DNA from: an uncultured virus (IMG/VR IMGVR_UViG_3300042691_027194)
Lineage: Duplodnaviria > Heunggongvirae > Uroviricota > Caudoviricetes
DNA length: 64,000 nt
Strand: one strand, 5' to 3'
IMG/VR virus record: IMGVR_UViG_3300042691_027194
Shown here: piece after piece, positions 1-64,000 of the stretch
Layout: each line of letters opens with the position of its first letter
Numbering within the stretch: position 1 is the first letter of the stretch
Position numbers and translations under genes: made by a program
The notes under the pieces: generated by a model
The model's database searches: none
The model's input: the letters and a program-made list of their open reading frames with translations, nothing else
What the model was told of the DNA's origin: nothing

Positions 1-2
1 GT

Positions 3-155
3 ACAAAAGAAAAGAAAGTTACTGAAACTTATCTTGTAGAAGCATTATCCGTTACTGAAGCAGAAGCTAAAGTAGTAAAAGATTTTCAGGGTTATAATTT
101 TGACTTTGAAGTTAAAGCGGTAAATGCAAGTAAAATCATCAAAATCCTAGACTAA
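3..155 (+). CDS. DUF4494-like protein, 5'-truncated by the window edge
   Basis: Frame 3 reads TKEKKVTETYLVEALSVTEAEAKVVKDF...KIIKILD*. This resembles the Bacteroidota/phage DUF4494 pattern KKVTExYLVxALSxTEAEA. Its stop overlaps the next ATG. Confidence 0.65.
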   Translation, partial: TKEKKVTETYLVEALSVTEAEAKVVKDFQGYNFDFEVKAVNASKIIKILD

Positions 156-430
156 TGTCATATAAAGTAGGACAACCTGTAATTGTAACACAGGAAGGCG
201 TAAATCGCGTAGCTATTATTCTGGATCGATTCGTAGTTAACAAAGTAACAATGTATGATATTTTGTTTGAAAATCGTTCAGCAATGACAATGGTTAATGT
301 AACGCGTAGCAAACAAACATACATCAATAAAGAATTAACCGAAAAGCTTTGTGATACCGGTACCGTTGTGCCCACAATGAACTATGCTGAGCTATTCGAA
401 GCTAATCAATTACCAATTGTACGAGCATAA
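155..430 (+). CDS. hypothetical protein (KOW/SH3-like N-terminus possible)
   Basis: 91-aa ORF, TAATG-coupled to the upstream gene; begins YKVGQPV. Confidence 0.6.
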   Translation: MSYKVGQPVIVTQEGVNRVAIILDRFVVNKVTMYDILFENRSAMTMVNVTRSKQTYINKELTEKLCDTGTVVPTMNYAELFEANQLPIVRA

Positions 431-494
431 GTGCTATATACGAACATGTAATGCGGTTAAATATCATGTATAATATCTTTATTTCAACTATCAA

Positions 495-1163
495 ATGAGT
501 ACGTTTAAACAGCTACAAACAAAGATTCAAAGCCTAATTTATGGCAACGATCCGGAACATACACGCCGAGATTCATTAAAACCAGGCACCGATCCAGATT
601 ATATGTTAAATAGCCCACAAGTAGTTGGTTATAATACTACATCGGAACAACAATTCATGTTTCAGAATTTAATTGTTGGATTAGATGCTAGCAGTCATAC
701 AATATTAGATATAGGTTGCGGTCGTGGAGATTTATATGGTTTTATCCGTGAATTGTATCCTGATCAGGTATATGGCTACACCGGAATTGACCATAATCCA
801 ATAATGTCTGATTTAGCAAATCAAAAATACGGTTTAGAAACACAAACAGGTGCATTTGAAACAGCTCAATTAAATAACCATGATTGGGTTGTTGCAGGAG
901 GATTTTTTACTCAGCGCAAATGTGAAACTGAAGATGCGGATCTTTTAAAGATGTTTGTTGATATTGATAAAATGTACTCATTAGCAAATCAAGCAGTTTC
1001 ATTTAACTTATTATCACCAATTAACAATACCATCCACGAAGGGTTCTTCTATGTGCACCCAGGCCTGGTTATGGATATGCTGATAGAAAAGTATCGTTAT
1101 GTCAATGTTCGGCATAATTATTCCAATGACGTATACACAGTAACAATTTATAAAATTCAATAA
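495..1163 (+). CDS. class I SAM-dependent methyltransferase
   Basis: Motif I ILDIGCGRGDL, then YTGID and DWVVAGG. Confidence 0.85.
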   Translation: MSTFKQLQTKIQSLIYGNDPEHTRRDSLKPGTDPDYMLNSPQVVGYNTTSEQQFMFQNLIVGLDASSHTILDIGCGRGDLYGFIRELYPDQVYGYTGIDHNPIMSDLANQKYGLETQTGAFETAQLNNHDWVVAGGFFTQRKCETEDADLLKMFVDIDKMYSLANQAVSFNLLSPINNTIHEGFFYVHPGLVMDMLIEKYRYVNVRHNYSNDVYTVTIYKIQ

Positions 1164-1165
1164 CA

Positions 1166-1555
1166 ATGACACACAGTATTAACAACCCATGTGGTATTTC
1201 AGATAAATATCGCGAACGTTATGGTGAAGTATGGGCAAATTTAGATTTTGAAGTTGCCGAAAAGATTTCCGAAGAAGTATTTAAAACGGATCCAATGAAC
1301 ACGCTGATTGGAGAACTTTGCATTTACAATCAACGTATTAAAATGACATACAAAGATTTAATTAATTATTCAAAGTCAATGAATATATTAATGAATGAAG
1401 CCTATGTTGGTGGTACAAAGACTGATATGTTTGATGTTCGAGTAAAATCACAAACATTCACATTGCGCCGTCATGAACTCCGAAAACTTTCTGAAACTTT
1501 AGTGGATGCTAGCTCAGCTGCGCTCCGAGCATATGAACTTGGTTTATATTTATAA
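1166..1555 (+). CDS. hypothetical protein
   Basis: 129-aa ORF starting 2 nt after the methyltransferase stop. Confidence 0.6.
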   Translation: MTHSINNPCGISDKYRERYGEVWANLDFEVAEKISEEVFKTDPMNTLIGELCIYNQRIKMTYKDLINYSKSMNILMNEAYVGGTKTDMFDVRVKSQTFTLRRHELRKLSETLVDASSAALRAYELGLYL

Positions 1556-1564
1556 TAAACAAAG

Positions 1565-1729
1565 ATGCATAAGTATAAATTTTCTTATAAAGCAGATTCC
1601 TTAAGGGAAGTAGTTGGTAACGTATCAGCTACTTCTCTGGATGAGGCTATTAAGATGATTGCAGTACTTAAAAATCTGCAGGCTCATCAAATTACGGAAT
1701 TGTTTAATGTTGAAAGGGTAAAATCATGA
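1565..1729 (+). CDS. small hypothetical protein (54 aa, not in the ORF track)
   Basis: MHKYKFSYKADSLREVVG...LFNVERVKS*; fills the gap, follows ATATTTATA at 1546 and overlaps the next gene via ATGA. Confidence 0.6.
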   Translation: MHKYKFSYKADSLREVVGNVSATSLDEAIKMIAVLKNLQAHQITELFNVERVKS

Positions 1730-2169
1730 AAACAATATTCTCATATATTGCAGTAAATTACGCCGAATGGCAATATTTCTTAACGTTAAAAGAATCCGAA
1801 AAGTTACAGTATTTGTTTGATATATATGAAGCAGAACACTTAAAAGGAACGGCTTCTATCGATTTATCCAAGTTCTTCGAAGCCGTTAAAGAAACATTGG
1901 TTAGTCAGCAACAAGAACAGTTCCTACCACAAACCGAAGAATTTGGTGCTGATGTTGATCGTGTGGATGTAATGATCGATGATGAAAACATCATGATTGA
2001 ATCTAATAGTCTTAAGGCACTTCGATTCGTATCCTCAAAGTTCATGGAATCGGGGTATATTCTTCAGCGAGATAAAGAAACCGAAAAAATGTTCCGTAAA
2101 GACAAAGTTACTAGGTACCTTCGAGTATATCGCATAATAAACCAAGTATCTGGTATATGTATTAATTAA
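1726..2169 (+). CDS. hypothetical protein
   Basis: 147-aa ORF in operon context. Confidence 0.6.
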   Translation: MKTIFSYIAVNYAEWQYFLTLKESEKLQYLFDIYEAEHLKGTASIDLSKFFEAVKETLVSQQQEQFLPQTEEFGADVDRVDVMIDDENIMIESNSLKALRFVSSKFMESGYILQRDKETEKMFRKDKVTRYLRVYRIINQVSGICIN

Positions 2170-2175
2170 TCCGGT

Positions 2176-2739
2176 ATGGCAAAAAAACAACAAGTTTCTG
2201 AAGCAATTCAGAATAAATTCAACAAGCCACAATTTAAACTAGGAGATGCTGTTTATTTTGTATGGCTTGGAAACAAACAATATGGCTATGTTAAAAAAAC
2301 AAAACAAACATCGTGGGGTATTCAGTATACTGTGGAATCGGCTTCAGGAGTTAAGTACCCGTGTGGCATCCAGATTCAGGGGCAAAAGACACAGTATAAC
2401 ACAGGATACATCTTCTATGATGATACTAGATCCATCGGAAACGACGAGTGCATCAAACGAATTATACCAACAACGTATACAAGAGTTTATACACAGCCCG
2501 CAAGGCCAGAAACTAAAAGCGGAGATGGTGATAAAAGCAGCCGACGAGATGCTTCCGAGAATAGTGGAAAAACTAAATCAACGAGAAAAACAAGATCTAG
2601 CAAACCAGATGATGTTGCACCTAGCTCTACAGGAAATGGTGCAAGTAATACAAGAAAACGAAAAAATACTAACACAGAGTTAGACAATGCCATTGAAAAA
2701 CAAAGAAACTTTTTGAGCGGATTTGTTAAAAAAGATTAG
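2176..2739 (+). CDS. hypothetical protein, SH3/KOW-like N-terminus with basic disordered tail
   Basis: FKLGDAVYF...YGYVK pattern followed by a K/R/S/T-rich low-complexity region. Confidence 0.6.
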   Translation: MAKKQQVSEAIQNKFNKPQFKLGDAVYFVWLGNKQYGYVKKTKQTSWGIQYTVESASGVKYPCGIQIQGQKTQYNTGYIFYDDTRSIGNDECIKRIIPTTYTRVYTQPARPETKSGDGDKSSRRDASENSGKTKSTRKTRSSKPDDVAPSSTGNGASNTRKRKNTNTELDNAIEKQRNFLSGFVKKD

Positions 2740-2769
2740 GACTTACGGAGTTTTCTTCTTATATTTATA
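2737..2769 (+). promoter_or_regulatory. Bacteroidota-type (-33/-7) promoter TAGG-N19-TATATTTA, overlapping an ATATTTATA motif
   Basis: Same 19-nt spacing recurs at 5285, 7048, 25924 and 44070. Confidence 0.65.
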
Positions 2770-2786
2770 ATATAAAAGAGAGCCTT

Positions 2787-3335
2787 ATGAAAAAGTTATT
2801 CCTAGTATTTAGTGTATTTACATTTAATGTATTATTTTCGCAAAATAATGTTACGCAAATTACATATCAACAACATGTAGATGCAAAAACAAAATCTACA
2901 TCTATATTTGATTGTAAGGCGTATGAATCTAGCGTTATTGCGAGAATAAATGAATATCGAATTCAAAACGGACTATCAGCTCTAGTTTTTGATTCTGCTT
3001 TATATCTCGCTGCGGATTATCAATCTGTTTATATGTCTAATATTAATGAAGTAACACATTATAATGAAACTCTAGGAATGAGTGGTATTACACAGCGTAT
3101 TGAATTTTTCATGAATCGTTCTGTAAAAGTTATAGCAGAATGTTCTACTAATTCATCTTTATATTCAAATTTTATAAAAAATATTCCACACGATCAGTCA
3201 ATATTTGAATTATGGAAAAATAGTAAACCACATAATAATATTCTTCTTCGCAATGATATTACAAAGATTGCGGTTTCTATTTCTAGAAATAATAATTCAG
3301 AATATTTATATGCATGTTTAACCGTTTGTAATTAA
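2787..3335 (+). CDS. secreted CAP (SCP/PR-1) domain protein, copy 1
   Basis: Signal peptide MKKLFLVFSVFTFNVLFS/Q; CAP motifs INEYR..NGL..L, H (VTHY), AE and WKNSKPHNNILL. Confidence 0.8.
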   Translation: MKKLFLVFSVFTFNVLFSQNNVTQITYQQHVDAKTKSTSIFDCKAYESSVIARINEYRIQNGLSALVFDSALYLAADYQSVYMSNINEVTHYNETLGMSGITQRIEFFMNRSVKVIAECSTNSSLYSNFIKNIPHDQSIFELWKNSKPHNNILLRNDITKIAVSISRNNNSEYLYACLTVCN

Positions 3336-3340
3336 ACATA

Positions 3341-3366
3341 AAAAAAGGGGCTATGAGCCCCTTTTT
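3341..3366. terminator. bidirectional intrinsic terminator between convergent genes
   Basis: AAAAAAGGGGCT-ATG-AGCCCCTTTTT hairpin flanked by A and T tracts. Confidence 0.85.
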
Positions 3367-3383
3367 ATTTTAATATATTAAAT

Positions 3384-4904
3384 TTACCAAATTGGACAAT
3401 CTAACGTTCCCTGACCGGTCCATGTTTTTTCACCTTTATTTTTTCCAGGTATAGTTTTTGGTTTACCATTACCTCTTCCTGGGGAAGGCCATGATATAGA
3501 TCCATACCATTCTCCAGATACTTTAATAGCCGGCGCGGTAGTAGTTGGTATAGTTATAGTCGATGTTGTTTTAATAGATATTTGACCGTAACTTCCTTTG
3601 TAATTACCATATTTTGCTTCATATGCATCAACTATTTTTTGATCATATTGTGGATTAGCAGTTCCATTTTCTAGTGTTTTACGTCGTTTAGCTAATGGAT
3701 ATGCAGCTCGATCAGCGTCAGTCCATTCAGGGCCGTTATTCGGTTTACGTTCTGGTGTGTCGACAATTAATTTCCACTCTCCTTTTGGTATTGTTGTATC
3801 AACAACGTTTGACAAAGATGTTTGTATTGCTGTCAAGCGATCATCAACTAATGTTACATTTGCAGCAGTTGTATATTTTCCAGCAGATTTATATGATGTT
3901 GGAACTTTACTTGTTGACGATCCAGCTTTTATATATACCTCAATTATTTTTTGATCTGCAGGTATTGAATTTAGTAAAGTTTCTAATGTTTCTTTAAATG
4001 CAGTTTCATTCTCAGCAGACACTGCAACATTATCATCTCCTAAGAAAAAATTTTGTAATTTAGGATTAGTAGCGGTTATATCTGGATATGAAAATGTATA
4101 TGTATATATTTCTGGTGGCGTCGGATCGGCTGCTTCTTCTCGTTCGATAGATCCTTTGCCAGGTCCAATTCGTATGCTTGAAGCTTCTTTAATAGCCTTT
4201 TCCATATTCCATTGTACTAATTTTCCTAACGGGTTATCAGCATTAGCTTTATTATGAACTGTGGCTTTTTGTGTAGCTTTTTCTTCAAAATATTTTAGTA
4301 ATGCAATTTTATCTTGTTCGGTAATTGTAGTATAAACAAATTGTGTTTTCTCTAGAGATGCTTTAATTTTATTTAAATCTGCCTTATTGAATGCACTAAT
4401 AGCAGATTTTTCATTAGTAGCTAATGATGTTTTAGTAGGATCTGATTCTGGTTTTAACATAGCTAATATGCGTATAGCACGAGTTTCTGGTCGCTGATCA
4501 AAACTTCTAGGTTCAAAATAAATATTAGCAGAAATACTTGTCTGTAAATAGTCGGTAAACTCTTGTAATTTATTTTGATCTAAGTTATAAACATTATTTT
4601 TACTTAAAGTTTGTAAATGTTTTAATAATGTATTAGTTGCATTAACATTAATACCTTTAGATTCTTTAGCAACACCGCCAGACCAATATTCTAGATATTT
4701 TTTTGCTGAACTATTATTTTTTGATTTTTTATTCCACCAGTCTAGTACTGGTTTATATGCTGGCATCGATGTAACCGCGGAGCTTTCAGTACCTGCAGCT
4801 GCAGCTTGTTCCATTATGGTTAAGATTTGATGCACATCGGTATTATTTAAATTTTTAACACCAAACCTAAGCATATTTTCTGCTAATAATTTTTCTAATT
4901 TCAT
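3384..4904 (-). CDS. putative virion-internal protein with LxENMxRFG leader and OmpA-C-like domain
   Basis: N-terminus MKLEKLLAENMLRFGVKNL; C-half FFLGDDN...IIEVYIKAGSS...NVTLVDDRLTAIQTSL resembles an OmpA-like peptidoglycan-binding domain. Confidence 0.55.
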   Translation of the reverse strand: MKLEKLLAENMLRFGVKNLNNTDVHQILTIMEQAAAAGTESSAVTSMPAYKPVLDWWNKKSKNNSSAKKYLEYWSGGVAKESKGINVNATNTLLKHLQTLSKNNVYNLDQNKLQEFTDYLQTSISANIYFEPRSFDQRPETRAIRILAMLKPESDPTKTSLATNEKSAISAFNKADLNKIKASLEKTQFVYTTITEQDKIALLKYFEEKATQKATVHNKANADNPLGKLVQWNMEKAIKEASSIRIGPGKGSIEREEAADPTPPEIYTYTFSYPDITATNPKLQNFFLGDDNVAVSAENETAFKETLETLLNSIPADQKIIEVYIKAGSSTSKVPTSYKSAGKYTTAANVTLVDDRLTAIQTSLSNVVDTTIPKGEWKLIVDTPERKPNNGPEWTDADRAAYPLAKRRKTLENGTANPQYDQKIVDAYEAKYGNYKGSYGQISIKTTSTITIPTTTAPAIKVSGEWYGSISWPSPGRGNGKPKTIPGKNKGEKTWTGQGTLDCPIW

Positions 4905-4917
4905 TATCTTCCTAAAT

Positions 4918-5226
4918 TTATAATCCTATATCATGTTTCATTGTATCCCACAATCTACGAGATGCATTTAATAAACGACGCTGATCCAATTTATATTTGT
5001 ATCGTTTTGTCATCCGGTACCATTTACGACGAATTGCTTTAGCAACTTTTTTAAGCCATTCATCGATAGGACCTGCATTTTCAATTGCAGTCATTACTTC
5101 GATAAACCCTTCTAAATCATCATCATTAATTGCTTCTAATTTAGCATCTAATTCTGCAGTATCGACTGATTCTTTTAGATTTTTAGTGCCAAAACGACGC
5201 ATATTTTCTTGTAAACTATGTTTCAT
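4918..5226 (-). CDS. small protein with LxENMxRFG leader; acidic N-half and very basic C-half
   Basis: MKHSLQENMRRFGTKNLKES; first gene downstream of the minus-strand ATATTTATA at 5251-5259; AGGA upstream. Confidence 0.7.
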   Translation of the reverse strand: MKHSLQENMRRFGTKNLKESVDTAELDAKLEAINDDDLEGFIEVMTAIENAGPIDEWLKKVAKAIRRKWYRMTKRYKYKLDQRRLLNASRRLWDTMKHDIGL

Positions 5227-5250
5227 TATGTTCCTGTTAGGTTTCTTTAA

Positions 5251-5259
5251 TATAAATAT
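5251..5259 (-). promoter_or_regulatory. putative late promoter ATATTTATA on the minus strand
   Basis: Plus strand reads TATAAATAT, 24 nt upstream of the 5226 start. Same context at 7014-7022. Confidence 0.7.
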
Positions 5260-5334
5260 TATACAGAAAAAAATATCAAGAAATTAGGATATCCGAATAT
5301 TTCTTCTTATATTTATAATATAAAAGAGAGCCCC

Positions 5335-5922
5335 ATGAAAAAGTTATTCCTAGTATTTAGTGTTGCTGTTAGTAGTTTCGCATTCAGCCAAGCTGAAACA
5401 CCAATTGATTATTCAAAATTTAATTACTCGTTATTAGAGCGTATGATCATTGATGAAATTAATGACTATCGCGTTACTATTGGCTTAAAAGAGTTGTATA
5501 CATCTAAAGTTTTGAAAGATTCGTATTCTTCTGTAACAGCAAGTATTAATGCTAAACAAGATAAATCATTTCATACCACATTTAATCATTATGATAATAT
5601 AGTGACAGAAAAATTATATAATGAATTATACAAATCTACTAACGGAGAATGTGGCAATGAAATGCCATTCAATCTCTTTATAAAACAATCCGGTGAAATT
5701 ATTGCTATAGCTTCGTCTGAATATTCTACGACATACGAAGATTTAGCAACATCTATAGTACAAGCTTGGTTAGATTCCCCAGGCCATAAAAAAATAATAG
5801 AAACAAAATTCGAGCATGCTTCAGGGCATCCGGGTCAGATTAGTTGTTGCGTAAAAAAATCAACCTCTGACATATTTTATTTTGCTGTTGGGTTTGTATT
5901 ATTAGAATATATCTCAAATTAA
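5335..5922 (+). CDS. secreted CAP domain protein, copy 2
   Basis: Signal peptide MKKLFLVFSVAVSSFAFS/Q; INDYR..IGL..L, SFH, GEII and AWLDSPGHKKII. Confidence 0.85.
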   Translation: MKKLFLVFSVAVSSFAFSQAETPIDYSKFNYSLLERMIIDEINDYRVTIGLKELYTSKVLKDSYSSVTASINAKQDKSFHTTFNHYDNIVTEKLYNELYKSTNGECGNEMPFNLFIKQSGEIIAIASSEYSTTYEDLATSIVQAWLDSPGHKKIIETKFEHASGHPGQISCCVKKSTSDIFYFAVGFVLLEYISN

Positions 5923-5940
5923 TCATAAAATATAAACATA

Positions 5941-5966
5941 AAAAAAGACCCCGGAAGGGGTCTTTT
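5941..5966. terminator. bidirectional intrinsic terminator
   Basis: AAAAAAGACCCC-GGAA-GGGGTCTTTT with a GNRA loop, between convergent genes. Confidence 0.85.
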
Positions 5967-5984
5967 AACTTGTTACTATTATTT

Positions 5985-6989
5985 TTAAACAAATGGTTTG
6001 AAGTATGTATTATAATAATTTGCAGATACCAAATCCATCATATATTTTAAAGTTGGATCATTTGTTGGGATATTATCATTATCTTTAAATATACTACGTA
6101 AATTTGCATTTAATGTTGTATCATAAACTTTGCCTATAATTTGTTTAATCTTTCCTTGTTCGTCATATACAAATAACCAACGATACCATGGAATTTTTAG
6201 TGGATCCTTTAAAACTCCAGGATTCCATTTTACTTCAAATGCTGCTAACCGATTTGGCATTGCTTTTAACTGTGGTGGTAATGCACTAGTACTAGTTTTT
6301 AAACTTGTCGGGTCAATTATTCTACCTGTTGATGATTTCCCATCTTTTGTATAGTATGACCCATGGGCAATAAATGTAGGTTTAATATCAGTTATTGTGA
6401 TTATATCAGTCACTGATAAATAACTAAAAGTTAATCTAACCGTTATAACTTGCCCAGCTAAATCTAGTTTACCACCGGTGTTATACACTGCGCTAGAAAT
6501 AACCGTGTTATTTGGTAGAGATGCTCCTAATTTTATTCCGGATTTTTCTAATAATGGTAGCAATGCAGTTTTACATGCTTCAGCGCGTTGAGCTGCTAGA
6601 TCTTTATTTTTTTGATATAATACAGTTTCTGTTGGCGTTGCTTTTGTATTATTTAATTCGAAGTCAAACCCAGTAGCTTTTCCACCCCATGAATTACTTG
6701 CACCACCTTGAAAACTAGCACGTATCAATTTGATTGATTTATTATCCAACATTTTTTTAGCTTCTGGGTTAGAATTAATAGCACCCATTATGCCTTTAAG
6801 CATTTCGTTGATATAGCTAGATGCATCAAATTTACCAGCTGCTAAATTATAAGTTTGCTTATATGGAATAGTTACTGTACCACTAGGCGATTTGGCTTGT
6901 TCTGACAAACTAGCTAGTTTATCAATAGTTGTTTGATCTAAGTTTTTTGCCCCAAATCGAAGCAGATTTTCTGCTAATGTGTTTTTCAT
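5985..6989 (-). CDS. putative virion-internal protein with LxENLxRFG leader and OmpA-C-like domain
   Basis: MKNTLAENLLRFGAKNL; NKDLAAQRAEACKTAL matches the OmpA-like N..LS..RA..V...L helix; FQGGAS lies upstream of it. Confidence 0.6.
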   Translation of the reverse strand: MKNTLAENLLRFGAKNLDQTTIDKLASLSEQAKSPSGTVTIPYKQTYNLAAGKFDASSYINEMLKGIMGAINSNPEAKKMLDNKSIKLIRASFQGGASNSWGGKATGFDFELNNTKATPTETVLYQKNKDLAAQRAEACKTALLPLLEKSGIKLGASLPNNTVISSAVYNTGGKLDLAGQVITVRLTFSYLSVTDIITITDIKPTFIAHGSYYTKDGKSSTGRIIDPTSLKTSTSALPPQLKAMPNRLAAFEVKWNPGVLKDPLKIPWYRWLFVYDEQGKIKQIIGKVYDTTLNANLRSIFKDNDNIPTNDPTLKYMMDLVSANYYNTYFKPFV

Positions 6990-7089
6990 TATGTTCCTTT
7001 TAGGTTTCTTTAATATAAATATACATACATTGAAAAACCAGGTATATTAGGTTATTTGAATTATTTTTCTTATATTATAAAAAAATGCT

Positions 7090-8118
7090 ATGATTAGACA
7101 CGGTTATGCATGTAATAATATGCACTTAGGCGAGCAAGGTATCCGTACCGGTCGCACAATGATTGACAGAAAATTTCGACTAGGCGGGTTACAACTTGCT
7201 TCTGATATTTCTCTTGCTAACGCAAAAGATCTTCTCAAGATTCTGCAATGGAACGAGGCCAATGGTATTCGACTATTTCGTATCGGTTCAGAATTATTTC
7301 CTCGTTGGAATCATTATCGTTTAGAAGATTTGCCAGGCATCGATGAGATTGCAATGCACTTACGTGCTGCAGGTGATTATGCTCGAGCGCACGGCCATCG
7401 TGTTACTACGCATCCTGGTCCATTCCATATCTTAGGTAGTCCCGATCCAGTGGTTGTAGAAAATTCTATTATCGGTTTAGAACGACATTCTGAAATGTTT
7501 GACCTTATGGGCTTTGCTCCGAGTTTCGAAAACAAGATCAATATTCATATTGGTGCTACATATGGCGACAAGCCCACTACTATTGCTAGATGGTTACAGA
7601 ATTGGGATCGTTTGTCTGACTCTTGCAAGTCTCGTCTTGTTGTAGAAAATGACGACAAGGCTTCTATGTACTCAGTTCGTGATTTGTATGAGACGGTTCA
7701 TCAAGCTATTGCTATTCCTATCACGTTTGACTATTGGCATCATACTTTCAATACTGGTGACTTGTCCGAAGAAGAAGCATTCTTTATGGCGCGTGAAACT
7801 TGGCAACTTCATGGTGTTACTCAATGCACTCATTACTCAGAATCGCGACGTCGCGAAGCACAGGTACTTATTGAGCGTATGTTTGATCATCATGGTATCG
7901 ACATGGCTGACTTGCCCAATTGGCCTACTTTCCACAAGCAATACAAAGAGTTTACCAAGATCAAAGAACAGGCACACGCTGACTTTATTCTTGCTACTCC
8001 TAACACTTACAATGTTATAGATTTAGATATTGTGGTTGAGGCAAAGGCTAAAGAGCAAGCGCTTATCCGGGTAGGTGTCGAATGCTGTAAAACTCCGGAG
8101 CTGTTTTTGGTAGATTGA
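7090..8118 (+). CDS. uvsE: UV damage endonuclease (UvsE/UVDE)
   Basis: GYAC, IRLFRIGSELFP, TTHPGPF, INIHIG, RLVVENDD, FDYWHH, HYSES, HAD and EAKAKE motifs. Confidence 0.95.
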   Translation: MIRHGYACNNMHLGEQGIRTGRTMIDRKFRLGGLQLASDISLANAKDLLKILQWNEANGIRLFRIGSELFPRWNHYRLEDLPGIDEIAMHLRAAGDYARAHGHRVTTHPGPFHILGSPDPVVVENSIIGLERHSEMFDLMGFAPSFENKINIHIGATYGDKPTTIARWLQNWDRLSDSCKSRLVVENDDKASMYSVRDLYETVHQAIAIPITFDYWHHTFNTGDLSEEEAFFMARETWQLHGVTQCTHYSESRRREAQVLIERMFDHHGIDMADLPNWPTFHKQYKEFTKIKEQAHADFILATPNTYNVIDLDIVVEAKAKEQALIRVGVECCKTPELFLVD

Positions 8119-8161
8119 TATTTATATTATATAAGTATAAATTTATAAAACTAACAAAGTT

Positions 8162-8341
8162 ATGGCAAATTACAAATTCAAAAACAAAATTACAGATGAC
8201 ATCGAGGATGCAATCAACATCATTCAAATGGTTGGTAAAGCGTTAAATGAAGGTAAAACTGATAAACCATCAGCTCTTACAAATTTAGCAGCAGCTCTTA
8301 AGAAGTTAGAATCTGCTCGTTATTATATCGAACGAGATTAA
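8162..8341 (+). CDS. small hypothetical protein (59 aa, not in the ORF track)
   Basis: MANYKFKNKITDDIEDA...ARYYIERD*; downstream of ATATTTATA at 8118. Confidence 0.65.
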   Translation: MANYKFKNKITDDIEDAINIIQMVGKALNEGKTDKPSALTNLAAALKKLESARYYIERD

Positions 8342-8353
8342 TCAAATCCACAT

Positions 8354-8518
8354 ATGGCAAAATCAAAAAACAGTAAACCTCCAAAAGGTTTCAAGCGATT
8401 ACAGTGCAAATATTGCGATAATGTATCAGACCGAGTAGATGACAATGCAACCTCAATTACATGTTGGCAATGCACATCGAAATTAGTTAATGGTCAAGTC
8501 TTGGAAATACGCAAGTAA
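8354..8518 (+). CDS. small Zn-ribbon protein (54 aa, not in the ORF track)
   Basis: MAKSKNSKPPKGFKRLQCKYC...ITCWQC...; two CxxC pairs. Confidence 0.7.
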   Translation: MAKSKNSKPPKGFKRLQCKYCDNVSDRVDDNATSITCWQCTSKLVNGQVLEIRK

Positions 8519-8539
8519 TATACTATTATTTAATAAACT

Positions 8540-9316
8540 ATGTTAGAAGCAGAAAAAATTAAAGATAATTGGGAAAGATATCGTAGCTTGGTCAACGATT
8601 TATTTCCTACCCGTAAAGATGCATTAAATAAAATGTATGATGAATTAGAAGATCGTATGGTGTTTATGCCAGCATCTTCCATGGAACACTTTCATAATGC
8701 GTTTGCTGGAGGTTATGTAGATCATGTACTCCGAGTAATGGATTGTGCATTAACTTTGCATAATACCTGGACTGTGATGGGTGCTGATATGTCAGGCTAT
8801 ACCGAAGAAGAATTACTATTCGCAGCAATGCATCATGATTTAGGTAAAGCAGGTTTCCCGGGTGAAGGCAATGAAGTATATCAAATTGAGACTTCAGATT
8901 GGCATCGTAAAAATCAAGGAAAACTTTACAAAACAAATGCATCAATTCCGTTTGCAATGGTACCAGATCTTTCAATTTGGTTGTTGCAAGAATATGGTGT
9001 TAAACTGTCTTGGACAGAATATCAAGCAATTAAAATTCATGATGGAATGTATGATGATGCAAATAAACCATACTTTGTTGCAAGATCGCCTCAAGCTAAA
9101 TTGAAAACAAATCTACCAATTATTTTGCATCATGCAGATCATATGGCGTCGACAATTGAATTTGAGCGTTGGAGAAATGCAAAAGCCACAGCACCAGCAC
9201 CGGTAGCAGAAAAAAGCAAAATTACAAAAAGTAACGGACTTAAAAACTTAGCAGAAAATAACCCAGATGTTGAAAAAACATTAACGGATATTTTTAGTGC
9301 ATTTAATCAGGATTAA
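8540..9316 (+). CDS. HD-domain phosphohydrolase
   Basis: PASS..HFH..F.GGYVDHVLRV, HHDLGK, IHDG and HHAD motifs (YhaM-like HD pattern). Confidence 0.85.
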   Translation: MLEAEKIKDNWERYRSLVNDLFPTRKDALNKMYDELEDRMVFMPASSMEHFHNAFAGGYVDHVLRVMDCALTLHNTWTVMGADMSGYTEEELLFAAMHHDLGKAGFPGEGNEVYQIETSDWHRKNQGKLYKTNASIPFAMVPDLSIWLLQEYGVKLSWTEYQAIKIHDGMYDDANKPYFVARSPQAKLKTNLPIILHHADHMASTIEFERWRNAKATAPAPVAEKSKITKSNGLKNLAENNPDVEKTLTDIFSAFNQD

Positions 9317-9318
9317 TT

Positions 9319-9615
9319 ATGATTTGGATGATAATATTAGTTGTAATACTGTTTGGTATTATAGGATATGCGGGATACCGTATTTGGTATCTAGCAGGAA
9401 CAACTGCCGATGCACAGGAATATATTGAAGATTTAGAAGTTACAAATCGTTACATGTATAGCAAAATTACAGAAGCTTATGATGTGATGCAACGCATAGA
9501 TCGTTTAGGTGCTTTTGAAAAAGATGATGAAGCAGGAACTACATTTCAACTATTAACTGAAGTAATTACCGAACTTAAAGAAACATTCGATGGCGAAGCG
9601 CAAGAAGAAAAGTAA
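9319..9615 (+). CDS. membrane-anchored hypothetical protein
   Basis: N-terminal hydrophobic helix MIWMIILVVILFGIIGYAGY. Confidence 0.65.
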   Translation: MIWMIILVVILFGIIGYAGYRIWYLAGTTADAQEYIEDLEVTNRYMYSKITEAYDVMQRIDRLGAFEKDDEAGTTFQLLTEVITELKETFDGEAQEEK

Positions 9616-10297
9616 TGTATACTTTACACGTATTACTGAGTTAGCAATACTAGGATATAATAAAACAGATAATCCTGTTCTCCGAGAAAAGATTTACAGA
9701 AGATTTATTTATCCGGCATTTATGAAAATGGCTGAAAATTTAATTAACACTGTAAAGCCAACTTATATTGATTCCACATTTGTTGATTTGCAAACCGATC
9801 TAGTTACATTTTTAACTGAACGATTAAACAAATTTAATCCAAATGCAGGAAAGGCATATTCATATTATACCAGAACATCATATAACTACCTAATAGGTGA
9901 AAATGAAAGAGCGTATAAAAAACGAAAAGCAGATGCATTGGAATTAAATATCGATGAACAACGCAATGTTATCATTGAAATGCATAATGATGAAATGCGG
10001 GAAGTATTAGAGTATTTCATGGATGCATATGTAGAATATTGTTATAACAACATAAATTATTTGTTTTCAAATTCCACTGATATACATGTCGCTGACTCCA
10101 TACTTCACATTTTTGAGAATCGAGAACACATTGAAGATTTCAATAAAAAACGTTTATATATTTTAATACGCGAACGAACGGGACTAGATGCATCACAAAC
10201 TAATGCAGTTACCAGAGTGGTTAAAGTATTAAAACAAATCTATGAAGACAACTTTAAAGAGTATGAACAAACAAACTTCGTAAATCTGCCTTTTTGA
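9590..10297 (+). CDS. putative phage sigma factor (T4 gp55-like, late transcription)
   Basis: Region-2-like LNKFNPNAGKAYSYYTRTSYNYLI; lies immediately upstream of the morphogenesis block. Confidence 0.65.
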   Translation: MAKRKKKSNVYFTRITELAILGYNKTDNPVLREKIYRRFIYPAFMKMAENLINTVKPTYIDSTFVDLQTDLVTFLTERLNKFNPNAGKAYSYYTRTSYNYLIGENERAYKKRKADALELNIDEQRNVIIEMHNDEMREVLEYFMDAYVEYCYNNINYLFSNSTDIHVADSILHIFENREHIEDFNKKRLYILIRERTGLDASQTNAVTRVVKVLKQIYEDNFKEYEQTNFVNLPF

Positions 10298-10305
10298 TAT
10301 TTATA
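10297..10305 (+). promoter_or_regulatory. putative late promoter ATATTTATA opening the baseplate operon
   Basis: Representative of about 20 copies; the others are listed in findings. Confidence 0.7.
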
Positions 10306-10322
10306 TTAAAGGAATTTACGTT

Positions 10323-10760
10323 ATGGATAAGAATGATGAACTATTCAAAGGAACTAGTTTTGCAGATTTAATGTCCGATGTTTATCACAATTCTAAAAAG
10401 AAAGATAGACAAATCAACCAACTTATTGCCCAGTTACAGCCATTAATAAAAAATGCATCAGACGCAACTATCATAGTTCCACTGATCAAAGAATATTTAG
10501 ATGTAGCAGTTAAAAATGATGACCACTTGGTTAAATTAACTGCTATTGTACAAAGATTCATTTCAACCAAACAGACTATTGCAGGTGCTGATGGTCTTTT
10601 AAGTGATGAAGAAAAACAACAACTATTAAAGGTTGCAGAAGCCACTCTGAGTTCCGAATTAGAAGATGAGTTAGAGCGAATTTCCGACGAAGAAACTGTT
10701 TTACAACAAAAAATTAATGATGTTAAAACAAAGATAGGAACTAGCGATGCCAATGGATAA
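10323..10760 (+). CDS. phage helical protein, function unknown
   Basis: 145-aa ORF after a late promoter, with AAGGA upstream. Confidence 0.65.
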   Translation: MDKNDELFKGTSFADLMSDVYHNSKKKDRQINQLIAQLQPLIKNASDATIIVPLIKEYLDVAVKNDDHLVKLTAIVQRFISTKQTIAGADGLLSDEEKQQLLKVAEATLSSELEDELERISDEETVLQQKINDVKTKIGTSDANG

Positions 10761-11802
10761 TCCAGATTATATCTTATTTGAAGTTGCAGAAGTTATTGAT
10801 ACTTTTGATGAAACTTATCGATATGAGACTGTAAATGGCGACCGGTTAGATGATCGATTATTCACAGTTCGTGTTCAAAGTGTTAATAGAATGACCAATA
10901 AACATGATATACGAACATGTAGGCCATTCAATAACAATATTAAGCAAATTCCTTTAGTAGGCGAACATGTATTAATATTCCGGGCGTATAATCAAGAAAC
11001 CACTCTGGATAATACCGGAATAGACTGGTATTATTTTTCTCCATACTCAATTTCATCAGGTGTAAATGAAAATTTCTTACCAGGAATCTCATATGGAGAT
11101 ACAATTACAGAAAGCGATGTTAAAAAAATCATACCAGGGAAAACATTCCAATCTAAAATTATATCGCCATTACAACCATTTGAAGGTGATTTAATGATTG
11201 AAGGTCGTTGGGGTAACAGTATCCGATTAGGAAGCACAGTACCTGACTCTGACCGGTATACATTGCAATCACCATGGTTAGGAGATGCAGTTGGTGATCC
11301 AATTATTATTCTTTCAAATAATCGAGAAAATAAAAAAGGCAAACAGTTTGTTACTGAAAACATTAAAACTGATGGAGCATCTCTGTACTTAACTAGTACA
11401 CAAAAAATTCCAGATTTACAATTTGGTGCACCTCGTAAGAAAAATTCATTAACATATTTTTATCCAAATGAATCTAATTACGCGCAGTCTCAATTTATTG
11501 GTACTGCTGATCGTATTGTGTTAAAAGCAAAAACTGATATTGCGGTAATAGATTCACCAAAAGGAATTGTGTTAAACACAACCGGCGAAGTTAAAATAGG
11601 TTCTGACACCGCAGATCAATCATTGGTACATGGAAATGTTTTATTAAACGTTCTTCAACAAATTTTAAATCAATTAAATATGCCAATTCAATGTGGTTCG
11701 ATGGCAGGTACGTTTCTAGATAAAAGTGCACTAACATCAGCACAAAATCAACTTCAAGAGTTGTTAAGTTCTAAATATTTCATACAAAAGAAAATATCAT
11801 AA
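10747..11802 (+). CDS. baseplate hub/spike protein (T4 gp5/VgrG-like OB fold, no lysozyme domain seen)
   Basis: IPLVGEHVLI and EGDLMIEGRWGNSIRLGS; beta-rich C-terminus; located before gp25/gp6. Confidence 0.6.
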   Translation: MPMDNPDYILFEVAEVIDTFDETYRYETVNGDRLDDRLFTVRVQSVNRMTNKHDIRTCRPFNNNIKQIPLVGEHVLIFRAYNQETTLDNTGIDWYYFSPYSISSGVNENFLPGISYGDTITESDVKKIIPGKTFQSKIISPLQPFEGDLMIEGRWGNSIRLGSTVPDSDRYTLQSPWLGDAVGDPIIILSNNRENKKGKQFVTENIKTDGASLYLTSTQKIPDLQFGAPRKKNSLTYFYPNESNYAQSQFIGTADRIVLKAKTDIAVIDSPKGIVLNTTGEVKIGSDTADQSLVHGNVLLNVLQQILNQLNMPIQCGSMAGTFLDKSALTSAQNQLQELLSSKYFIQKKIS

Positions 11803-11803
11803 T

Positions 11804-12631
11804 ATGAGTGCAATAGTTCCACCATTAGATTTTATACCTAAACTGCCATCGATAGCAGTAACGGAAACCATTAAACAGGTTAACAAACAAACCGATGTGT
11901 TGTTACAAACTGTTACTACTACGGTTACTGATTCTATAAAACTAGCAACGAATGTTAAATGCGATGATCCTAGAATGAAAAAAATTAAAGAACAGTTAGC
12001 TCAAGTTCAGGAACAAATTACAAAGATACAAGAAACTATACCTAAAATACAAACTACGATTAACACAGTTAAACAAATTGTTAATACGGCTGTTGCTATC
12101 AAAGCTGCAATATCTGCAGCACAATTATCAAATCCAGCAACTGCTGCGGTATTTATTGCAACGCAATTAACTTTAATTCAAGATGCTACAATTGTTAATG
12201 CATTAGAATCTTTAAAACAATTTGAGCAAGTTCCACCAGCATTAACAGCAAAAATACAAACCGTTATTCCTCCTATATTATCAGCATTGCAACGAGTAGA
12301 AGGAGCTTGTGGTGAGAATACTCCGGAGGTTTCTATTCCTGAAAATTTATTAGGAGATTCAGATATTCAAGATTATAACGATCTTGTTGATACCGAGTTT
12401 TATACTGAAGATAACGTAAATTCAAAAGACTTATCAGATCGATCTGATTTAATTCAACAAATATTACAGCAGCAACAAGATTTATTACAATCACTGCAAG
12501 AAGCTCCAAGTTTGGTATATCGTGGCAACGGTTTACCAGATCCGAACTTAGGAAAACCTGGCGATTATTATGTTGATTTAGATACACAAGCTATAATCGG
12601 TCCTAAGGTATCATATACCGCTTGGATTTAA
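11804..12631 (+). CDS. coiled-coil structural protein
   Basis: Q/K-rich heptads; C-terminal GNGLPDPNLGKPGDYYVD motif of the type seen in fibre proteins. Confidence 0.55.
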   Translation: MSAIVPPLDFIPKLPSIAVTETIKQVNKQTDVLLQTVTTTVTDSIKLATNVKCDDPRMKKIKEQLAQVQEQITKIQETIPKIQTTINTVKQIVNTAVAIKAAISAAQLSNPATAAVFIATQLTLIQDATIVNALESLKQFEQVPPALTAKIQTVIPPILSALQRVEGACGENTPEVSIPENLLGDSDIQDYNDLVDTEFYTEDNVNSKDLSDRSDLIQQILQQQQDLLQSLQEAPSLVYRGNGLPDPNLGKPGDYYVDLDTQAIIGPKVSYTAWI

Positions 12632-12674
12632 TTACATTTTATACATGTTTATATTTATTAATAAATAATATCAT

Positions 12675-13181
12675 ATGGATAGTAAAACACTTATACAAGC
12701 ACTAAAACGGGTGGTACGAGAAGAAGTACGTTCGGTTATTCAGGAAGAATTAACCGAAATTCTTCGCGAAGGATTACAGAAAACGATTACTGAAATGAAA
12801 CGTCCTGTAAAACCACATAATGTATCACGCCAGCAAAACACGCCGACAAAGAAGAAACCAATGTTTGAAGATAATCGTTGGGCATCGGTATTAAATGAAA
12901 CAGATCCATTGTCAGAACAACAACCGTTAGCAATGAATAGTTTCAAAGATATGATGAATGAAAGTTTTGACGAAATTCGAATGACATCAGCAGATGCTAT
13001 TGGATTCGGTGCAATGCGTCAAAACATGAAAGAATCTTTAGGTATGGCACCGACTGCCCCAAAAGTAATGGAAGATCCAGAAACTGGTAAAGTGTATGAA
13101 GTTGATCCTACAGTAGCAGCTGCAATGACTCGAGATTATTCTGCCATGATGAAAGCAATTGATAAGAAAAAAGGTATGTAA
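12675..13181 (+). CDS. hypothetical protein, probably head-associated
   Basis: Multiple [LIV]xE sites (VVREE, LTE, ITE, LNE, MNE); ATATTTATT at 12651. Confidence 0.55.
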   Translation: MDSKTLIQALKRVVREEVRSVIQEELTEILREGLQKTITEMKRPVKPHNVSRQQNTPTKKKPMFEDNRWASVLNETDPLSEQQPLAMNSFKDMMNESFDEIRMTSADAIGFGAMRQNMKESLGMAPTAPKVMEDPETGKVYEVDPTVAAAMTRDYSAMMKAIDKKKGM

Positions 13182-13621
13182 TGTCATATAAAATTGAAAC
13201 GGTAACCGCAAACGATACAACAAATTTAGTTGGTTTAGGAATTAAATTGCCGTTCAATGGTACTGGAGTTTTTTCTATAAATTACGATAATAATTCTCAG
13301 GCAACTGCGAATTTTAAAAATCTGTTATTAACCAGAAAAGGTGAACGATATGAGCAACCTAGATTTGGTACGGATTTATTGAACGCATTGTTTGAACCAA
13401 TGACTGATATAACAGAACAACGAATTGTTACTACTATACGTGATGCGGTTTCATATTGGTTACCTTACATAACCTTAGACAATGTAGATGTAGAATTTAA
13501 TCAAAGCGATGCTATTTTAAATTACACAGTTAAAGTTTCAATAACATATTCTATCAGTGAAATCGAAACAAATACAATTGTTATTTTTGCAAATGAAAAT
13601 GGCGTAATTCGGATTGAATAA
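13181..13621 (+). CDS. baseplate wedge subunit, T4 gp25-like
   Basis: NLLLTRKGER..QPRFGTDL...LFEP and WLPYI motifs. Confidence 0.9.
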   Translation: MSYKIETVTANDTTNLVGLGIKLPFNGTGVFSINYDNNSQATANFKNLLLTRKGERYEQPRFGTDLLNALFEPMTDITEQRIVTTIRDAVSYWLPYITLDNVDVEFNQSDAILNYTVKVSITYSISEIETNTIVIFANENGVIRIE

Positions 13622-13623
13622 AC

Positions 13624-15504
13624 ATGAATACAAAAAAAGAAATATCATATCTAGGAAAAGATTTTGGTCAATTTAGAAAAAACTTAATTGACTTTACCAA
13701 ACAGTACTTTCCAGATACATACACTGATTTCAATGAATCATCGCCTGGCATGATTTTTATTGAGATGGCATCCTATATAGGGGATGTTTTATCATACTAT
13801 GCAGATTCTAATTTAAAGGAGTCGTTGCTTGAACAAGCATCTGAACGAGCTAACATATTTGATTTAGCTAAGTCTTTAGGATATACTCCTAAAAATGCTG
13901 TTCCTGCATATGCAACTATGGATGTGTTTCAATTATTGCCAGCAATTGGTTCCGGTGCAAATATTGCCCCTGATTATAACTATGCGTTGTCAATTAAACC
14001 TGGGTTTCAGGTAAAACAAGAAGATGGTGCTGCAGAATTCCGTACTCTGGATTCGGTGGATTTTGCATACTCATCATCGTCAGACCCAACAGAAGTAACC
14101 GTATACGAAACTGATGATGCAACCAATTTACCGGTATATTATCTTTTAAAGAAAACGGTTAAAGCAGTTAGTGGTACAGTAAAAACATCACAATTCACAT
14201 TCAACTCTCCAATTGCTTATGATAAAATTGTGTTATCTGATACAAATATCATTGAAATTGTTTCAGTTGAAGAATCAGATGGTGATAATTGGTATGAAGT
14301 TCCATACTTGGCTCAAGATACAATATTTGAAGCTGTTCCAAATCTATTAGAAAACGATCCAGATTTAAATGCATACAGGTCATCTGCTCCTAGTTTATTA
14401 AAAATGAAACGCACCGCAAAACGTTTTATAACTAGATTACGAAGTGACAATAAATTAGAATTACAGTTTGGAGCTGGTATTTCTGATAACAATGATGAAG
14501 AAATTATACCAAACCCAACAAATGTAGGTAATGGATTATCTACGGTTAGAAAAGGTGTAGATATTGATATTGACCCATCTAATTTTTTATATACTAGAAC
14601 ATATGGTCAAGCTCCTGCTAATACTACATTAACTGTAACATATGTGGTTGGAAATGGAATTGAGGATAACGTTGCTGCAAACAAATTAAAAGTTATTAAA
14701 TTCATTGAATACAATGATGATGTAAATTCTACCATTTCAAATTCAATGGTTAACTTTATTAAAAGTTCAATTGCAGTTAATAATCCAGATCCAGCGTCAG
14801 GTGCTAAAACTGCAGAAACTTTGCAAGATATTAAAAATAATGCATTAGCAAATTTTGCAGCACAAAATAGATCAGTAACGCGTGAAGATTACATTATACG
14901 AGCTTATTCGATGCCAGCAAAATACGGCAGTGTTTCAAAAGCGTATATTGTACCAGATGATCAAATTACTCAGCAATCATATGAGACATCTAGAATACCA
15001 AATCCATTTGCATTGAACATGTATGTTTTAGGATACAATCAATCAAAACAATTGGTACAACTAAATCAAGCAATAAAAGAAAACTTGAAAACGTATCTGA
15101 ATTTTTACCGGATACTCACGGATGCGTTAAATATTAAAGATGCATTTATTATTAATATCGGTGTAGACTTTGAAATTTCAGTGCTTCCAAATTATAATAG
15201 CAACGATGTTTTGTTGCGTTGTATTGCTGAATTAAAATCATATTTTGATATTGATAAATGGCAAATAAATCAGCCAGTTGTAAAATCAGATATTTCTACT
15301 ACATTAGCCAATGTAAAAGGAGTACAATCTGTAATCGGTGTTCAATTTAAAAACTTATACGACACATTACAAAACTATTCCGGCAACGTATATGATTTAA
15401 CAACTGCTACTAGAAATGGTGTTATTTATCCATCATTGGATCCTAGTATATTCGAAGTTAAATTTCCTAATCAGGATATACGCGGTCGTGTAGTAAATTA
15501 TTAA
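13624..15504 (+). CDS. baseplate wedge subunit, T4 gp6-like
   Basis: DFGQFRKNL, DFNESSPGM, LSYYAD and AQNRSVTREDY motifs. Confidence 0.9.
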   Translation: MNTKKEISYLGKDFGQFRKNLIDFTKQYFPDTYTDFNESSPGMIFIEMASYIGDVLSYYADSNLKESLLEQASERANIFDLAKSLGYTPKNAVPAYATMDVFQLLPAIGSGANIAPDYNYALSIKPGFQVKQEDGAAEFRTLDSVDFAYSSSSDPTEVTVYETDDATNLPVYYLLKKTVKAVSGTVKTSQFTFNSPIAYDKIVLSDTNIIEIVSVEESDGDNWYEVPYLAQDTIFEAVPNLLENDPDLNAYRSSAPSLLKMKRTAKRFITRLRSDNKLELQFGAGISDNNDEEIIPNPTNVGNGLSTVRKGVDIDIDPSNFLYTRTYGQAPANTTLTVTYVVGNGIEDNVAANKLKVIKFIEYNDDVNSTISNSMVNFIKSSIAVNNPDPASGAKTAETLQDIKNNALANFAAQNRSVTREDYIIRAYSMPAKYGSVSKAYIVPDDQITQQSYETSRIPNPFALNMYVLGYNQSKQLVQLNQAIKENLKTYLNFYRILTDALNIKDAFIINIGVDFEISVLPNYNSNDVLLRCIAELKSYFDIDKWQINQPVVKSDISTTLANVKGVQSVIGVQFKNLYDTLQNYSGNVYDLTTATRNGVIYPSLDPSIFEVKFPNQDIRGRVVNY

Positions 15505-15513
15505 GGATAATTC

Positions 15514-16632
15514 ATGTTTAAAATATTTTATGCTGAAAAAGACACTACGTTGTATGAGCAAACTCCGGCTTATAACTATGGTCTAGATGAACTTTTAGAA
15601 ATTGGTAAACATCTAGATGATGAAGGTTCTACATATCTAAAATCTAGATCCGTGCTTAAGTTTGATATGACTGAAGTTTCAGCATCATTGTCAAAATATG
15701 GAAAAACTGTTAATGATTGTAAATTCATGTTACAGTTATATACATCCCATGCAAAAAATTTATCATCAGAATATGATATTTGTGCAAAACTAGTTGCTCA
15801 AAATTGGATTAATGGTACTGGTGCATCAAGTGGTGTAAACATCGACGGTGCATCATGGACAGGACCAATGTCGGGTAGTACATGGATATCGAGTAGTCAA
15901 AACATACAAATTGGCACAAGCACACTATACACTTCTGGAAGCGGGGGTGGCGGATCTTGGATGTTCCAATCAGCATCTGCTGGTTCTACATCGGGCCTAA
16001 TAACATCAGAATCATTTTCATATCGTACTACTGATATTAATATGGATGTTACAGATGCGGTAAAAATTTGGCTGAGTGGTTCCGGTGGTGCTACTATTCC
16101 TAATCATGGATTTTTATTGCAATTTTCAGATGCATATGAAGCCTCAGGTTCATTAGCTGGGTATATACGATATTTTAGTCGTGAAACCCATACTATATAT
16201 GTTCCTAGATTAACTATGTACTGGGATAACAGCACTTTTACAACGGGTTCATTAACAGCATTAGACACTGAGTCATATACAACTTATACACGCGTTAAAC
16301 CTACGTATAAAGATACAGAAATTGCTAAAATTAGAATATTTGGTCGAGATAAATTTCCTAGAAAATCACCGACTAATCTGTTTCCTATAGAAACGGTTAA
16401 GTATTTACCATCTACTACATACTACTCAGTTTTAGATGCCGCTACAGATGAGGTCATAATTCCGTACGACAATATTTATACTAAAGTGAGTTGCGATTCA
16501 ACCAGCAATTTTATTTATTTAGATTTGAACGGTTTTATGCCAGAACGATATTATCGTTTAGAATTAAAAATTGTAAGTGGCATTGAAGAACAATATATCA
16601 CCGATCAGATATATTTTAAAGTAGTTAGATAA
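15514..16632 (+). CDS. baseplate/virion structural protein
   Basis: Beta-rich; DVTDAVKIW..NHGFLL..F.SRE..Y.PRL pattern; in the baseplate operon. Confidence 0.6.
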   Translation: MFKIFYAEKDTTLYEQTPAYNYGLDELLEIGKHLDDEGSTYLKSRSVLKFDMTEVSASLSKYGKTVNDCKFMLQLYTSHAKNLSSEYDICAKLVAQNWINGTGASSGVNIDGASWTGPMSGSTWISSSQNIQIGTSTLYTSGSGGGGSWMFQSASAGSTSGLITSESFSYRTTDINMDVTDAVKIWLSGSGGATIPNHGFLLQFSDAYEASGSLAGYIRYFSRETHTIYVPRLTMYWDNSTFTTGSLTALDTESYTTYTRVKPTYKDTEIAKIRIFGRDKFPRKSPTNLFPIETVKYLPSTTYYSVLDAATDEVIIPYDNIYTKVSCDSTSNFIYLDLNGFMPERYYRLELKIVSGIEEQYITDQIYFKVVR

Positions 16633-17504
16633 TGAATATTACAGATATTAAAACGACACAACTATTAGTCGACCCGATTAACTTCAGAACCGAATCACCC
16701 TATCGGTTGAACGGGTTAACTGTTATGTCAAACAATCCAAACATTGTTAGTCGGGACGACCGCGGAAATATCATATTGCAAGAAGCTAAAGAAGATAATC
16801 AACTTCTAATTATAGAAACTGTTCGTAAACAAATACAAAAAAGATCCTTTTTAGATGCAGTTGATACAAATTTTGAATATTTTAGTTTTCCTGCTACTAT
16901 TAGACCATCTGCTGCAGATGTAAATATTAATATTGAATTGGAGCAAGATCCGATATACGCACGATATAAACCTAGCGAAAACAGAGTTATTAATGCCGGA
17001 GGAATACCGTCTGGAATACTAATGGATGCTGTCGTAGAAGGGGCTATTCAAACTGTTACAAATACGTATTATATTACGAAAGAAATTAAAAATTCGGGTG
17101 CGGATCTTCGAATACGAGTTAAAGTTGCACATTACTTTTTATCTACCGGGTTAGGTGATGTATATGGAACAGCATATTTTACTATAATGCGGGGTGGCCC
17201 AGAAAAACCACTTAATCGATATTATAGACCTATACAAACCGATAGTGGTGGTGCTGAAACATATGCAAATGGTAGAACGGTGCCAAGCGGCGACTATGTG
17301 TTTGGTGCAATTGCACCAGGTGAAACTCAAAATTTATTTATAGATGAAATAATTTCAAATTCAGAATTTGAAATTGGAGATTCTTTTGGTATCGGTGCTT
17401 TTGCAGGACAACCGGATCGACATACAATATTTTCAGAACAAACATATATGGTTGTAACTGATGCTAGTAAGAATGTGGACGAATGGAATCAGCCGATTGA
17501 ATAA
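16632..17504 (+). CDS. putative structural protein
   Basis: Translationally coupled within the baseplate operon. Confidence 0.55.
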   Translation: MNITDIKTTQLLVDPINFRTESPYRLNGLTVMSNNPNIVSRDDRGNIILQEAKEDNQLLIIETVRKQIQKRSFLDAVDTNFEYFSFPATIRPSAADVNINIELEQDPIYARYKPSENRVINAGGIPSGILMDAVVEGAIQTVTNTYYITKEIKNSGADLRIRVKVAHYFLSTGLGDVYGTAYFTIMRGGPEKPLNRYYRPIQTDSGGAETYANGRTVPSGDYVFGAIAPGETQNLFIDEIISNSEFEIGDSFGIGAFAGQPDRHTIFSEQTYMVVTDASKNVDEWNQPIE

Positions 17505-17506
17505 GC

Positions 17507-20500
17507 ATGTTAACTCAATATAAAAATATCAGTGATATTCAATCAGCAACGGGATCGTTAGCTGCTAGTCGTTTCTTGGAAGAACACTCATCACAATTCA
17601 ATGTATCAATAAAACCAAATCCGGATATAATAAAACCAGATGCGTCAGATATTATTGAAATGCATATATACGGTGATCAAACCTGGATAACGGGTAATCA
17701 CTCAGTACAACCTGTATATCAAATTCCTAGATATTATGATCGAACTACTGGTCGTGAAATAAAGTTTAACGGCGTACCGGTTGGAATTAATCTTTATAAA
17801 GAATTTGAAAATCTACGATTAACATCTGGTAAATTTCGTGTTGTTTTAAACTTCTTCAAGAATTTAATTGGTAGTTATGAAAAACCATATTTAAAGATTG
17901 TTGAAATTTCTGCAGATCGTACAGAGATATTGTTAAAACCTACACAAGCAACCAATGCAGAATTTCAAGATCAATTAATTGACTTTGCAGATCGTCCTAG
18001 ACAAACTAGTGCTCGTGGTGGTCAATATTATGATTTTTACATATTAAATTTTAGCAGAAATCAAACTTCATTAATTGTTAATACAGTTGTAATTGAAGAT
18101 AGTATATATGTTAAATTGTATGAACCATTACCAAAAAACATTTTAGAAAATTTTAAATGTTGGATTGCTCAAGAACAAAAAGAGCCATTTGTTGATAATG
18201 TTTATATAAATGCAAAAGAAATTGAAATTGAACAAAATGTATTAGCTGGTCCTAACTGGTATGCAAATTATTCATACAATACTTCAACAACTACTGGATT
18301 AAAAAATTGGACTGATTTACTCGGGTCATCGATTAATACATCACAGCAAATTGTCGATTCATATTTTTCTGGAAGTTTATCCGGAGTAAAATTAAACATT
18401 GATTATTCAGATTTTAATAATTTTGTATTCTATAGTTCAGCAACAGAACGTTTAGAAAATTTCAGATACAAATTATCATTAGTTGAATACTATAATTCAC
18501 AATCTGCGGCAATCGCATTAATATCGGGTAGTGTTGCAACTACTAATGCCGCAGATTATACATTGCAAAAAACAAATTTAATTGGTGGATTTGATGATTT
18601 TGAAAAGTATTTATACTATCAGTCATCGTCAATGATTTTTACTTATCCTGTGCCACATGAATCACCAAATGTAGCCAGAATCACCGGCAGTTATTTGACG
18701 CCGGCACCGAAATCAAATTCGACATATCCATTTGCATTATACCCATTAACTAGTAGTCAATTTACTACATGGTTTGATTCAATGTATTCATACGCGACCG
18801 CATACGATACATTTAATTTAAATTCATTGATCCGCACAGTACCTGAATATATTAGATATGATGAGAATAATGTGGCAATGGAAACATTTGTTAATATGCT
18901 TGGGCATCATTATGATATACTTTACACGTATATCAATCATATGTCTCAAATTAACAAACGAGAAGAAAATCCTAAATTAGGTATGCCAAATGAATTGCTA
19001 TATTCCGTAGCAAAACAATTTGGTTGGAACTTAACCGACGGTAATCAATATCAAGATTTATGGCAGTATGTATTAGGTACATCAGAAGCAGGAATACCGC
19101 TTACCGGGTCAAATTCAGTAGGTGATCCGTCAGTATCTGGCCAGAATATGACATACGCAGTTTGGCGTCGCATTGTTAATAACTTGCCATTACTATTAAA
19201 ATCAAAAGGTACTAAACGAAGCATACAAGCATTGTTGTCTTGTTATGGTATTCCACAATCACTTATTACAATTAAAGAATATGGCGGTCCTAGAATTGAA
19301 CGTGCACCGGTATATGAAAAATTAAATTTTGATTATGCATTAGATTTAATTACAAATACAGCTGGTACTGTCACAACTAATTATTCGGGATCAATTGATT
19401 CAATTGAACTTCGTTTCCGAACTGATGATGTTATTACAAATCCAACTATGCCAAGCACAATGAATTTGTTTAAGGTTGGTAATAATGCAGTGACATTAGA
19501 TTATACGTCTGGGACACGTGGAACTATACAAATTAATGGTACTGGGTCAAATTCTATTGAATTGTTTGATGGTGGCTGGTTAAATTTAATGTTAAAAACA
19601 AATGGCAGCAATTTAGAAATTTTAGCAAAACGAGCTAAATATGGTAAAATTGTTGCAGCAGCTTCAGCATCTACAGTAGCATCATTACCTGGATCTGGAT
19701 CAATTATATTTGGTGATACTAGTACTGGGGCGTCGAGATTAGTAGGACAATTACAAGAATTCAGAATATGGAATTATCCAATTTCTAATACATCATTTGA
19801 TAATCACGTTAAAGCTCCTGGAGCATATGATTCGTTAGATGCGTATAATGAACTAGTTTATCGTTTACCGTTGAATCAAAATATTAATCATGCTACAACT
19901 GCTAGTTTATTCGGGATACAACCTAAGGCATCTACAATATCATCATCATTTAGCGGATGGACGAATAATATACCATATGATTCTATAGAAGAAACGTACT
20001 ACTATGATGCGGTATCAATTGGTGCTGGCACATATGATGATAACAAAGTACGTATTGAAAACAATGTATTAGTAGGTACATTAGATATAAAAACTAGAGC
20101 AGAACGTAGTCAATATGATGTTGCTCCAATTGATAGTAAAAAACTAGGAGTATATTTTTCTCCACAAACAATGATCGATGAAGATATCATTGCACAATTA
20201 GGTTTTATTGATTTAGATAATTATATCGGTGATCCGGGAGATATTAATTCTGATTCATATGATAGTTTAACGCAGTTTGCAGAATCATATTGGAAAAAGT
20301 ATCAACAAGCTACAGATATTAATTCGTATATAAAAATGTTTACATTGTTTGACTTATCATTCTTCAAACAATTAGAACAATTATTGCCAGCACGTGTTGA
20401 TGAATTACTCGGCGTATTAATACAGCCTAATATATTAGAAAGAAATAAAACATCTATACTTCCGGAGATACGTATTCATGATAATTCATATTATGCTGAA

Positions 20501-21085
20501 ATTACTAATTCACAGCCAACTGCGAGTGGTGAATATATAAATTATCTAGGTTCTGTTGACGGTAAAATTTTAACTATATCTGCACAAGACGATGATCAAT
20601 GGCAAGCATATTTAACAGCTTCAACTGCTGATAAGTATGATGGAACTCCATATTCATACACATACTTAATTCAAAGTGGAAGCACGTATATAACTGCATC
20701 TTCCCCATATTGGCAAAGCGAAGCAATACTACCAGTAATACTTGATGCAGTAACATCTGAGTTAAGTTTAGCATCTGGCTCATATTTTGCAGCGTCATCA
20801 TCATTTTCAGGTTCATATTATGGTACTAGCTCGTATGGTTCAGGGTCGTATGGCGTTGTATCAAATTTCAGAAACTTAACAGGAAGTTTTGCCCAAGTGC
20901 AAGACTTTTTACCTGCAGGTCGAGACAATCAAAAATATTCCGGAGCTAAACTTACATCACCGGCATTCAATGTTAATTCAACTGAAACCGTTGACGGTAA
21001 GCCAGTAGTAGAATGGCGTGCAACAAATCCAAATCAATTGGTGTATCAAACTAATAGTGATCAAGGAAGTTTTGTTTTGGTATAA
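17507..21085 (+). CDS. large baseplate protein with LamG-like domain
   Basis: LLKSKGTKRSIQALLSCYG (wedge-like) and GQLQEFRIW (LamG-like); 1192 aa. Confidence 0.65.
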   Translation: MLTQYKNISDIQSATGSLAASRFLEEHSSQFNVSIKPNPDIIKPDASDIIEMHIYGDQTWITGNHSVQPVYQIPRYYDRTTGREIKFNGVPVGINLYKEFENLRLTSGKFRVVLNFFKNLIGSYEKPYLKIVEISADRTEILLKPTQATNAEFQDQLIDFADRPRQTSARGGQYYDFYILNFSRNQTSLIVNTVVIEDSIYVKLYEPLPKNILENFKCWIAQEQKEPFVDNVYINAKEIEIEQNVLAGPNWYANYSYNTSTTTGLKNWTDLLGSSINTSQQIVDSYFSGSLSGVKLNIDYSDFNNFVFYSSATERLENFRYKLSLVEYYNSQSAAIALISGSVATTNAADYTLQKTNLIGGFDDFEKYLYYQSSSMIFTYPVPHESPNVARITGSYLTPAPKSNSTYPFALYPLTSSQFTTWFDSMYSYATAYDTFNLNSLIRTVPEYIRYDENNVAMETFVNMLGHHYDILYTYINHMSQINKREENPKLGMPNELLYSVAKQFGWNLTDGNQYQDLWQYVLGTSEAGIPLTGSNSVGDPSVSGQNMTYAVWRRIVNNLPLLLKSKGTKRSIQALLSCYGIPQSLITIKEYGGPRIERAPVYEKLNFDYALDLITNTAGTVTTNYSGSIDSIELRFRTDDVITNPTMPSTMNLFKVGNNAVTLDYTSGTRGTIQINGTGSNSIELFDGGWLNLMLKTNGSNLEILAKRAKYGKIVAAASASTVASLPGSGSIIFGDTSTGASRLVGQLQEFRIWNYPISNTSFDNHVKAPGAYDSLDAYNELVYRLPLNQNINHATTASLFGIQPKASTISSSFSGWTNNIPYDSIEETYYYDAVSIGAGTYDDNKVRIENNVLVGTLDIKTRAERSQYDVAPIDSKKLGVYFSPQTMIDEDIIAQLGFIDLDNYIGDPGDINSDSYDSLTQFAESYWKKYQQATDINSYIKMFTLFDLSFFKQLEQLLPARVDELLGVLIQPNILERNKTSILPEIRIHDNSYYAEITNSQPTASGEYINYLGSVDGKILTISAQDDDQWQAYLTASTADKYDGTPYSYTYLIQSGSTYITASSPYWQSEAILPVILDAVTSELSLASGSYFAASSSFSGSYYGTSSYGSGSYGVVSNFRNLTGSFAQVQDFLPAGRDNQKYSGAKLTSPAFNVNSTETVDGKPVVEWRATNPNQLVYQTNSDQGSFVLV

Positions 21086-21127
21086 TTTTTTAACATAACA
21101 TATTTATATAAAATAGGAATAAAACAT

Positions 21128-21796
21128 ATGGGATACTTAAATAATAGTTCTGTAACAGTTGATGCAATTTTAACTCTTAAAGGCCGAGAATTATTAGCAA
21201 AAGGCGGAAACGCATTTAAAATTACTCAGTTTGCATTAGGTGATGATGAAATTGATTATTCGTTATGGAATCCAAATCATCCATTAGGAACTAATTATTA
21301 CGGTGTAATTATTGAAAATATGCCAATCACTGAAGCAATTCCTGATGAGACACAAGCATTGCGTTCAAAATTAATTACATTACCAAAACAAACTACTAAT
21401 ATACCAGTTGTAACTGTTGGAAATACTGCAATTACACTGTTAGCACCAGGAGATGGAGCAGCAATTACACCGAATACTAGCAACATGCAGGGTGGTAACT
21501 CAAATTTAGGTTACACTGCAATTTTGTCTGATTCAACCGTAGCAGATATTCAGGTAACTAGAGCATTACAAAATACCGTATTACCTACAATACCTCGTTT
21601 TATTGGTGATAATGAAGATGCACAAAGTGTAGCAGTTGCAGGATTTGAATTCCGAGTTATTGCTAAAGCACAATATTTGGAAGATAAAACTGCGACAATT
21701 ACTATTGTTGGTAATGAAACAGGTGGTAGTGTAACAATTAATTTAACTGTTAAAAAAGTTACTTCTGTAACAACCGGAACGGCAGTTTCAAGCTAA
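21128..21796 (+). CDS. virion structural protein (baseplate/tail collar-like)
   Basis: DAILTLKGRELLA..FKITQFALGDDEIDY; late promoter at 21100. Confidence 0.6.
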   Translation: MGYLNNSSVTVDAILTLKGRELLAKGGNAFKITQFALGDDEIDYSLWNPNHPLGTNYYGVIIENMPITEAIPDETQALRSKLITLPKQTTNIPVVTVGNTAITLLAPGDGAAITPNTSNMQGGNSNLGYTAILSDSTVADIQVTRALQNTVLPTIPRFIGDNEDAQSVAVAGFEFRVIAKAQYLEDKTATITIVGNETGGSVTINLTVKKVTSVTTGTAVSS

Positions 21797-21811
21797 TAAA
21801 AGAAATAACAT

Positions 21812-23107
21812 ATGAACAATTTTATTAAATATTTAAAACTACAAGACAAACACGGCGGGGTTCCTACGGGGCGTGGAAATGTATCTCCCATCAATGTTAG
21901 TCAAGCGGCAAATAATATAGCTGTTAGAGATGGTGCTGCCCAAACTAATACAACCGCAATTAATGAGCAAGTACAACAATTAGCTCAACAATTAGCAAAT
22001 GAAATAATTGCCAATCAGCAACAAATTTCCGTGTTAGCAAGAAATGGTCGTGTATTTACAAAGTTTGACCAATTAAATGATGTTATATCAAATCAAACTG
22101 AAGTAGTTACTGCAGGTGTTTGGAGTGATGGTATTGCTAGTTTAACTACATACGCATCCGGATCTGCACAAACAACATCTCAGCGCCGATATTATGTTGA
22201 TGTGTATCAAGAAGATTCTACAAATGAAGGCGCTGCGACGCAATTTTCATTAGCATATGGTAATGCGTTGGGTAGTGGTTCTGATTCACAAGGTACATTG
22301 AGTGACTCTCCATCAAAAGCAGTATATTCACAATACCGTCAGCTTTTATTAAAGCCTAACGATTCAAGATTTACAACTGCTGGATCTGGTAGTACAGATT
22401 CAATCTATATTGTGAATTTTAAAAGAAACCGACTTAAAGAACGTTTAGACGCTGGAAATTTTGAATTGCCATTAGTATCAATTGCTACTCGCACATCGAA
22501 TGCAACTGGGTCTGTTACTGTCGGTACACGTGTTATTAAATTAATTGACGATTCTTCATTAGCATCGGCTACCGTTGGTGATTCTGGAAAAATCTATAAC
22601 ATAGTCTCCGGTTCTATAAATTCAGGAGTACATAATTCAGCATCGCCGGTATATTATGGATTAGCATATCCAGATCATGGAGTATTAGTACTGGATGGTA
22701 AAATGCTTGATCAACAATTAGGATTTGCTACGAATGTATCTTCTAGTTCTGAAGGTAACAATCACTTTACATTGTTCCGTTCTATTTCTGGATCTGCATT
22801 ATTTACTGATCCTGAAACATCTGACCCATATGGATTTTTAGCAAGAAATTCTGAAAAAATAACAAGCACACATTATTTTGTACGAATTAAAAATGCAGAA
22901 TACAACTTCTCAAACAATCCATCTTATGTTACTGGTAGTGTTGGTCAATTAGCACAATCTACATTTGTTGGTGATCCTAAAACATATGTTACCACAGTTG
23001 GATTATACAATGACAGTCAAGAATTGTTAGCGGTTGCAAAATTAAGTCAACCATTGCTAAAATCATTCCAGCGTGAAGCTCTTATACGTGTTAAACTAGA
23101 TTTCTAA
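21812..23107 (+). CDS. virion structural protein with C-terminal YxTTxGLY..LLAxAKL domain
   Basis: C-terminal YVTTVGLYNDSQELLAVAKLSQP, shared with the next gene. Confidence 0.65.
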   Translation: MNNFIKYLKLQDKHGGVPTGRGNVSPINVSQAANNIAVRDGAAQTNTTAINEQVQQLAQQLANEIIANQQQISVLARNGRVFTKFDQLNDVISNQTEVVTAGVWSDGIASLTTYASGSAQTTSQRRYYVDVYQEDSTNEGAATQFSLAYGNALGSGSDSQGTLSDSPSKAVYSQYRQLLLKPNDSRFTTAGSGSTDSIYIVNFKRNRLKERLDAGNFELPLVSIATRTSNATGSVTVGTRVIKLIDDSSLASATVGDSGKIYNIVSGSINSGVHNSASPVYYGLAYPDHGVLVLDGKMLDQQLGFATNVSSSSEGNNHFTLFRSISGSALFTDPETSDPYGFLARNSEKITSTHYFVRIKNAEYNFSNNPSYVTGSVGQLAQSTFVGDPKTYVTTVGLYNDSQELLAVAKLSQPLLKSFQREALIRVKLDF

Positions 23108-23123
23108 AATAACACTCTGATTT

Positions 23124-23163
23124 AAGCCCTGTTATATTTATTATTAAATATAGCAGGGTTTTT
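23124..23163 (+). terminator. 17-bp hairpin terminator containing a late-promoter motif
   Basis: AAGCCCTGTTATATTTA-TTAT-TAAATATAGCAGGGTTT followed by T residues. Confidence 0.65.
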
Positions 23164-23169
23164 ACTAGC

Positions 23170-24735
23170 ATGGCAGAAACAAAAATTTCAAATACTGACA
23201 CATATCAAGGGGTGTATCCAACTGTTTTCAAAAAGATAAATAGTTCTGATGTTAGTTTAACACCGTTCCAAAGTTATAAGCAATGGGTGATAGGCTCCGG
23301 TAGTGCTACTTCGAGTTGTTTGCCATTACAAGGAGTATATTCAGATGTATTACCAGCTCTAGATACCGAATTAACATATAATGATGCAAAAAATATTGAT
23401 GATAGTTTGCAAACTGTAACATATTATTCAGTTAATCAGTTATTTTACAAATATAAAGATCAACCATATAACACACTAGGTCCAACAGATTTAAATCGTA
23501 CACATAAATACTTGTATCAAACAGCTTCGATATTTTCTATACCACAATTAAAATACGGAGAATCGGTTAAACCAAAATCATTTGAAATAAAACATAATGT
23601 TGGTAGCGGCATTCAGTCTGATCGATATGGCAATTTATACAATGTGGATATTGATACTTCATCATTTGCTACAGGGGTGATGTGGTATGAAGGATTTAAT
23701 GAATATTTCGATACTAGCAGAGTACCATATGTATGTTCAGGAGTAACATATGTACCAGGAGTACCTGATGCCGACATATCAAGTTTACCGGTTGGATTAG
23801 CTGCTAAATTTGATGGTGCTGGTTATATTGAATCTGATTTAAACGGATTTTATGATCGTGATCATGATTATGCAATTGCTTTTTGGTTCTCCGGATCATC
23901 TAATGCAACACAATTAATTGCAACAAAAGCATCTAGTAGTTTAACTCCACAATATCCGTTCCGAATTGAATTGAGCGGTAGCAATCAGATTGTATTTTCT
24001 GTAGCGGGTAGCACTACATTTAAAACACAAATTACATCATCTGTTTTTAATACAACTAACTGGAATCACTTTATTTGTCAAAAATCTGGCAGCTCGGTTG
24101 AATTGTATGTAAATGGAGCGTTAGAATCATCTGCTACTAGTCCATTACTAATTAATACGCAATCACCATTATCGGCATCAGCACGTATTGATAACACAGA
24201 TAAATTGTATATTGGAGGTTATACTACTACTGGATCAAATCTTACAGCTGTTATTGATGAAGTTAGAATATTTAATAAGTCACTATCTCTTGCAGAAATT
24301 GGATCTTTAGCCACACCGGATCTAACAACTGGTACACTACTTCAAACTAATCACGTAGGAAATATTTTTGCAAAACAAGGAATCGCGATAGTATCAACTC
24401 CAGATTATCGATTTCATAATACCGTTAATGATTTTATTTCCTTTCAGTATAAAAGCACGGTTACAATTTATGAATTAGGTGTTATTGTTAAATTAGATGC
24501 TGGTGATTTTAATATGTCATTGAATCCAACTCTTACGGCGGATAATGATATTACATACCATTCATTTGTTACTAGTAGTACATTTACTCCGTATATAACA
24601 ACTATAGGATTGTATGATGATGCAGGGCAATTGTTAGCAATTGGAAAATTAGCACAACCAATTAAAAAACCAGCAAATGTAGATTTAAATTTCTTAGTTC
24701 GTATGGACTTAAATAACAATGTAATTCCTAGGTAA
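23170..24735 (+). CDS. virion structural protein with LamG domain
   Basis: WNHFICQK..LYVNG..LYIGG..IDEVRIFNKSLS; C-terminal YITTIGLYDDAGQLLAIGKLAQP. Confidence 0.75.
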   Translation: MAETKISNTDTYQGVYPTVFKKINSSDVSLTPFQSYKQWVIGSGSATSSCLPLQGVYSDVLPALDTELTYNDAKNIDDSLQTVTYYSVNQLFYKYKDQPYNTLGPTDLNRTHKYLYQTASIFSIPQLKYGESVKPKSFEIKHNVGSGIQSDRYGNLYNVDIDTSSFATGVMWYEGFNEYFDTSRVPYVCSGVTYVPGVPDADISSLPVGLAAKFDGAGYIESDLNGFYDRDHDYAIAFWFSGSSNATQLIATKASSSLTPQYPFRIELSGSNQIVFSVAGSTTFKTQITSSVFNTTNWNHFICQKSGSSVELYVNGALESSATSPLLINTQSPLSASARIDNTDKLYIGGYTTTGSNLTAVIDEVRIFNKSLSLAEIGSLATPDLTTGTLLQTNHVGNIFAKQGIAIVSTPDYRFHNTVNDFISFQYKSTVTIYELGVIVKLDAGDFNMSLNPTLTADNDITYHSFVTSSTFTPYITTIGLYDDAGQLLAIGKLAQPIKKPANVDLNFLVRMDLNNNVIPR

Positions 24736-24737
24736 TC

Positions 24738-25274
24738 ATGATACGATTAAAACAACTTTTAAAAGAAATATCAAATTCAGATATTCAGAAATGTTTAGAC
24801 AAAATACAACAAAAACAATTCCGTTTAATTGGTGCTGGTGATAACGGTCGCGTTTATGAAATTGATAGAGAAGATAAAGTTTTTAAGATTACTAAAGAAC
24901 GTGATGAATATGAAGTAGCAAGTATTATCGTTGATAGATACAATGAGTTTACTACATTTATACCGGTATATTATGTTGATGGTAAAAACATGTACATAAT
25001 GGCAAATGCTTCGGAACTACCAACTCGGTTAAAAAAAGAAATTGATTTATTTATGCAAGACTTTGCTTCATTTGCTCGGGATGAAGGAGGCGAAGTTTCA
25101 ATATTTGATTTTTTACCTGATGCTGGAAGTATTAATCCGATAATTGATAATTTTTTAAACACATTAAAAACAGATATAGATAAACTTCAAATTCCAGAAT
25201 TCGATTTAGATTTAGATTTTCGTTCTGACAACGTTATGATGTGGGACGGAAACATGGTATTAGTCGATTGGTAA
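24738..25274 (+). CDS. protein kinase-like fold protein
   Basis: Gly-loop IGAGDNGRVY, VFKIT lysine, DFRSDN catalytic loop and LVDW (DFG-like). Confidence 0.7.
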   Translation: MIRLKQLLKEISNSDIQKCLDKIQQKQFRLIGAGDNGRVYEIDREDKVFKITKERDEYEVASIIVDRYNEFTTFIPVYYVDGKNMYIMANASELPTRLKKEIDLFMQDFASFARDEGGEVSIFDFLPDAGSINPIIDNFLNTLKTDIDKLQIPEFDLDLDFRSDNVMMWDGNMVLVDW

Positions 25275-25287
25275 AAAGAAATAGGTT

Positions 25288-25770
25288 ATGGCAAAAAATC
25301 ATTATCATAGCTCTGGCAACTCAAAAAGAGCTGCAGCGCTAAAATACGGTTATAAATCAGGATTAGAACACACAGTAGCAGATCAAATAAAAACTACTGA
25401 ATATCCTTTGAATTATGAAACTGAAATACTAAATTATATAGTACCAGAACGTAAAGCAAAATACACTCCAGATTTTGTGTTTACTAAAAAGAATGGTGAA
25501 TTAATGTACATTGAAACTAAAGGCCGATGGACTAGTGCCGATCGTCTTAAAATGAAACATGTGCTAGCATCGAATCCCGGTGTAGATATTCGTATGGTAT
25601 TCCAATCACCCCAACAAAAAATATCAAAAGGTAGCAAAACTACATATGAAGCTTATGCATTAAAGCTGGGTATTAAACATGTTGCAAAGAAAGATATTCC
25701 CGCAGATTGGCTCACGGAATGTTTGAAGACTGGCGAAGAACCAAAGACAATTAAAACTTTTTTTGGATAA
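25288..25770 (+). CDS. T7 endonuclease I-like Holliday junction resolvase
   Basis: YKSGLE, YTPDF and IETKGRW (PD-(D/E)xK) motifs. Confidence 0.9.
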   Translation: MAKNHYHSSGNSKRAAALKYGYKSGLEHTVADQIKTTEYPLNYETEILNYIVPERKAKYTPDFVFTKKNGELMYIETKGRWTSADRLKMKHVLASNPGVDIRMVFQSPQQKISKGSKTTYEAYALKLGIKHVAKKDIPADWLTECLKTGEEPKTIKTFFG

Positions 25771-25958
25771 AGGTTTGTTTTGTGAAAAATTTTTAATACA
25801 TTCTATGATAATTAATGATTCATATTAATTAATAGATTGATTCAGTATTGAATCGATCGTTAGGCCAGAAATGTAATGTATGTGTCTAACTAATATTATT
25901 TATTATTATATTAATATAATTTATTGGATTAGTACAGTATATTACTTATATTATATTA

Positions 25959-26903
25959 ATGAAGAATATTAAGTTATTACAGTTATTAGAATCAGTACTA
26001 GGTAAAGGTAAACCTACGTCTGGTAATAACATTGCATTCTTCTCTCCTTTTGTTTCTCACTACAAGCCAAAATTAGAAATTGATATTCACACTAATTCAA
26101 ACGGTGAGAATGCTTGGCATTGTTGGATATCTGATAAAAAAGGTCGTAGCATTGTTACTTTGTTCAAACAACTCAATCTACCTAAAGAACGTTTTGAACA
26201 ATTATCACGTATTATCGAATCATCTCGATATCGTGTAAACAATGATGCTCCAACAAAAGTAGAAACAATACAATTGCCGGCTGAGTACAAACCACTTTGG
26301 ATTCCTAAAACATCTCCGGATTATCGTAATGCCGTGCATTATTTAAAAAAGCGCGGAGTAACTATATTTGATATCATCAAGTATCGAATTGGATTTTGCG
26401 AGTCTGGAGAGTATTCCGGCAAAATAATTATTCCTAGCTATGATGCCATGGGTCAATTGAATTATTTTGTGTCTAGAGCATATTATAAATCAGACACACA
26501 AAAACACAAGAATCCAAAAATTTCAAAAGACATTATTGGGTTTGACCTTTTTATAAATTGGTCACAACCAATCATACTTTGTGAAGGAAGTTTTGATGCA
26601 ATCGCAATTAAACGCAATGCAATTCCGTTGTTCGGAAAAATCATTCAACCTGCACTACAAAAGAAAATCATACAAGAACGAGTACGAGACATTTATATTT
26701 GTTTGGATGCTGATGCATTGAAAAATGCAATTCAAATTGCAGAGCGATTTATGTCAGAAGGCTTAAATGTGTACTTTATAGAACTGCGAGATAAAGATGC
26801 CGCAGAACTAGGCTTTCAACGAATCAACGAAATTATACAAGATACCGATGTATTAACTTTTGAACGGTTAATGCAACTTAAAATGGGAATGATATGGACA
26901 TAA
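25959..26903 (+). CDS. DNA primase (DnaG/gp61-like)
   Basis: YLKKRGV, IIIPSYD, TOPRIM motifs CEGSFDA and LDADA; degenerate N-terminal zinc finger. Confidence 0.9.
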   Translation: MKNIKLLQLLESVLGKGKPTSGNNIAFFSPFVSHYKPKLEIDIHTNSNGENAWHCWISDKKGRSIVTLFKQLNLPKERFEQLSRIIESSRYRVNNDAPTKVETIQLPAEYKPLWIPKTSPDYRNAVHYLKKRGVTIFDIIKYRIGFCESGEYSGKIIIPSYDAMGQLNYFVSRAYYKSDTQKHKNPKISKDIIGFDLFINWSQPIILCEGSFDAIAIKRNAIPLFGKIIQPALQKKIIQERVRDIYICLDADALKNAIQIAERFMSEGLNVYFIELRDKDAAELGFQRINEIIQDTDVLTFERLMQLKMGMIWT

Positions 26904-29900
26904 AACATATTGACACAGGACAAACTGTAATCAACAAAATATTTCACATTTCAGATGTGCATATTCGTACATTGAAACGACACCGAGAATATCGTGAAGT
27001 GTTTCGCAACATGTTTGATTATATCGCACAACATTGCACCGGCGAAAGTATTGCTGTAGTAACAGGTGACATCGTGCATAGCAAACTAGATATGTCTCCG
27101 GAGTTAGTTGATATGCTGGTTGAATTTTTTGATGGCTTCATGATTCCAACCGTAGTAATACTTGGTAACCATGATATGAATCTGAACAACATGCACCGCA
27201 CAGACGCAATTAGTCCGGTTATCAATGTTATTAAGAATCCAAACATCATATTCATCAAAGAAAACGGCTTGTTTGAAATTGGTGGAGTTGTGTTTAATCA
27301 TATGGCTGTCGATGTTGCACCAACCGAATATATTCGTGCTAATCAATTCGATGCTGCATATAAAATTGCAATGCACCATGGTGCTGTGAACACTGCAAAA
27401 ACAGATATTGGATATCAAATATCAAATGAGCATGTAGGTGTTGATTTGTTTGATGGACATGATATTACATTGTTGGGCGATATTCATAAACCAGCCCAGT
27501 TCTTAAATGACGCAAAGACAATTGCATACCCAGGATCACTGATTCAACAAAATCACGGTGAAGCATTAGACCATGGTATCTTGGTGTGGGACTTGCCGTG
27601 TCGTGAAGCAAAGTTTGTGGAAATACAAAATGATTATGGATATGTAACTTTGGAAGTTGAAGGTGTTACTATTGTGAAAGCACCACATCGTATGCCAAAT
27701 AAACCTAGAGTTCGTATCAAGTTTAATGATACCTCAGCAGCGGACATGAAAAAACTTATTGCTACTATTCGCAAGAAATATGATGTGCAAGATATCACAA
27801 TCCAACGAAGTGCAGCTATATCAAACACTAACGCCACATCATCGTTTACTATAGGAAATGTACGAGATGTTGAATATCAAAATACATTGATCACAGATTT
27901 TATTTCCGTGAACTATCCACAAGCTACTGCAGACGAAACTGATGCAATTCGTCATATCAATCGCACAATAAACTCAAAACTTCCTGCAGTAGAGTCAGTA
28001 CGACACATGACCTGGCACCCAATTCAATTTGAATTTGATAACATGTTTTCTTACGGAGAAGGCAATGTTATTAACTTTGAAAACATGAAAGATGTGTGCG
28101 GGTTGTTTGCTGCAAACACATCTGGTAAGTCATCATTGCTTGATGCAATTACATACACTATATTTGATAAGTGCAGCAAAACAGGCAAAGCACATGAAGT
28201 GTTGAACAATAAAAAGGCTTCATTCCGCGGAAAGTTTACATTTGAAATGAACGGCGTTACTTACACTATTGAACGCAATGGAATCAAGCAGAAGAATGGT
28301 CACGTTAAAGTGCTAGTAGATTTTTATACTGACACAGAAAACCTAAATGGTGAAGAACGTAGTGACACAAACAAATCGATCCGCCGTTATTTAGGAACTT
28401 ATGATGATTTCATTTTAACTGCATTTTCACTGCAGGCAGACAACAATAACTTCATTGAAAAGTCACAAAGAGAACGCAAAGATCTTCTTTCACAGTTTTT
28501 AGATATTACGGTATTCGAACAGCTTTATCAGTTAGCATCCGATGAAATTAAAGAGACTGCTGGTAAGTTAAAATCATATAAGAAAACAGATTTTGATGTT
28601 ATTATCAATGATGCAGATACTATTATTTCAAACAATCAACAAGATATAACTTCATTAGAAACTCAAGAAGATGAATTGCAAGAAAAGCGCAATGATTATC
28701 AAAATGAGATTGTAGACTTAATTCAAACAAAACAGCCAACAACATATACAGGGCCTAATATTAATGAATTAACTAAAATTGAAACTGAGTTAACTAAAAA
28801 AATATCACAATTACAAGCTGATATTGAAACCGAAGAAACGACTTTAGAAACACTAACAAGTGAATACTTAATCATTAAAAAAGATAAGCGCAAGTACAAT
28901 GAAACGGACTTATCAGATAAACTTCAACAATTAGAAAAACTCGAAAAGGAATTAGCACAGATAGATTCGAGTATTAAAAAACAACAAGGAATTATCAATG
29001 CAAAACAAGAAAAAATTAATCACCTTTCCGACCATGAATATGATCCGAACTGTAAATACTGTGTATCTAACGTTTTCGTACAAAATGCAATTGAAGCACA
29101 AAATACGATTATTGCAGATAGAGACATATTAACTGAATTATCTGCGACCCAATTACAATTAAAAACAACAATTTCAACATATTCAGATGTTAGAACAGAT
29201 GCCAATGCATTAGCAATATTAAAACAAAAACATGAAACAAAGCGTTTAGCAATTGAAAAACAAGAATTGCAAATTCAAATCATTGAAGGCGAATTACAAA
29301 CTCGAGAATCAGAATTAGAAACATGTTTAGAACGTCAAGAATCATTTAAAGCTAATGCCACTGCAATAACACATAATGAACTAATTGATGAAAAAATTAA
29401 CAAGTTAAAAACATCAATTGATTCAGCTACGATTAAAATAAAAACAATTACAGACACAATTCGTAGTAAACATGGTAAAATTGAAGTTGCTAAGACCACA
29501 AAGAAAACAGCAATTGAGTCATTAGACACATACAAACAACTAGAGACTGAATACAAAGCATACGAATATTATCTAGAATCAGTTAAACGTGATGGGGTTC
29601 CATACGAGTTAATTGCAAAAGCAATGCCAAAGATTGAAGCAGAAATTAACAATGTGCTGAATCAGGTAGTTGATTTTAACATGGTGCTTCAGAGCGACGG
29701 TAAGAATATCAACGGGTATATTATTTATGATGAAGATAATTTCTGGCCATTGGAATTAACAAGCGGTATGGAACGATTTATTTCATCACTTGCAATTCGC
29801 ATAGCACTTATCAATGTATCAGCACTACCACGTCCTAATTTTATTGCAATTGATGAAGGTTGGGGAAGTTTAGACACAGAACATATTTCTGCAGTAGTTA

Positions 29901-30034
29901 ATCTATTTGATTATTTCAGAATTAAATTTGATTTCTCCATAATCATTTCACACGTCGATTCAATGCGAGATATGGTCGACAACTTAATCGAAGTAAACAA
30001 ACTAAACGGATTCAGCCAGATTTCACACAACTGA
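26894..30034 (+). CDS. fused Mre11/SbcD nuclease - Rad50/SbcC ATPase (T4 gp47+gp46-like)
   Basis: DVH, GDIVH, GNHD, HHG and GDIH phosphoesterase motifs; Walker A NTSGKSS; coiled coil with CKYC hook; TSGME signature; IAIDEG Walker B; ISH. Confidence 0.92.
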   Translation: MDIKHIDTGQTVINKIFHISDVHIRTLKRHREYREVFRNMFDYIAQHCTGESIAVVTGDIVHSKLDMSPELVDMLVEFFDGFMIPTVVILGNHDMNLNNMHRTDAISPVINVIKNPNIIFIKENGLFEIGGVVFNHMAVDVAPTEYIRANQFDAAYKIAMHHGAVNTAKTDIGYQISNEHVGVDLFDGHDITLLGDIHKPAQFLNDAKTIAYPGSLIQQNHGEALDHGILVWDLPCREAKFVEIQNDYGYVTLEVEGVTIVKAPHRMPNKPRVRIKFNDTSAADMKKLIATIRKKYDVQDITIQRSAAISNTNATSSFTIGNVRDVEYQNTLITDFISVNYPQATADETDAIRHINRTINSKLPAVESVRHMTWHPIQFEFDNMFSYGEGNVINFENMKDVCGLFAANTSGKSSLLDAITYTIFDKCSKTGKAHEVLNNKKASFRGKFTFEMNGVTYTIERNGIKQKNGHVKVLVDFYTDTENLNGEERSDTNKSIRRYLGTYDDFILTAFSLQADNNNFIEKSQRERKDLLSQFLDITVFEQLYQLASDEIKETAGKLKSYKKTDFDVIINDADTIISNNQQDITSLETQEDELQEKRNDYQNEIVDLIQTKQPTTYTGPNINELTKIETELTKKISQLQADIETEETTLETLTSEYLIIKKDKRKYNETDLSDKLQQLEKLEKELAQIDSSIKKQQGIINAKQEKINHLSDHEYDPNCKYCVSNVFVQNAIEAQNTIIADRDILTELSATQLQLKTTISTYSDVRTDANALAILKQKHETKRLAIEKQELQIQIIEGELQTRESELETCLERQESFKANATAITHNELIDEKINKLKTSIDSATIKIKTITDTIRSKHGKIEVAKTTKKTAIESLDTYKQLETEYKAYEYYLESVKRDGVPYELIAKAMPKIEAEINNVLNQVVDFNMVLQSDGKNINGYIIYDEDNFWPLELTSGMERFISSLAIRIALINVSALPRPNFIAIDEGWGSLDTEHISAVVNLFDYFRIKFDFSIIISHVDSMRDMVDNLIEVNKLNGFSQISHN

Positions 30035-30061
30035 TATTTATATTTAAAAGAATATCAGTGA

Positions 30062-33000
30062 ATGAAACGTAAAGAAGCAGTATATAAGGGTTTACAATTT
30101 GTTCCGGTTTGGTTTGAAGATACATCATTAACATCACCTGATTACTTCCAAATTACCGAGTTTCCTACACGCTTAACTGCTGGTAAGAACTTGTTCAAAC
30201 TTCGAGGACATCCAACAAATCTACGCCCTGGATCATATTTAAACATTGAAGTATTAGATTACAATGGCGATCCAATTTATTCTGAAATTGTCAATTTTAT
30301 TGATGAAGATAAAAGCCGTGTAATTGCAATCTTTATTTATGAAGAAACATCGCCTGGTGATTGTACTATTACTGTTACTGGCGAAGCTATCAATGTTCCC
30401 GCAGATTGGCAAGGTAAATCAAATATAAAATGGACACGCACAGTCCCGGTTAATCCGAATGTATCAAATATATCTGAAATTATTTTTGAACAAATTCCGG
30501 AACTAGTAATCAGTGAAAATGTCGGAGTTCATTTAGATCGAGTATATTCTCCGGCAGGACAATTTCCTACATATTCATCTGGTACGGTTCGTTATTTTTT
30601 ATATAACAATCAGCCGGCTATTGAGTTAATCGGTGGAACATTTACAAATGATATGAGTACAGGCACATTAACTGTACCATCGCCTGTTAATCCAACGCCT
30701 ACGCCCAATTTCCCTATATCTACAACTACGTACACCAGTACGATTAAAAAGATATTAACCGGAACCGTAGCCTTATTAGACACAGAGTATACGGCGTATA
30801 GTAGCCAAAGCATATCACAACATACATATACAGAATTTGCAGCAAGTTCTTATAGTATTGCATATGAAGCAACACCGGAATATGTAGCTACTCAGAATTC
30901 TGAATCATTTGCGTTAATGCAAATTAAAGGATTAGATCCAGCAACCGGAGATGTTTCTAGAGTTAAAGTGTTTATGAACAACACAGGCACGGTTGGTACA
31001 TGGGAACTATTAAATGATGTTGAATTAGATGAAACAGAAATGTTTATTGCTAGCACTGCATCATTATATCCGGATACCAGTATTGGTATGTTTGTTACTC
31101 AAAGTACTATTAATACATATTGGCAAGGCATCACATATGTAAACAGTGCAGTATCATCAGCTCCAATATTAACATGGACAACCCAATCACTTAACAATTC
31201 CATGTTAATACAAAATACTGCAAATATATCTGCTCTGAATTCAGTTACAGTTGCAAAAATTAATTCTGCATACAATGGGATATTTATTGCGAATTCTGAG
31301 TATAAAATTACATTGGATGCTATAGGTACAGTATCTGGGTCATCCACTGCAAAATTATCTTTGTATTTATCAGGCAGTGCATTTGATTATAATCCTACAG
31401 ATTATTTTAATCAGGAATTTCCAGTTAAATTTGGAAAACGTGTCGGTGAATTGCAAATTGCAGAAACATCACAGCGTTGGGATGATACCGTATTTAATTT
31501 TACTGCAGATCATGATGGTGATGGTGTATTACTACTTGTAGCAGAAGAAGGATTATGGCAGGTTGCTGATATTCGAACTACAACTGACAATGATGCTGGA
31601 TATTCTCCTAATTACACCAGACTACGAACCCTAGTTCCAACCGCACATAAATCTAAAAACCAATTAACATTCAAAGCAGAGTATTACAATGTTAATGGAG
31701 AAAAAAGCAAACAAATTAGTTATGTGTATAACAAAGATTGGGCAGGAGGTAACCGATATATCGATGGTGATTATTCAATGCTCACCGGTTCTTTATATGT
31801 AGCAGATTCATTAGAAACTGGAGTTGCTATATCCGGATATAAGAATACTGGATTTATTCGTTCATTAGGATATGAAGGCTTTACTGCAGGATTTCCTGGC
31901 TTCTTATTGTGGAGTGGATCTGCTTTATCTGGTTCTCTGGGAACTAAAGGGGGAGTGCCGTATAGCGGCGTTGGTTTAGAATTATATGCAAATACTTCAA
32001 GTTATTTTAGATATAGTACCACAGACAGTGAAATTGATGTACGTACGGATAAATTCTTCTTTGGACAATATCCTGCGCCATTTATAAGCGGGGCTAATGG
32101 AAATATTGAAATTTCAGCTAGCAATTTTCATTTGTCAGCAGAAGGAAACGTTACTGCTAGCAACGCATTATTTACTGGTGTTGCTTTAGCAAATGTAATA
32201 CGTGATAAAACTGTAATAATTACAAATGCAAATTCTGGTTCATATTTGCAAAATTATATCGAAAACGATTTTACCAACACCCCGGCAGTTCGAATAGTAA
32301 TGGATGGATCGTTAGGTGGCGAAATTGTACGCAGAGTACGAGTAAATATAGCATTATCAAGACCTATAGGAGATTTTCTTTTACCTAGTATTGGCGCGAC
32401 AGAACGAATAGATTTTATTCTGGAAACGGTTTTTCAAAATAAAATTTTAGACACATTCTTTAATCGTACAGCACCGCCAACGACATATGATCAAATAACA
32501 TTAGATGAAGCAGCTGTAATAACATTGGTAACTGCTGGAAACACAGGCGATTCATATTTCATTACTGCTGGCACCGAAAACCCTTTAGATTTTTCGTTTA
32601 AACGTAATTTGAAAATAGGTGATGGTGACACCAATGGAGGTATCTTAACTATATCCAGCTCCGGAGTTGCCGGCGGCTCTGGTGTAAATCAACCTAGAAT
32701 ACAATTAAAAAATAATTCTTATGGTCAATTGAATATAAACCCAGCTAATGTAAGTAGTACAACAGCTACGATAATCGGCAATCGAACTTTAGGAAATTGG
32801 GGGCAATCGTACACGATAACCAATAACAGCGTTGCTATTAGACCTTACATTGCAGTATCTGGTTCAGCTAATGGACAAGATCGTAGAATATTAATTAACG
32901 GAGCTACACATTACGGGCAACGCGTGGTAACAGCAACCGGCGGATCACCAGATATTACATTGGAAACTTCGGATAGTATTATTATTTGCAATCATTCATC

Positions 33001-33241
33001 AGGAACAATGACTATTGATTTAGGAACACCAACTGATGCAGACGCCGGCCGTATTATAAGAATTATTAACAGACAAACAGGCACTGTTACTATAACCGGT
33101 GGTATATATATTGCTGGTTCTGCAGCCGCAGATACTTCGAGGACAACATCAACACAATATGCATCGATACAATTATTAGCACCTGGTAGTAGCTCTATTG
33201 CTGGATGGATTTCTATAAATGAAACCGGTACTTGGTCATAA
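30062..33241 (+). CDS. large virion structural / tail-fibre-like protein
   Basis: 1059 aa, S/T/G-rich and beta-rich; late promoter at 30034. Confidence 0.6.
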   Translation: MKRKEAVYKGLQFVPVWFEDTSLTSPDYFQITEFPTRLTAGKNLFKLRGHPTNLRPGSYLNIEVLDYNGDPIYSEIVNFIDEDKSRVIAIFIYEETSPGDCTITVTGEAINVPADWQGKSNIKWTRTVPVNPNVSNISEIIFEQIPELVISENVGVHLDRVYSPAGQFPTYSSGTVRYFLYNNQPAIELIGGTFTNDMSTGTLTVPSPVNPTPTPNFPISTTTYTSTIKKILTGTVALLDTEYTAYSSQSISQHTYTEFAASSYSIAYEATPEYVATQNSESFALMQIKGLDPATGDVSRVKVFMNNTGTVGTWELLNDVELDETEMFIASTASLYPDTSIGMFVTQSTINTYWQGITYVNSAVSSAPILTWTTQSLNNSMLIQNTANISALNSVTVAKINSAYNGIFIANSEYKITLDAIGTVSGSSTAKLSLYLSGSAFDYNPTDYFNQEFPVKFGKRVGELQIAETSQRWDDTVFNFTADHDGDGVLLLVAEEGLWQVADIRTTTDNDAGYSPNYTRLRTLVPTAHKSKNQLTFKAEYYNVNGEKSKQISYVYNKDWAGGNRYIDGDYSMLTGSLYVADSLETGVAISGYKNTGFIRSLGYEGFTAGFPGFLLWSGSALSGSLGTKGGVPYSGVGLELYANTSSYFRYSTTDSEIDVRTDKFFFGQYPAPFISGANGNIEISASNFHLSAEGNVTASNALFTGVALANVIRDKTVIITNANSGSYLQNYIENDFTNTPAVRIVMDGSLGGEIVRRVRVNIALSRPIGDFLLPSIGATERIDFILETVFQNKILDTFFNRTAPPTTYDQITLDEAAVITLVTAGNTGDSYFITAGTENPLDFSFKRNLKIGDGDTNGGILTISSSGVAGGSGVNQPRIQLKNNSYGQLNINPANVSSTTATIIGNRTLGNWGQSYTITNNSVAIRPYIAVSGSANGQDRRILINGATHYGQRVVTATGGSPDITLETSDSIIICNHSSGTMTIDLGTPTDADAGRIIRIINRQTGTVTITGGIYIAGSAAADTSRTTSTQYASIQLLAPGSSSIAGWISINETGTWS

Positions 33242-33268
33242 TATATTTATATATAAAAGAAACATGAA

Positions 33269-35764
33269 ATGAACAAAATAACAGTACTATTCCCAGGAGG
33301 TTTTAAACCATTAACTGGTGCTCATCTAGATTTAGCAAATCGATATGCTACAGATCCACAAGTAGAACGCGTAATCATGTTGATTGGCCCTAAAGAGCGC
33401 GATGGAATTACACGTGAAAAAACCATGGAATTGTTTAACATCTTAAACGATAATCCAAACATTGAAATACAACCAACTGATTTTAATTCTCCTATCATGG
33501 CGGCATATGAATACTTGTTTGCATTGCCACAAGATGCAACAGGTAGATTTGCAATGGCGGCTTCTGCAAAAGGAGATGATTATGTTCGGGCTAAAGATTT
33601 TGTGCCAAATGTAGATAAATATGCTACTATAGGCGACAAAAAAGGACGTACTATTCCTGGTGGTATTGATGCTACTGAATTGAGTATTAATGTAGATCCA
33701 TTAGCATATGGCAATGGAGAACCGGTATCTGCGACCATGGTACGAGATGCAATTGCAAACAATAATTTTGCACAATTCCGGGCATCATATCCTCAATTTG
33801 ATGAAGCAGCTGTTAAAAATGCATGGCAAGTTGTTACTGGTATGCAAGAAGCGGTGTTCACAAAAGATTGGTGGAAATCTGCATTGCAAGAAGATGTTGA
33901 TGATGTAGTTGAATCAATGATGTTTCCACGTGAAAAGAAACGGCATGCAGAAAAAATTAATAAACTAAGAAACTTCCTAGACCAACATACAAGCAAATCA
34001 TTTGTATATGATTTTGATGATTTTGCTAAAACAGTGGTTGGTGCAAAACTTGTAGAAGGTATTATTGCAGAAAACTATATTACCAGACAAGAATTAGCAT
34101 CAATTGAAAATGCCGTAGATGGATTCTTCCGTGAATATGGTATTGATGTGAATTTTCAAGGACAGTTTACTCATTTTATAGAACGATTAAACGATCCTCG
34201 TAATGAAGCTCCTATTTATATGGATGAACTTCGAGATTTCTTTGAAGATTTAGCCAATGAGTATGGAGATCGAATTGCTAGTCAATTAAAACAAAATCGA
34301 CCTAGCGGTGTAGGATCTGATTATCAGTTTGATATTCCAATACATATGCCATTCATGTTAGTATGGAATTCTAGTAAAAAAATGATTGAACTGCGACCTA
34401 AAACAGTTAAAAAACAAAGATCTCGTTGGAAAGCAAATGACCCGAATGATATTATTTATACTATCGAGTCACGAATGAAAACCGGAGGTATTTTAACTGA
34501 GGGCGGTGCAGCAGGACATATGGCACACCCATGGGACGATCACGGATTAACATTTAATGATGTCCGTGAAATTGTGTCTCGTGCTTTGTCAGGTCGTCTA
34601 GATATTGAAGAAGCTGTCACTGAAAAGACAGATGGTCAAAACATACAATTTACATGGAAAAATGGACAACCTGGATTTGCTCGTAACAAAGGCACGATAA
34701 TTAATCCAATGACGCCAGATCAACTAGTTGCTGATTTTGAACGTAAATATCAAGAAACTATTACAAAATCCGGTGCAGCAGCTGCAGAAGGATACAAACT
34801 AGTTGTTGATGCATTTCGAGAAATGGCACAAGATATTACCGGGGCAATGTCAGCTTTACCGGCAGACAAACTAGAACAAATATTCAAAGGCGGCCGAGTA
34901 TTTGCAAACATGGAAATTATTTATCCAGCAACTAAAAATGTAATTGCATATGACAAAGCACATTTACAATTTCATAACCTAGTTGAATACGATGAAAAAG
35001 GCAATGTAGTCGAAACCGATTTAACAGGTGGTGCTATGATGCAAAAAATTATTCAAGATGCAAATGCACACATGCAAAACACATTTTCATTCATTCCGCC
35101 ACAACGTATTAAATTAGGCCGAGTGTATGATTTTGAAGATCAGCAATCTGCATTCTACAATGAAATTGATCAACTTCGTGATCGCTACGGATTAAAAGAT
35201 ACAGACCTATTGAGTGATTATCATAAAGCATGGTGGAGAGATGTTATTCAAACAAAAGCAAAAGAGGTAGGATATGAAATTCCTGATACTATATTAACTG
35301 CATTAATATATCGTTGGGCATTTGATGATAAATCTACAAACATCTCAGTACTTAAAAAACAAATAGATAATCCAGAATTTGTTACCTGGGTTGATGCATT
35401 TGATAAAAAAGATTTCAAACAGTATCGCAAACAAAACTTGGAACCATTCGAATCTATCTTTTTGCGATTAGGTGTATTGGTATTACAAAATGCAACAAAT
35501 TATCTCGCAGCAAATCCAACAAAAACGGTGCAGGATATTAAAACAGAATTAGCACAACTCATCAAAGATTTGCAAACCAAAGGTGATGAGGCAACTCTAA
35601 CAAAACTTAAACATGAATTAGGACGAATTCAAAAACTTGGCGGATTTGATGCTATAGTACCGTCTGAAGGGGTTGTATTCACATATCAAGGCAATACATA
35701 TAAAATGACAGGCGCATTTGCACCAGTGAACCAAATTTTAGGGGTGTTAAAATACGCACGCTGA
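33269..35764 (+). CDS. multidomain protein: cytidylyltransferase-like domain + middle domain + ligase-like KxDG domain
   Basis: FPGGFKPLTGAH and VSATMVR (HxGH-family nucleotidyltransferase); FTHFIERLNDPRN; EGGAAGHMAHPWDD..EKTDGQN..EGVVF..YKMTG. Confidence 0.7.
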   Translation: MNKITVLFPGGFKPLTGAHLDLANRYATDPQVERVIMLIGPKERDGITREKTMELFNILNDNPNIEIQPTDFNSPIMAAYEYLFALPQDATGRFAMAASAKGDDYVRAKDFVPNVDKYATIGDKKGRTIPGGIDATELSINVDPLAYGNGEPVSATMVRDAIANNNFAQFRASYPQFDEAAVKNAWQVVTGMQEAVFTKDWWKSALQEDVDDVVESMMFPREKKRHAEKINKLRNFLDQHTSKSFVYDFDDFAKTVVGAKLVEGIIAENYITRQELASIENAVDGFFREYGIDVNFQGQFTHFIERLNDPRNEAPIYMDELRDFFEDLANEYGDRIASQLKQNRPSGVGSDYQFDIPIHMPFMLVWNSSKKMIELRPKTVKKQRSRWKANDPNDIIYTIESRMKTGGILTEGGAAGHMAHPWDDHGLTFNDVREIVSRALSGRLDIEEAVTEKTDGQNIQFTWKNGQPGFARNKGTIINPMTPDQLVADFERKYQETITKSGAAAAEGYKLVVDAFREMAQDITGAMSALPADKLEQIFKGGRVFANMEIIYPATKNVIAYDKAHLQFHNLVEYDEKGNVVETDLTGGAMMQKIIQDANAHMQNTFSFIPPQRIKLGRVYDFEDQQSAFYNEIDQLRDRYGLKDTDLLSDYHKAWWRDVIQTKAKEVGYEIPDTILTALIYRWAFDDKSTNISVLKKQIDNPEFVTWVDAFDKKDFKQYRKQNLEPFESIFLRLGVLVLQNATNYLAANPTKTVQDIKTELAQLIKDLQTKGDEATLTKLKHELGRIQKLGGFDAIVPSEGVVFTYQGNTYKMTGAFAPVNQILGVLKYAR

Positions 35765-35794
35765 TATTTATATTAAATAATAAGGAATAAACTG

Positions 35795-36661
35795 ATGGCT
35801 GAAAAACATAAAAGCAAGTATAAAAAACCAGAAAACACAAAATACAAATCCAGAAAAGATCTTAAAGATTACACAATGGATGACAAAGATGGAGGAATGA
35901 ATCCAAAATCTACGGGTGAAAAACATCTTAACGTATTACGTAAAACAGACAAAGAAATGGTTGATACTGGCGATTTAAATGTTAAATATAACGCTGAAGA
36001 TCGTTTATACAAAGATTTAGAAAAAGCAGAATACGAACCAAAGGATGCTGCTAAAAAACTTAAAAAGCGTCAAGATGCGGAAGAAAAAGAAACTGCAGAC
36101 GTTCTTAAAGATAAAATTGAAAACTTAACTCGCGAACAAAAAGAACGTTTAGTTAGAGAATATGTACGTAGAAAAATTGCTTCAATGTTAATTGAGCAAC
36201 CTGTAACAGCGCCTGAAGAAGAAGCACCAGTAGAAGAGCCACCAGTAGAAGAGCCTGCAGCTGAAACACCACCTGCCGATGCAGCCGCTACTGACACAAC
36301 TACACCTCCTGCACCTGATATGGCTGCTCCACCAGCACCTGATATGTCTGCAGAAGTACCAACTGACGTACCAGCAGAAACTCCTGCCGAAACTCCGGCA
36401 CCGGACACATCAGCAGAAGCACCAGCAGCTGCCCCCGAAGCATCTGCAGAGACAACTGCGGTGATGGATCTAGATCGTTTTGTTAATTATTTAAAAACAC
36501 AAGAAGGAAATATTGCTCGAGCTAAAATTACGTTGAAAGCAATTAATTTAGCACTTAAAGATGCAGAGCCAGCAGATCAAGCAAATTTTTATAAAATGAT
36601 TCGAATTGCAATGGTTAAAAAATTAGCATCATTAAATGCTGAAGTAAACAATAAAAAATAA
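35795..36661 (+). CDS. hypothetical protein with P/A/E-rich linker, probably head-associated
   Basis: LVREY..MLIEQ followed by PVEE/PAPD repeats; late promoter at 35764. Confidence 0.6.
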   Translation: MAEKHKSKYKKPENTKYKSRKDLKDYTMDDKDGGMNPKSTGEKHLNVLRKTDKEMVDTGDLNVKYNAEDRLYKDLEKAEYEPKDAAKKLKKRQDAEEKETADVLKDKIENLTREQKERLVREYVRRKIASMLIEQPVTAPEEEAPVEEPPVEEPAAETPPADAAATDTTTPPAPDMAAPPAPDMSAEVPTDVPAETPAETPAPDTSAEAPAAAPEASAETTAVMDLDRFVNYLKTQEGNIARAKITLKAINLALKDAEPADQANFYKMIRIAMVKKLASLNAEVNNKK

Positions 36662-36667
36662 AGTTAT

Positions 36668-37318
36668 ATGTCTAAAAAGTTACAAAATGTCAAAGCCATT
36701 CAACAAATGTTGGATGGTAACCACAAGTTTCAAACTAAAAAAACTGTGGGTTTTTCTGATGCAGATTCTGCTGCTAAGAAAAATGAACGCCATGACGTTG
36801 GTGATGTTTGGGAAGAAACAGATCCAGTAAGTGGTACTACATACATAATTGAACAACGAGATGGTTTTCGTATTAAAAAAACAAAAGCATCAGATGTGTT
36901 ACAATCGGTACGTGAAGAACTTCGTTCATATCCAAACTGTCGCAAAGAGACTTGCACTTGTTTAGAAAAACATCCACTCAATGAAAAGATGCGTAAGCTA
37001 CACGGAATGTGTTTTGATTGTGTGATTGAAATGGAACATGAATTGAAAAAAGAAGGTCGTTATGAAGAATATGAACGAAACAAAATTCGAGAAAATGCAT
37101 TAGCTTGGTTAGCAGAGGCAGAACGAGATGTTGCATTATTAAAAGAAACGTATACACAAGCTTCACAATTCGTAACAAATTCAGAAGGCGAAAAAGAAAA
37201 TTGGACCGCTCGAATGACACCAGAAGAATTTGAAGAAACAGTGCAAGCACAATTTAATACATTCAAAGAAAAATTTTTAGCAAACTTAGATAAAGAATCA
37301 CAACATGAAAACAATTAA
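36668..37318 (+). CDS. hypothetical protein with Cys motifs
   Basis: PNC..CTC and MCFDC. Confidence 0.6.
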   Translation: MSKKLQNVKAIQQMLDGNHKFQTKKTVGFSDADSAAKKNERHDVGDVWEETDPVSGTTYIIEQRDGFRIKKTKASDVLQSVREELRSYPNCRKETCTCLEKHPLNEKMRKLHGMCFDCVIEMEHELKKEGRYEEYERNKIRENALAWLAEAERDVALLKETYTQASQFVTNSEGEKENWTARMTPEEFEETVQAQFNTFKEKFLANLDKESQHENN

Positions 37319-37652
37319 AAAGTATTGGGCAATAATCGTTGCTGCATTGGCTGCAGTATTCGGATTATTTGTTATCATTTCAAAAAAACAAAATGAAAAA
37401 AAATCTGACAAGATTAAACAAAAGATTGATGATAACAAACAACAAATTGATGAACTACAAGGCAAAATCGAAGTAGTAGAAGAACAACGAGCTGAGGTTA
37501 AAGAAGAAATTACACAGCATGAAGAATTAATTGAGGAATTGGAAGAGAAAAAAGAAAATATCGTAATCCAAGAACCAACCGATGTTAATGTTGCTAAAGA
37601 AAACATTCTGAACAAAACAAGCCGTCGTGGAAGAAAATCAAAAAACAAATGA
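37305..37652 (+). CDS. membrane-anchored coiled-coil protein (i-spanin-like candidate)
   Basis: N-terminal TM helix followed by a charged coiled coil. Confidence 0.5.
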   Translation: MKTIKKYWAIIVAALAAVFGLFVIISKKQNEKKSDKIKQKIDDNKQQIDELQGKIEVVEEQRAEVKEEITQHEELIEELEEKKENIVIQEPTDVNVAKENILNKTSRRGRKSKNK

Positions 37653-38020
37653 AAAAACTATTAATCATATTATGTTTTTTGCCGTTATTTAGTTACGGAC
37701 AAGAAAAAACAGATACATGTTTTACTGAAGAACAAATACTAGATATTTCATTTACGCTTGATTCATTGTATGCAGTTTGTGATATCAATGATAAAATTAT
37801 TGACGAACAACGAGCATTAATATCAGATCAAAAGCATTTAATAAATTTAGATTCATTGCAAATTAATTATTTAACTACACAATCTAAATTGCTTAAAACT
37901 AACATTGATTTGTATGTAGAACGTGAAAAGAGATTACAACCACGTTGGTATGATAATAAAGCAATTTGGTTTACTGGCGGAATTCTATCTACTATATTAA
38001 TATTTCAAGTAGCAAAGTAA
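37649..38020 (+). CDS. exported protein with C-terminal TM helix (spanin-like candidate)
   Basis: Signal peptide MKKLLIILCFLPLFSYG/Q; C-terminal WFTGGILSTILIF. Confidence 0.5.
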   Translation: MKKLLIILCFLPLFSYGQEKTDTCFTEEQILDISFTLDSLYAVCDINDKIIDEQRALISDQKHLINLDSLQINYLTTQSKLLKTNIDLYVEREKRLQPRWYDNKAIWFTGGILSTILIFQVAK

Positions 38021-38021
38021 T

Positions 38022-39602
38022 ATGGCACAACCAAGCATAAAACAGATCATTCAACAGCAGTACATGCAATGTGCTAAAGATCCTGTGTTTTTTATGCGTA
38101 ACTATTGTTATATTCAACATCCTAAACGAGGCAAGATCAAATTTAATTTATTCCCGTTTCAGGAAGATTCATTAACTGAATTACGAGATAATCGATACAA
38201 TGTTATTCTTAAGTCTCGTCAGCTAGGTATCTCAACTCTATCTGCCGGATTTGCATTATGGAGCATGTTGTTTGCAGAAGACTTCAACGTGTTAGTTATC
38301 GCAACTACACAAGAAGTAGCAAAAAACCTAGTAACCAAAGTGCGAGTGATGCATGACAACTTGCCAAGTTGGTTGAAGGGTACAGTTGAAGCCGATAACA
38401 AATTATCATTGAAATTTAAGAACGGCTCACAAATCAAAGCAGTATCATCAGCAACCACAGGAGCACGTTCAGAAGCATTATCATTGCTAATAGTAGATGA
38501 GGCCGCGTTCATCAGAAACATTGAAGAAATATGGATAGCATCGCAAGCAACACTATCAACAGGTGGAGGTGCAATTGTTCTTTCTACTCCGAATGGAGTT
38601 GGTAACTGGTTTCATCAAACATGGGCAGATGCCGAAGCAGCCATTAATGGATTCCACACAATTAAACTGCATTGGACGGTGCATCCAGAACGAGATCAAC
38701 AATGGCGTGATGAACAAACACAGCTGTTAGGTGAACGAGGTGCAGCACAAGAATGTGACTGTGACTTTGTTAGTTCAGGTCATACTGTCGTGGATGGTCC
38801 ATTGCTCCTAGAGTATGATAATTTAACAGAAGAACCACTTGAACGTAGAGGTTTTGATGGAAATTATTGGGTATGGGAATATCCAGACTATGCAAAAGAT
38901 TACACGGTTGTGGCTGACGTTGCCCGAGGCGATGGTGGTGACTTTTCAACATTTCAAATATTTGATGTTCAGGACGTACGACAAGTTGCTGAGTATAAAG
39001 GCAAGATTGCGCCGAATGATTTTGGTAACATGCTCGTCACAGTTGCAACCGAATGGAACAATGCTTTGCTAGCAATTGAAAATGCAAACATCGGATGGGC
39101 CGCAATTCAACCGGCACTTGACCGAGGATATCAGAACCTACATTACACATACAAAGACGATGGATACACTGATGCATCCGTGCAACTTCGTAAAGGTTAT
39201 GATATGAAAGATAAGAGCCAAATGGTTCCTGGAGTATCAACTACATCACGTACACGACCATTAATGATATCTGCATTAGAAATGTATATGCGTGAAAGAA
39301 CCCCGGTTATACGCAGTAAGAGGCTAATACAAGAACTATTAGTATTTGTATGGCTTAATGGTAAAGCACAAGCACAGCAAGGATATAATGATGACCTTGT
39401 GATGGCGTATGCAATTACATTGTGGTTACGAGATACAGCATTAAAACTACGACAACAGGGTATTGACCTAAATAAACGAGCACTATCATCATTTCAAAAA
39501 ACTAACCCAGTTATTTACACCGGAAAGCCAAATATGGACAACACCGGATGGAACTGGAACCCAGGTGATGGAGATCAAGACCTAACTTGGTTGATCAGAT
39601 AA
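38022..39602 (+). CDS. terminase large subunit (T4 gp17-like)
   Basis: KSRQLGIST, LLIVDEAAF, LSTPNG, ADVARGDG and NDDLVM motifs. Confidence 0.95.
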   Translation: MAQPSIKQIIQQQYMQCAKDPVFFMRNYCYIQHPKRGKIKFNLFPFQEDSLTELRDNRYNVILKSRQLGISTLSAGFALWSMLFAEDFNVLVIATTQEVAKNLVTKVRVMHDNLPSWLKGTVEADNKLSLKFKNGSQIKAVSSATTGARSEALSLLIVDEAAFIRNIEEIWIASQATLSTGGGAIVLSTPNGVGNWFHQTWADAEAAINGFHTIKLHWTVHPERDQQWRDEQTQLLGERGAAQECDCDFVSSGHTVVDGPLLLEYDNLTEEPLERRGFDGNYWVWEYPDYAKDYTVVADVARGDGGDFSTFQIFDVQDVRQVAEYKGKIAPNDFGNMLVTVATEWNNALLAIENANIGWAAIQPALDRGYQNLHYTYKDDGYTDASVQLRKGYDMKDKSQMVPGVSTTSRTRPLMISALEMYMRERTPVIRSKRLIQELLVFVWLNGKAQAQQGYNDDLVMAYAITLWLRDTALKLRQQGIDLNKRALSSFQKTNPVIYTGKPNMDNTGWNWNPGDGDQDLTWLIR

Positions 39603-39650
39603 AAAACACCACCGGTTCTGTAACTAGTTATATTTATATTAAAAGAAAAT

Positions 39651-41480
39651 ATGGCGTCATTAAGAAAACGATTACAAAACCTGTTTAGTACCAATGTTAT
39701 TGTTAGAACATATGGTAAAGATAAACTGCGTGTAGTTGATACAAACCGTTTACAATCTGTAGGTAATTTAGCACAAAGCAAAGTAGCAGACCGATATACA
39801 CGTTTGCATGGTGCAAATAAGCATCGTGTAGGTGGAATGGGTGGCTATGATTCTAATTACTACATGCATCAGAATCGTATGCAACTTTATGCTGATTACG
39901 AAATGATGGATAAAGACCCAATTATTTCTGCAGCATTAGACATATATTCAGATGAATCTACATTAGCAGATCAGTTCGGTGAAATCTTAACAATTAAAAC
40001 AAATAATACCCAACTCCAAAAAATTCTATACAATTTATTTTACGATATCTTAAACGTAGAATTCAATTTATGGACATGGATTCGTAACATGACCAAGTAT
40101 GGGGATTTCTTTTTAAAACTAGATATTGCTGATGAATTAGGTATTATCAATGTGCGTCCATTTTCTAGTTATGAAATGGAACGTTGGGAAGAATATGACA
40201 ATGCAACTGGCGAATATGATATTAAATTCAAAAATATTGCGTCAGAACAAATGACATATGACACATACGAAGTTGCACACTTCCGCATGTTATCAGACTC
40301 AAACTTCTTGCCATATGGTAGATCCATGCTCGAAGGAGCCCGTAAAGAATTCCAAAAATTAATGATGATGGAAGATGCGATGCTTATACATCGTATTATG
40401 CGTGCACCAGAAAAACGTATTTTCAAAATTGATATTGGTAACATTCCACCAAATGAAGTTGATACATTCATGGAAACAATTATCAATAAAATGAAAAAAA
40501 TTCCACACATTGATCCACAAACCGGAAATTACAATTTAAAGTTTAATCTTAACAACATGTTGGAAGATTATTACTTGCCAGTGCGAGGAGGTCAATCATC
40601 AACTCAGATTGATACATTGCCAGGTATGACATTTACTGGTATGGATGATATCGAATACATCAAAGATAAAATGATGGCTGCTCTTAAGATTCCTAAACCG
40701 TTTTTAGGGTATGGTGAGTCGCAAGAAGGCAAAGTTAACTTAGCATCAATTGATATTCGTTTTGCTCGTACAATTGAACGCATACAGAAAATTGTAGTTT
40801 CTGAATTATCTAAAATTGCAATCGTGCATTTATATTCACAAGGATTTGAGGGTGAAGATTTAGTTGGATTTGAACTAGAATTAACAGCACCATCAATTAT
40901 ATACGATCAGCAAAAAGTGGCGTTAATGAATGAAAAAATTACATTAGCAAACACAATGAAAGATTCAAAATTAGTATCAGATCGATACATTTATGAGTAT
41001 ATCTTTAATATGTCTGAGGATCAGTGGTTGCAAGAACGTAACGATGTTATTGAGGATCTTAAACTTCGTTTCCGTCAAAATCAGATTGAACAAGAAGGAA
41101 ATGACCCAGCTGTTACGGGAGTGTCTTTTGGTACACCACATGACCTAGCAACCGTGCATATGTCAAGCAATGACGTAGAAGATAAAGATCTGGGAGGTCG
41201 ACCAAAAGAAGGAATTAAATCAGGACAACACCGTAATGCATTTGGATGGGATCCGACAGGTAAAAAAGAATTGAAACAACAATTTAATCCGGAAAATCAA
41301 AAAACAGCATTCCAACCAGATCCAAATTTTAGATCTAAACTTTCTATGACTCGAACTGAGAATATTGTTAAAGGAATGAAAACAAAACCAGGTGTTAATA
41401 TCATCACTGAAACGTTTAAAAAATCATCCGACCACGACGCTGACGCTGGAACTATGTTAGATGAAAATAACATTTTATAA
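39651..41480 (+). CDS. portal protein (T4 gp20-like)
   Basis: MEDAMLIHRIMRAPEKRIFKIDIGN, MLEDYYLPVRG and IDTLPG. Confidence 0.95.
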   Translation: MASLRKRLQNLFSTNVIVRTYGKDKLRVVDTNRLQSVGNLAQSKVADRYTRLHGANKHRVGGMGGYDSNYYMHQNRMQLYADYEMMDKDPIISAALDIYSDESTLADQFGEILTIKTNNTQLQKILYNLFYDILNVEFNLWTWIRNMTKYGDFFLKLDIADELGIINVRPFSSYEMERWEEYDNATGEYDIKFKNIASEQMTYDTYEVAHFRMLSDSNFLPYGRSMLEGARKEFQKLMMMEDAMLIHRIMRAPEKRIFKIDIGNIPPNEVDTFMETIINKMKKIPHIDPQTGNYNLKFNLNNMLEDYYLPVRGGQSSTQIDTLPGMTFTGMDDIEYIKDKMMAALKIPKPFLGYGESQEGKVNLASIDIRFARTIERIQKIVVSELSKIAIVHLYSQGFEGEDLVGFELELTAPSIIYDQQKVALMNEKITLANTMKDSKLVSDRYIYEYIFNMSEDQWLQERNDVIEDLKLRFRQNQIEQEGNDPAVTGVSFGTPHDLATVHMSSNDVEDKDLGGRPKEGIKSGQHRNAFGWDPTGKKELKQQFNPENQKTAFQPDPNFRSKLSMTRTENIVKGMKTKPGVNIITETFKKSSDHDADAGTMLDENNIL

Positions 41481-41523
41481 TTATAAACATATTTATATAA
41501 AACCATAAGGCATCGTATACCAA

Positions 41524-42372
41524 ATGAAGAAACTAAAACATTCAAAATATAAGAATACGGGTATTTTATTTGAAATGTTAGTTAGGAAATTAACTTCAGA
41601 AACATTGTCATCTAATAAATCAGTTACAATTGACATCATAAAAAAATATTTTGGTAGAAATACTGAATTATCAAAGGAACTGCAATTATATAATGCACTA
41701 TTAAAAGAACAATTTCGTAGTGAAGCACAAGCTCTAGATTATATACGTACAGTTAAAGCTGCTCATGAAAAACTAAATCAAACAGTGCTTAAGCGCCAAA
41801 GATATAATCTTGTAAAAGAAATTTCAGATCGGTTTGTATTTGATAACATGTCAAAAATGCACATCAACAATTACAAAGTGTTAGCATCAATTAACATGAT
41901 TTTTGAATATGCAGAAACGGATAATCCAAAACAATTAATGGAATGTAAAAGTGCTATTATTGATAATGGAATTATTCAAGAACGAGTAAAACCAACAAAA
42001 GATCCAGTATTAGAAAACTTTGAATCACAACCAAAGGAAATGCGTTTATTAACGTACAAACTTTTAATTGACAAATTCAATGAAAAATATTCTGGGTTAG
42101 ATGAATCACAAAAACATTTATTAAATAAATACATTACACACGTTAATGATACAGCTACACTGCGAGAATATGTACATACGATAATTCCTAATATCAAAAA
42201 GCAACTTGCTGATTTAGCAAACCCAGTTGATGATAAAGTTATTAAAATTAAAGTGCAAAAGCTTTCAGAAATGTTATGCAATGTAGAAAATTTAAAAACA
42301 ATAAAAGAATCACATATTCTTTCGTTGTTACGTTATTATGATTTGATTCGCGAATTAAAAGAGGTTAAATGA
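41524..42372 (+). CDS. hypothetical head-module protein
   Basis: 282 aa between portal and protease; late promoter at 41489. Confidence 0.65.
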   Translation: MKKLKHSKYKNTGILFEMLVRKLTSETLSSNKSVTIDIIKKYFGRNTELSKELQLYNALLKEQFRSEAQALDYIRTVKAAHEKLNQTVLKRQRYNLVKEISDRFVFDNMSKMHINNYKVLASINMIFEYAETDNPKQLMECKSAIIDNGIIQERVKPTKDPVLENFESQPKEMRLLTYKLLIDKFNEKYSGLDESQKHLLNKYITHVNDTATLREYVHTIIPNIKKQLADLANPVDDKVIKIKVQKLSEMLCNVENLKTIKESHILSLLRYYDLIRELKEVK

Positions 42373-43061
42373 TGAAGTCATTTTTACGAGAAATGGAAGA
42401 AAAATTTGTTGAATTAGAAAATCAGTGTGAAGCGTGTAATAAACCTTCTGACGAATGTGTTTGTGAAGAACTTGATGAAGTATCAGCAACAGGCGGGGTA
42501 GCTGGATATAATACTCCTGCAGCTTTCCGTAAAACTGTTAAACATGTAGGATATGCATCTGGACTAGAAGAAAACACAAAGCCAGTTTCTAAAACATATA
42601 AACCTGGTCATTATCAAACAGTTGAATTTGACGAAGAGGTACAGAACGACAAATTTTCATTTTCAATTGACGATACAAAATGGTGGAATAAAGAATTAGA
42701 ATACCCATCAAAAGATATAACTAATTCACCAGGAACATCACATAAAAAAGATCGAGATTCCGGAACTAAACTTAAAGTTGAAGATGTGTTAGAACGAAAA
42801 TACGAGCAACTAATTGAAGGATATCGTTCTTTTGCTACGGCTGATTCTAAAACAACACCGGAACAAAAAGTAAAAAACACAATTAAAGAAGTTGCACGTA
42901 AACTTCAAGAAATTGAAACAATGGTGAATTATAATTCCAGATTAAAAACAGAATCTGGAGTAACATCATCTGCATATGGTAATAGCACAAAAAAAGCGTT
43001 ACAAAAAATATCAGAACGATTAGTAAAAATATCAGAACGAGTAAGAGCATTAGGGGAATAA
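42369..43061 (+). CDS. hypothetical head-module protein
   Basis: FLRE, CxxC..CxC, LDEVSATGGVAGYNTPAAF and LIEG. Confidence 0.6.
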   Translation: MMKSFLREMEEKFVELENQCEACNKPSDECVCEELDEVSATGGVAGYNTPAAFRKTVKHVGYASGLEENTKPVSKTYKPGHYQTVEFDEEVQNDKFSFSIDDTKWWNKELEYPSKDITNSPGTSHKKDRDSGTKLKVEDVLERKYEQLIEGYRSFATADSKTTPEQKVKNTIKEVARKLQEIETMVNYNSRLKTESGVTSSAYGNSTKKALQKISERLVKISERVRALGE

Positions 43062-43062
43062 T

Positions 43063-43689
43063 ATGTCAAAACAACTTATAGTAGAATATATGCCATTTAA
43101 GCCAGTTGGTTCACTTACTGAATCAAGCGGTGCTGCATATGGAATACCAGGTGGTTTTGTAGTGCAAGGAGTTTTGCAAAGAGCAGGCGCAAAAAATCAA
43201 AACGGCCGAGTATATCCTAGAAGCATCTTGGAACGTGAATGTCAACGATACCAACAAGAATACATCAATCAACATCGTGCATTAGGCGAATTAGATCATC
43301 CAGAGTCATCGGTTGTTAACTTGAACAACGTGTCACATAACGTGTTGAAGATATGGTGGAAAGGTGATGATTTATTAGGAGCAGTGCAAATCTTAGATAC
43401 GCCGTCAGGTAAGATTCTTAAAGAACTTTTCAAGGCTGGAATCACATTAGGAATTTCATCACGTGGATTAGGATCTGTTAAAGAACTTAGATCAGAAGGC
43501 ACAGTTGAAGTGCAAGAAGATTTTGAATTGATTTGTTGGGACTTTGTATCAAACCCATCAACCCATGGTGCATTTATGCGTCCAACATCGATGAATGAAT
43601 CAGTAAATAAAACAATAACAAATAAATACGCACGAGTACATGATGCAATTACATCTATACTATGTGAAGATGGAAAATGTAGGATATAA
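43063..43689 (+). CDS. prohead core protease (T4 gp21-like)
   Basis: NQNGRVYP, ALGELDHP, VSH, GISSRGLGS and DFVSNPS motifs. Confidence 0.95.
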   Translation: MSKQLIVEYMPFKPVGSLTESSGAAYGIPGGFVVQGVLQRAGAKNQNGRVYPRSILERECQRYQQEYINQHRALGELDHPESSVVNLNNVSHNVLKIWWKGDDLLGAVQILDTPSGKILKELFKAGITLGISSRGLGSVKELRSEGTVEVQEDFELICWDFVSNPSTHGAFMRPTSMNESVNKTITNKYARVHDAITSILCEDGKCRI

Positions 43690-43690
43690 C

Positions 43691-44068
43691 ATGAAAACAC
43701 CAAATTTAAAATATATTTTAGAAACTTTGTTAGAGGATCAACCAACACCGTTATCTAAACAAGAAAAACAAGAATTCATCGATCAAGTAAAAAGATTTAG
43801 TGAATTAGGTGATTCTGTTTACGGTAAAGGCGATTTAGAACAACTAACAACCAGAGTTCGAGATATCATAAATAAAGCAGATCAGATTGCATCAGAATCA
43901 GGAGATTGGTTTGATGGTGTTACTGTAAAACGTCACATGAAAAATTTGAACGACTCATACAAAGTGTTTGAATCGACTGCAAAGGAAATGAACATGTTGC
44001 AACAAAGATTAAGTGCAGCATATGAAGATATTGCACAAGGTTTAAGTAAATATTTTGATGTGCAATAA
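43691..44068 (+). CDS. hypothetical head-module protein (start reassigned from 43640 to 43691)
   Basis: MKTPNLKYILETLLED; AGGA upstream; the later start avoids overlap with the protease. Confidence 0.65.
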   Translation: MKTPNLKYILETLLEDQPTPLSKQEKQEFIDQVKRFSELGDSVYGKGDLEQLTTRVRDIINKADQIASESGDWFDGVTVKRHMKNLNDSYKVFESTAKEMNMLQQRLSAAYEDIAQGLSKYFDVQ

Positions 44069-44069
44069 T

Positions 44070-44100
44070 TTGGATATTGATAACTAATTACTTATATTAT
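44070..44100 (+). promoter_or_regulatory. Bacteroidota-type promoter TTGG-N19-TATATTAT driving the ORF44112-bS21 unit
   Basis: Same spacing as the promoters at 2737, 5285, 7048 and 25924. Confidence 0.6.
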
Positions 44101-44111
44101 AAGGTATAAAG

Positions 44112-44627
44112 ATGAACAAATTAAAAAAATTGTATCGCGATTTCTTTGGATTAACTGAGGCAGCAACTCCAACGTCAAATATTCCAAAAATCTTACCAGC
44201 TGGTGAAATTGAAAAAAGTATAAAAGCTGTAGAAAAATATGGCGATGCAATGAAAAATGCCGGCCTTATCGAAACTGAAGATATGGTTGACGAAGCACAA
44301 TTAATTAATAATATTGTTGATTATCGAGGTGGAGTTGAATATGTGCTTCGTAACCCAGCAGAGGCAGAAGCTGTTGCAAATGAAATCCGCGAATGGGCTA
44401 CCAAAAAAGGATTTACTATAGTTAAACATGTTGCGTCACCATCTGGTAAAGTTGGATATTTCTATTTTCGATTAGGACAAGATCCAGGACGCGAATCACA
44501 ACGTATTCAAGGGTATATTGCACAAAAGCCAGAAATTAAACATTTCCGTTTTAACGTAAGAGGTGAAAAGCCAGCTCCTGAACCTACGCCTGAGCCAACA
44601 CCTCAACAACCACAAGCAAATATTTAA
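44112..44627 (+). CDS. hypothetical protein
   Basis: 171 aa; GLTEA and VDEAQ sites; Pro-rich tail. Confidence 0.6.
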   Translation: MNKLKKLYRDFFGLTEAATPTSNIPKILPAGEIEKSIKAVEKYGDAMKNAGLIETEDMVDEAQLINNIVDYRGGVEYVLRNPAEAEAVANEIREWATKKGFTIVKHVASPSGKVGYFYFRLGQDPGRESQRIQGYIAQKPEIKHFRFNVRGEKPAPEPTPEPTPQQPQANI

Positions 44628-44636
44628 ACCAGTTAT

Positions 44637-44882
44637 ATGAGTAAAAAACAAAAACAACATCAAATGATTGTTCCCGGTCAATCAATGGCAGTGCATGTAC
44701 CGGGGAGCACTAGAGAAGATTTAGCAGCCGCACTTAAAACATGGAAACGCAAAGTAAAAATGTCTGGAGTGTTAGAGGCAACTAAAGATCGAAAAGAATT
44801 CATTAAGCCAAGTGTGCTAAAACGACAACAACACGCAAACGCAGCATATATGCAACATATTCGCACAATGCATTCAAAATAA
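44637..44882 (+). CDS. rpsU: ribosomal protein bS21 homolog
   Basis: DLAAALKTWKRKVKMSGVLEATKDRKEFIKPSVLKR matches the bS21 pattern ALxxxKRK...FxKPS..R. Confidence 0.85.
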   Translation: MSKKQKQHQMIVPGQSMAVHVPGSTREDLAAALKTWKRKVKMSGVLEATKDRKEFIKPSVLKRQQHANAAYMQHIRTMHSK

Positions 44883-44908
44883 TATCTTTACCACAAAAGT
44901 ATTAAATT

Positions 44909-44940
44909 AAGTCCTAGCTTGAAAAAGTTGGGACTTTTTT
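44909..44940 (+). terminator. intrinsic terminator after bS21
   Basis: AAGTCCTAGCTT-GAAA-AAGTTGGGACTT followed by a T tract. Confidence 0.85.
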
Positions 44941-45077
44941 ACTGTTTTTTCAAACTGGCTGATATATATTAAAGAATACGCTATTCCGTTCTTATTATAT
45001 AGCGTTTATATAATTTTAAAATTCTATTAAGATTTCAAATAATCTTACTTCCAAAAACAAAATTTAGGGGAAAAACT

Positions 45078-46079
45078 ATGGCAAAATCAGATTTGCTAAA
45101 ACAAGCAATCGCTGATGCTAACGCTGTTAAAGAAACTGCATTAGCAAACGCAAAGATCGCCTTACAAGAAGCATTTGCTCCTCGTCTAGAAAGAATGTTA
45201 GCAACTAAACTAACAAATGAAATCGACGGCGAAGAAGAAATTGATGCAACCGGTGAAGAAGCATTAGATGCTGCACCAGAAGCTGATATGGAAATGGACA
45301 TGGATGCTGAAGGTGGCGATGATTTTAATTGGGTAGACAATGATCTATCTGCAGAAGTAGGTGGAAGCACTTACGATTTCGAAGTTGGCATGGCCGGTGG
45401 AGAAGAAGAAGAATTAGGTGGTGAAGAACTTCCAGCAGAAGAAATGCCAATGTCTGATGATGAGATGGATGCAGAGTACAACGAAGGCTATGATCATGAC
45501 GATCTAGATCTTGAAGGAATCATTCGTGAGTTAGAAGGCGATATGGACATGGAAATGTCAGAAGACGAAATGGAAATGCCAGAAGACGATATGGTATCGG
45601 ATGGATATGAGCCAGAAGCTGGTGATATGGATATCGATGAAATCATTGAATCAATTCTTCGTGAAGAAGATGATATGGAAGACGAGCCAGAAGTTAAAGA
45701 TGATGAAGTTGCTAAAAAAGACGAAGAATTAGCAGAAGCTTATCGTACGGTTAAAAAACTTACTAGCATCATCAATGAGGTTAATCTTCTTAATGCAAAA
45801 CTTCTTTACACAAACAAATTGTTCCGCAATTTTGAATTAACTGAAGCACAGAAAATGAAAGTGATTGAAAACTTCGATCGTTCAGTTAATACAAGAGAAG
45901 TAAAATTAGTATTTACAACATTAGCTGAATCTTTCTCAAGACCAGTAACTAAGAAACGTGTTGTTAAAGAATCGTATGCGTCTAAAGCGACTGCAACTAC
46001 GGCTCCTAAAAAAGCACCAATTCTTAATGAAGGATTTGAGCAAGCAGAACGTTGGAAAAAATTAGCAGGATTGCTATAA
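45078..46079 (+). CDS. prohead core scaffold protein (gp22-like)
   Basis: Highly acidic D/E/M-rich middle; EVNLLNAKLLY; directly upstream of the major capsid gene. Confidence 0.8.
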   Translation: MAKSDLLKQAIADANAVKETALANAKIALQEAFAPRLERMLATKLTNEIDGEEEIDATGEEALDAAPEADMEMDMDAEGGDDFNWVDNDLSAEVGGSTYDFEVGMAGGEEEELGGEELPAEEMPMSDDEMDAEYNEGYDHDDLDLEGIIRELEGDMDMEMSEDEMEMPEDDMVSDGYEPEAGDMDIDEIIESILREEDDMEDEPEVKDDEVAKKDEELAEAYRTVKKLTSIINEVNLLNAKLLYTNKLFRNFELTEAQKMKVIENFDRSVNTREVKLVFTTLAESFSRPVTKKRVVKESYASKATATTAPKKAPILNEGFEQAERWKKLAGLL

Positions 46080-46107
46080 CAAAACAAAAAGAAAAGGAAA
46101 CACAAAA

Positions 46108-47772
46108 ATGAGTATTTCAAATTTATTGCAAACTAACGATTTTGTACAAAGAAATCAAGCAAAAGCGTTAGCTAGCAAATGGGAAAAGACCGGTCTATTA
46201 GAAGGTCTTAAGGGCGAAACCGAAAAAGCAGGTATGGCTCAGTTGCTTGAAAACCAAGCACGTCAATTAGTAAAAGAAGCTACTTCAACTGGTACAACAG
46301 CAGGATCTGAAGAGTGGGCAGGTGTTGCACTTCCATTGGTACGTCGTATCTTTGCTGAGTTTGCAGCAAAAGAATTCGTTTCAGTTCAGCCAATGAACTT
46401 ACCATCAGGACTTATTTTCTATCTAGATTTTAAGTATGGTACAGCTCAGCCTGGATTTGACAATGATAACTTGAACCGCACAGGTGATCCATTTGGTTCT
46501 CCAAACGCAGACGATTCAATGTTCGGTGTTACTACTACTGCTAATGATGCATCAGGAGGTCTTTACGGTGCAGGTCGTTTCGGATATTCAATCAACGAAA
46601 CAGCTTCAATTGTAACAGCAACTACTGGTTCTACTCCAACAGCTACGCAAGTTAATGGTGATTCTGCATACTCTGGATCTTCTGCATTTAAAGTGGTAAC
46701 AGTTAACGTTCCTACAAATGCAGATCTTTATGCAGTACGTTCATTCACATTCTTGTCTGGATCTACAGAAATTGTACCGGTACAAGCATTCTCTACTATC
46801 ACAAGCAATTACACCGCATCATTCGTTGTAACAAACGCACAATTAACTGCAGTTAGTGCATCGATTTCAGCAGGTACATTGAGATTAAACTATAGCAAAC
46901 AACCTACAGATATCACTCGTGGTGATTTTGAAGATGCAAATCCATTCAAAGGTACTGCTTATGGTACATCTGGTATTAACCAAGGTACGGATATTGATAT
47001 CCCAGAAATTAACCTTGAAATGCAATCTGAGCCAATTGTTGCTAAGACTCGTAAGTTGAAAGCAGTTTGGACTCCTGAGTTTGCTCAAGATTTAAATGCT
47101 TACCACTCAATTGATGCTGAAGCTGAATTGACTTCAATGTTGTCTGAGTATGTATCAATGGAAATCGATCTTGAAATCCTTGATATGTTGATCGCAGCAG
47201 CTCCAACAACTGAGTATTGGTCAGCTCGTAACAATACACTTTGGAATGGTACTGCATTTGAACAAGTAGCAGCTGGTGCTGTATCAGCAACTGGTTTAGG
47301 TGATGGTTTCTATAACACTCAAGGTGGATGGTTCCAAACTTTAGGTACTAAACTTCAAAAAGTATCTAATAAGATTCACCAAAAAACATTGCGTGGTGGT
47401 GCTAACTTCCTAGTATGTTCTCCTGCAGTAGCAACTGTTCTTGAGTCTATCCCAGGATTTGCCGCTGACACAGATGGTACTAAAATGGAATTTGCAGCAG
47501 GTGTACAAAAAATTGGTGCAATCAATAACCGTTACACAGTTTATAAAAACCCATACATGTTAGAAAATGTAATCTTAATGGGCTTTAGAGGTTCACAATT
47601 CTTGGAAACAGGTGCTGTATTTAGCCCATACATTCCATTGATTATGACTCCACTTGTATACGATCCAGTTAACTTCACTCCACGTAAAGGTGTCATGACA
47701 CGTTACGCGAAGAAAGTAGTTCGTTCTGAATTCTACGGAAAAGTATACGTTCACGGATTAAACACTCTTTAA
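46108..47772 (+). CDS. major capsid protein (T4 gp23-like)
   Basis: LPLVRR, VSVQPMNLPSGLIFY, AKTRKLKAVWTPEFAQDLNAYH, PYIPL and GVMTRYA. Confidence 0.97.
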   Translation: MSISNLLQTNDFVQRNQAKALASKWEKTGLLEGLKGETEKAGMAQLLENQARQLVKEATSTGTTAGSEEWAGVALPLVRRIFAEFAAKEFVSVQPMNLPSGLIFYLDFKYGTAQPGFDNDNLNRTGDPFGSPNADDSMFGVTTTANDASGGLYGAGRFGYSINETASIVTATTGSTPTATQVNGDSAYSGSSAFKVVTVNVPTNADLYAVRSFTFLSGSTEIVPVQAFSTITSNYTASFVVTNAQLTAVSASISAGTLRLNYSKQPTDITRGDFEDANPFKGTAYGTSGINQGTDIDIPEINLEMQSEPIVAKTRKLKAVWTPEFAQDLNAYHSIDAEAELTSMLSEYVSMEIDLEILDMLIAAAPTTEYWSARNNTLWNGTAFEQVAAGAVSATGLGDGFYNTQGGWFQTLGTKLQKVSNKIHQKTLRGGANFLVCSPAVATVLESIPGFAADTDGTKMEFAAGVQKIGAINNRYTVYKNPYMLENVILMGFRGSQFLETGAVFSPYIPLIMTPLVYDPVNFTPRKGVMTRYAKKVVRSEFYGKVYVHGLNTL

Positions 47773-47816
47773 TAGTTAATTGAATTTAATTGACTTAACA
47801 AATTAAAGAATGAATT

Positions 47817-47846
47817 AAAGGGGATGGCTTCGGTCATCCCTTTTTT
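47817..47846 (+). terminator. intrinsic terminator after the major capsid gene
   Basis: GGGATGGC-TTCG-GTCATCCC followed by T6 (UUCG tetraloop). Confidence 0.9.
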
Positions 47847-47876
47847 ACTGTGCTATATTTATATTAAAAGAATAAT

Positions 47877-48152
47877 ATGGCAGTACCTAGAAGTAAATAC
47901 TCAATGCAAGCGGTTATCCGATATGATGGTCGTCTAGTAGATGTATTGGATCGAATTCGGGCAATTCGTTTAGTATTAATGGTTCATATCGAACAAGATT
48001 TAGGACCAGACAAAGAATTAATCACACTCAAGATAATGACACCATATCCAGCTCGTAAAACATTTCAAGCAGTTCGTCAAATGTGTTTAGGTAAAATAGA
48101 AACACTAAAAGATATGCAACTCAAAGAAACAACACTTACAAAATTATTTTAA
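47877..48152 (+). CDS. hypothetical protein
   Basis: 91 aa; late promoter at 47855. Confidence 0.65.
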   Translation: MAVPRSKYSMQAVIRYDGRLVDVLDRIRAIRLVLMVHIEQDLGPDKELITLKIMTPYPARKTFQAVRQMCLGKIETLKDMQLKETTLTKLF

Positions 48153-48176
48153 TCACGTTACAACAAAAGGTTATCA

Positions 48177-48836
48177 ATGGCTACAACTAATAAGGAGAAA
48201 ACTCCACCAAAGAACGATATTAAATTTTCAATTACATTATCAGACGAACAAAAAGAAGCAAAAGCAAAGATTATAGAAACGCCATTTAACTTTATATTAG
48301 GTAAAGCTGGATCGGGTAAAACATTGTTAGCAGTTCAAATTGCATTGGACATGTTTTTTAAACGACAAACAAACAAAATTATCATTACTCGTCCTACTGT
48401 TTCAAATGAAGACAACGGATTCTTACCCGGGTCGCTCACAGAAAAAATGGAACCATGGTTAGTTCCAATTCGAAGCAATATGCGTAAAGTGTATAACAAG
48501 CCAGAGCTTCTAGAAAAAATGGAAAAAGAAGAAAATATTGAATTAGTATCATTAGCACACTTTCGAGGACGTACATTTGACCATGCAGTTTGTATTGTGG
48601 ATGAGTTTCAAAACTTAACTAAAGAGCAACTTAAAATGGTGTTGTCTCGATTAGGTAAAGATAGCATCATGATACTATGTGGTGACAAATATCAGGTAGA
48701 TTTAAAATTTAAAAATGATTCTGCTACACATGAAGTTCCTAAACTTCGAGACTCAAAATGGGTGAATGAAATCATTTTATTGGATAATCACCGCCATGAA
48801 GCATTAGATGATATTTTAACCAGATTAAATGATTAA
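48177..48836 (+). CDS. phoH: PhoH-family ATPase
   Basis: GKAGSGKT, ITRP, GFLPG, FRGRTF, DEFQN and GD..Q.D motifs. Confidence 0.93.
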   Translation: MATTNKEKTPPKNDIKFSITLSDEQKEAKAKIIETPFNFILGKAGSGKTLLAVQIALDMFFKRQTNKIIITRPTVSNEDNGFLPGSLTEKMEPWLVPIRSNMRKVYNKPELLEKMEKEENIELVSLAHFRGRTFDHAVCIVDEFQNLTKEQLKMVLSRLGKDSIMILCGDKYQVDLKFKNDSATHEVPKLRDSKWVNEIILLDNHRHEALDDILTRLND

Positions 48837-48866
48837 TAACATATTTATATATAAAAGGTAAAACAA

Positions 48867-50111
48867 ATGGATTACTCAGAAAATAAACCAATTTGGCCAG
48901 GTTCCTCTTCATTTACAACTGGATCTACACCATTTGGATTCTTTGATACTGATCCGATGTTCCAGAACCATGCAGATCGATTTGCAAAGTTTGCAGCACA
49001 ACATGTTGGATATCCAATTATGGATGTTGAACTTTTAGATATAAATTTTTATACTGCATTTGAAGCCGCAGTACTAGAATATTCAAACCAGATTAATCAA
49101 GTTAACATTGTTAATAACCTGATTAACACGTTAGGAGTTCAAACCGGTTCTGATTATTTAACAGGCAATGGTGGATCCATGACTGGTGTTAATATTGGGC
49201 AATCTTTAGGATACATAACTAAACTATCTAGAGCATATGGTACTGAAGCTGACTCGGGGGGTGATGTAAAATGGCGTAAAGCTGTTGTTAACATTATTCC
49301 TGGACAACAAACATATAGTATTCGCGAAGCAGTATCTGCATCATTATCAGCAAACAGTTCTAGTTTATCCAATACTAGTTCAATTGAAATTCGCAGAGTA
49401 TTGCATAATCCACCGCCGGCAATTACAAGATATTTTGATCCATTTGTTGGAACAGGTCTAGGTTCGCAACAATTATTAGATTCATTTAACTTTGGAGGAT
49501 TTTCACCTTCAATTAGTTTTATGATGATGCCAATACACGCAGATTTATTAAGATTGCAGGCAATTGAATTCAATGACCAAGTACGTAAGTCACATTACTC
49601 ATTTGAAATACACGGAGATGACATTAAGTTTTGGCCTATACCATCATCTGGTACGGGATCATCTGCATCTTCTTTATTTTATAATAATGTATGGATTGAA
49701 TATTTGCTTGAAGAAGAAAAAAGCAAACAAGCTATTTTGTTTGGGAATACAGCACTTTTAACTGGGGTCGTAAGTGACGCAGCAAATATACCATATACGA
49801 ATCATCAGTACAGGACAATTAATGATATGGGCCGTTCTTGGATATTTAAATACGGTGTTGCAACTGTGAAAGAAATGTTGGGATATGTACGAGGTAAATA
49901 TTCATCGATACCAATTCCAAATTCAGAAGTAACATTAAATGGGTCGGAACTAGTAACACAGGGCCAATCAGAAAAAGAAGCTCTAGTAACACAACTTCGT
50001 GAATTTTTAGCAGAATTAACAAAAGAAAAAATGTTGACCCGCCAAAATACCGAAGCTACCCAAATGACTGAAATACTAGGTAAAATTCCATTAAAAATAT
50101 ATGTTGGATAG
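48867..50111 (+). CDS. neck/head-tail adaptor protein (gp13-like)
   Basis: GYPIMDVEL; KEMLGYVRGKY..IP...VTLNG. Confidence 0.8.
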   Translation: MDYSENKPIWPGSSSFTTGSTPFGFFDTDPMFQNHADRFAKFAAQHVGYPIMDVELLDINFYTAFEAAVLEYSNQINQVNIVNNLINTLGVQTGSDYLTGNGGSMTGVNIGQSLGYITKLSRAYGTEADSGGDVKWRKAVVNIIPGQQTYSIREAVSASLSANSSSLSNTSSIEIRRVLHNPPPAITRYFDPFVGTGLGSQQLLDSFNFGGFSPSISFMMMPIHADLLRLQAIEFNDQVRKSHYSFEIHGDDIKFWPIPSSGTGSSASSLFYNNVWIEYLLEEEKSKQAILFGNTALLTGVVSDAANIPYTNHQYRTINDMGRSWIFKYGVATVKEMLGYVRGKYSSIPIPNSEVTLNGSELVTQGQSEKEALVTQLREFLAELTKEKMLTRQNTEATQMTEILGKIPLKIYVG

Positions 50112-50120
50112 GAGTAAGAT

Positions 50121-50642
50121 ATGGCACTGTTTGGAGGAATTAGAGACGCTAAATTCTTAGCTTCTGTTAACGCAGAATTATTAAATGCAATTGTCGATAC
50201 AGAAATAGAATTTTTCAAATTAATTATCGAATCATCAGATTCTAACATGTATGGAGAATCTCCATCTAAATCATATTATGATTCTATATTGCTTCCGTGT
50301 TTAATAACTAAAGAATCAAAAACTGCGACTATGGATGATTATGGTCATTCATATACACGAACAGCCCAATTTGGAATATCAAGAGATATTTTAGAACGAG
50401 CTGATTTCTTCCCAGAAGTAGGCGATATTGTGTTTTGGGATAATGAATACTATGAACTAGACAATGTAGATGCAAATCAATACTTTGCTGGTAAAAATCC
50501 TGAAACATGGCCAAACGGTTCACAGCATGGATACAGTATATCTGTATTATGTGATGCACATGCAACAAGACAAACACCACATGGTATCAAAGATCTTCGT
50601 CGAGGCGGAAACAATAATTTTGCATACAAAGGTAATAAATAA
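50121..50642 (+). CDS. neck/head closure protein (gp14-like)
   Basis: NMYGE and PEVGDIVFWDNEYYE; follows the gp13-like gene. Confidence 0.7.
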   Translation: MALFGGIRDAKFLASVNAELLNAIVDTEIEFFKLIIESSDSNMYGESPSKSYYDSILLPCLITKESKTATMDDYGHSYTRTAQFGISRDILERADFFPEVGDIVFWDNEYYELDNVDANQYFAGKNPETWPNGSQHGYSISVLCDAHATRQTPHGIKDLRRGGNNNFAYKGNK

Positions 50643-51868
50643 TGCCTAGATTAAATAGAAAAAATATTGATCGTAAAACTAATAAGCCAGAGCCATACAG
50701 AACAGAAGGCTTAACAAACGATCAACTGTTGAATCGAGCTAATCAAATAAGACGAGATGATGATGTAGTACGAACAGTGCAACGCACATTGTATGATATT
50801 GATTATGCAATTAAGTGGTATGTTGATAATGAAATACAACCTCAGATTAATCATAACACTGAATTAATTCCAGTCCCGGTAATTTTTGCTAACGGTGAAA
50901 AATGGGACAATGTTCGTAGATTAGGTTATTTGCGAGATGAAAAAGGAATGCTTCAATCTCCATTAATCATGTTGAAACGAAACAGTGTGGTAGAACGAGA
51001 CTCATTGAGAACATTGGATGTTAATCGTATGCCAGCTGGAAATCAGATAGTATATAAAAGTAAATACAATGCTCGAAATCGGTATGAAGATGTATTATTT
51101 CCAATACCAAATTCAGAGCCACAACCAAGTGAACAGTTTTATGTTGTGGATATTCCAAAATACGTTACTGTTGAATACGATATGATGCTTTGGTGTGATT
51201 TCACCACGCAACTCAATGATTTAATTGACCAAATACTTCCATATGGTAGATTTTTATGGGGCAATGAAGCAAACCGATTTGAAACAGCCATTGGTCAAAC
51301 TTCATTTGAAATTGTGAATACGGTTGGAGAAGATCGATTAGTGCGAGCGACAATTCCATTAACAGTACAAGGTACCCTGTTATCAGAACAAGAAACCAGG
51401 ATATCAACTATTAAAAAAATGTACTCAGTTAAACGAGTGTCATATGATACCGTAGTTGATATAGGCACAACTGATATGTTTGCTACAGTAAATGTGCCAA
51501 TACAACTATTACAAGTGCAGAGTGTAATATTAGGGGGAGGTAATATAACTGTAACCGGCGGTGGAACTAGCACGACGATTGATGCTGCAACTCTATCTTA
51601 TATAATCGCGGTTTCAGATCGACAAGCAACATATTCATCTAGCACAACTGTGACAGTTAATGCATTTGCTGCAATCAATCCAGTAACTAATTTAACGGCA
51701 ACCAAGAACGAATTCAATGTATACATCAACGGCCAATACATAGATAAAGTGGCATATACTTGGACACCATCAGACATTGCAAACCAGACCATTATATTCG
51801 ATACTGCGACTTTAGGATACACCATAGATTCCACAGATACGATAATTATTAATGGAAGGTGGGCATAA
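50642..51868 (+). CDS. tail terminator/sheath stabiliser (gp15-like) with C-terminal extension
   Basis: PVIFANGEKW and IPKYVTVEYDM..Q.NDLIDQI; synteny with neck genes. Confidence 0.65.
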   Translation: MPRLNRKNIDRKTNKPEPYRTEGLTNDQLLNRANQIRRDDDVVRTVQRTLYDIDYAIKWYVDNEIQPQINHNTELIPVPVIFANGEKWDNVRRLGYLRDEKGMLQSPLIMLKRNSVVERDSLRTLDVNRMPAGNQIVYKSKYNARNRYEDVLFPIPNSEPQPSEQFYVVDIPKYVTVEYDMMLWCDFTTQLNDLIDQILPYGRFLWGNEANRFETAIGQTSFEIVNTVGEDRLVRATIPLTVQGTLLSEQETRISTIKKMYSVKRVSYDTVVDIGTTDMFATVNVPIQLLQVQSVILGGGNITVTGGGTSTTIDAATLSYIIAVSDRQATYSSSTTVTVNAFAAINPVTNLTATKNEFNVYINGQYIDKVAYTWTPSDIANQTIIFDTATLGYTIDSTDTIIINGRWA

Positions 51869-54800
51869 TGAGACAGTTCAAACCAGGACAATTACAAACC
51901 GGTTCTTTATATAATATTTCGTCAAGCTATGCGTTAACGGCATCATTTGCATTGAATGGTGGTGGCGGAAGTGGCACTACTATAAACACCGGTTCATTTG
52001 TAACCACAAGCTCATTTAATGCATTCACTGCATCATATACCACCGGGTCGTTTACTGGGTCGTTTAAAGGTGATGGATCTCAATTAACAGGCATTGTTTC
52101 ATCAAAATGGACTGGATCGAATCCTATATCACGTCAAGGCGATGTTGAGATAACCGGGTCACTGCGTGTGCAAGGAAGCATTACTGGAAGTTTATTTGGT
52201 ACTGCGAGTTGGGCTACGAATGCAGCGACTGCATCTTATGTTAATCCACTCAATCAAAACGTACAACTAACCGGCTCATTATACTTAGCAACACCAGAAG
52301 TAGCATCCGTATATTTTTCAGGATCATCCGCAGCAAGTCGATTGGTGTGGAACGATACAGATGGTACCTTAAATTTAGGATTAAAAGGTGGCAATGTAAC
52401 TCTGCAAGTAGGTCAAGAGCAAGTTGTTAGGGCAGTAAACAAAACCGGAACTAATCTATTAGAATCTGAATATAAAGCTGCTCGTATACGAAGAGTAGAC
52501 GAAGGTGGATCTCAAGGCCAACGATTAGCCATTGTACTGGCTCAAGCTGACAATGATGCTAACTCAGTGGACACATTAGGCCTAGTAACTGAGAATATCG
52601 ACGTAAACCAAGAAGGTTTCATTACTAATAGTGGATTAGTCAGAGGCATAAACACTACCGGAGCATTGCAGGGAGAAACTTGGGTGGATGGTGATGTATT
52701 GTACCTATCACCAACAACGGCTGGAGGTATAACAACAACAAAACCACAAGCTCCACAACACACTGTAATTATAGGGTATGTAGTATACGCCCATTCAAAC
52801 AATGGTACGATATTTGTTAAAGTAGATAATGGATATGAAATAGATGAATTACACAATGTTAAAATAACAACCGGGTCACTTACACCAGGACAACTTCTAG
52901 TTAGAAGTGGGAGTAATGCTACCGGTGTTTGGATTAACACAAACCAATTAACTGGATCATATGGTTTAACTGGTTCATTAACTGCTACATCATTTACCGG
53001 ATCTTTGTTTGGTACTTCTAGTTGGGCAAGTAATGCCGTAACTGCGTCACATGCTCCAAACTACGTGTTAACTAGTGCAACCGGTTCAATGTTGTTACCA
53101 TATGTGCTAACTTCGAATACTGCATCAATGACTGTGTTAAGCAGTTCATTTGCTAGTACTGCATCATACGTATTACAAGCAGTAAGTGCATCATATGCTC
53201 CGGACACAACTTTTCCATATACCGGTTCTGCTTTAATTACTGGATCGTTAGGTGTAACAGGTTCTATGTCATTATTGGCTACAACTTCAACAACTTCCAC
53301 TATATTTAACGTTAGAAATAGTGCTAGTACTGCTAATATAATTGAAGCAAGAGGTAACGCTTCTATTGTTTTTGCAAATGGGGTAAGTACATACTCTCTA
53401 AACCCAAGAACTGATGCCGATGGATTTTCTTTAAATTCGGGAAATGGTCTTTATGGAACTGGAACGGGAATGGAAGTCGTTTCAAATGGCTTCCTGATTA
53501 ACAATTCAGGTTCAAGAACATTCCGCTTTACGGGCGCAAGTGTTACAAATCTTTGGGAATTTAGAAATGAAAGTGGTCAATTAAGAATATGCCCAACGAC
53601 TGATACGACAAATCCAATTATTAACTTAAATGGTACAACAAGGTTCGTTGGAGTGGGAATTTTAACACCAGCCGCAAGACTTGACGTAAAAGCCCAAGGT
53701 GCATTATCCACAGATACTGTGTTCCGAGTTAGAAATAGTGCGGATACTCAAAACTTAATGTCCATTACCGGCGATGGTAGAGTCGCAATTGGATTGAATG
53801 CTCAAATACTAGGTACGACTGATGCGTTTAAGAATGTTGTTATCGGTGGTGGTGCAAAGGATATAGCATCAGCTGGGGTAACTGAAAATGCTGTTGCATT
53901 TGGATACAATGCTGTATCAAATAATGGAGGTACTGCAATTGGAGCGAATACATCAATCACTGGGATACAAGGTGTGGCCATTGGCGCTAGCGCCATTGCC
54001 GGAATAAGTTCCACCGCAATTGGTGCAACTGCGATCGCAGATGGTACTTCTGGATATCAATCACTGGCCATTGGTTTTGGTGCAAGAGCATCTGCACTTT
54101 TAAGTGGTATCATTGCAGTAGGACAATCATCTTATACCAATGCACTAGGTCAAACATTAGCTTTTTGTGTTGATCCTTCTGGAGCAAATAGTCAGACCAT
54201 GCTTTTGACAAATAAAGCAAATCTCGTATTTAGAAATAGCACACAATTAACTTCTGGAACGCATTGGGATACTACTGCAACCAACACCCTAACCATACAC
54301 TCAGGTTCAATACCAGCAACTACGGTATCCGGTGCATTCCAAATGTATGCAGCAACCGGATCGCTAACAAACAACACAAGACCACACTTCCGAACAGGAA
54401 ACGGTACTACGGTTTGGTTAGGAGATGAATCACGCTTATTCAACGTAACGGCATCTCGCACAATTATATCAAGTTCACAAAACACAGCATCAGGTTCTTC
54501 CCTAACAGTGTACGGATCAGGTTCAGCCTTACCAGTATTCACAGTACAAGGTTCACAAGGTGAATTGTTTAGCATAACAGATAGTTTAAGTGGCTCTTTA
54601 TTCTCAGTTAATGATATTTCTGGTTTGCCAATTTTAGAAGTATTCTCTGATAACACCACACTGATTGGTAACTATCTAGATCCGATGTTGATCACAACGG
54701 CTAAAATCACGCAAACAAACTCAGGTTCGTTTACGGTGTATAGTTTACCAACAGCATCTTATGACACTGCATTCTTTGAATACTCTGTACGATCGGGTTC

Positions 54801-54993
54801 AAATGCACGAGCAGGTACAATCATGGCAATTCAGAGTGGGTCATCCGTAAACTTCACAGAAACTACAACAACTGATTTTGGTAACACTTCCGCAGTTTCA
54901 TTCGGAGTATTTATTACAGGATCAAACATGGCATTAACAGGATCTTCAACTTCAGGAGCATGGACAACAAAATGTATAGTAAGAGGAATTTAA
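51868..54993 (+). CDS. tail fibre protein (start reassigned to ATG 51868)
   Basis: TGS-rich repeats; YadA-like AIG..A.A repeats around residues 670-750; TAATG coupling to the upstream gene. Confidence 0.75.
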   Translation: MRQFKPGQLQTGSLYNISSSYALTASFALNGGGGSGTTINTGSFVTTSSFNAFTASYTTGSFTGSFKGDGSQLTGIVSSKWTGSNPISRQGDVEITGSLRVQGSITGSLFGTASWATNAATASYVNPLNQNVQLTGSLYLATPEVASVYFSGSSAASRLVWNDTDGTLNLGLKGGNVTLQVGQEQVVRAVNKTGTNLLESEYKAARIRRVDEGGSQGQRLAIVLAQADNDANSVDTLGLVTENIDVNQEGFITNSGLVRGINTTGALQGETWVDGDVLYLSPTTAGGITTTKPQAPQHTVIIGYVVYAHSNNGTIFVKVDNGYEIDELHNVKITTGSLTPGQLLVRSGSNATGVWINTNQLTGSYGLTGSLTATSFTGSLFGTSSWASNAVTASHAPNYVLTSATGSMLLPYVLTSNTASMTVLSSSFASTASYVLQAVSASYAPDTTFPYTGSALITGSLGVTGSMSLLATTSTTSTIFNVRNSASTANIIEARGNASIVFANGVSTYSLNPRTDADGFSLNSGNGLYGTGTGMEVVSNGFLINNSGSRTFRFTGASVTNLWEFRNESGQLRICPTTDTTNPIINLNGTTRFVGVGILTPAARLDVKAQGALSTDTVFRVRNSADTQNLMSITGDGRVAIGLNAQILGTTDAFKNVVIGGGAKDIASAGVTENAVAFGYNAVSNNGGTAIGANTSITGIQGVAIGASAIAGISSTAIGATAIADGTSGYQSLAIGFGARASALLSGIIAVGQSSYTNALGQTLAFCVDPSGANSQTMLLTNKANLVFRNSTQLTSGTHWDTTATNTLTIHSGSIPATTVSGAFQMYAATGSLTNNTRPHFRTGNGTTVWLGDESRLFNVTASRTIISSSQNTASGSSLTVYGSGSALPVFTVQGSQGELFSITDSLSGSLFSVNDISGLPILEVFSDNTTLIGNYLDPMLITTAKITQTNSGSFTVYSLPTASYDTAFFEYSVRSGSNARAGTIMAIQSGSSVNFTETTTTDFGNTSAVSFGVFITGSNMALTGSSTSGAWTTKCIVRGI

Positions 54994-54997
54994 GGTT

Positions 54998-55684
54998 ATG
55001 GCGTTTAATTATTCACCGAAAATAGTAACAGATGGATTGATACTGTATTTAGATGCAGCAAATCCACGTTCATATACGTCTGGGTCAACTTCATGGGTAG
55101 ATTTATCACGTGGTGGAAATAACGGAACATTGGTAAATGGTCCTACATTTTCAAGTGCACATGGTGGGTCAATTGTTTTTGATGGAACAAATGATTACGT
55201 TGATTTAGGTGGAAGTTTAAATTTAAAACCAACAACATCAATTACTGTTTCGACTTGGATCCGATTCAATGCCATGGTTGCAAACGTAAGAGCATTATCT
55301 GATTGGCATCAAAATGGTGCAACTGATAGATGGATTTTTTACATTACTGATTCTAATACAATACAGTGGTATCTTTTAACAAATTCCTTCGCTTCTGCAG
55401 TCCCATTTTCACCAGTATTATTAAATACCTGGTATAATTTTACAGGCGTATATGATGGAATTTCCCAAATTTTTTATGTTAATGGAGTATTTCATAATTC
55501 AACCTCAAAAACAGGCACTATGAATACATCAAATACATCTCAACCCGTAAGATTAGGAGGCCAAGTTTCAGCTGGAGGATATCATAATGGTAATATATCA
55601 ACAACATTAATTTATAATCGCGCTCTTACAGCAACAGAAGTCTTACAAAACTACAACGCAACTAAAACTAGATTTGGACTATAA
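54998..55684 (+). CDS. LamG/concanavalin-like virion protein 1
   Basis: DGLILYLDAAN..SY, FDGTNDY and YNRALT..EVLQNYNATKTRFGL. Confidence 0.8.
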   Translation: MAFNYSPKIVTDGLILYLDAANPRSYTSGSTSWVDLSRGGNNGTLVNGPTFSSAHGGSIVFDGTNDYVDLGGSLNLKPTTSITVSTWIRFNAMVANVRALSDWHQNGATDRWIFYITDSNTIQWYLLTNSFASAVPFSPVLLNTWYNFTGVYDGISQIFYVNGVFHNSTSKTGTMNTSNTSQPVRLGGQVSAGGYHNGNISTTLIYNRALTATEVLQNYNATKTRFGL

Positions 55685-56382
55685 TGGCAGGAAGAGTGGC
55701 ATACTACGGTCAAAGTGTACAAGATGGTGCTGTCTTGCGACTAGATGCCGGCAAACGAGACTCATACCCAGGTACCGGAACTATATGGCGAGATTTAAGC
55801 GGCAAGCAGAATAATGGCACATTGCTCAATTCGCCTACGTTTAATAACACCAACGGAGGGATATTGCGGTTCGATGGGGTAGATGATTACTGCTTGAACT
55901 CAATTAGTAGTGGGTTTACGCAAAAGTTAACAGTAATAACAATAGCCAAATCTACCAATGCAACATGGAACCAGTACGCAGGACTAGGTTCTGCTCGTGT
56001 AAACAACGGATACATTATACATAACAACTACCCAAGTGTTACATCTGTAACTTTTTATGTAATTGGCAGCACAGGCGGCTATACCGATATCGGCTCAGTA
56101 ACTCCGTCAAATATTACGAACTACAACTTTTATGCATTAACCACCAACGGTACAAATTCTCACAAAAGATACTTGAATGGAGCATTGATAGGCACATCAA
56201 CTACCGCCATAACCAGAACTGACACTAACTCGTCTCAAGGCAACTGGTTAGCTAGCGATTCTGGTGTCGCCGGCCGGTTTAATGCAGTTTCAATTGGCAT
56301 TCATTTGATCTACAACAGAGAACTAAGTAGTGATGAAATATTGCAAACATACAATGCATACAAAACCAGATTTGAAATGTAA
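55684..56382 (+). CDS. LamG/concanavalin-like virion protein 2
   Basis: LDAGKRDSY, FDGVDDY and YNRELS..EILQ. Confidence 0.8.
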   Translation: MAGRVAYYGQSVQDGAVLRLDAGKRDSYPGTGTIWRDLSGKQNNGTLLNSPTFNNTNGGILRFDGVDDYCLNSISSGFTQKLTVITIAKSTNATWNQYAGLGSARVNNGYIIHNNYPSVTSVTFYVIGSTGGYTDIGSVTPSNITNYNFYALTTNGTNSHKRYLNGALIGTSTTAITRTDTNSSQGNWLASDSGVAGRFNAVSIGIHLIYNRELSSDEILQTYNAYKTRFEM

Positions 56383-56654
56383 TGGATATTAACATGGAAA
56401 CACAAGACTACGAAAACAGAGAATTCATGATATTCAGTGTGTCTGAATTAGACAACATTGATTTCACACAAGTACTAGAAACATCGGCAGAAACTGTTAG
56501 ATGCTCTATTGATGGTACCCTTACATTTGTAAAATGGGAAGGTACAACACCACAATGTGTTGCAGATTTAACTACAAAGCAAGGTCCATACACTTACACA
56601 GAAATTCTAGAAATACTATCTACACTGGAATGGACAAGTAACGAGATGCCATGA
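56382..56654 (+). CDS. small fibre-associated hypothetical protein
   Basis: IDFTQVLETSAETVRCSIDGTLTFVKW; embedded in the LamG cluster. Confidence 0.65.
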   Translation: MDINMETQDYENREFMIFSVSELDNIDFTQVLETSAETVRCSIDGTLTFVKWEGTTPQCVADLTTKQGPYTYTEILEILSTLEWTSNEMP

Positions 56655-57331
56655 GTACAGTTGGAAATTGGAGAGGACCTAACATAGTTAAAGACGGATT
56701 AGTATTTTATTTAGATGCTGGTTCACCTAACTCATTTTATCCCCCAACAGCTGGTGCAACTTGGAAAGACACCTCAGGAAATGGGCATATTGGTACTTTA
56801 ACAAATGGACCAACATATGATTCTGCAAACGGTGGTACAATTGTATTTGATGGAGTTGATGATTATGTTTCAACAAATTATAACACTGCATTAACTGATT
56901 TTACTGTTGGGGTATGGTTTAAATCTACAAATGTGAGTGGATACCAACGAGTATTAGATAAAAACTATACTAGCGGTTTTTGGATAGGAAGAAATACTAC
57001 ATTGGCAAATAGTTGGGGTGGAGGTATTTGTGAACCTACAGCACCATATGGAAGATTTATTACCTTAACAGATAATCAATGGCATTATATAGTATTTAGA
57101 AGACTAGGAACTACACATACTGTTTTTGGAGACGGAATAATCAACACAACATCAGGCACTGTGCCAGCAACTGCTTTAAGTACATCTACTCTTGCTCTAG
57201 GTAGAGAATTCACTGTTGGGCCAAGTGTATTTAAAGGGAATATTTCATTTACACATATGTACAATAGAGCATTATCTGACCAAGAAATACTTCAAAACTT
57301 CAACGCAACTAGAGCACGTTTCGGTCTTTAA
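56651..57331 (+). CDS. LamG/concanavalin-like virion protein 3
   Basis: DGLVFYLDAG, FDGVDDY and YNRALS..EILQNFNATRARFGL. Confidence 0.8.
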   Translation: MSTVGNWRGPNIVKDGLVFYLDAGSPNSFYPPTAGATWKDTSGNGHIGTLTNGPTYDSANGGTIVFDGVDDYVSTNYNTALTDFTVGVWFKSTNVSGYQRVLDKNYTSGFWIGRNTTLANSWGGGICEPTAPYGRFITLTDNQWHYIVFRRLGTTHTVFGDGIINTTSGTVPATALSTSTLALGREFTVGPSVFKGNISFTHMYNRALSDQEILQNFNATRARFGL

Positions 57332-57384
57332 CCATATTTATAATAAAGCTAGTATTAATCTTGGACAGTGAAAAGATTTAACAT

Positions 57385-59910
57385 ATGAATGAATTTATAA
57401 TCAAGAACGGCTTCCGTTCACAAGGTAACAGTGAAGTCACCGGATCACTCAACGTAACTGGGGGCATAACCGGATCTTTGCAAGGTACAGCAGCATATGC
57501 CGAATCGGCATCATACGCAACAACTGCACTCCAAGCGTTAGGGATTGCCAACGCAGTAACAAACAACAGCAACAACCGAGTGCTGACAGCTACTGGAGGA
57601 ACAGATATATATGCTGAAACTAATTTAACATTTGATTCGACAGTACTGACTTTAACCAATGGTATCCTAACATTTACAGGATCTGGTGCTGGTATTGGTA
57701 GAATACAACAATCACCAGGAGGAGCAGCTAATGGTTCATATTCTCATGCACAAGGATTAGCTGTGAGTGCAAACGGTGCATACTCCCATGCAGAGGGATC
57801 TAGTACCAATGCATCAGGATTTGGATCACATGCAGAAGGTTCTGGCTCATTTACTAGTACATCTACGTTGTACGGGGTAAAATCTAACACAATCACTTCC
57901 GGTGTATTTCAATTAGCTGGTGATGTAACGGCTGTCTTTGCTCCAGGTAATAGGTTATACTATAACAGTGCTGCATATCCAGACAATACTACATTTGTAG
58001 TTGATACTTCAGTTTTTGGAGGAGTAAATACAACCATAACCTTAACTAACACTGGTATCACTGACAGTAACTTTGTTGTTGGAAGTTTAGATTACCTATA
58101 TACCAGCTGGGGAGGCAATCAACCATCATCGGCTGATGGGGGTCATGCCGAAGGATTCTACACAACCGCAGTAGCAGATTGGTCGCATGCGGAAGGATCC
58201 CAAACACAAACATTTGCAAGATATTCACACGCCGAAGGAGACGGTACACAAGCAAACGGTACATATTCACACGCGGAAGGTAGAAATGCAAAAACCTTTG
58301 GACAATACTCACACGCCGAAGGACGTGAAACTCAAGCAAAGGGTGATGGATCACATGCGGAAGGCTACTTAACGATATCTAGCGGAAGTTTTTCACATGC
58401 TGAAGGACGAACTACTACAGCCAACGGAATCTATTCTCACGCTGAAGGCGTGGATACAACAGCAGCTGGATATGCATCACACGCTGAAGGCGAGGGCACA
58501 ACATCCAACGGCCAGGCCTCTCACGCTGAAGGATTTTATGCAACGGCGAGCGGATCCAATTCACATGCTGAAGGTAATACTACAACGGCAACCGGACAAT
58601 TCTCTCATGCAGAGGGATATTACACAACAGCTAATGGATATGCATCACACGTAGAAGGCACTAATACAACATCCAACGGCCAGGCCTCTCACGCTGAAGG
58701 TAATAGTACAGCAGCAGGTAGTCAGTATGGTTATCTAGCAACTATGCCAACATCTGGAGTGATTGTGGTAAATGCATCATACGGAGACTTAACGGGAACG
58801 GGTACCGGTCTTTTTACAGCAGGTACCACGTTAGGTATAGATGATTCTGCTTATGATAATTCTTTTACATTTACTAGTCAAATAATACTATCAAGTTCTT
58901 TCAATGGAACAAATACCACAATCAACTTAGTCGAGACCGGTACATCAACCACTTCTGCATCTATTGGAAGTATATCTAATTTTGGTTCTAATACGGGAGA
59001 CCAGTACTGGGGCGGCTGGTCAGCTCATGCCGAAGGAAATGGCACCTTCGCAATAGGATTCAGCGCTCATGCAGAAGGCAGTGGCTATGCATATGGTAAC
59101 TACTCTCACGCAGAAGGTGGTGGCTATGCATATGGTAACTACTCCCACGCAGAAGGCGACGGACAGGCGTTTGGTGGTACTTCTCACGCAGAAGGTGGTG
59201 GCTATGCATATGGTAACTACTCCCACGCAGAAGGCTCAGGAATAGCTGGTGTGTTAGGATTTGCCATGGCAATCCCAATCACATCCGGTGTTATTGAACT
59301 AGATGCAATATATGGAGACCAAACTGCACAATTTGTTGCTGGCGGGTTTGTAATAGTTGATGACTACAACGGAGAAATTGTACCTGGGGTTAAAACAACA
59401 TATATCTATGAAATTTCATCATCGGCATTCAATGGTACGCCTGCTACAGAAATAACATTAGTTGACACTAGCGTTAATACTGCTAGCAACAAAGCTCGTA
59501 TTGGAATTTACGGAGTAGTAGCACCAACAGCAGCTAACGTGTCAATTGGGGGTTATTCTCACGCAGAAGGTTTAGAAACGCAAGCACTTGGCGAATTTTC
59601 GCATGCGGCTGGTAATAACAATCGTGCATTAGGATACTATCAATCCGTAGTTGGCCAATGGAATCAACCTATATCTCAACCTAGTGCATTCATTGTAGGA
59701 GATGGTGTTGATGATTCAACACGTCATAATCTACTAGTAGCAGCATCAGGAAGTGTTACAATTTCTGGCTCACTTATTTTGACCCCTACTGCGTCAGGCG
59801 CACCTACAAGTCCTGGTACAGATGGACAAATCATATTTGGGCAAGCCGGCGGAAATTATAAAATATATGTTTGGTTAGGTGGAGCCTGGAGATCTGGATC
59901 ATTGTCTTAA
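57385..59910 (+). CDS. tail fibre/adhesin with YadA-head-like SHAEG repeats
   Basis: More than 20 [SA]HAEG repeats of 13-14 aa in blocks; late promoter at 57334. Confidence 0.8.
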   Translation: MNEFIIKNGFRSQGNSEVTGSLNVTGGITGSLQGTAAYAESASYATTALQALGIANAVTNNSNNRVLTATGGTDIYAETNLTFDSTVLTLTNGILTFTGSGAGIGRIQQSPGGAANGSYSHAQGLAVSANGAYSHAEGSSTNASGFGSHAEGSGSFTSTSTLYGVKSNTITSGVFQLAGDVTAVFAPGNRLYYNSAAYPDNTTFVVDTSVFGGVNTTITLTNTGITDSNFVVGSLDYLYTSWGGNQPSSADGGHAEGFYTTAVADWSHAEGSQTQTFARYSHAEGDGTQANGTYSHAEGRNAKTFGQYSHAEGRETQAKGDGSHAEGYLTISSGSFSHAEGRTTTANGIYSHAEGVDTTAAGYASHAEGEGTTSNGQASHAEGFYATASGSNSHAEGNTTTATGQFSHAEGYYTTANGYASHVEGTNTTSNGQASHAEGNSTAAGSQYGYLATMPTSGVIVVNASYGDLTGTGTGLFTAGTTLGIDDSAYDNSFTFTSQIILSSSFNGTNTTINLVETGTSTTSASIGSISNFGSNTGDQYWGGWSAHAEGNGTFAIGFSAHAEGSGYAYGNYSHAEGGGYAYGNYSHAEGDGQAFGGTSHAEGGGYAYGNYSHAEGSGIAGVLGFAMAIPITSGVIELDAIYGDQTAQFVAGGFVIVDDYNGEIVPGVKTTYIYEISSSAFNGTPATEITLVDTSVNTASNKARIGIYGVVAPTAANVSIGGYSHAEGLETQALGEFSHAAGNNNRALGYYQSVVGQWNQPISQPSAFIVGDGVDDSTRHNLLVAASGSVTISGSLILTPTASGAPTSPGTDGQIIFGQAGGNYKIYVWLGGAWRSGSLS
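58498..58700 (+). repeat. 35-bp exact direct repeat with 168-bp period (58498-58532 / 58666-58700)
   Basis: ACAACATCCAACGGCCAGGCCTCTCACGCTGAAGG occurs twice. Confidence 0.9.
59081..59235 (+). repeat. 39-bp tandem repeats encoding GYAYGNYSHAEG
   Basis: GTGGCTATGCATATGGTAACTACTCYCACGCAGAAGG occurs three times, with one diverged unit between copies 2 and 3. Confidence 0.9.
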
Positions 59911-59947
59911 CATATTTATTAGAAACAATTATTGTAGAAATAAAATC

Positions 59948-60262
59948 ATGGCTTTAATCATTACACCAACCACCGAAAAAAAGATTCATGTGCAAGGTAC
60001 ACAAATCGAACTCGAAAGCGTATACAACCGTTTAGAAATTGGATGCAGACCAAATGGTACAACAATTGAAATTGCATTCTACACTTACGCTGATCACGCC
60101 AGCTTCATAGCAGGAAACTCTGTACCAACTGATTTACCTACCGAAAATCTTAACGGTGACATTGATCCACAAACTCAGTCTCAAGGTTTAACAGCAGCCC
60201 ACGAACTAGCAAAAACTTGGTATGAGTCATTAGGATACAACGTAACTATTGATTTGGTTTGA
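59948..60262 (+). CDS. putative tail-fibre-associated protein (start reassigned to 59948)
   Basis: MALIITPTTEKK; follows ATATTTATT at 59912. Confidence 0.6.
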   Translation: MALIITPTTEKKIHVQGTQIELESVYNRLEIGCRPNGTTIEIAFYTYADHASFIAGNSVPTDLPTENLNGDIDPQTQSQGLTAAHELAKTWYESLGYNVTIDLV

Positions 60263-60304
60263 TTTTAACATAATTCTTCTTATTATATCTAGAAAAGGTT
60301 ACCA

Positions 60305-60574
60305 ATGACAAAAAAATTAGACAAAGAACATCTAGACGCAATACAGGATCTACAAAATCGTTTTGCGCAGAATGCATCATGGCTTGGTAGTGTTGCAATC
60401 GATTTAAAAATGATTGAACGCCAACAAGCCCAATTAGAATCACAACAAGAAGAATTAATGCAACAATTTGATTCGCTTCGAGAAGATGAACAGCAACTTA
60501 TTGCAACGCTTAAAGAACGTTACGGCGATGGAGAAATCAATATCGCTCAAGGTACATTTACTCCAACCGAGTAA
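60305..60574 (+). CDS. small coiled-coil protein (possible fibre chaperone)
   Basis: Q/E-rich heptads and LKERYGDGEINI. Confidence 0.6.
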   Translation: MTKKLDKEHLDAIQDLQNRFAQNASWLGSVAIDLKMIERQQAQLESQQEELMQQFDSLREDEQQLIATLKERYGDGEINIAQGTFTPTE

Positions 60575-60628
60575 TGGTCAGCACAGAGCTTACCATATTT
60601 ATATTAAACAAATCAAAGGAGTAATTTA

Positions 60629-63091
60629 ATGGCAGAAAGAATTGTATCAGCTGGGGTATTTACGAATGAAGTAGATCAGTCGTTTTTACCTAGAGCAATC
60701 GGTCAAATCGGTGCTGCAATTGTTGGACCAACAGTAAAAGGTCCTGCATTAGTACCGACACAAATTTCATCTTTCTCAGAATTTCAACAATTGTTCGGAT
60801 CATATACAGATGATTCATATGTACCTTTCACAGTTGAAGAATATCTAAGAAACGGAAATTCAATGACTGTAACTCGTCTTTTATATGAAGATGGTTACGG
60901 ATTAAGAAACGGTGCATTAGCCGTTATCGCAAAATCAGCATCAGTGCAAGTAGTAACACACTTGTTGCACCCAACCCAACCAGTAACATATGTTGATTCC
61001 ACAACAAATGTATTTGCTGATTCCGTTATTAACAGCGGCCCATCAGGTAGTTTTGTTATTAATGTGTCTGGATCATATGGTATTACATTGGTACCAGGAT
61101 TTAGTTCATTCTTAACTGCAACCGGATCAGCAATTTCAGCATCGATTGATTCAAGCAAAAATAACTATGTAACCAAGATATTTGGTAATTCTCCAAAATC
61201 TTTGGATTATCCGGTTTATGTGCAATATGAAAATCAAAATGCAACAAGCTTGTTTAATAATCTAGGTGCAGTTACTGTTGAATTAGGTTTAATAAATAAT
61301 TACTATTTCTTGAATGATTATTCAACAGCAGGAACACCGTGGATTACATCGCAAAAAATTGGTAGCACTGTTAAGAACTTGTTCAAGTTCCATACATTGA
61401 GTCATGGTACAGCAGTTAACTATGAAGTTAAAGTCGGTATTCGCGACATTAAAACTGCAGCAGAAGTATCAGATCCAAACGGATATGGTTCATTCACAGT
61501 AGAAGTTCGTCGTGTTAATACATCAAACATTCCAACATCTCCATATGCATCTACTGATACTGATCAGACACCGGATATCGTTGAAACATATTTAAATTGT
61601 AATCTAGATCCAGATTCCCAAAACTATATTGCAAGAAAAATTGGTAATCGTTATCAAACAGTAACTGATGCTGGTAATATTCTTGTTAATGGTGATTATC
61701 CAAATCTTTCAAGCTATATTCGTATCGAAGTGACAGATGGTGTTGCAAATAAAACCAATGAACGAACTTTGATTCCATTTGGATTCCGTGCACCTAATGC
61801 ACCTATGCCATTAGTATCTGGTTCATTGAATTTATCGGCTGTGTCTTATAACACATCACAAGTAGTATCAAGTAACTTTAGTTCAAACAACTATTTAGGA
61901 TTTGATTTTACTGCAACAAACAACTTGAACTATTTAGCACCATTACCATCATCGGGTTCAAACACAGGTAGCAACGCAGATTTCTATCTAGGTAATGTCA
62001 CACAAGATGCACAAGCAGCATTCCCGTCATTATCTGCTCCATATACTGGATCTTTAGAAACTGCATTGACAACTGGTACAACTTACTTCACATCGAATGT
62101 AGCTAGCACAACCAGAAAGTTCATGGTACCATTCCAAGGTGGATTTGATGGAGCTCGTCCAAACTTACCTAAATATTCTGGAGGTAATATTGCGTCTACA
62201 AACACATTTGGGTTTGATTGTAGCACATCTACATCCACAGGAACAAAAGCATATAACAAAGCATTCACATTGTTATCAAACACAGATTACTATGACATAA
62301 ACATGTTATTGACTCCAGGTATCTTGCAAAGCAAACATAGCGCTGTAACAACATTGGCAAGAAACTTGGTAACATCTCGTCAAGATACATTCTATGTGAT
62401 GGATTCAAATGCATTGTCGGATAGTATTTCCACAGTTGTTAGTGATGTTACTACACTTGATAACAATTACACAGCAACATATTGGCCATGGGTTCGTATT
62501 GTGAATCCAGCAAAAAATGTTCCATTATGGGTTCCACCAAGTGTTGTAGTGCCAGGAGCATTGTCATTCAATGATACAGTGGCGGCACCATGGTATGCAC
62601 CTGCAGGATTGAATCGAGGCGGATTAACATCAGTTTCTGATACATATCAAACTCTTTCACAAGCAGATCGTAATACATTGTATGATGCTCGTATTAACCC
62701 TATTGCCAACTTCCCTAACGATGGAATAGTAATTTGGGGGCAAAAGACATTGCAGGCTCGACCAAGTGCATTAGACCGCGTCAATGTGCGTCGTTTACTT
62801 ATCACGGTTAAGAAGTTTATTGCTTCTGCAACACGTTACCTAGTATTCGAGCAAAACACGTCTCAGACGCGTGACAGATTCTTATCAATTGTTAATCCAT
62901 ACCTAGAGCAAGTGCGCGCACAGCAAGGTTTATCTGCATTCCGTGTAGTAATGGATTCAACAAATAACACTCCAGATTTGATTGACCGAAACATCCTTTA
63001 CGGACAAATTTTCCTTCAGCCAACTCGCACAGCAGAATTTATTATTCTTGATTTCAATATTCAACCAACGGGAGCAGCATTCCCTGAATAG
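60629..63091 (+). CDS. tail sheath protein (T4 gp18-like)
   Basis: SAGVFTNEVD, GPTVKGP, YWPWV, WYAPAGLNRG, WGQKTLQ..SALDRVNVRRL and PTRTAEFI. Confidence 0.96.
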   Translation: MAERIVSAGVFTNEVDQSFLPRAIGQIGAAIVGPTVKGPALVPTQISSFSEFQQLFGSYTDDSYVPFTVEEYLRNGNSMTVTRLLYEDGYGLRNGALAVIAKSASVQVVTHLLHPTQPVTYVDSTTNVFADSVINSGPSGSFVINVSGSYGITLVPGFSSFLTATGSAISASIDSSKNNYVTKIFGNSPKSLDYPVYVQYENQNATSLFNNLGAVTVELGLINNYYFLNDYSTAGTPWITSQKIGSTVKNLFKFHTLSHGTAVNYEVKVGIRDIKTAAEVSDPNGYGSFTVEVRRVNTSNIPTSPYASTDTDQTPDIVETYLNCNLDPDSQNYIARKIGNRYQTVTDAGNILVNGDYPNLSSYIRIEVTDGVANKTNERTLIPFGFRAPNAPMPLVSGSLNLSAVSYNTSQVVSSNFSSNNYLGFDFTATNNLNYLAPLPSSGSNTGSNADFYLGNVTQDAQAAFPSLSAPYTGSLETALTTGTTYFTSNVASTTRKFMVPFQGGFDGARPNLPKYSGGNIASTNTFGFDCSTSTSTGTKAYNKAFTLLSNTDYYDINMLLTPGILQSKHSAVTTLARNLVTSRQDTFYVMDSNALSDSISTVVSDVTTLDNNYTATYWPWVRIVNPAKNVPLWVPPSVVVPGALSFNDTVAAPWYAPAGLNRGGLTSVSDTYQTLSQADRNTLYDARINPIANFPNDGIVIWGQKTLQARPSALDRVNVRRLLITVKKFIASATRYLVFEQNTSQTRDRFLSIVNPYLEQVRAQQGLSAFRVVMDSTNNTPDLIDRNILYGQIFLQPTRTAEFIILDFNIQPTGAAFPE

Positions 63092-63110
63092 TAATTCAAA
63101 ATAAAATTCT

Positions 63111-63142
63111 AGGAAAGGCAGGACTTCGGTTCTGCCTTTTTT
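63111..63142 (+). terminator. intrinsic terminator after the sheath gene
   Basis: AAAGGCAGGAC-TTCG-GTTCTGCCTTT followed by T residues. Confidence 0.9.
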
Positions 63143-63181
63143 ACTTTGTTGATATTTATATAAAAATAACAAGGATAAAAA

Positions 63182-63712
63182 ATGGCACTACAAGATCAAG
63201 TGAATAATAATCTAACGGATTATGCTGGCGACCAACCGGATAATTTTTATTACAATGCATATTCTTGGGAACCAAAAAAAGCGCATCAATTTATTATGTC
63301 AGTAGATGGCATACCTGCATATTTAATTAAAGCATCATCAAAACCATCTGTAGCAAACGGTGAAATCACATTGGATCATATCAATGTTCAGCGTTACGTT
63401 AAAGGTAAAACGGTTTGGAACACAATTTCAGTGACATTGTATGATGCAATTGTTCCGTCGGGAGCACAAGCAGTAATGGAATGGGTACGCTTACACCACG
63501 AATCTGCAACAGGACGCGACGGATATTCATCATACTACAAAAAAGAAGTTCGATTAAAATCATTGTCGCCATTAGGTGAAGTGATTGAAGAATGGACATT
63601 GAATGGTACATACATCGTTGATGCAAACTTTGGTTCATTGGATTGGTCAACAGAAGATGTAGTTAACATTGAATTGACTCTTCGCTACGATTGGGCAAGA
63701 TTAGAATTCTAA
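63182..63712 (+). CDS. tail tube protein (T4 gp19-like)
   Basis: YVKGKTVWNTISVTLYD, EEWTLNG and FGSLDW..ELTLRYD; follows the sheath gene. Confidence 0.9.
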   Translation: MALQDQVNNNLTDYAGDQPDNFYYNAYSWEPKKAHQFIMSVDGIPAYLIKASSKPSVANGEITLDHINVQRYVKGKTVWNTISVTLYDAIVPSGAQAVMEWVRLHHESATGRDGYSSYYKKEVRLKSLSPLGEVIEEWTLNGTYIVDANFGSLDWSTEDVVNIELTLRYDWARLEF

Positions 63713-63729
63713 TAAACACACTAGTATCT

Positions 63730-63755
63730 AGAATGGGAGTTTCGGCTCCCATTTT
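63730..63755 (+). terminator. intrinsic terminator after the tube gene
   Basis: AATGGGAGT-TTCG-GCTCCCATT followed by T residues. Confidence 0.85.
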
Positions 63756-63798
63756 CTGTGTTCTTACATATTTATATTAAAGGTTATAAAGGATCATT

Positions 63799-64000
63799 AT
63801 GTCACAACTTACAAATCGAATTGACAAACAAAACATCATCAATATTGCTAAACAGCAATTTGAATCTGAACAAAGAAAATCTATTCCAACTGAGTTGGTA
63901 AGATTACCATCACAAGGAAAATTGTATGCTACTAGTAGCCCTCTTCGAAGCGGGGTGTTAGAAATGCGTTACATGACTGCATATGATGAAGATATTCTAA
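63799..64000 (+). CDS. baseplate hub assembly protein (gp26-like), 3'-truncated by the window edge
   Basis: MSQLTN...PTELVRLPSQGKLY...EMRYMTAYDEDIL; AAGGA and a late promoter upstream. Confidence 0.7.
   Translation, partial: MSQLTNRIDKQNIINIAKQQFESEQRKSIPTELVRLPSQGKLYATSSPLRSGVLEMRYMTAYDEDIL

What the first reader, a model, noticed from the sequence alone, without database searches (positions are those of the whole stretch)
2737..7022. Duplicated convergent cassette: secreted CAP protein facing a leader-tagged OmpA-like protein (candidate packaged effector plus periplasmic partner)
Seen: the unit [promoter - CAP gene(+) - bidirectional terminator - OmpA-like gene(-) - ATATTTATA promoter] occurs twice in tandem. 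The regulatory ends are almost identical. Positions 2753-2815 and 5301-5363 differ at 2 of 63 nt and cover the promoter plus the start of the signal peptide. Positions 5221-5259 and 6984-7022 differ at 1 of 39 nt. AAACATAAAAAAAG leads into both terminators. The mature CAP domains and the OmpA-like proteins, by contrast, are highly diverged. Known: OmpA-C domains bind peptidoglycan, and CAP domains are extracytoplasmic ligand-binding folds. Inference: the minus-strand proteins lack signal peptides but carry a shared leader, so they could reach the periplasm by ejection from the virion. The cognate CAP protein is exported from a host-type promoter, as expected for an effector/immunity or superinfection-exclusion pair. 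Conserved ends would let the cassettes be swapped by recombination.
Basis: partly seen in the sequence, partly recalled or inferred. Interest (0 to 1): 0.88.

Follow-up and report, generated by a model that had tools for sequence, protein, structure and literature searches.

The report
Phage cassettes pairing exported and capsid-tagged proteins
A T4-like phage carries a fast-swapping genome slot built from two-gene cassettes, each pairing a protein exported to the cell envelope with a protein whose short N-terminal tag looks like the signal T4 uses to load proteins into its head, which suggests a new, testable kind of phage-against-phage system.

Summary
The two repeats, both terminators and the convergent layout sit at the stated coordinates. 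The window is part of a 169-kb T4-superfamily phage with Gp23, portal and S77 prohead protease.

The "leader" is a peptide-level N-terminal tag, M-K-N-I-L-A-E-N-M-x-R-F-G-x-K-N-L-x-E. It occurs on at least 142 otherwise unrelated proteins in viral contigs, always 5-11 residues from the start, and carries two L-x-E motifs. A 10-residue short form (MIRLKxxLxE) matches the T4 capsid-targeting sequence in length, position and its L8/E10 processing positions. This reading rests on analogy only.

Both large tagged proteins have an OmpA-like fold but no Pfam match. None of 126 family representatives has a signal peptide.

The CAP partner is genuinely linked. It recurs beside OmpA-like cargo even in a lineage that uses a different leader.

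In 34 distinct versions of the same slot, between a conserved 187-aa gene and UvdE, 51 of 53 exported-protein genes face a minus-strand gene, and 47 of those are tagged.

The "host-type promoter" claim fails. The CAP genes use the same ATATTTATA motif as the portal, sheath and tube genes.

Best reading: capsid-loaded, protease-processed ejected proteins paired with cognate envelope partners, Spackle-like. No binding test was possible.

The parts
2176..2739 (+). Left anchor: conserved 187-aa gene bounding the variable slot
   Evidence: 55% identical to its L072 homologue. Used as the left anchor in 42 loci.
2730..2786 (+). Boundary repeat copy 1, containing the ATATTTATA promoter-like motif (2761) and the 5'UTR of CAP1
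   Evidence: D3, D4.
2787..3335 (+). CAP1: signal-peptide CAP/SCP-family protein, 182 aa
   Evidence: Pfam CAP 9e-11, 43.1 bits against a cut-off of 21.1. phrog_16914.
3334..3366 (.). Terminator 1: AAACATAAAAAAAG lead plus a G+C hairpin, scored on both strands
3384..4904 (-). 506-aa leader-tagged protein: helical N-terminal part, OmpA-like domain at about 263-446, and a basic Gly-rich tail ending in CPIW
4918..5226 (-). 102-aa leader-tagged protein, first gene of the operon with the 506-aa gene
5227..5259 (-). ATATTTATA promoter-like motif and 5'UTR of the 102/506 operon (repeat copy)
   Evidence: D2.
5278..5334 (+). Boundary repeat copy 2, with the ATATTTATA motif (5309) for CAP2
5335..5922 (+). 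CAP2: signal-peptide CAP-like protein, 195 aa
   Evidence: phrog_16914 5.7e-7. BLAST to CAP1 5e-8. Pfam CAP only 0.018. 44% identical to the CAP beside the L150 cargo.
5934..5966 (.). Terminator 2
   Evidence: scored on the minus strand.
5985..6989 (-). 334-aa leader-tagged protein: OmpA-like domain at about 33-190 plus a C-terminal beta-rich domain at 195-334
6990..7022 (-). ATATTTATA promoter-like motif and 5'UTR of the 334-aa gene
7046..7089 (+). Boundary repeat copy 3, leading into UvdE
   Evidence: (D4).
7090..8118 (+). Right anchor: UvdE endonuclease
   Evidence: Pfam UvdE 4.9e-56. 77-100% identical in 80 loci.
43063..43689 (+). S77 (T4 gp21-type) prohead protease, the inferred enzyme that processes the leaders
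   Evidence: Pfam Peptidase_S77 6e-32.
24738..25274 (+). 178-aa ORF carrying the short 10-residue leader form (MIRLKQLLKE)

Best explanation
Positions 2730-7089 are a hyperplastic slot of a T4-superfamily phage, lying between a conserved 187-aa gene and UvdE. It holds two tandem cassettes.

Each cassette has two parts:
- A Sec-exported CAP-family protein.
- On the opposite strand, sharing a terminator, one or two proteins that begin with a conserved leader.

Shown:
- Both genes of a cassette are preceded by the phage's own ATATTTATA motif, which also precedes the structural genes.
- The leader is conserved as a peptide across at least 142 unrelated cargo proteins.
- The leader carries L-x-E motifs.
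- The large cargo proteins have an OmpA-like fold and no export signal.
- The exported partner and the cargo are inherited together.
- Relatives hold different cassettes in the same slot, and homology resumes exactly at the promoters and leader codons.

Inferred:
- The leader is a capsid-targeting propeptide like the T4 CTS. It takes the protein into the scaffolding core and is removed by the S77 prohead protease at L/I-x-E.
- The cargo therefore travels in the head and is ejected into the next host.
- The OmpA-like cargo acts at the cell wall during entry.
- The exported partner, made in the infected cell, binds or destroys the same cargo arriving from secondary virions. This would be superinfection exclusion or resistance to lysis from without, as T4 Spackle does to gp5.
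- Recombination at the conserved ends swaps cognate pairs as units.
For: Phage type: Gp23, Portal_T4, Peptidase_S77, gp25, sheath and tube.

Leader:
- A degenerate pattern found at least 147 stretches in viral contigs. In 142 of 145 distinct ORFs the motif lies 5-11 residues from the start.
- Positions not forced by the pattern are also conserved: L(-2) in 138 of 142 and E(+12) in 115 of 142.
- Conserved residues use many synonymous codons: Arg six, Leu six, Gly four.
- 78 complete proteins fall into 50 cargo clusters, and 0 of the 78 has a Pfam family.
- [LI]xE is 5-fold denser in the 32 residues after the leader than in the rest of the protein.
- Nine more ORFs in this genome start with M-I-R/K-L-K-x-x-L-x-E.
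- The T4 CTS is the first 10 residues. Its processing residues are 8 and 10, and gp21 cuts after L/I-X-E (PMC9026906 passages; PMC8442874 passage).
- S77 is present in both 100%-complete leader-bearing genomes and in 3 of 6 fragments. It is absent from both chance-match controls.

Cargo:
- OmpA-like fold.
- Among 126 family representatives, 0 have a signal-peptide-like N-terminus (11 of 12 CAPs do, as the positive control). 123 have [LIVM]xE in the first 45 residues. [LIV]xEQ is 32-fold enriched at the N-terminus across many leader classes.

Linkage:
- All 8 OmpA-HMM hits lie beside a CAP gene.
- The same cargo with a different leader is still followed by a CAP2-type gene.
- A third leader class pairs with an exported DUF2927 protein.
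- Pearson Mantel correlation between CAP and cargo similarity is 0.876, reached by 0 of 10000 permutations.

Slot: 34 architectures, 53 exported-protein genes, 51 followed by a convergent gene, 47 of those tagged.
Against: - No direct evidence of packaging, cleavage or ejection. No cultured phage carries the leader or the cargo, so no virion proteome applies.
- The leader has no significant sequence similarity to the T4 CTS. The match is one of pattern only.
- Cargo pI has a median of 6.3, so these proteins are not uniformly basic as T4 IPs are.
- The OmpA-like domains match no Pfam model, and a profile search against PDB sequences found no OmpA.
- The CAP genes carry the late-type motif, whereas Spackle is an early gene (PMC7677548 abstract).
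- 33 of 59 leader genes with flank have no convergent exported partner. This includes the two leader genes outside the window in this genome.
- The Spearman Mantel test was not significant: 0.03, reached by 1900 of 5000 permutations.
- Adjacent genes co-diverge for reasons other than binding.
Confidence: 0.5

Rival explanations
1. The leader proteins are capsid-targeted internal proteins that act in the cytoplasm, for example as anti-defence factors like T4 IPI. The exported proteins are independent accessory genes. The convergent pairing reflects only how cassettes with shared bidirectional terminators are built and shuffled, not any interaction between the two products.
For: T-even internal proteins are diverse defence-countering proteins that share only the CTS (PMC3012670 passages). 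0 of 78 cargo proteins have a known family. 33 of 59 leader genes lack an exported neighbour. The Spearman Mantel test was not significant.
Against: 51 of 53 exported-protein genes in the slot face a minus-strand gene. The CAP2-type/334-type pair is kept together in a lineage with another leader. Partner family tracks cargo class: median cargo is 432 aa beside CAP and 209 aa beside non-CAP partners. An OmpA-like fold has no obvious role in the cytoplasm.
Confidence: 0.2
2. The leader is not a capsid-targeting signal. It is a shared docking helix for some other machine, such as a tail or baseplate site, a host factor or a chaperone. Alternatively it marks proteins for release at lysis, making the pair an envelope-disruption (spanin- or disruptin-like) lysis module.
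For: Late-type promoter on both genes. The cargo has a wall-binding-type fold and a basic C-terminal tail with a conserved Cys. The partners sit in the envelope. Packaging has not been shown.
Against: The tag has the length, position and L8/E10 pattern of the T4 CTS. The [LIV]xE(Q) junction is conserved across many unrelated leader classes, which fits a Glu-specific prohead protease. S77 co-occurs with the leader. More than 50 unrelated cargo families are hard to fit into one lysis role.
Confidence: 0.15
3. One reading: CAP is expressed from a host-type promoter as an early immunity protein against a virion-ejected OmpA-like effector.
For: The layout, fold and linkage are as in the best explanation.
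Against: The CAP promoters are the same phage motif as those of the portal, sheath and tube genes. Sigma-70-like matches are below chance. The Bacteroidota promoter consensus, which I recall rather than took from a call, is not visible upstream of CAP.
Confidence: 0.05

Closest known systems
T4 internal proteins (IPI, IPII, IPIII, Alt) with the capsid-targeting sequence, processed by the gp21 prohead protease
   Same: A short tag at the extreme N-terminus shared by otherwise unrelated proteins. The short form is 10 residues, with a hydrophobic residue at position 8 and Glu at position 10. L/I-x-E motifs are present. An S77 protease is encoded in the same genome. The tagged genes sit in variable regions.
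   Different: No sequence homology to the T4 tag. Most copies carry a 12-residue extension (NMxRFGxKNLxE) that ends in a second L-x-E. Cargo reaches 707 aa and is not uniformly basic. Many copies are paired with an exported partner gene. Packaging has not been shown.
T4 Spackle (gp61.3) inhibiting the tail lysozyme gp5
   Same: A phage-encoded periplasmic protein aimed at a wall-active protein carried by incoming virions (PMC7677548 abstract). This is the logic proposed here for the CAP and other partners.
   Different: Spackle is an early gene and is not adjacent to gene 5. Here the genes are adjacent, hypervariable and carry a late-type motif. The target would be a head-borne OmpA-like protein rather than a tail lysozyme. 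No interaction has been shown.
PeSL promoter-terminator cassettes in the hyperplastic regions of T4-like phages
   Same: Conserved regulatory sequences flank variable ORFs and serve as points of exchange between unrelated sequences (PMC4122927 abstract). Compare.
   Different: PeSLs combine an early promoter with a stem-loop. Here the motif is shared with the structural genes, and the homology also runs into coding sequence (signal-peptide and leader codons). The unit is a convergent gene pair.
OmpA-like (OmpA_C, MotB, Pal) peptidoglycan-binding domains
   Different: No Pfam or PDB-sequence match. There is no signal peptide or membrane anchor. The canonical Asp is replaced, judged by eye against a recalled motif.
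CAP/SCP/PR-1 superfamily (bacterial YkwD-like)
   Same: Pfam CAP is above its cut-off for CAP1 and for several slot partners. A signal peptide is present. The N..R, H and SPGH-type motifs are conserved.
   Different: These genes are phage-encoded, extremely diverged (CAP2 is below Pfam's cut-off) and tied to a tagged neighbour. No function is known for bacterial members (recalled).
Polymorphic effector/periplasmic-immunity pairs of type VI secretion (recalled, not searched)
   Same: A delivered envelope-active protein is encoded next to a cognate signal-peptide protein, with high diversity and exchange as cassettes.
   Different: Delivery here would be by a virion. The orientation is convergent, with separate promoters. 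Neither toxicity nor immunity has been shown.

Membership tests
T4-type capsid-targeting sequence / internal proteins | Targeting peptide of about 10 residues at the extreme N-terminus | tested here: met
   The motif lies 5-11 residues from the start in 142 of 145 ORFs. The 10-residue short form occurs on 9 ORFs of this genome.
T4-type capsid-targeting sequence / internal proteins | Ends in an L/I-x-E site for the prohead protease | tested here: met
   L-A-E and L-x-E occur within the leader: L(-2) in 138 of 142 and E(+12) in 115 of 142. This is a sequence pattern only; cleavage was not observed.
T4-type capsid-targeting sequence / internal proteins | gp21-type (S77) prohead protease in the same genome | tested here: met
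   Window 43063-43689. 2 of 2 complete leader-bearing genomes have it.
T4-type capsid-targeting sequence / internal proteins | Unrelated cargo proteins share only the tag | tested here: met
   50 clusters from 78 proteins. 0 of 78 have a Pfam family.
T4-type capsid-targeting sequence / internal proteins | Protein present in the capsid, processed, and ejected with the DNA | not testable with these tools
   No virion proteome exists for any phage carrying the tag.
T4-type capsid-targeting sequence / internal proteins | Sequence homology to the T4 CTS | tested here: inconclusive
   Only the pattern is shared (one search compared). Ten residues are too few for a statistical test.
OmpA-like peptidoglycan-binding domain (PF00691) | OmpA_C fold | tested here: met
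OmpA-like peptidoglycan-binding domain (PF00691) | Match to the family's sequence model | tested here: not met
   No Pfam hit for either protein, for the 20 members of A1 at E up to 10, or for 99 representatives.
OmpA-like peptidoglycan-binding domain (PF00691) | Peptidoglycan-contacting Asp and Arg | tested here: inconclusive
   Arg is invariant (R135 and R356). The Asp position reads Asn99 or Thr331/Ser332. The alignment to the canonical motif was made by eye and the motif is recalled.
OmpA-like peptidoglycan-binding domain (PF00691) | Reaches the periplasm through a signal peptide or membrane anchor | tested here: not met
   0 of 126 representatives have a hydrophobic N-terminus, against 11 of 12 CAPs as control.
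CAP/SCP (PF00188) | Match above Pfam's gathering score | tested here: met
   CAP1 scores 43.1 bits against a cut-off of 21.1. CAP2 scores only 16.3 bits but is homologous to CAP1 (5e-8) and to P0059, which carries PF00188.
PeSL cassettes | Early promoter plus stem-loop flanking variable ORFs | tested here: not met
   The promoter-like motif is the one found before the structural genes. The features that do hold are conserved ends and exchange.
Spackle-type superinfection exclusion | Periplasmic phage protein that binds a virion-borne wall-active protein | not testable with these tools
   A signal peptide is present.
Spackle-type superinfection exclusion | Early expression | tested here: not met
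   Only the late-type motif is seen upstream of the CAP genes. No transcript data were examined.

The most novel reading that the evidence does not exclude
These phages run a polymorphic, recombination-shuffled 'ejected effector plus envelope partner' system for phage-against-phage competition. Each genotype loads its capsid with one to three tagged proteins. It also arms the infected cell's envelope with cognate binders or proteases (CAP, DUF2927, rhomboid, and unknown families) that recognise those proteins when secondary virions eject them. The outcome could be kin-specific exclusion, protection from lysis from without, or a kin-sensing signal that delays lysis as in T-even lysis inhibition.
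Probability: 0.3. Interest if true: 0.85.

Novelty: new variant of a known kind. Interest (0 to 1): 0.72.

Why it matters
Capsid-targeting tags are well studied only in T4 and a few giant phages. This work adds several things:
- A sequence-defined tag family on hundreds of uncharacterised proteins in uncultured T4-like phages. It gives a simple rule for predicting which dark-matter genes are delivered with the DNA.
- A ready set of natural tags for loading foreign proteins into capsids.
- A pairing of tagged genes with exported partners in a hypervariable slot. This points to a cassette system for interactions at the cell envelope between competing phages, a level of phage-phage conflict known so far from single cases such as Spackle and Imm.
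- A direct experimental route, because each cassette names its two candidate partners.

Tried and rejected
- DNA search of the region against 50,697 GenBank phages found no match.
- tblastn of the 102-aa, 334-aa and 506-aa proteins against the same set gave only chance hits or none.
- A leader-pattern search in Flavobacterium phage immuto, the nearest cultured relative by capsid protein (55% identity), found 0 matches.
- A profile of the 334-aa family against PDB sequences gave only a weak lectin match (0.004) and no OmpA.
- Pfam at E up to 10 on the 20 members of A1 gave nothing consistent.
- Complex prediction for CAP2 with the 334-aa cargo was unavailable, so no binding test of any kind was made.
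- The Spearman Mantel test on 14 CAP/cargo pairs was not significant. The Pearson version was significant but is driven by five close pairs.
- The search for related loci for P0112, another leader class, found no viral locus.
- ESM Atlas on residues 195-334 of the 334-aa protein gave leads to RlpA-like DPBB (0.89) and 3D domains (TM 0.43-0.45). All are under the tool's bars, so I claim no family.
- A leader HMM did not detect the head-module ORFs next to the protease as tagged, although one of them, 44112-44627, begins MNKLKKLYRDFFGLTE.
- The search of earlier findings returned nothing.
- Literature searches for the leader motifs returned 0 papers. The searched library excludes most subscription journals.


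Full report
**1.

The two repeat pairs are real. Positions 2753-2815 and 5301-5363 differ at 2 of 63 nt, and 5221-5259 and 6984-7022 differ at 1 of 39 nt. AAACATAAAAAAAG occurs only at 3334 and 5934.

The repeat finder extends both pairs. The first reaches 86 nt at 88% (2730-2815 vs 5278-5363) and the second 93 nt at 80% (5167-5259 vs 6930-7022). It also finds a third copy of the boundary motif at 7046-7076, in front of the next gene. Terminator-like hairpins lie at 3342-3366 on both strands and at 5943-5966 on the minus strand.

One correction is needed. The first unit has two minus-strand genes. A 102-aa leader-tagged gene (4918-5226) carries the promoter, and the 506-aa gene follows it without a promoter of its own.

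**2. Context**

The window is part of a single 169,328-bp contig. It encodes Gp23 capsid protein, T4-type portal, S77 prohead protease, gp25, sheath, tube, large terminase, PhoH, UvdE and a ribosomal S21 homologue.

The nearest cultured relatives by capsid protein are Flavobacterium phage immuto and Microcystis phage Mel-JY01, both at 55% identity. The host is not known. Bacteroidota is an inference from those relatives and from the style of the signal peptides.

**3. The promoter motif is the phage's own**

ATATTTATA, extended as ATATTTATA(T/A)(T/A)AAA, occurs 21 times in the window against about 1.9 expected per strand. Nineteen of the 21 sites lie 19-51 nt before an ORF start. These ORFs include portal, sheath, tube, a head-tail adaptor, both CAP genes, the 102-aa gene and the 334-aa gene.

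The motif also occurs in 72 of 131 distinct upstream regions of leader genes in other contigs. Sigma-70-like matches in the region number 19, against 27.7 expected.

The CAP genes are therefore not set apart by a host-type promoter. By this motif they are co-regulated with the structural genes. I call it late-type by inference, since no transcript data were examined.

**4. The leader**

All three minus-strand proteins begin with M-K-x-x-L-x-E-N-[ML]-x-R-F-G-x-K-N-L. Two more such genes lie elsewhere in the genome, without a CAP neighbour.

They give 145 distinct ORFs. In 142 of them the motif lies 5-11 residues after the start codon.

*Conservation.* Positions that the pattern did not force are also conserved: Leu at -2 in 138 of 142 and Glu at +12 in 115 of 142. 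The consensus therefore has two L-x-E motifs, and similarity stops after the second. The conserved residues use many synonymous codons (six for Arg, six for Leu, four for Gly), so selection acts on the peptide and not on the nucleic acid.

*Cargo.* Cargo is 89-707 aa. It falls into 50 BLAST clusters among 78 complete proteins, and none of the 78 has a Pfam family.

*Short form.* Nine further ORFs of this genome begin with a 10-residue form, M-I-R/K-L-K-x-x-L-x-E. One of them lies in the window at 24738-25274.

**5. Comparison with T4**

From passages of a review (PMC9026906):
- The T4 capsid-targeting sequence is the first 10 residues of IPIII.
- Targeting depends on residues 4 and 7, and processing on residues 8 and 10.
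- gp21 cuts after L/I-X-E.
- The authors suggest that the CTS lets T4-like phages load varied proteins into their capsids.

The T4 tag is printed in PMC8442874 (passage). The short form found here has the same length and position, with Leu at 8 and Glu at 10.

Other evidence points the same way:
- [LI]xE is 5-fold denser in the 32 residues after the leader than in the rest of the proteins, while Glu alone is only 1.46-fold denser.
- S77 is encoded in both complete leader-bearing genomes and in 3 of 6 fragments. It is absent from the two records whose pattern match is a chance, non-N-terminal one.

All of this is analogy. No packaging or cleavage was observed, and no cultured phage has the tag.

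**6. The cargo**

The AlphaFold model of the 334-aa protein is confident (pLDDT 89.7, pTM 0.80). The leader forms two low-confidence helices.

- Foldseek ranks ZorB, OmpA-like, MotB, OprF and Pal domains first (E 2e-4 to 1e-3, probability up to 1.0).

No sequence model sees the domain.

A profile search of 1.84 billion representatives found 194 relatives. Of 126 full-length ones:
- None has a signal-peptide-like N-terminus, whereas 11 of 12 CAPs do.
- 123 have [LIVM]xE within the first 45 residues.
- [LIV]xEQ is 32-fold enriched in the first 60 residues.

These relatives carry many different leader classes. So the same cargo is joined to interchangeable propeptide-like leaders, each ending in a Glu site.

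**7. The partner is linked**

*CAP genes.* A CAP HMM finds 12 distinct genes in the leader loci, 11 of them with a complete signal peptide.
- Of 61 complete leader genes with flank, 7 have a convergent CAP gene. By cargo length this is 6 of 9 at 300 aa or more, 1 of 22 at 200-299 aa, and 0 of 30 below 200 aa.
- All 8 ORFs that match the OmpA-like HMMs lie beside a CAP gene.

*Other lineages.*
- Where the 334-type cargo carries a different leader, a CAP2-type gene (44% identical) still overlaps its 3' end. S77 is present in 4 of 5 of those records.
- In a third leader class the convergent partner is an exported DUF2927 protein.

*Any exported protein.* Counting any signal-peptide-like protein as a partner, a convergent one follows 7 of 8, 13 of 22 and 6 of 29 leader genes in the same three length classes. 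The background is 44 of 280 ORFs.

*Co-divergence.* Similarity among CAPs tracks similarity among their cargo by the Pearson Mantel test (0.876, reached by 0 of 10000 permutations). It does not by the Spearman test (0.03, reached by 1900 of 5000). Adjacent genes share history, so this shows co-inheritance and not binding.

**8. The slot**

I used UvdE and the 187-aa gene as anchors.
- 80 loci were fetched, the best of 214.
- 42 of them hold both anchors.
- They give 34 distinct architectures, 1,226-7,336 nt long and comprising 131 genes.
- There are 53 exported or membrane-protein genes. 51 are followed by a convergent minus-strand gene, and 47 of those are recognisably tagged.

Among 50 distinct partners, 15 match Pfam CAP at E up to 0.01, 2 are rhomboid-domain proteins and 33 have no family. 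Cargo beside CAP partners has a median of 432 aa. Cargo beside other partners has a median of 209 aa.

A relative whose UvdE is 92% identical has a completely different slot. Nucleotide homology to the window resumes at 6932, inside the leader codons, and at the promoter of the exported-protein gene (2732-2780).

This fits exchange at conserved ends, as described for PeSL cassettes (PMC4122927 abstract). It differs from PeSLs in that the promoter is not an early one and the homology runs into coding sequence.

**9. Mechanism**

The chain I commit to is as follows.
1. Tagged proteins enter the prohead through the leader.
2. The S77 protease trims them at L-x-E.
3. They are ejected at the next infection.
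4. The OmpA-like ones act at the wall.
5. The exported partner, made together with the virion proteins, neutralises the same proteins arriving from secondary virions. This parallels Spackle acting on gp5 (PMC7677548 abstract).

Steps 1-3 rest on analogy, and I put them at about 0.7. A functional link between the two genes of a cassette I put at about 0.75. The exclusion role I put at about 0.3. Late-type expression argues against a Spackle-like early block, but it fits protection during the period when neighbouring cells burst.

**10. Limits**

- The C-terminal domain of the 334-aa protein was not folded alone.
- Only 100 of 147 family representatives were scanned with Pfam.
- The slot survey used 80 of 214 loci.
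- Signal peptides were called by a hydrophobicity rule, not by a dedicated predictor.
- The canonical OmpA motif, the Bacteroidota promoter consensus and the type VI effector-immunity comparison are recalled and come from no call.
- No supplementary files were consulted.

Noticed in passing
G000 genome 96314-98577, 17781, 123470, 136075 (outside the window) and window 24738-25274: Nine ORFs begin with a 10-residue short leader (MIRLKxxLxE). Five of them lie in one tandem cluster. With the five long-leader genes this makes 14 tagged genes in one genome.
   Followed up: partly
Proteins P0060-P0206; loci L150, L153, L160: There are many other N-terminal leader classes, including NEELNYMKYLxGYKKGVVISEQ, ILSEVNRVREIMGL..EQ, IISExEKxRIL, VRLTExDLxRIV and SHDVLSEQ. 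They sit on the same OmpA-like cargo family and on unrelated neighbours, and each ends in [LIV]xE.
   Followed up: partly
L206:5193-5945(+), L238:3412-4005(+): In two slot variants the gene facing the tagged gene encodes a rhomboid-domain membrane protein (Pfam 3e-16 and 5.5e-12) instead of a secreted protein.
   Followed up: no
L160:4254-4835(-), L163:4329-4910(-): An exported DUF2927 protein (5.7e-22) is the convergent partner of OmpA-like cargo in another phage lineage.
   Followed up: partly
window 3384-3420 (C-terminus of the 506-aa protein) and homologues: A Cys is invariant within the last 4-6 residues (CPxW in the 506-aa family), after a basic Gly-rich tail. Similar C-terminal Cys residues occur in the CAP-linked cargo of L014, L002, L032 and L068. 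CAP proteins also carry Cys residues.
   Followed up: no
window 5985-6405 (residues 195-334 of the 334-aa protein): The C-terminal beta-rich domain has weak Atlas leads to RlpA-like DPBB and 3D domains, which are wall-cleaving folds. All scores are under the tool's bars.
   Followed up: partly
window 44637-44882: A ribosomal protein S21 homologue (Pfam 7.2e-10) lies inside the head-gene module, between the protease and the scaffold-like acidic protein.
   Followed up: no
window 26894-30034: A single 1046-aa ORF combines a Metallophos (Mre11/SbcD-like) domain with AAA_23/SMC_N (Rad50/SbcC-like) domains. As I recall, T4 encodes these as two separate genes.
   Followed up: no
window 44112-44627: A 171-aa ORF next to the prohead protease starts MNKLKKLYRDFFGLTE, which loosely resembles the leader and ends in L-T-E. 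The leader HMM did not detect it.
   Followed up: partly
window 54998-57331: Three neighbouring paralogous Laminin_G_3 (concanavalin-like) proteins lie upstream of a fibre-like 841-aa gene.
   Followed up: no
window 24738-25274: The short-leader 178-aa protein has a Gly-rich GAGDNG stretch followed by a Lys-containing strand. It has no Pfam hit.
   Followed up: no
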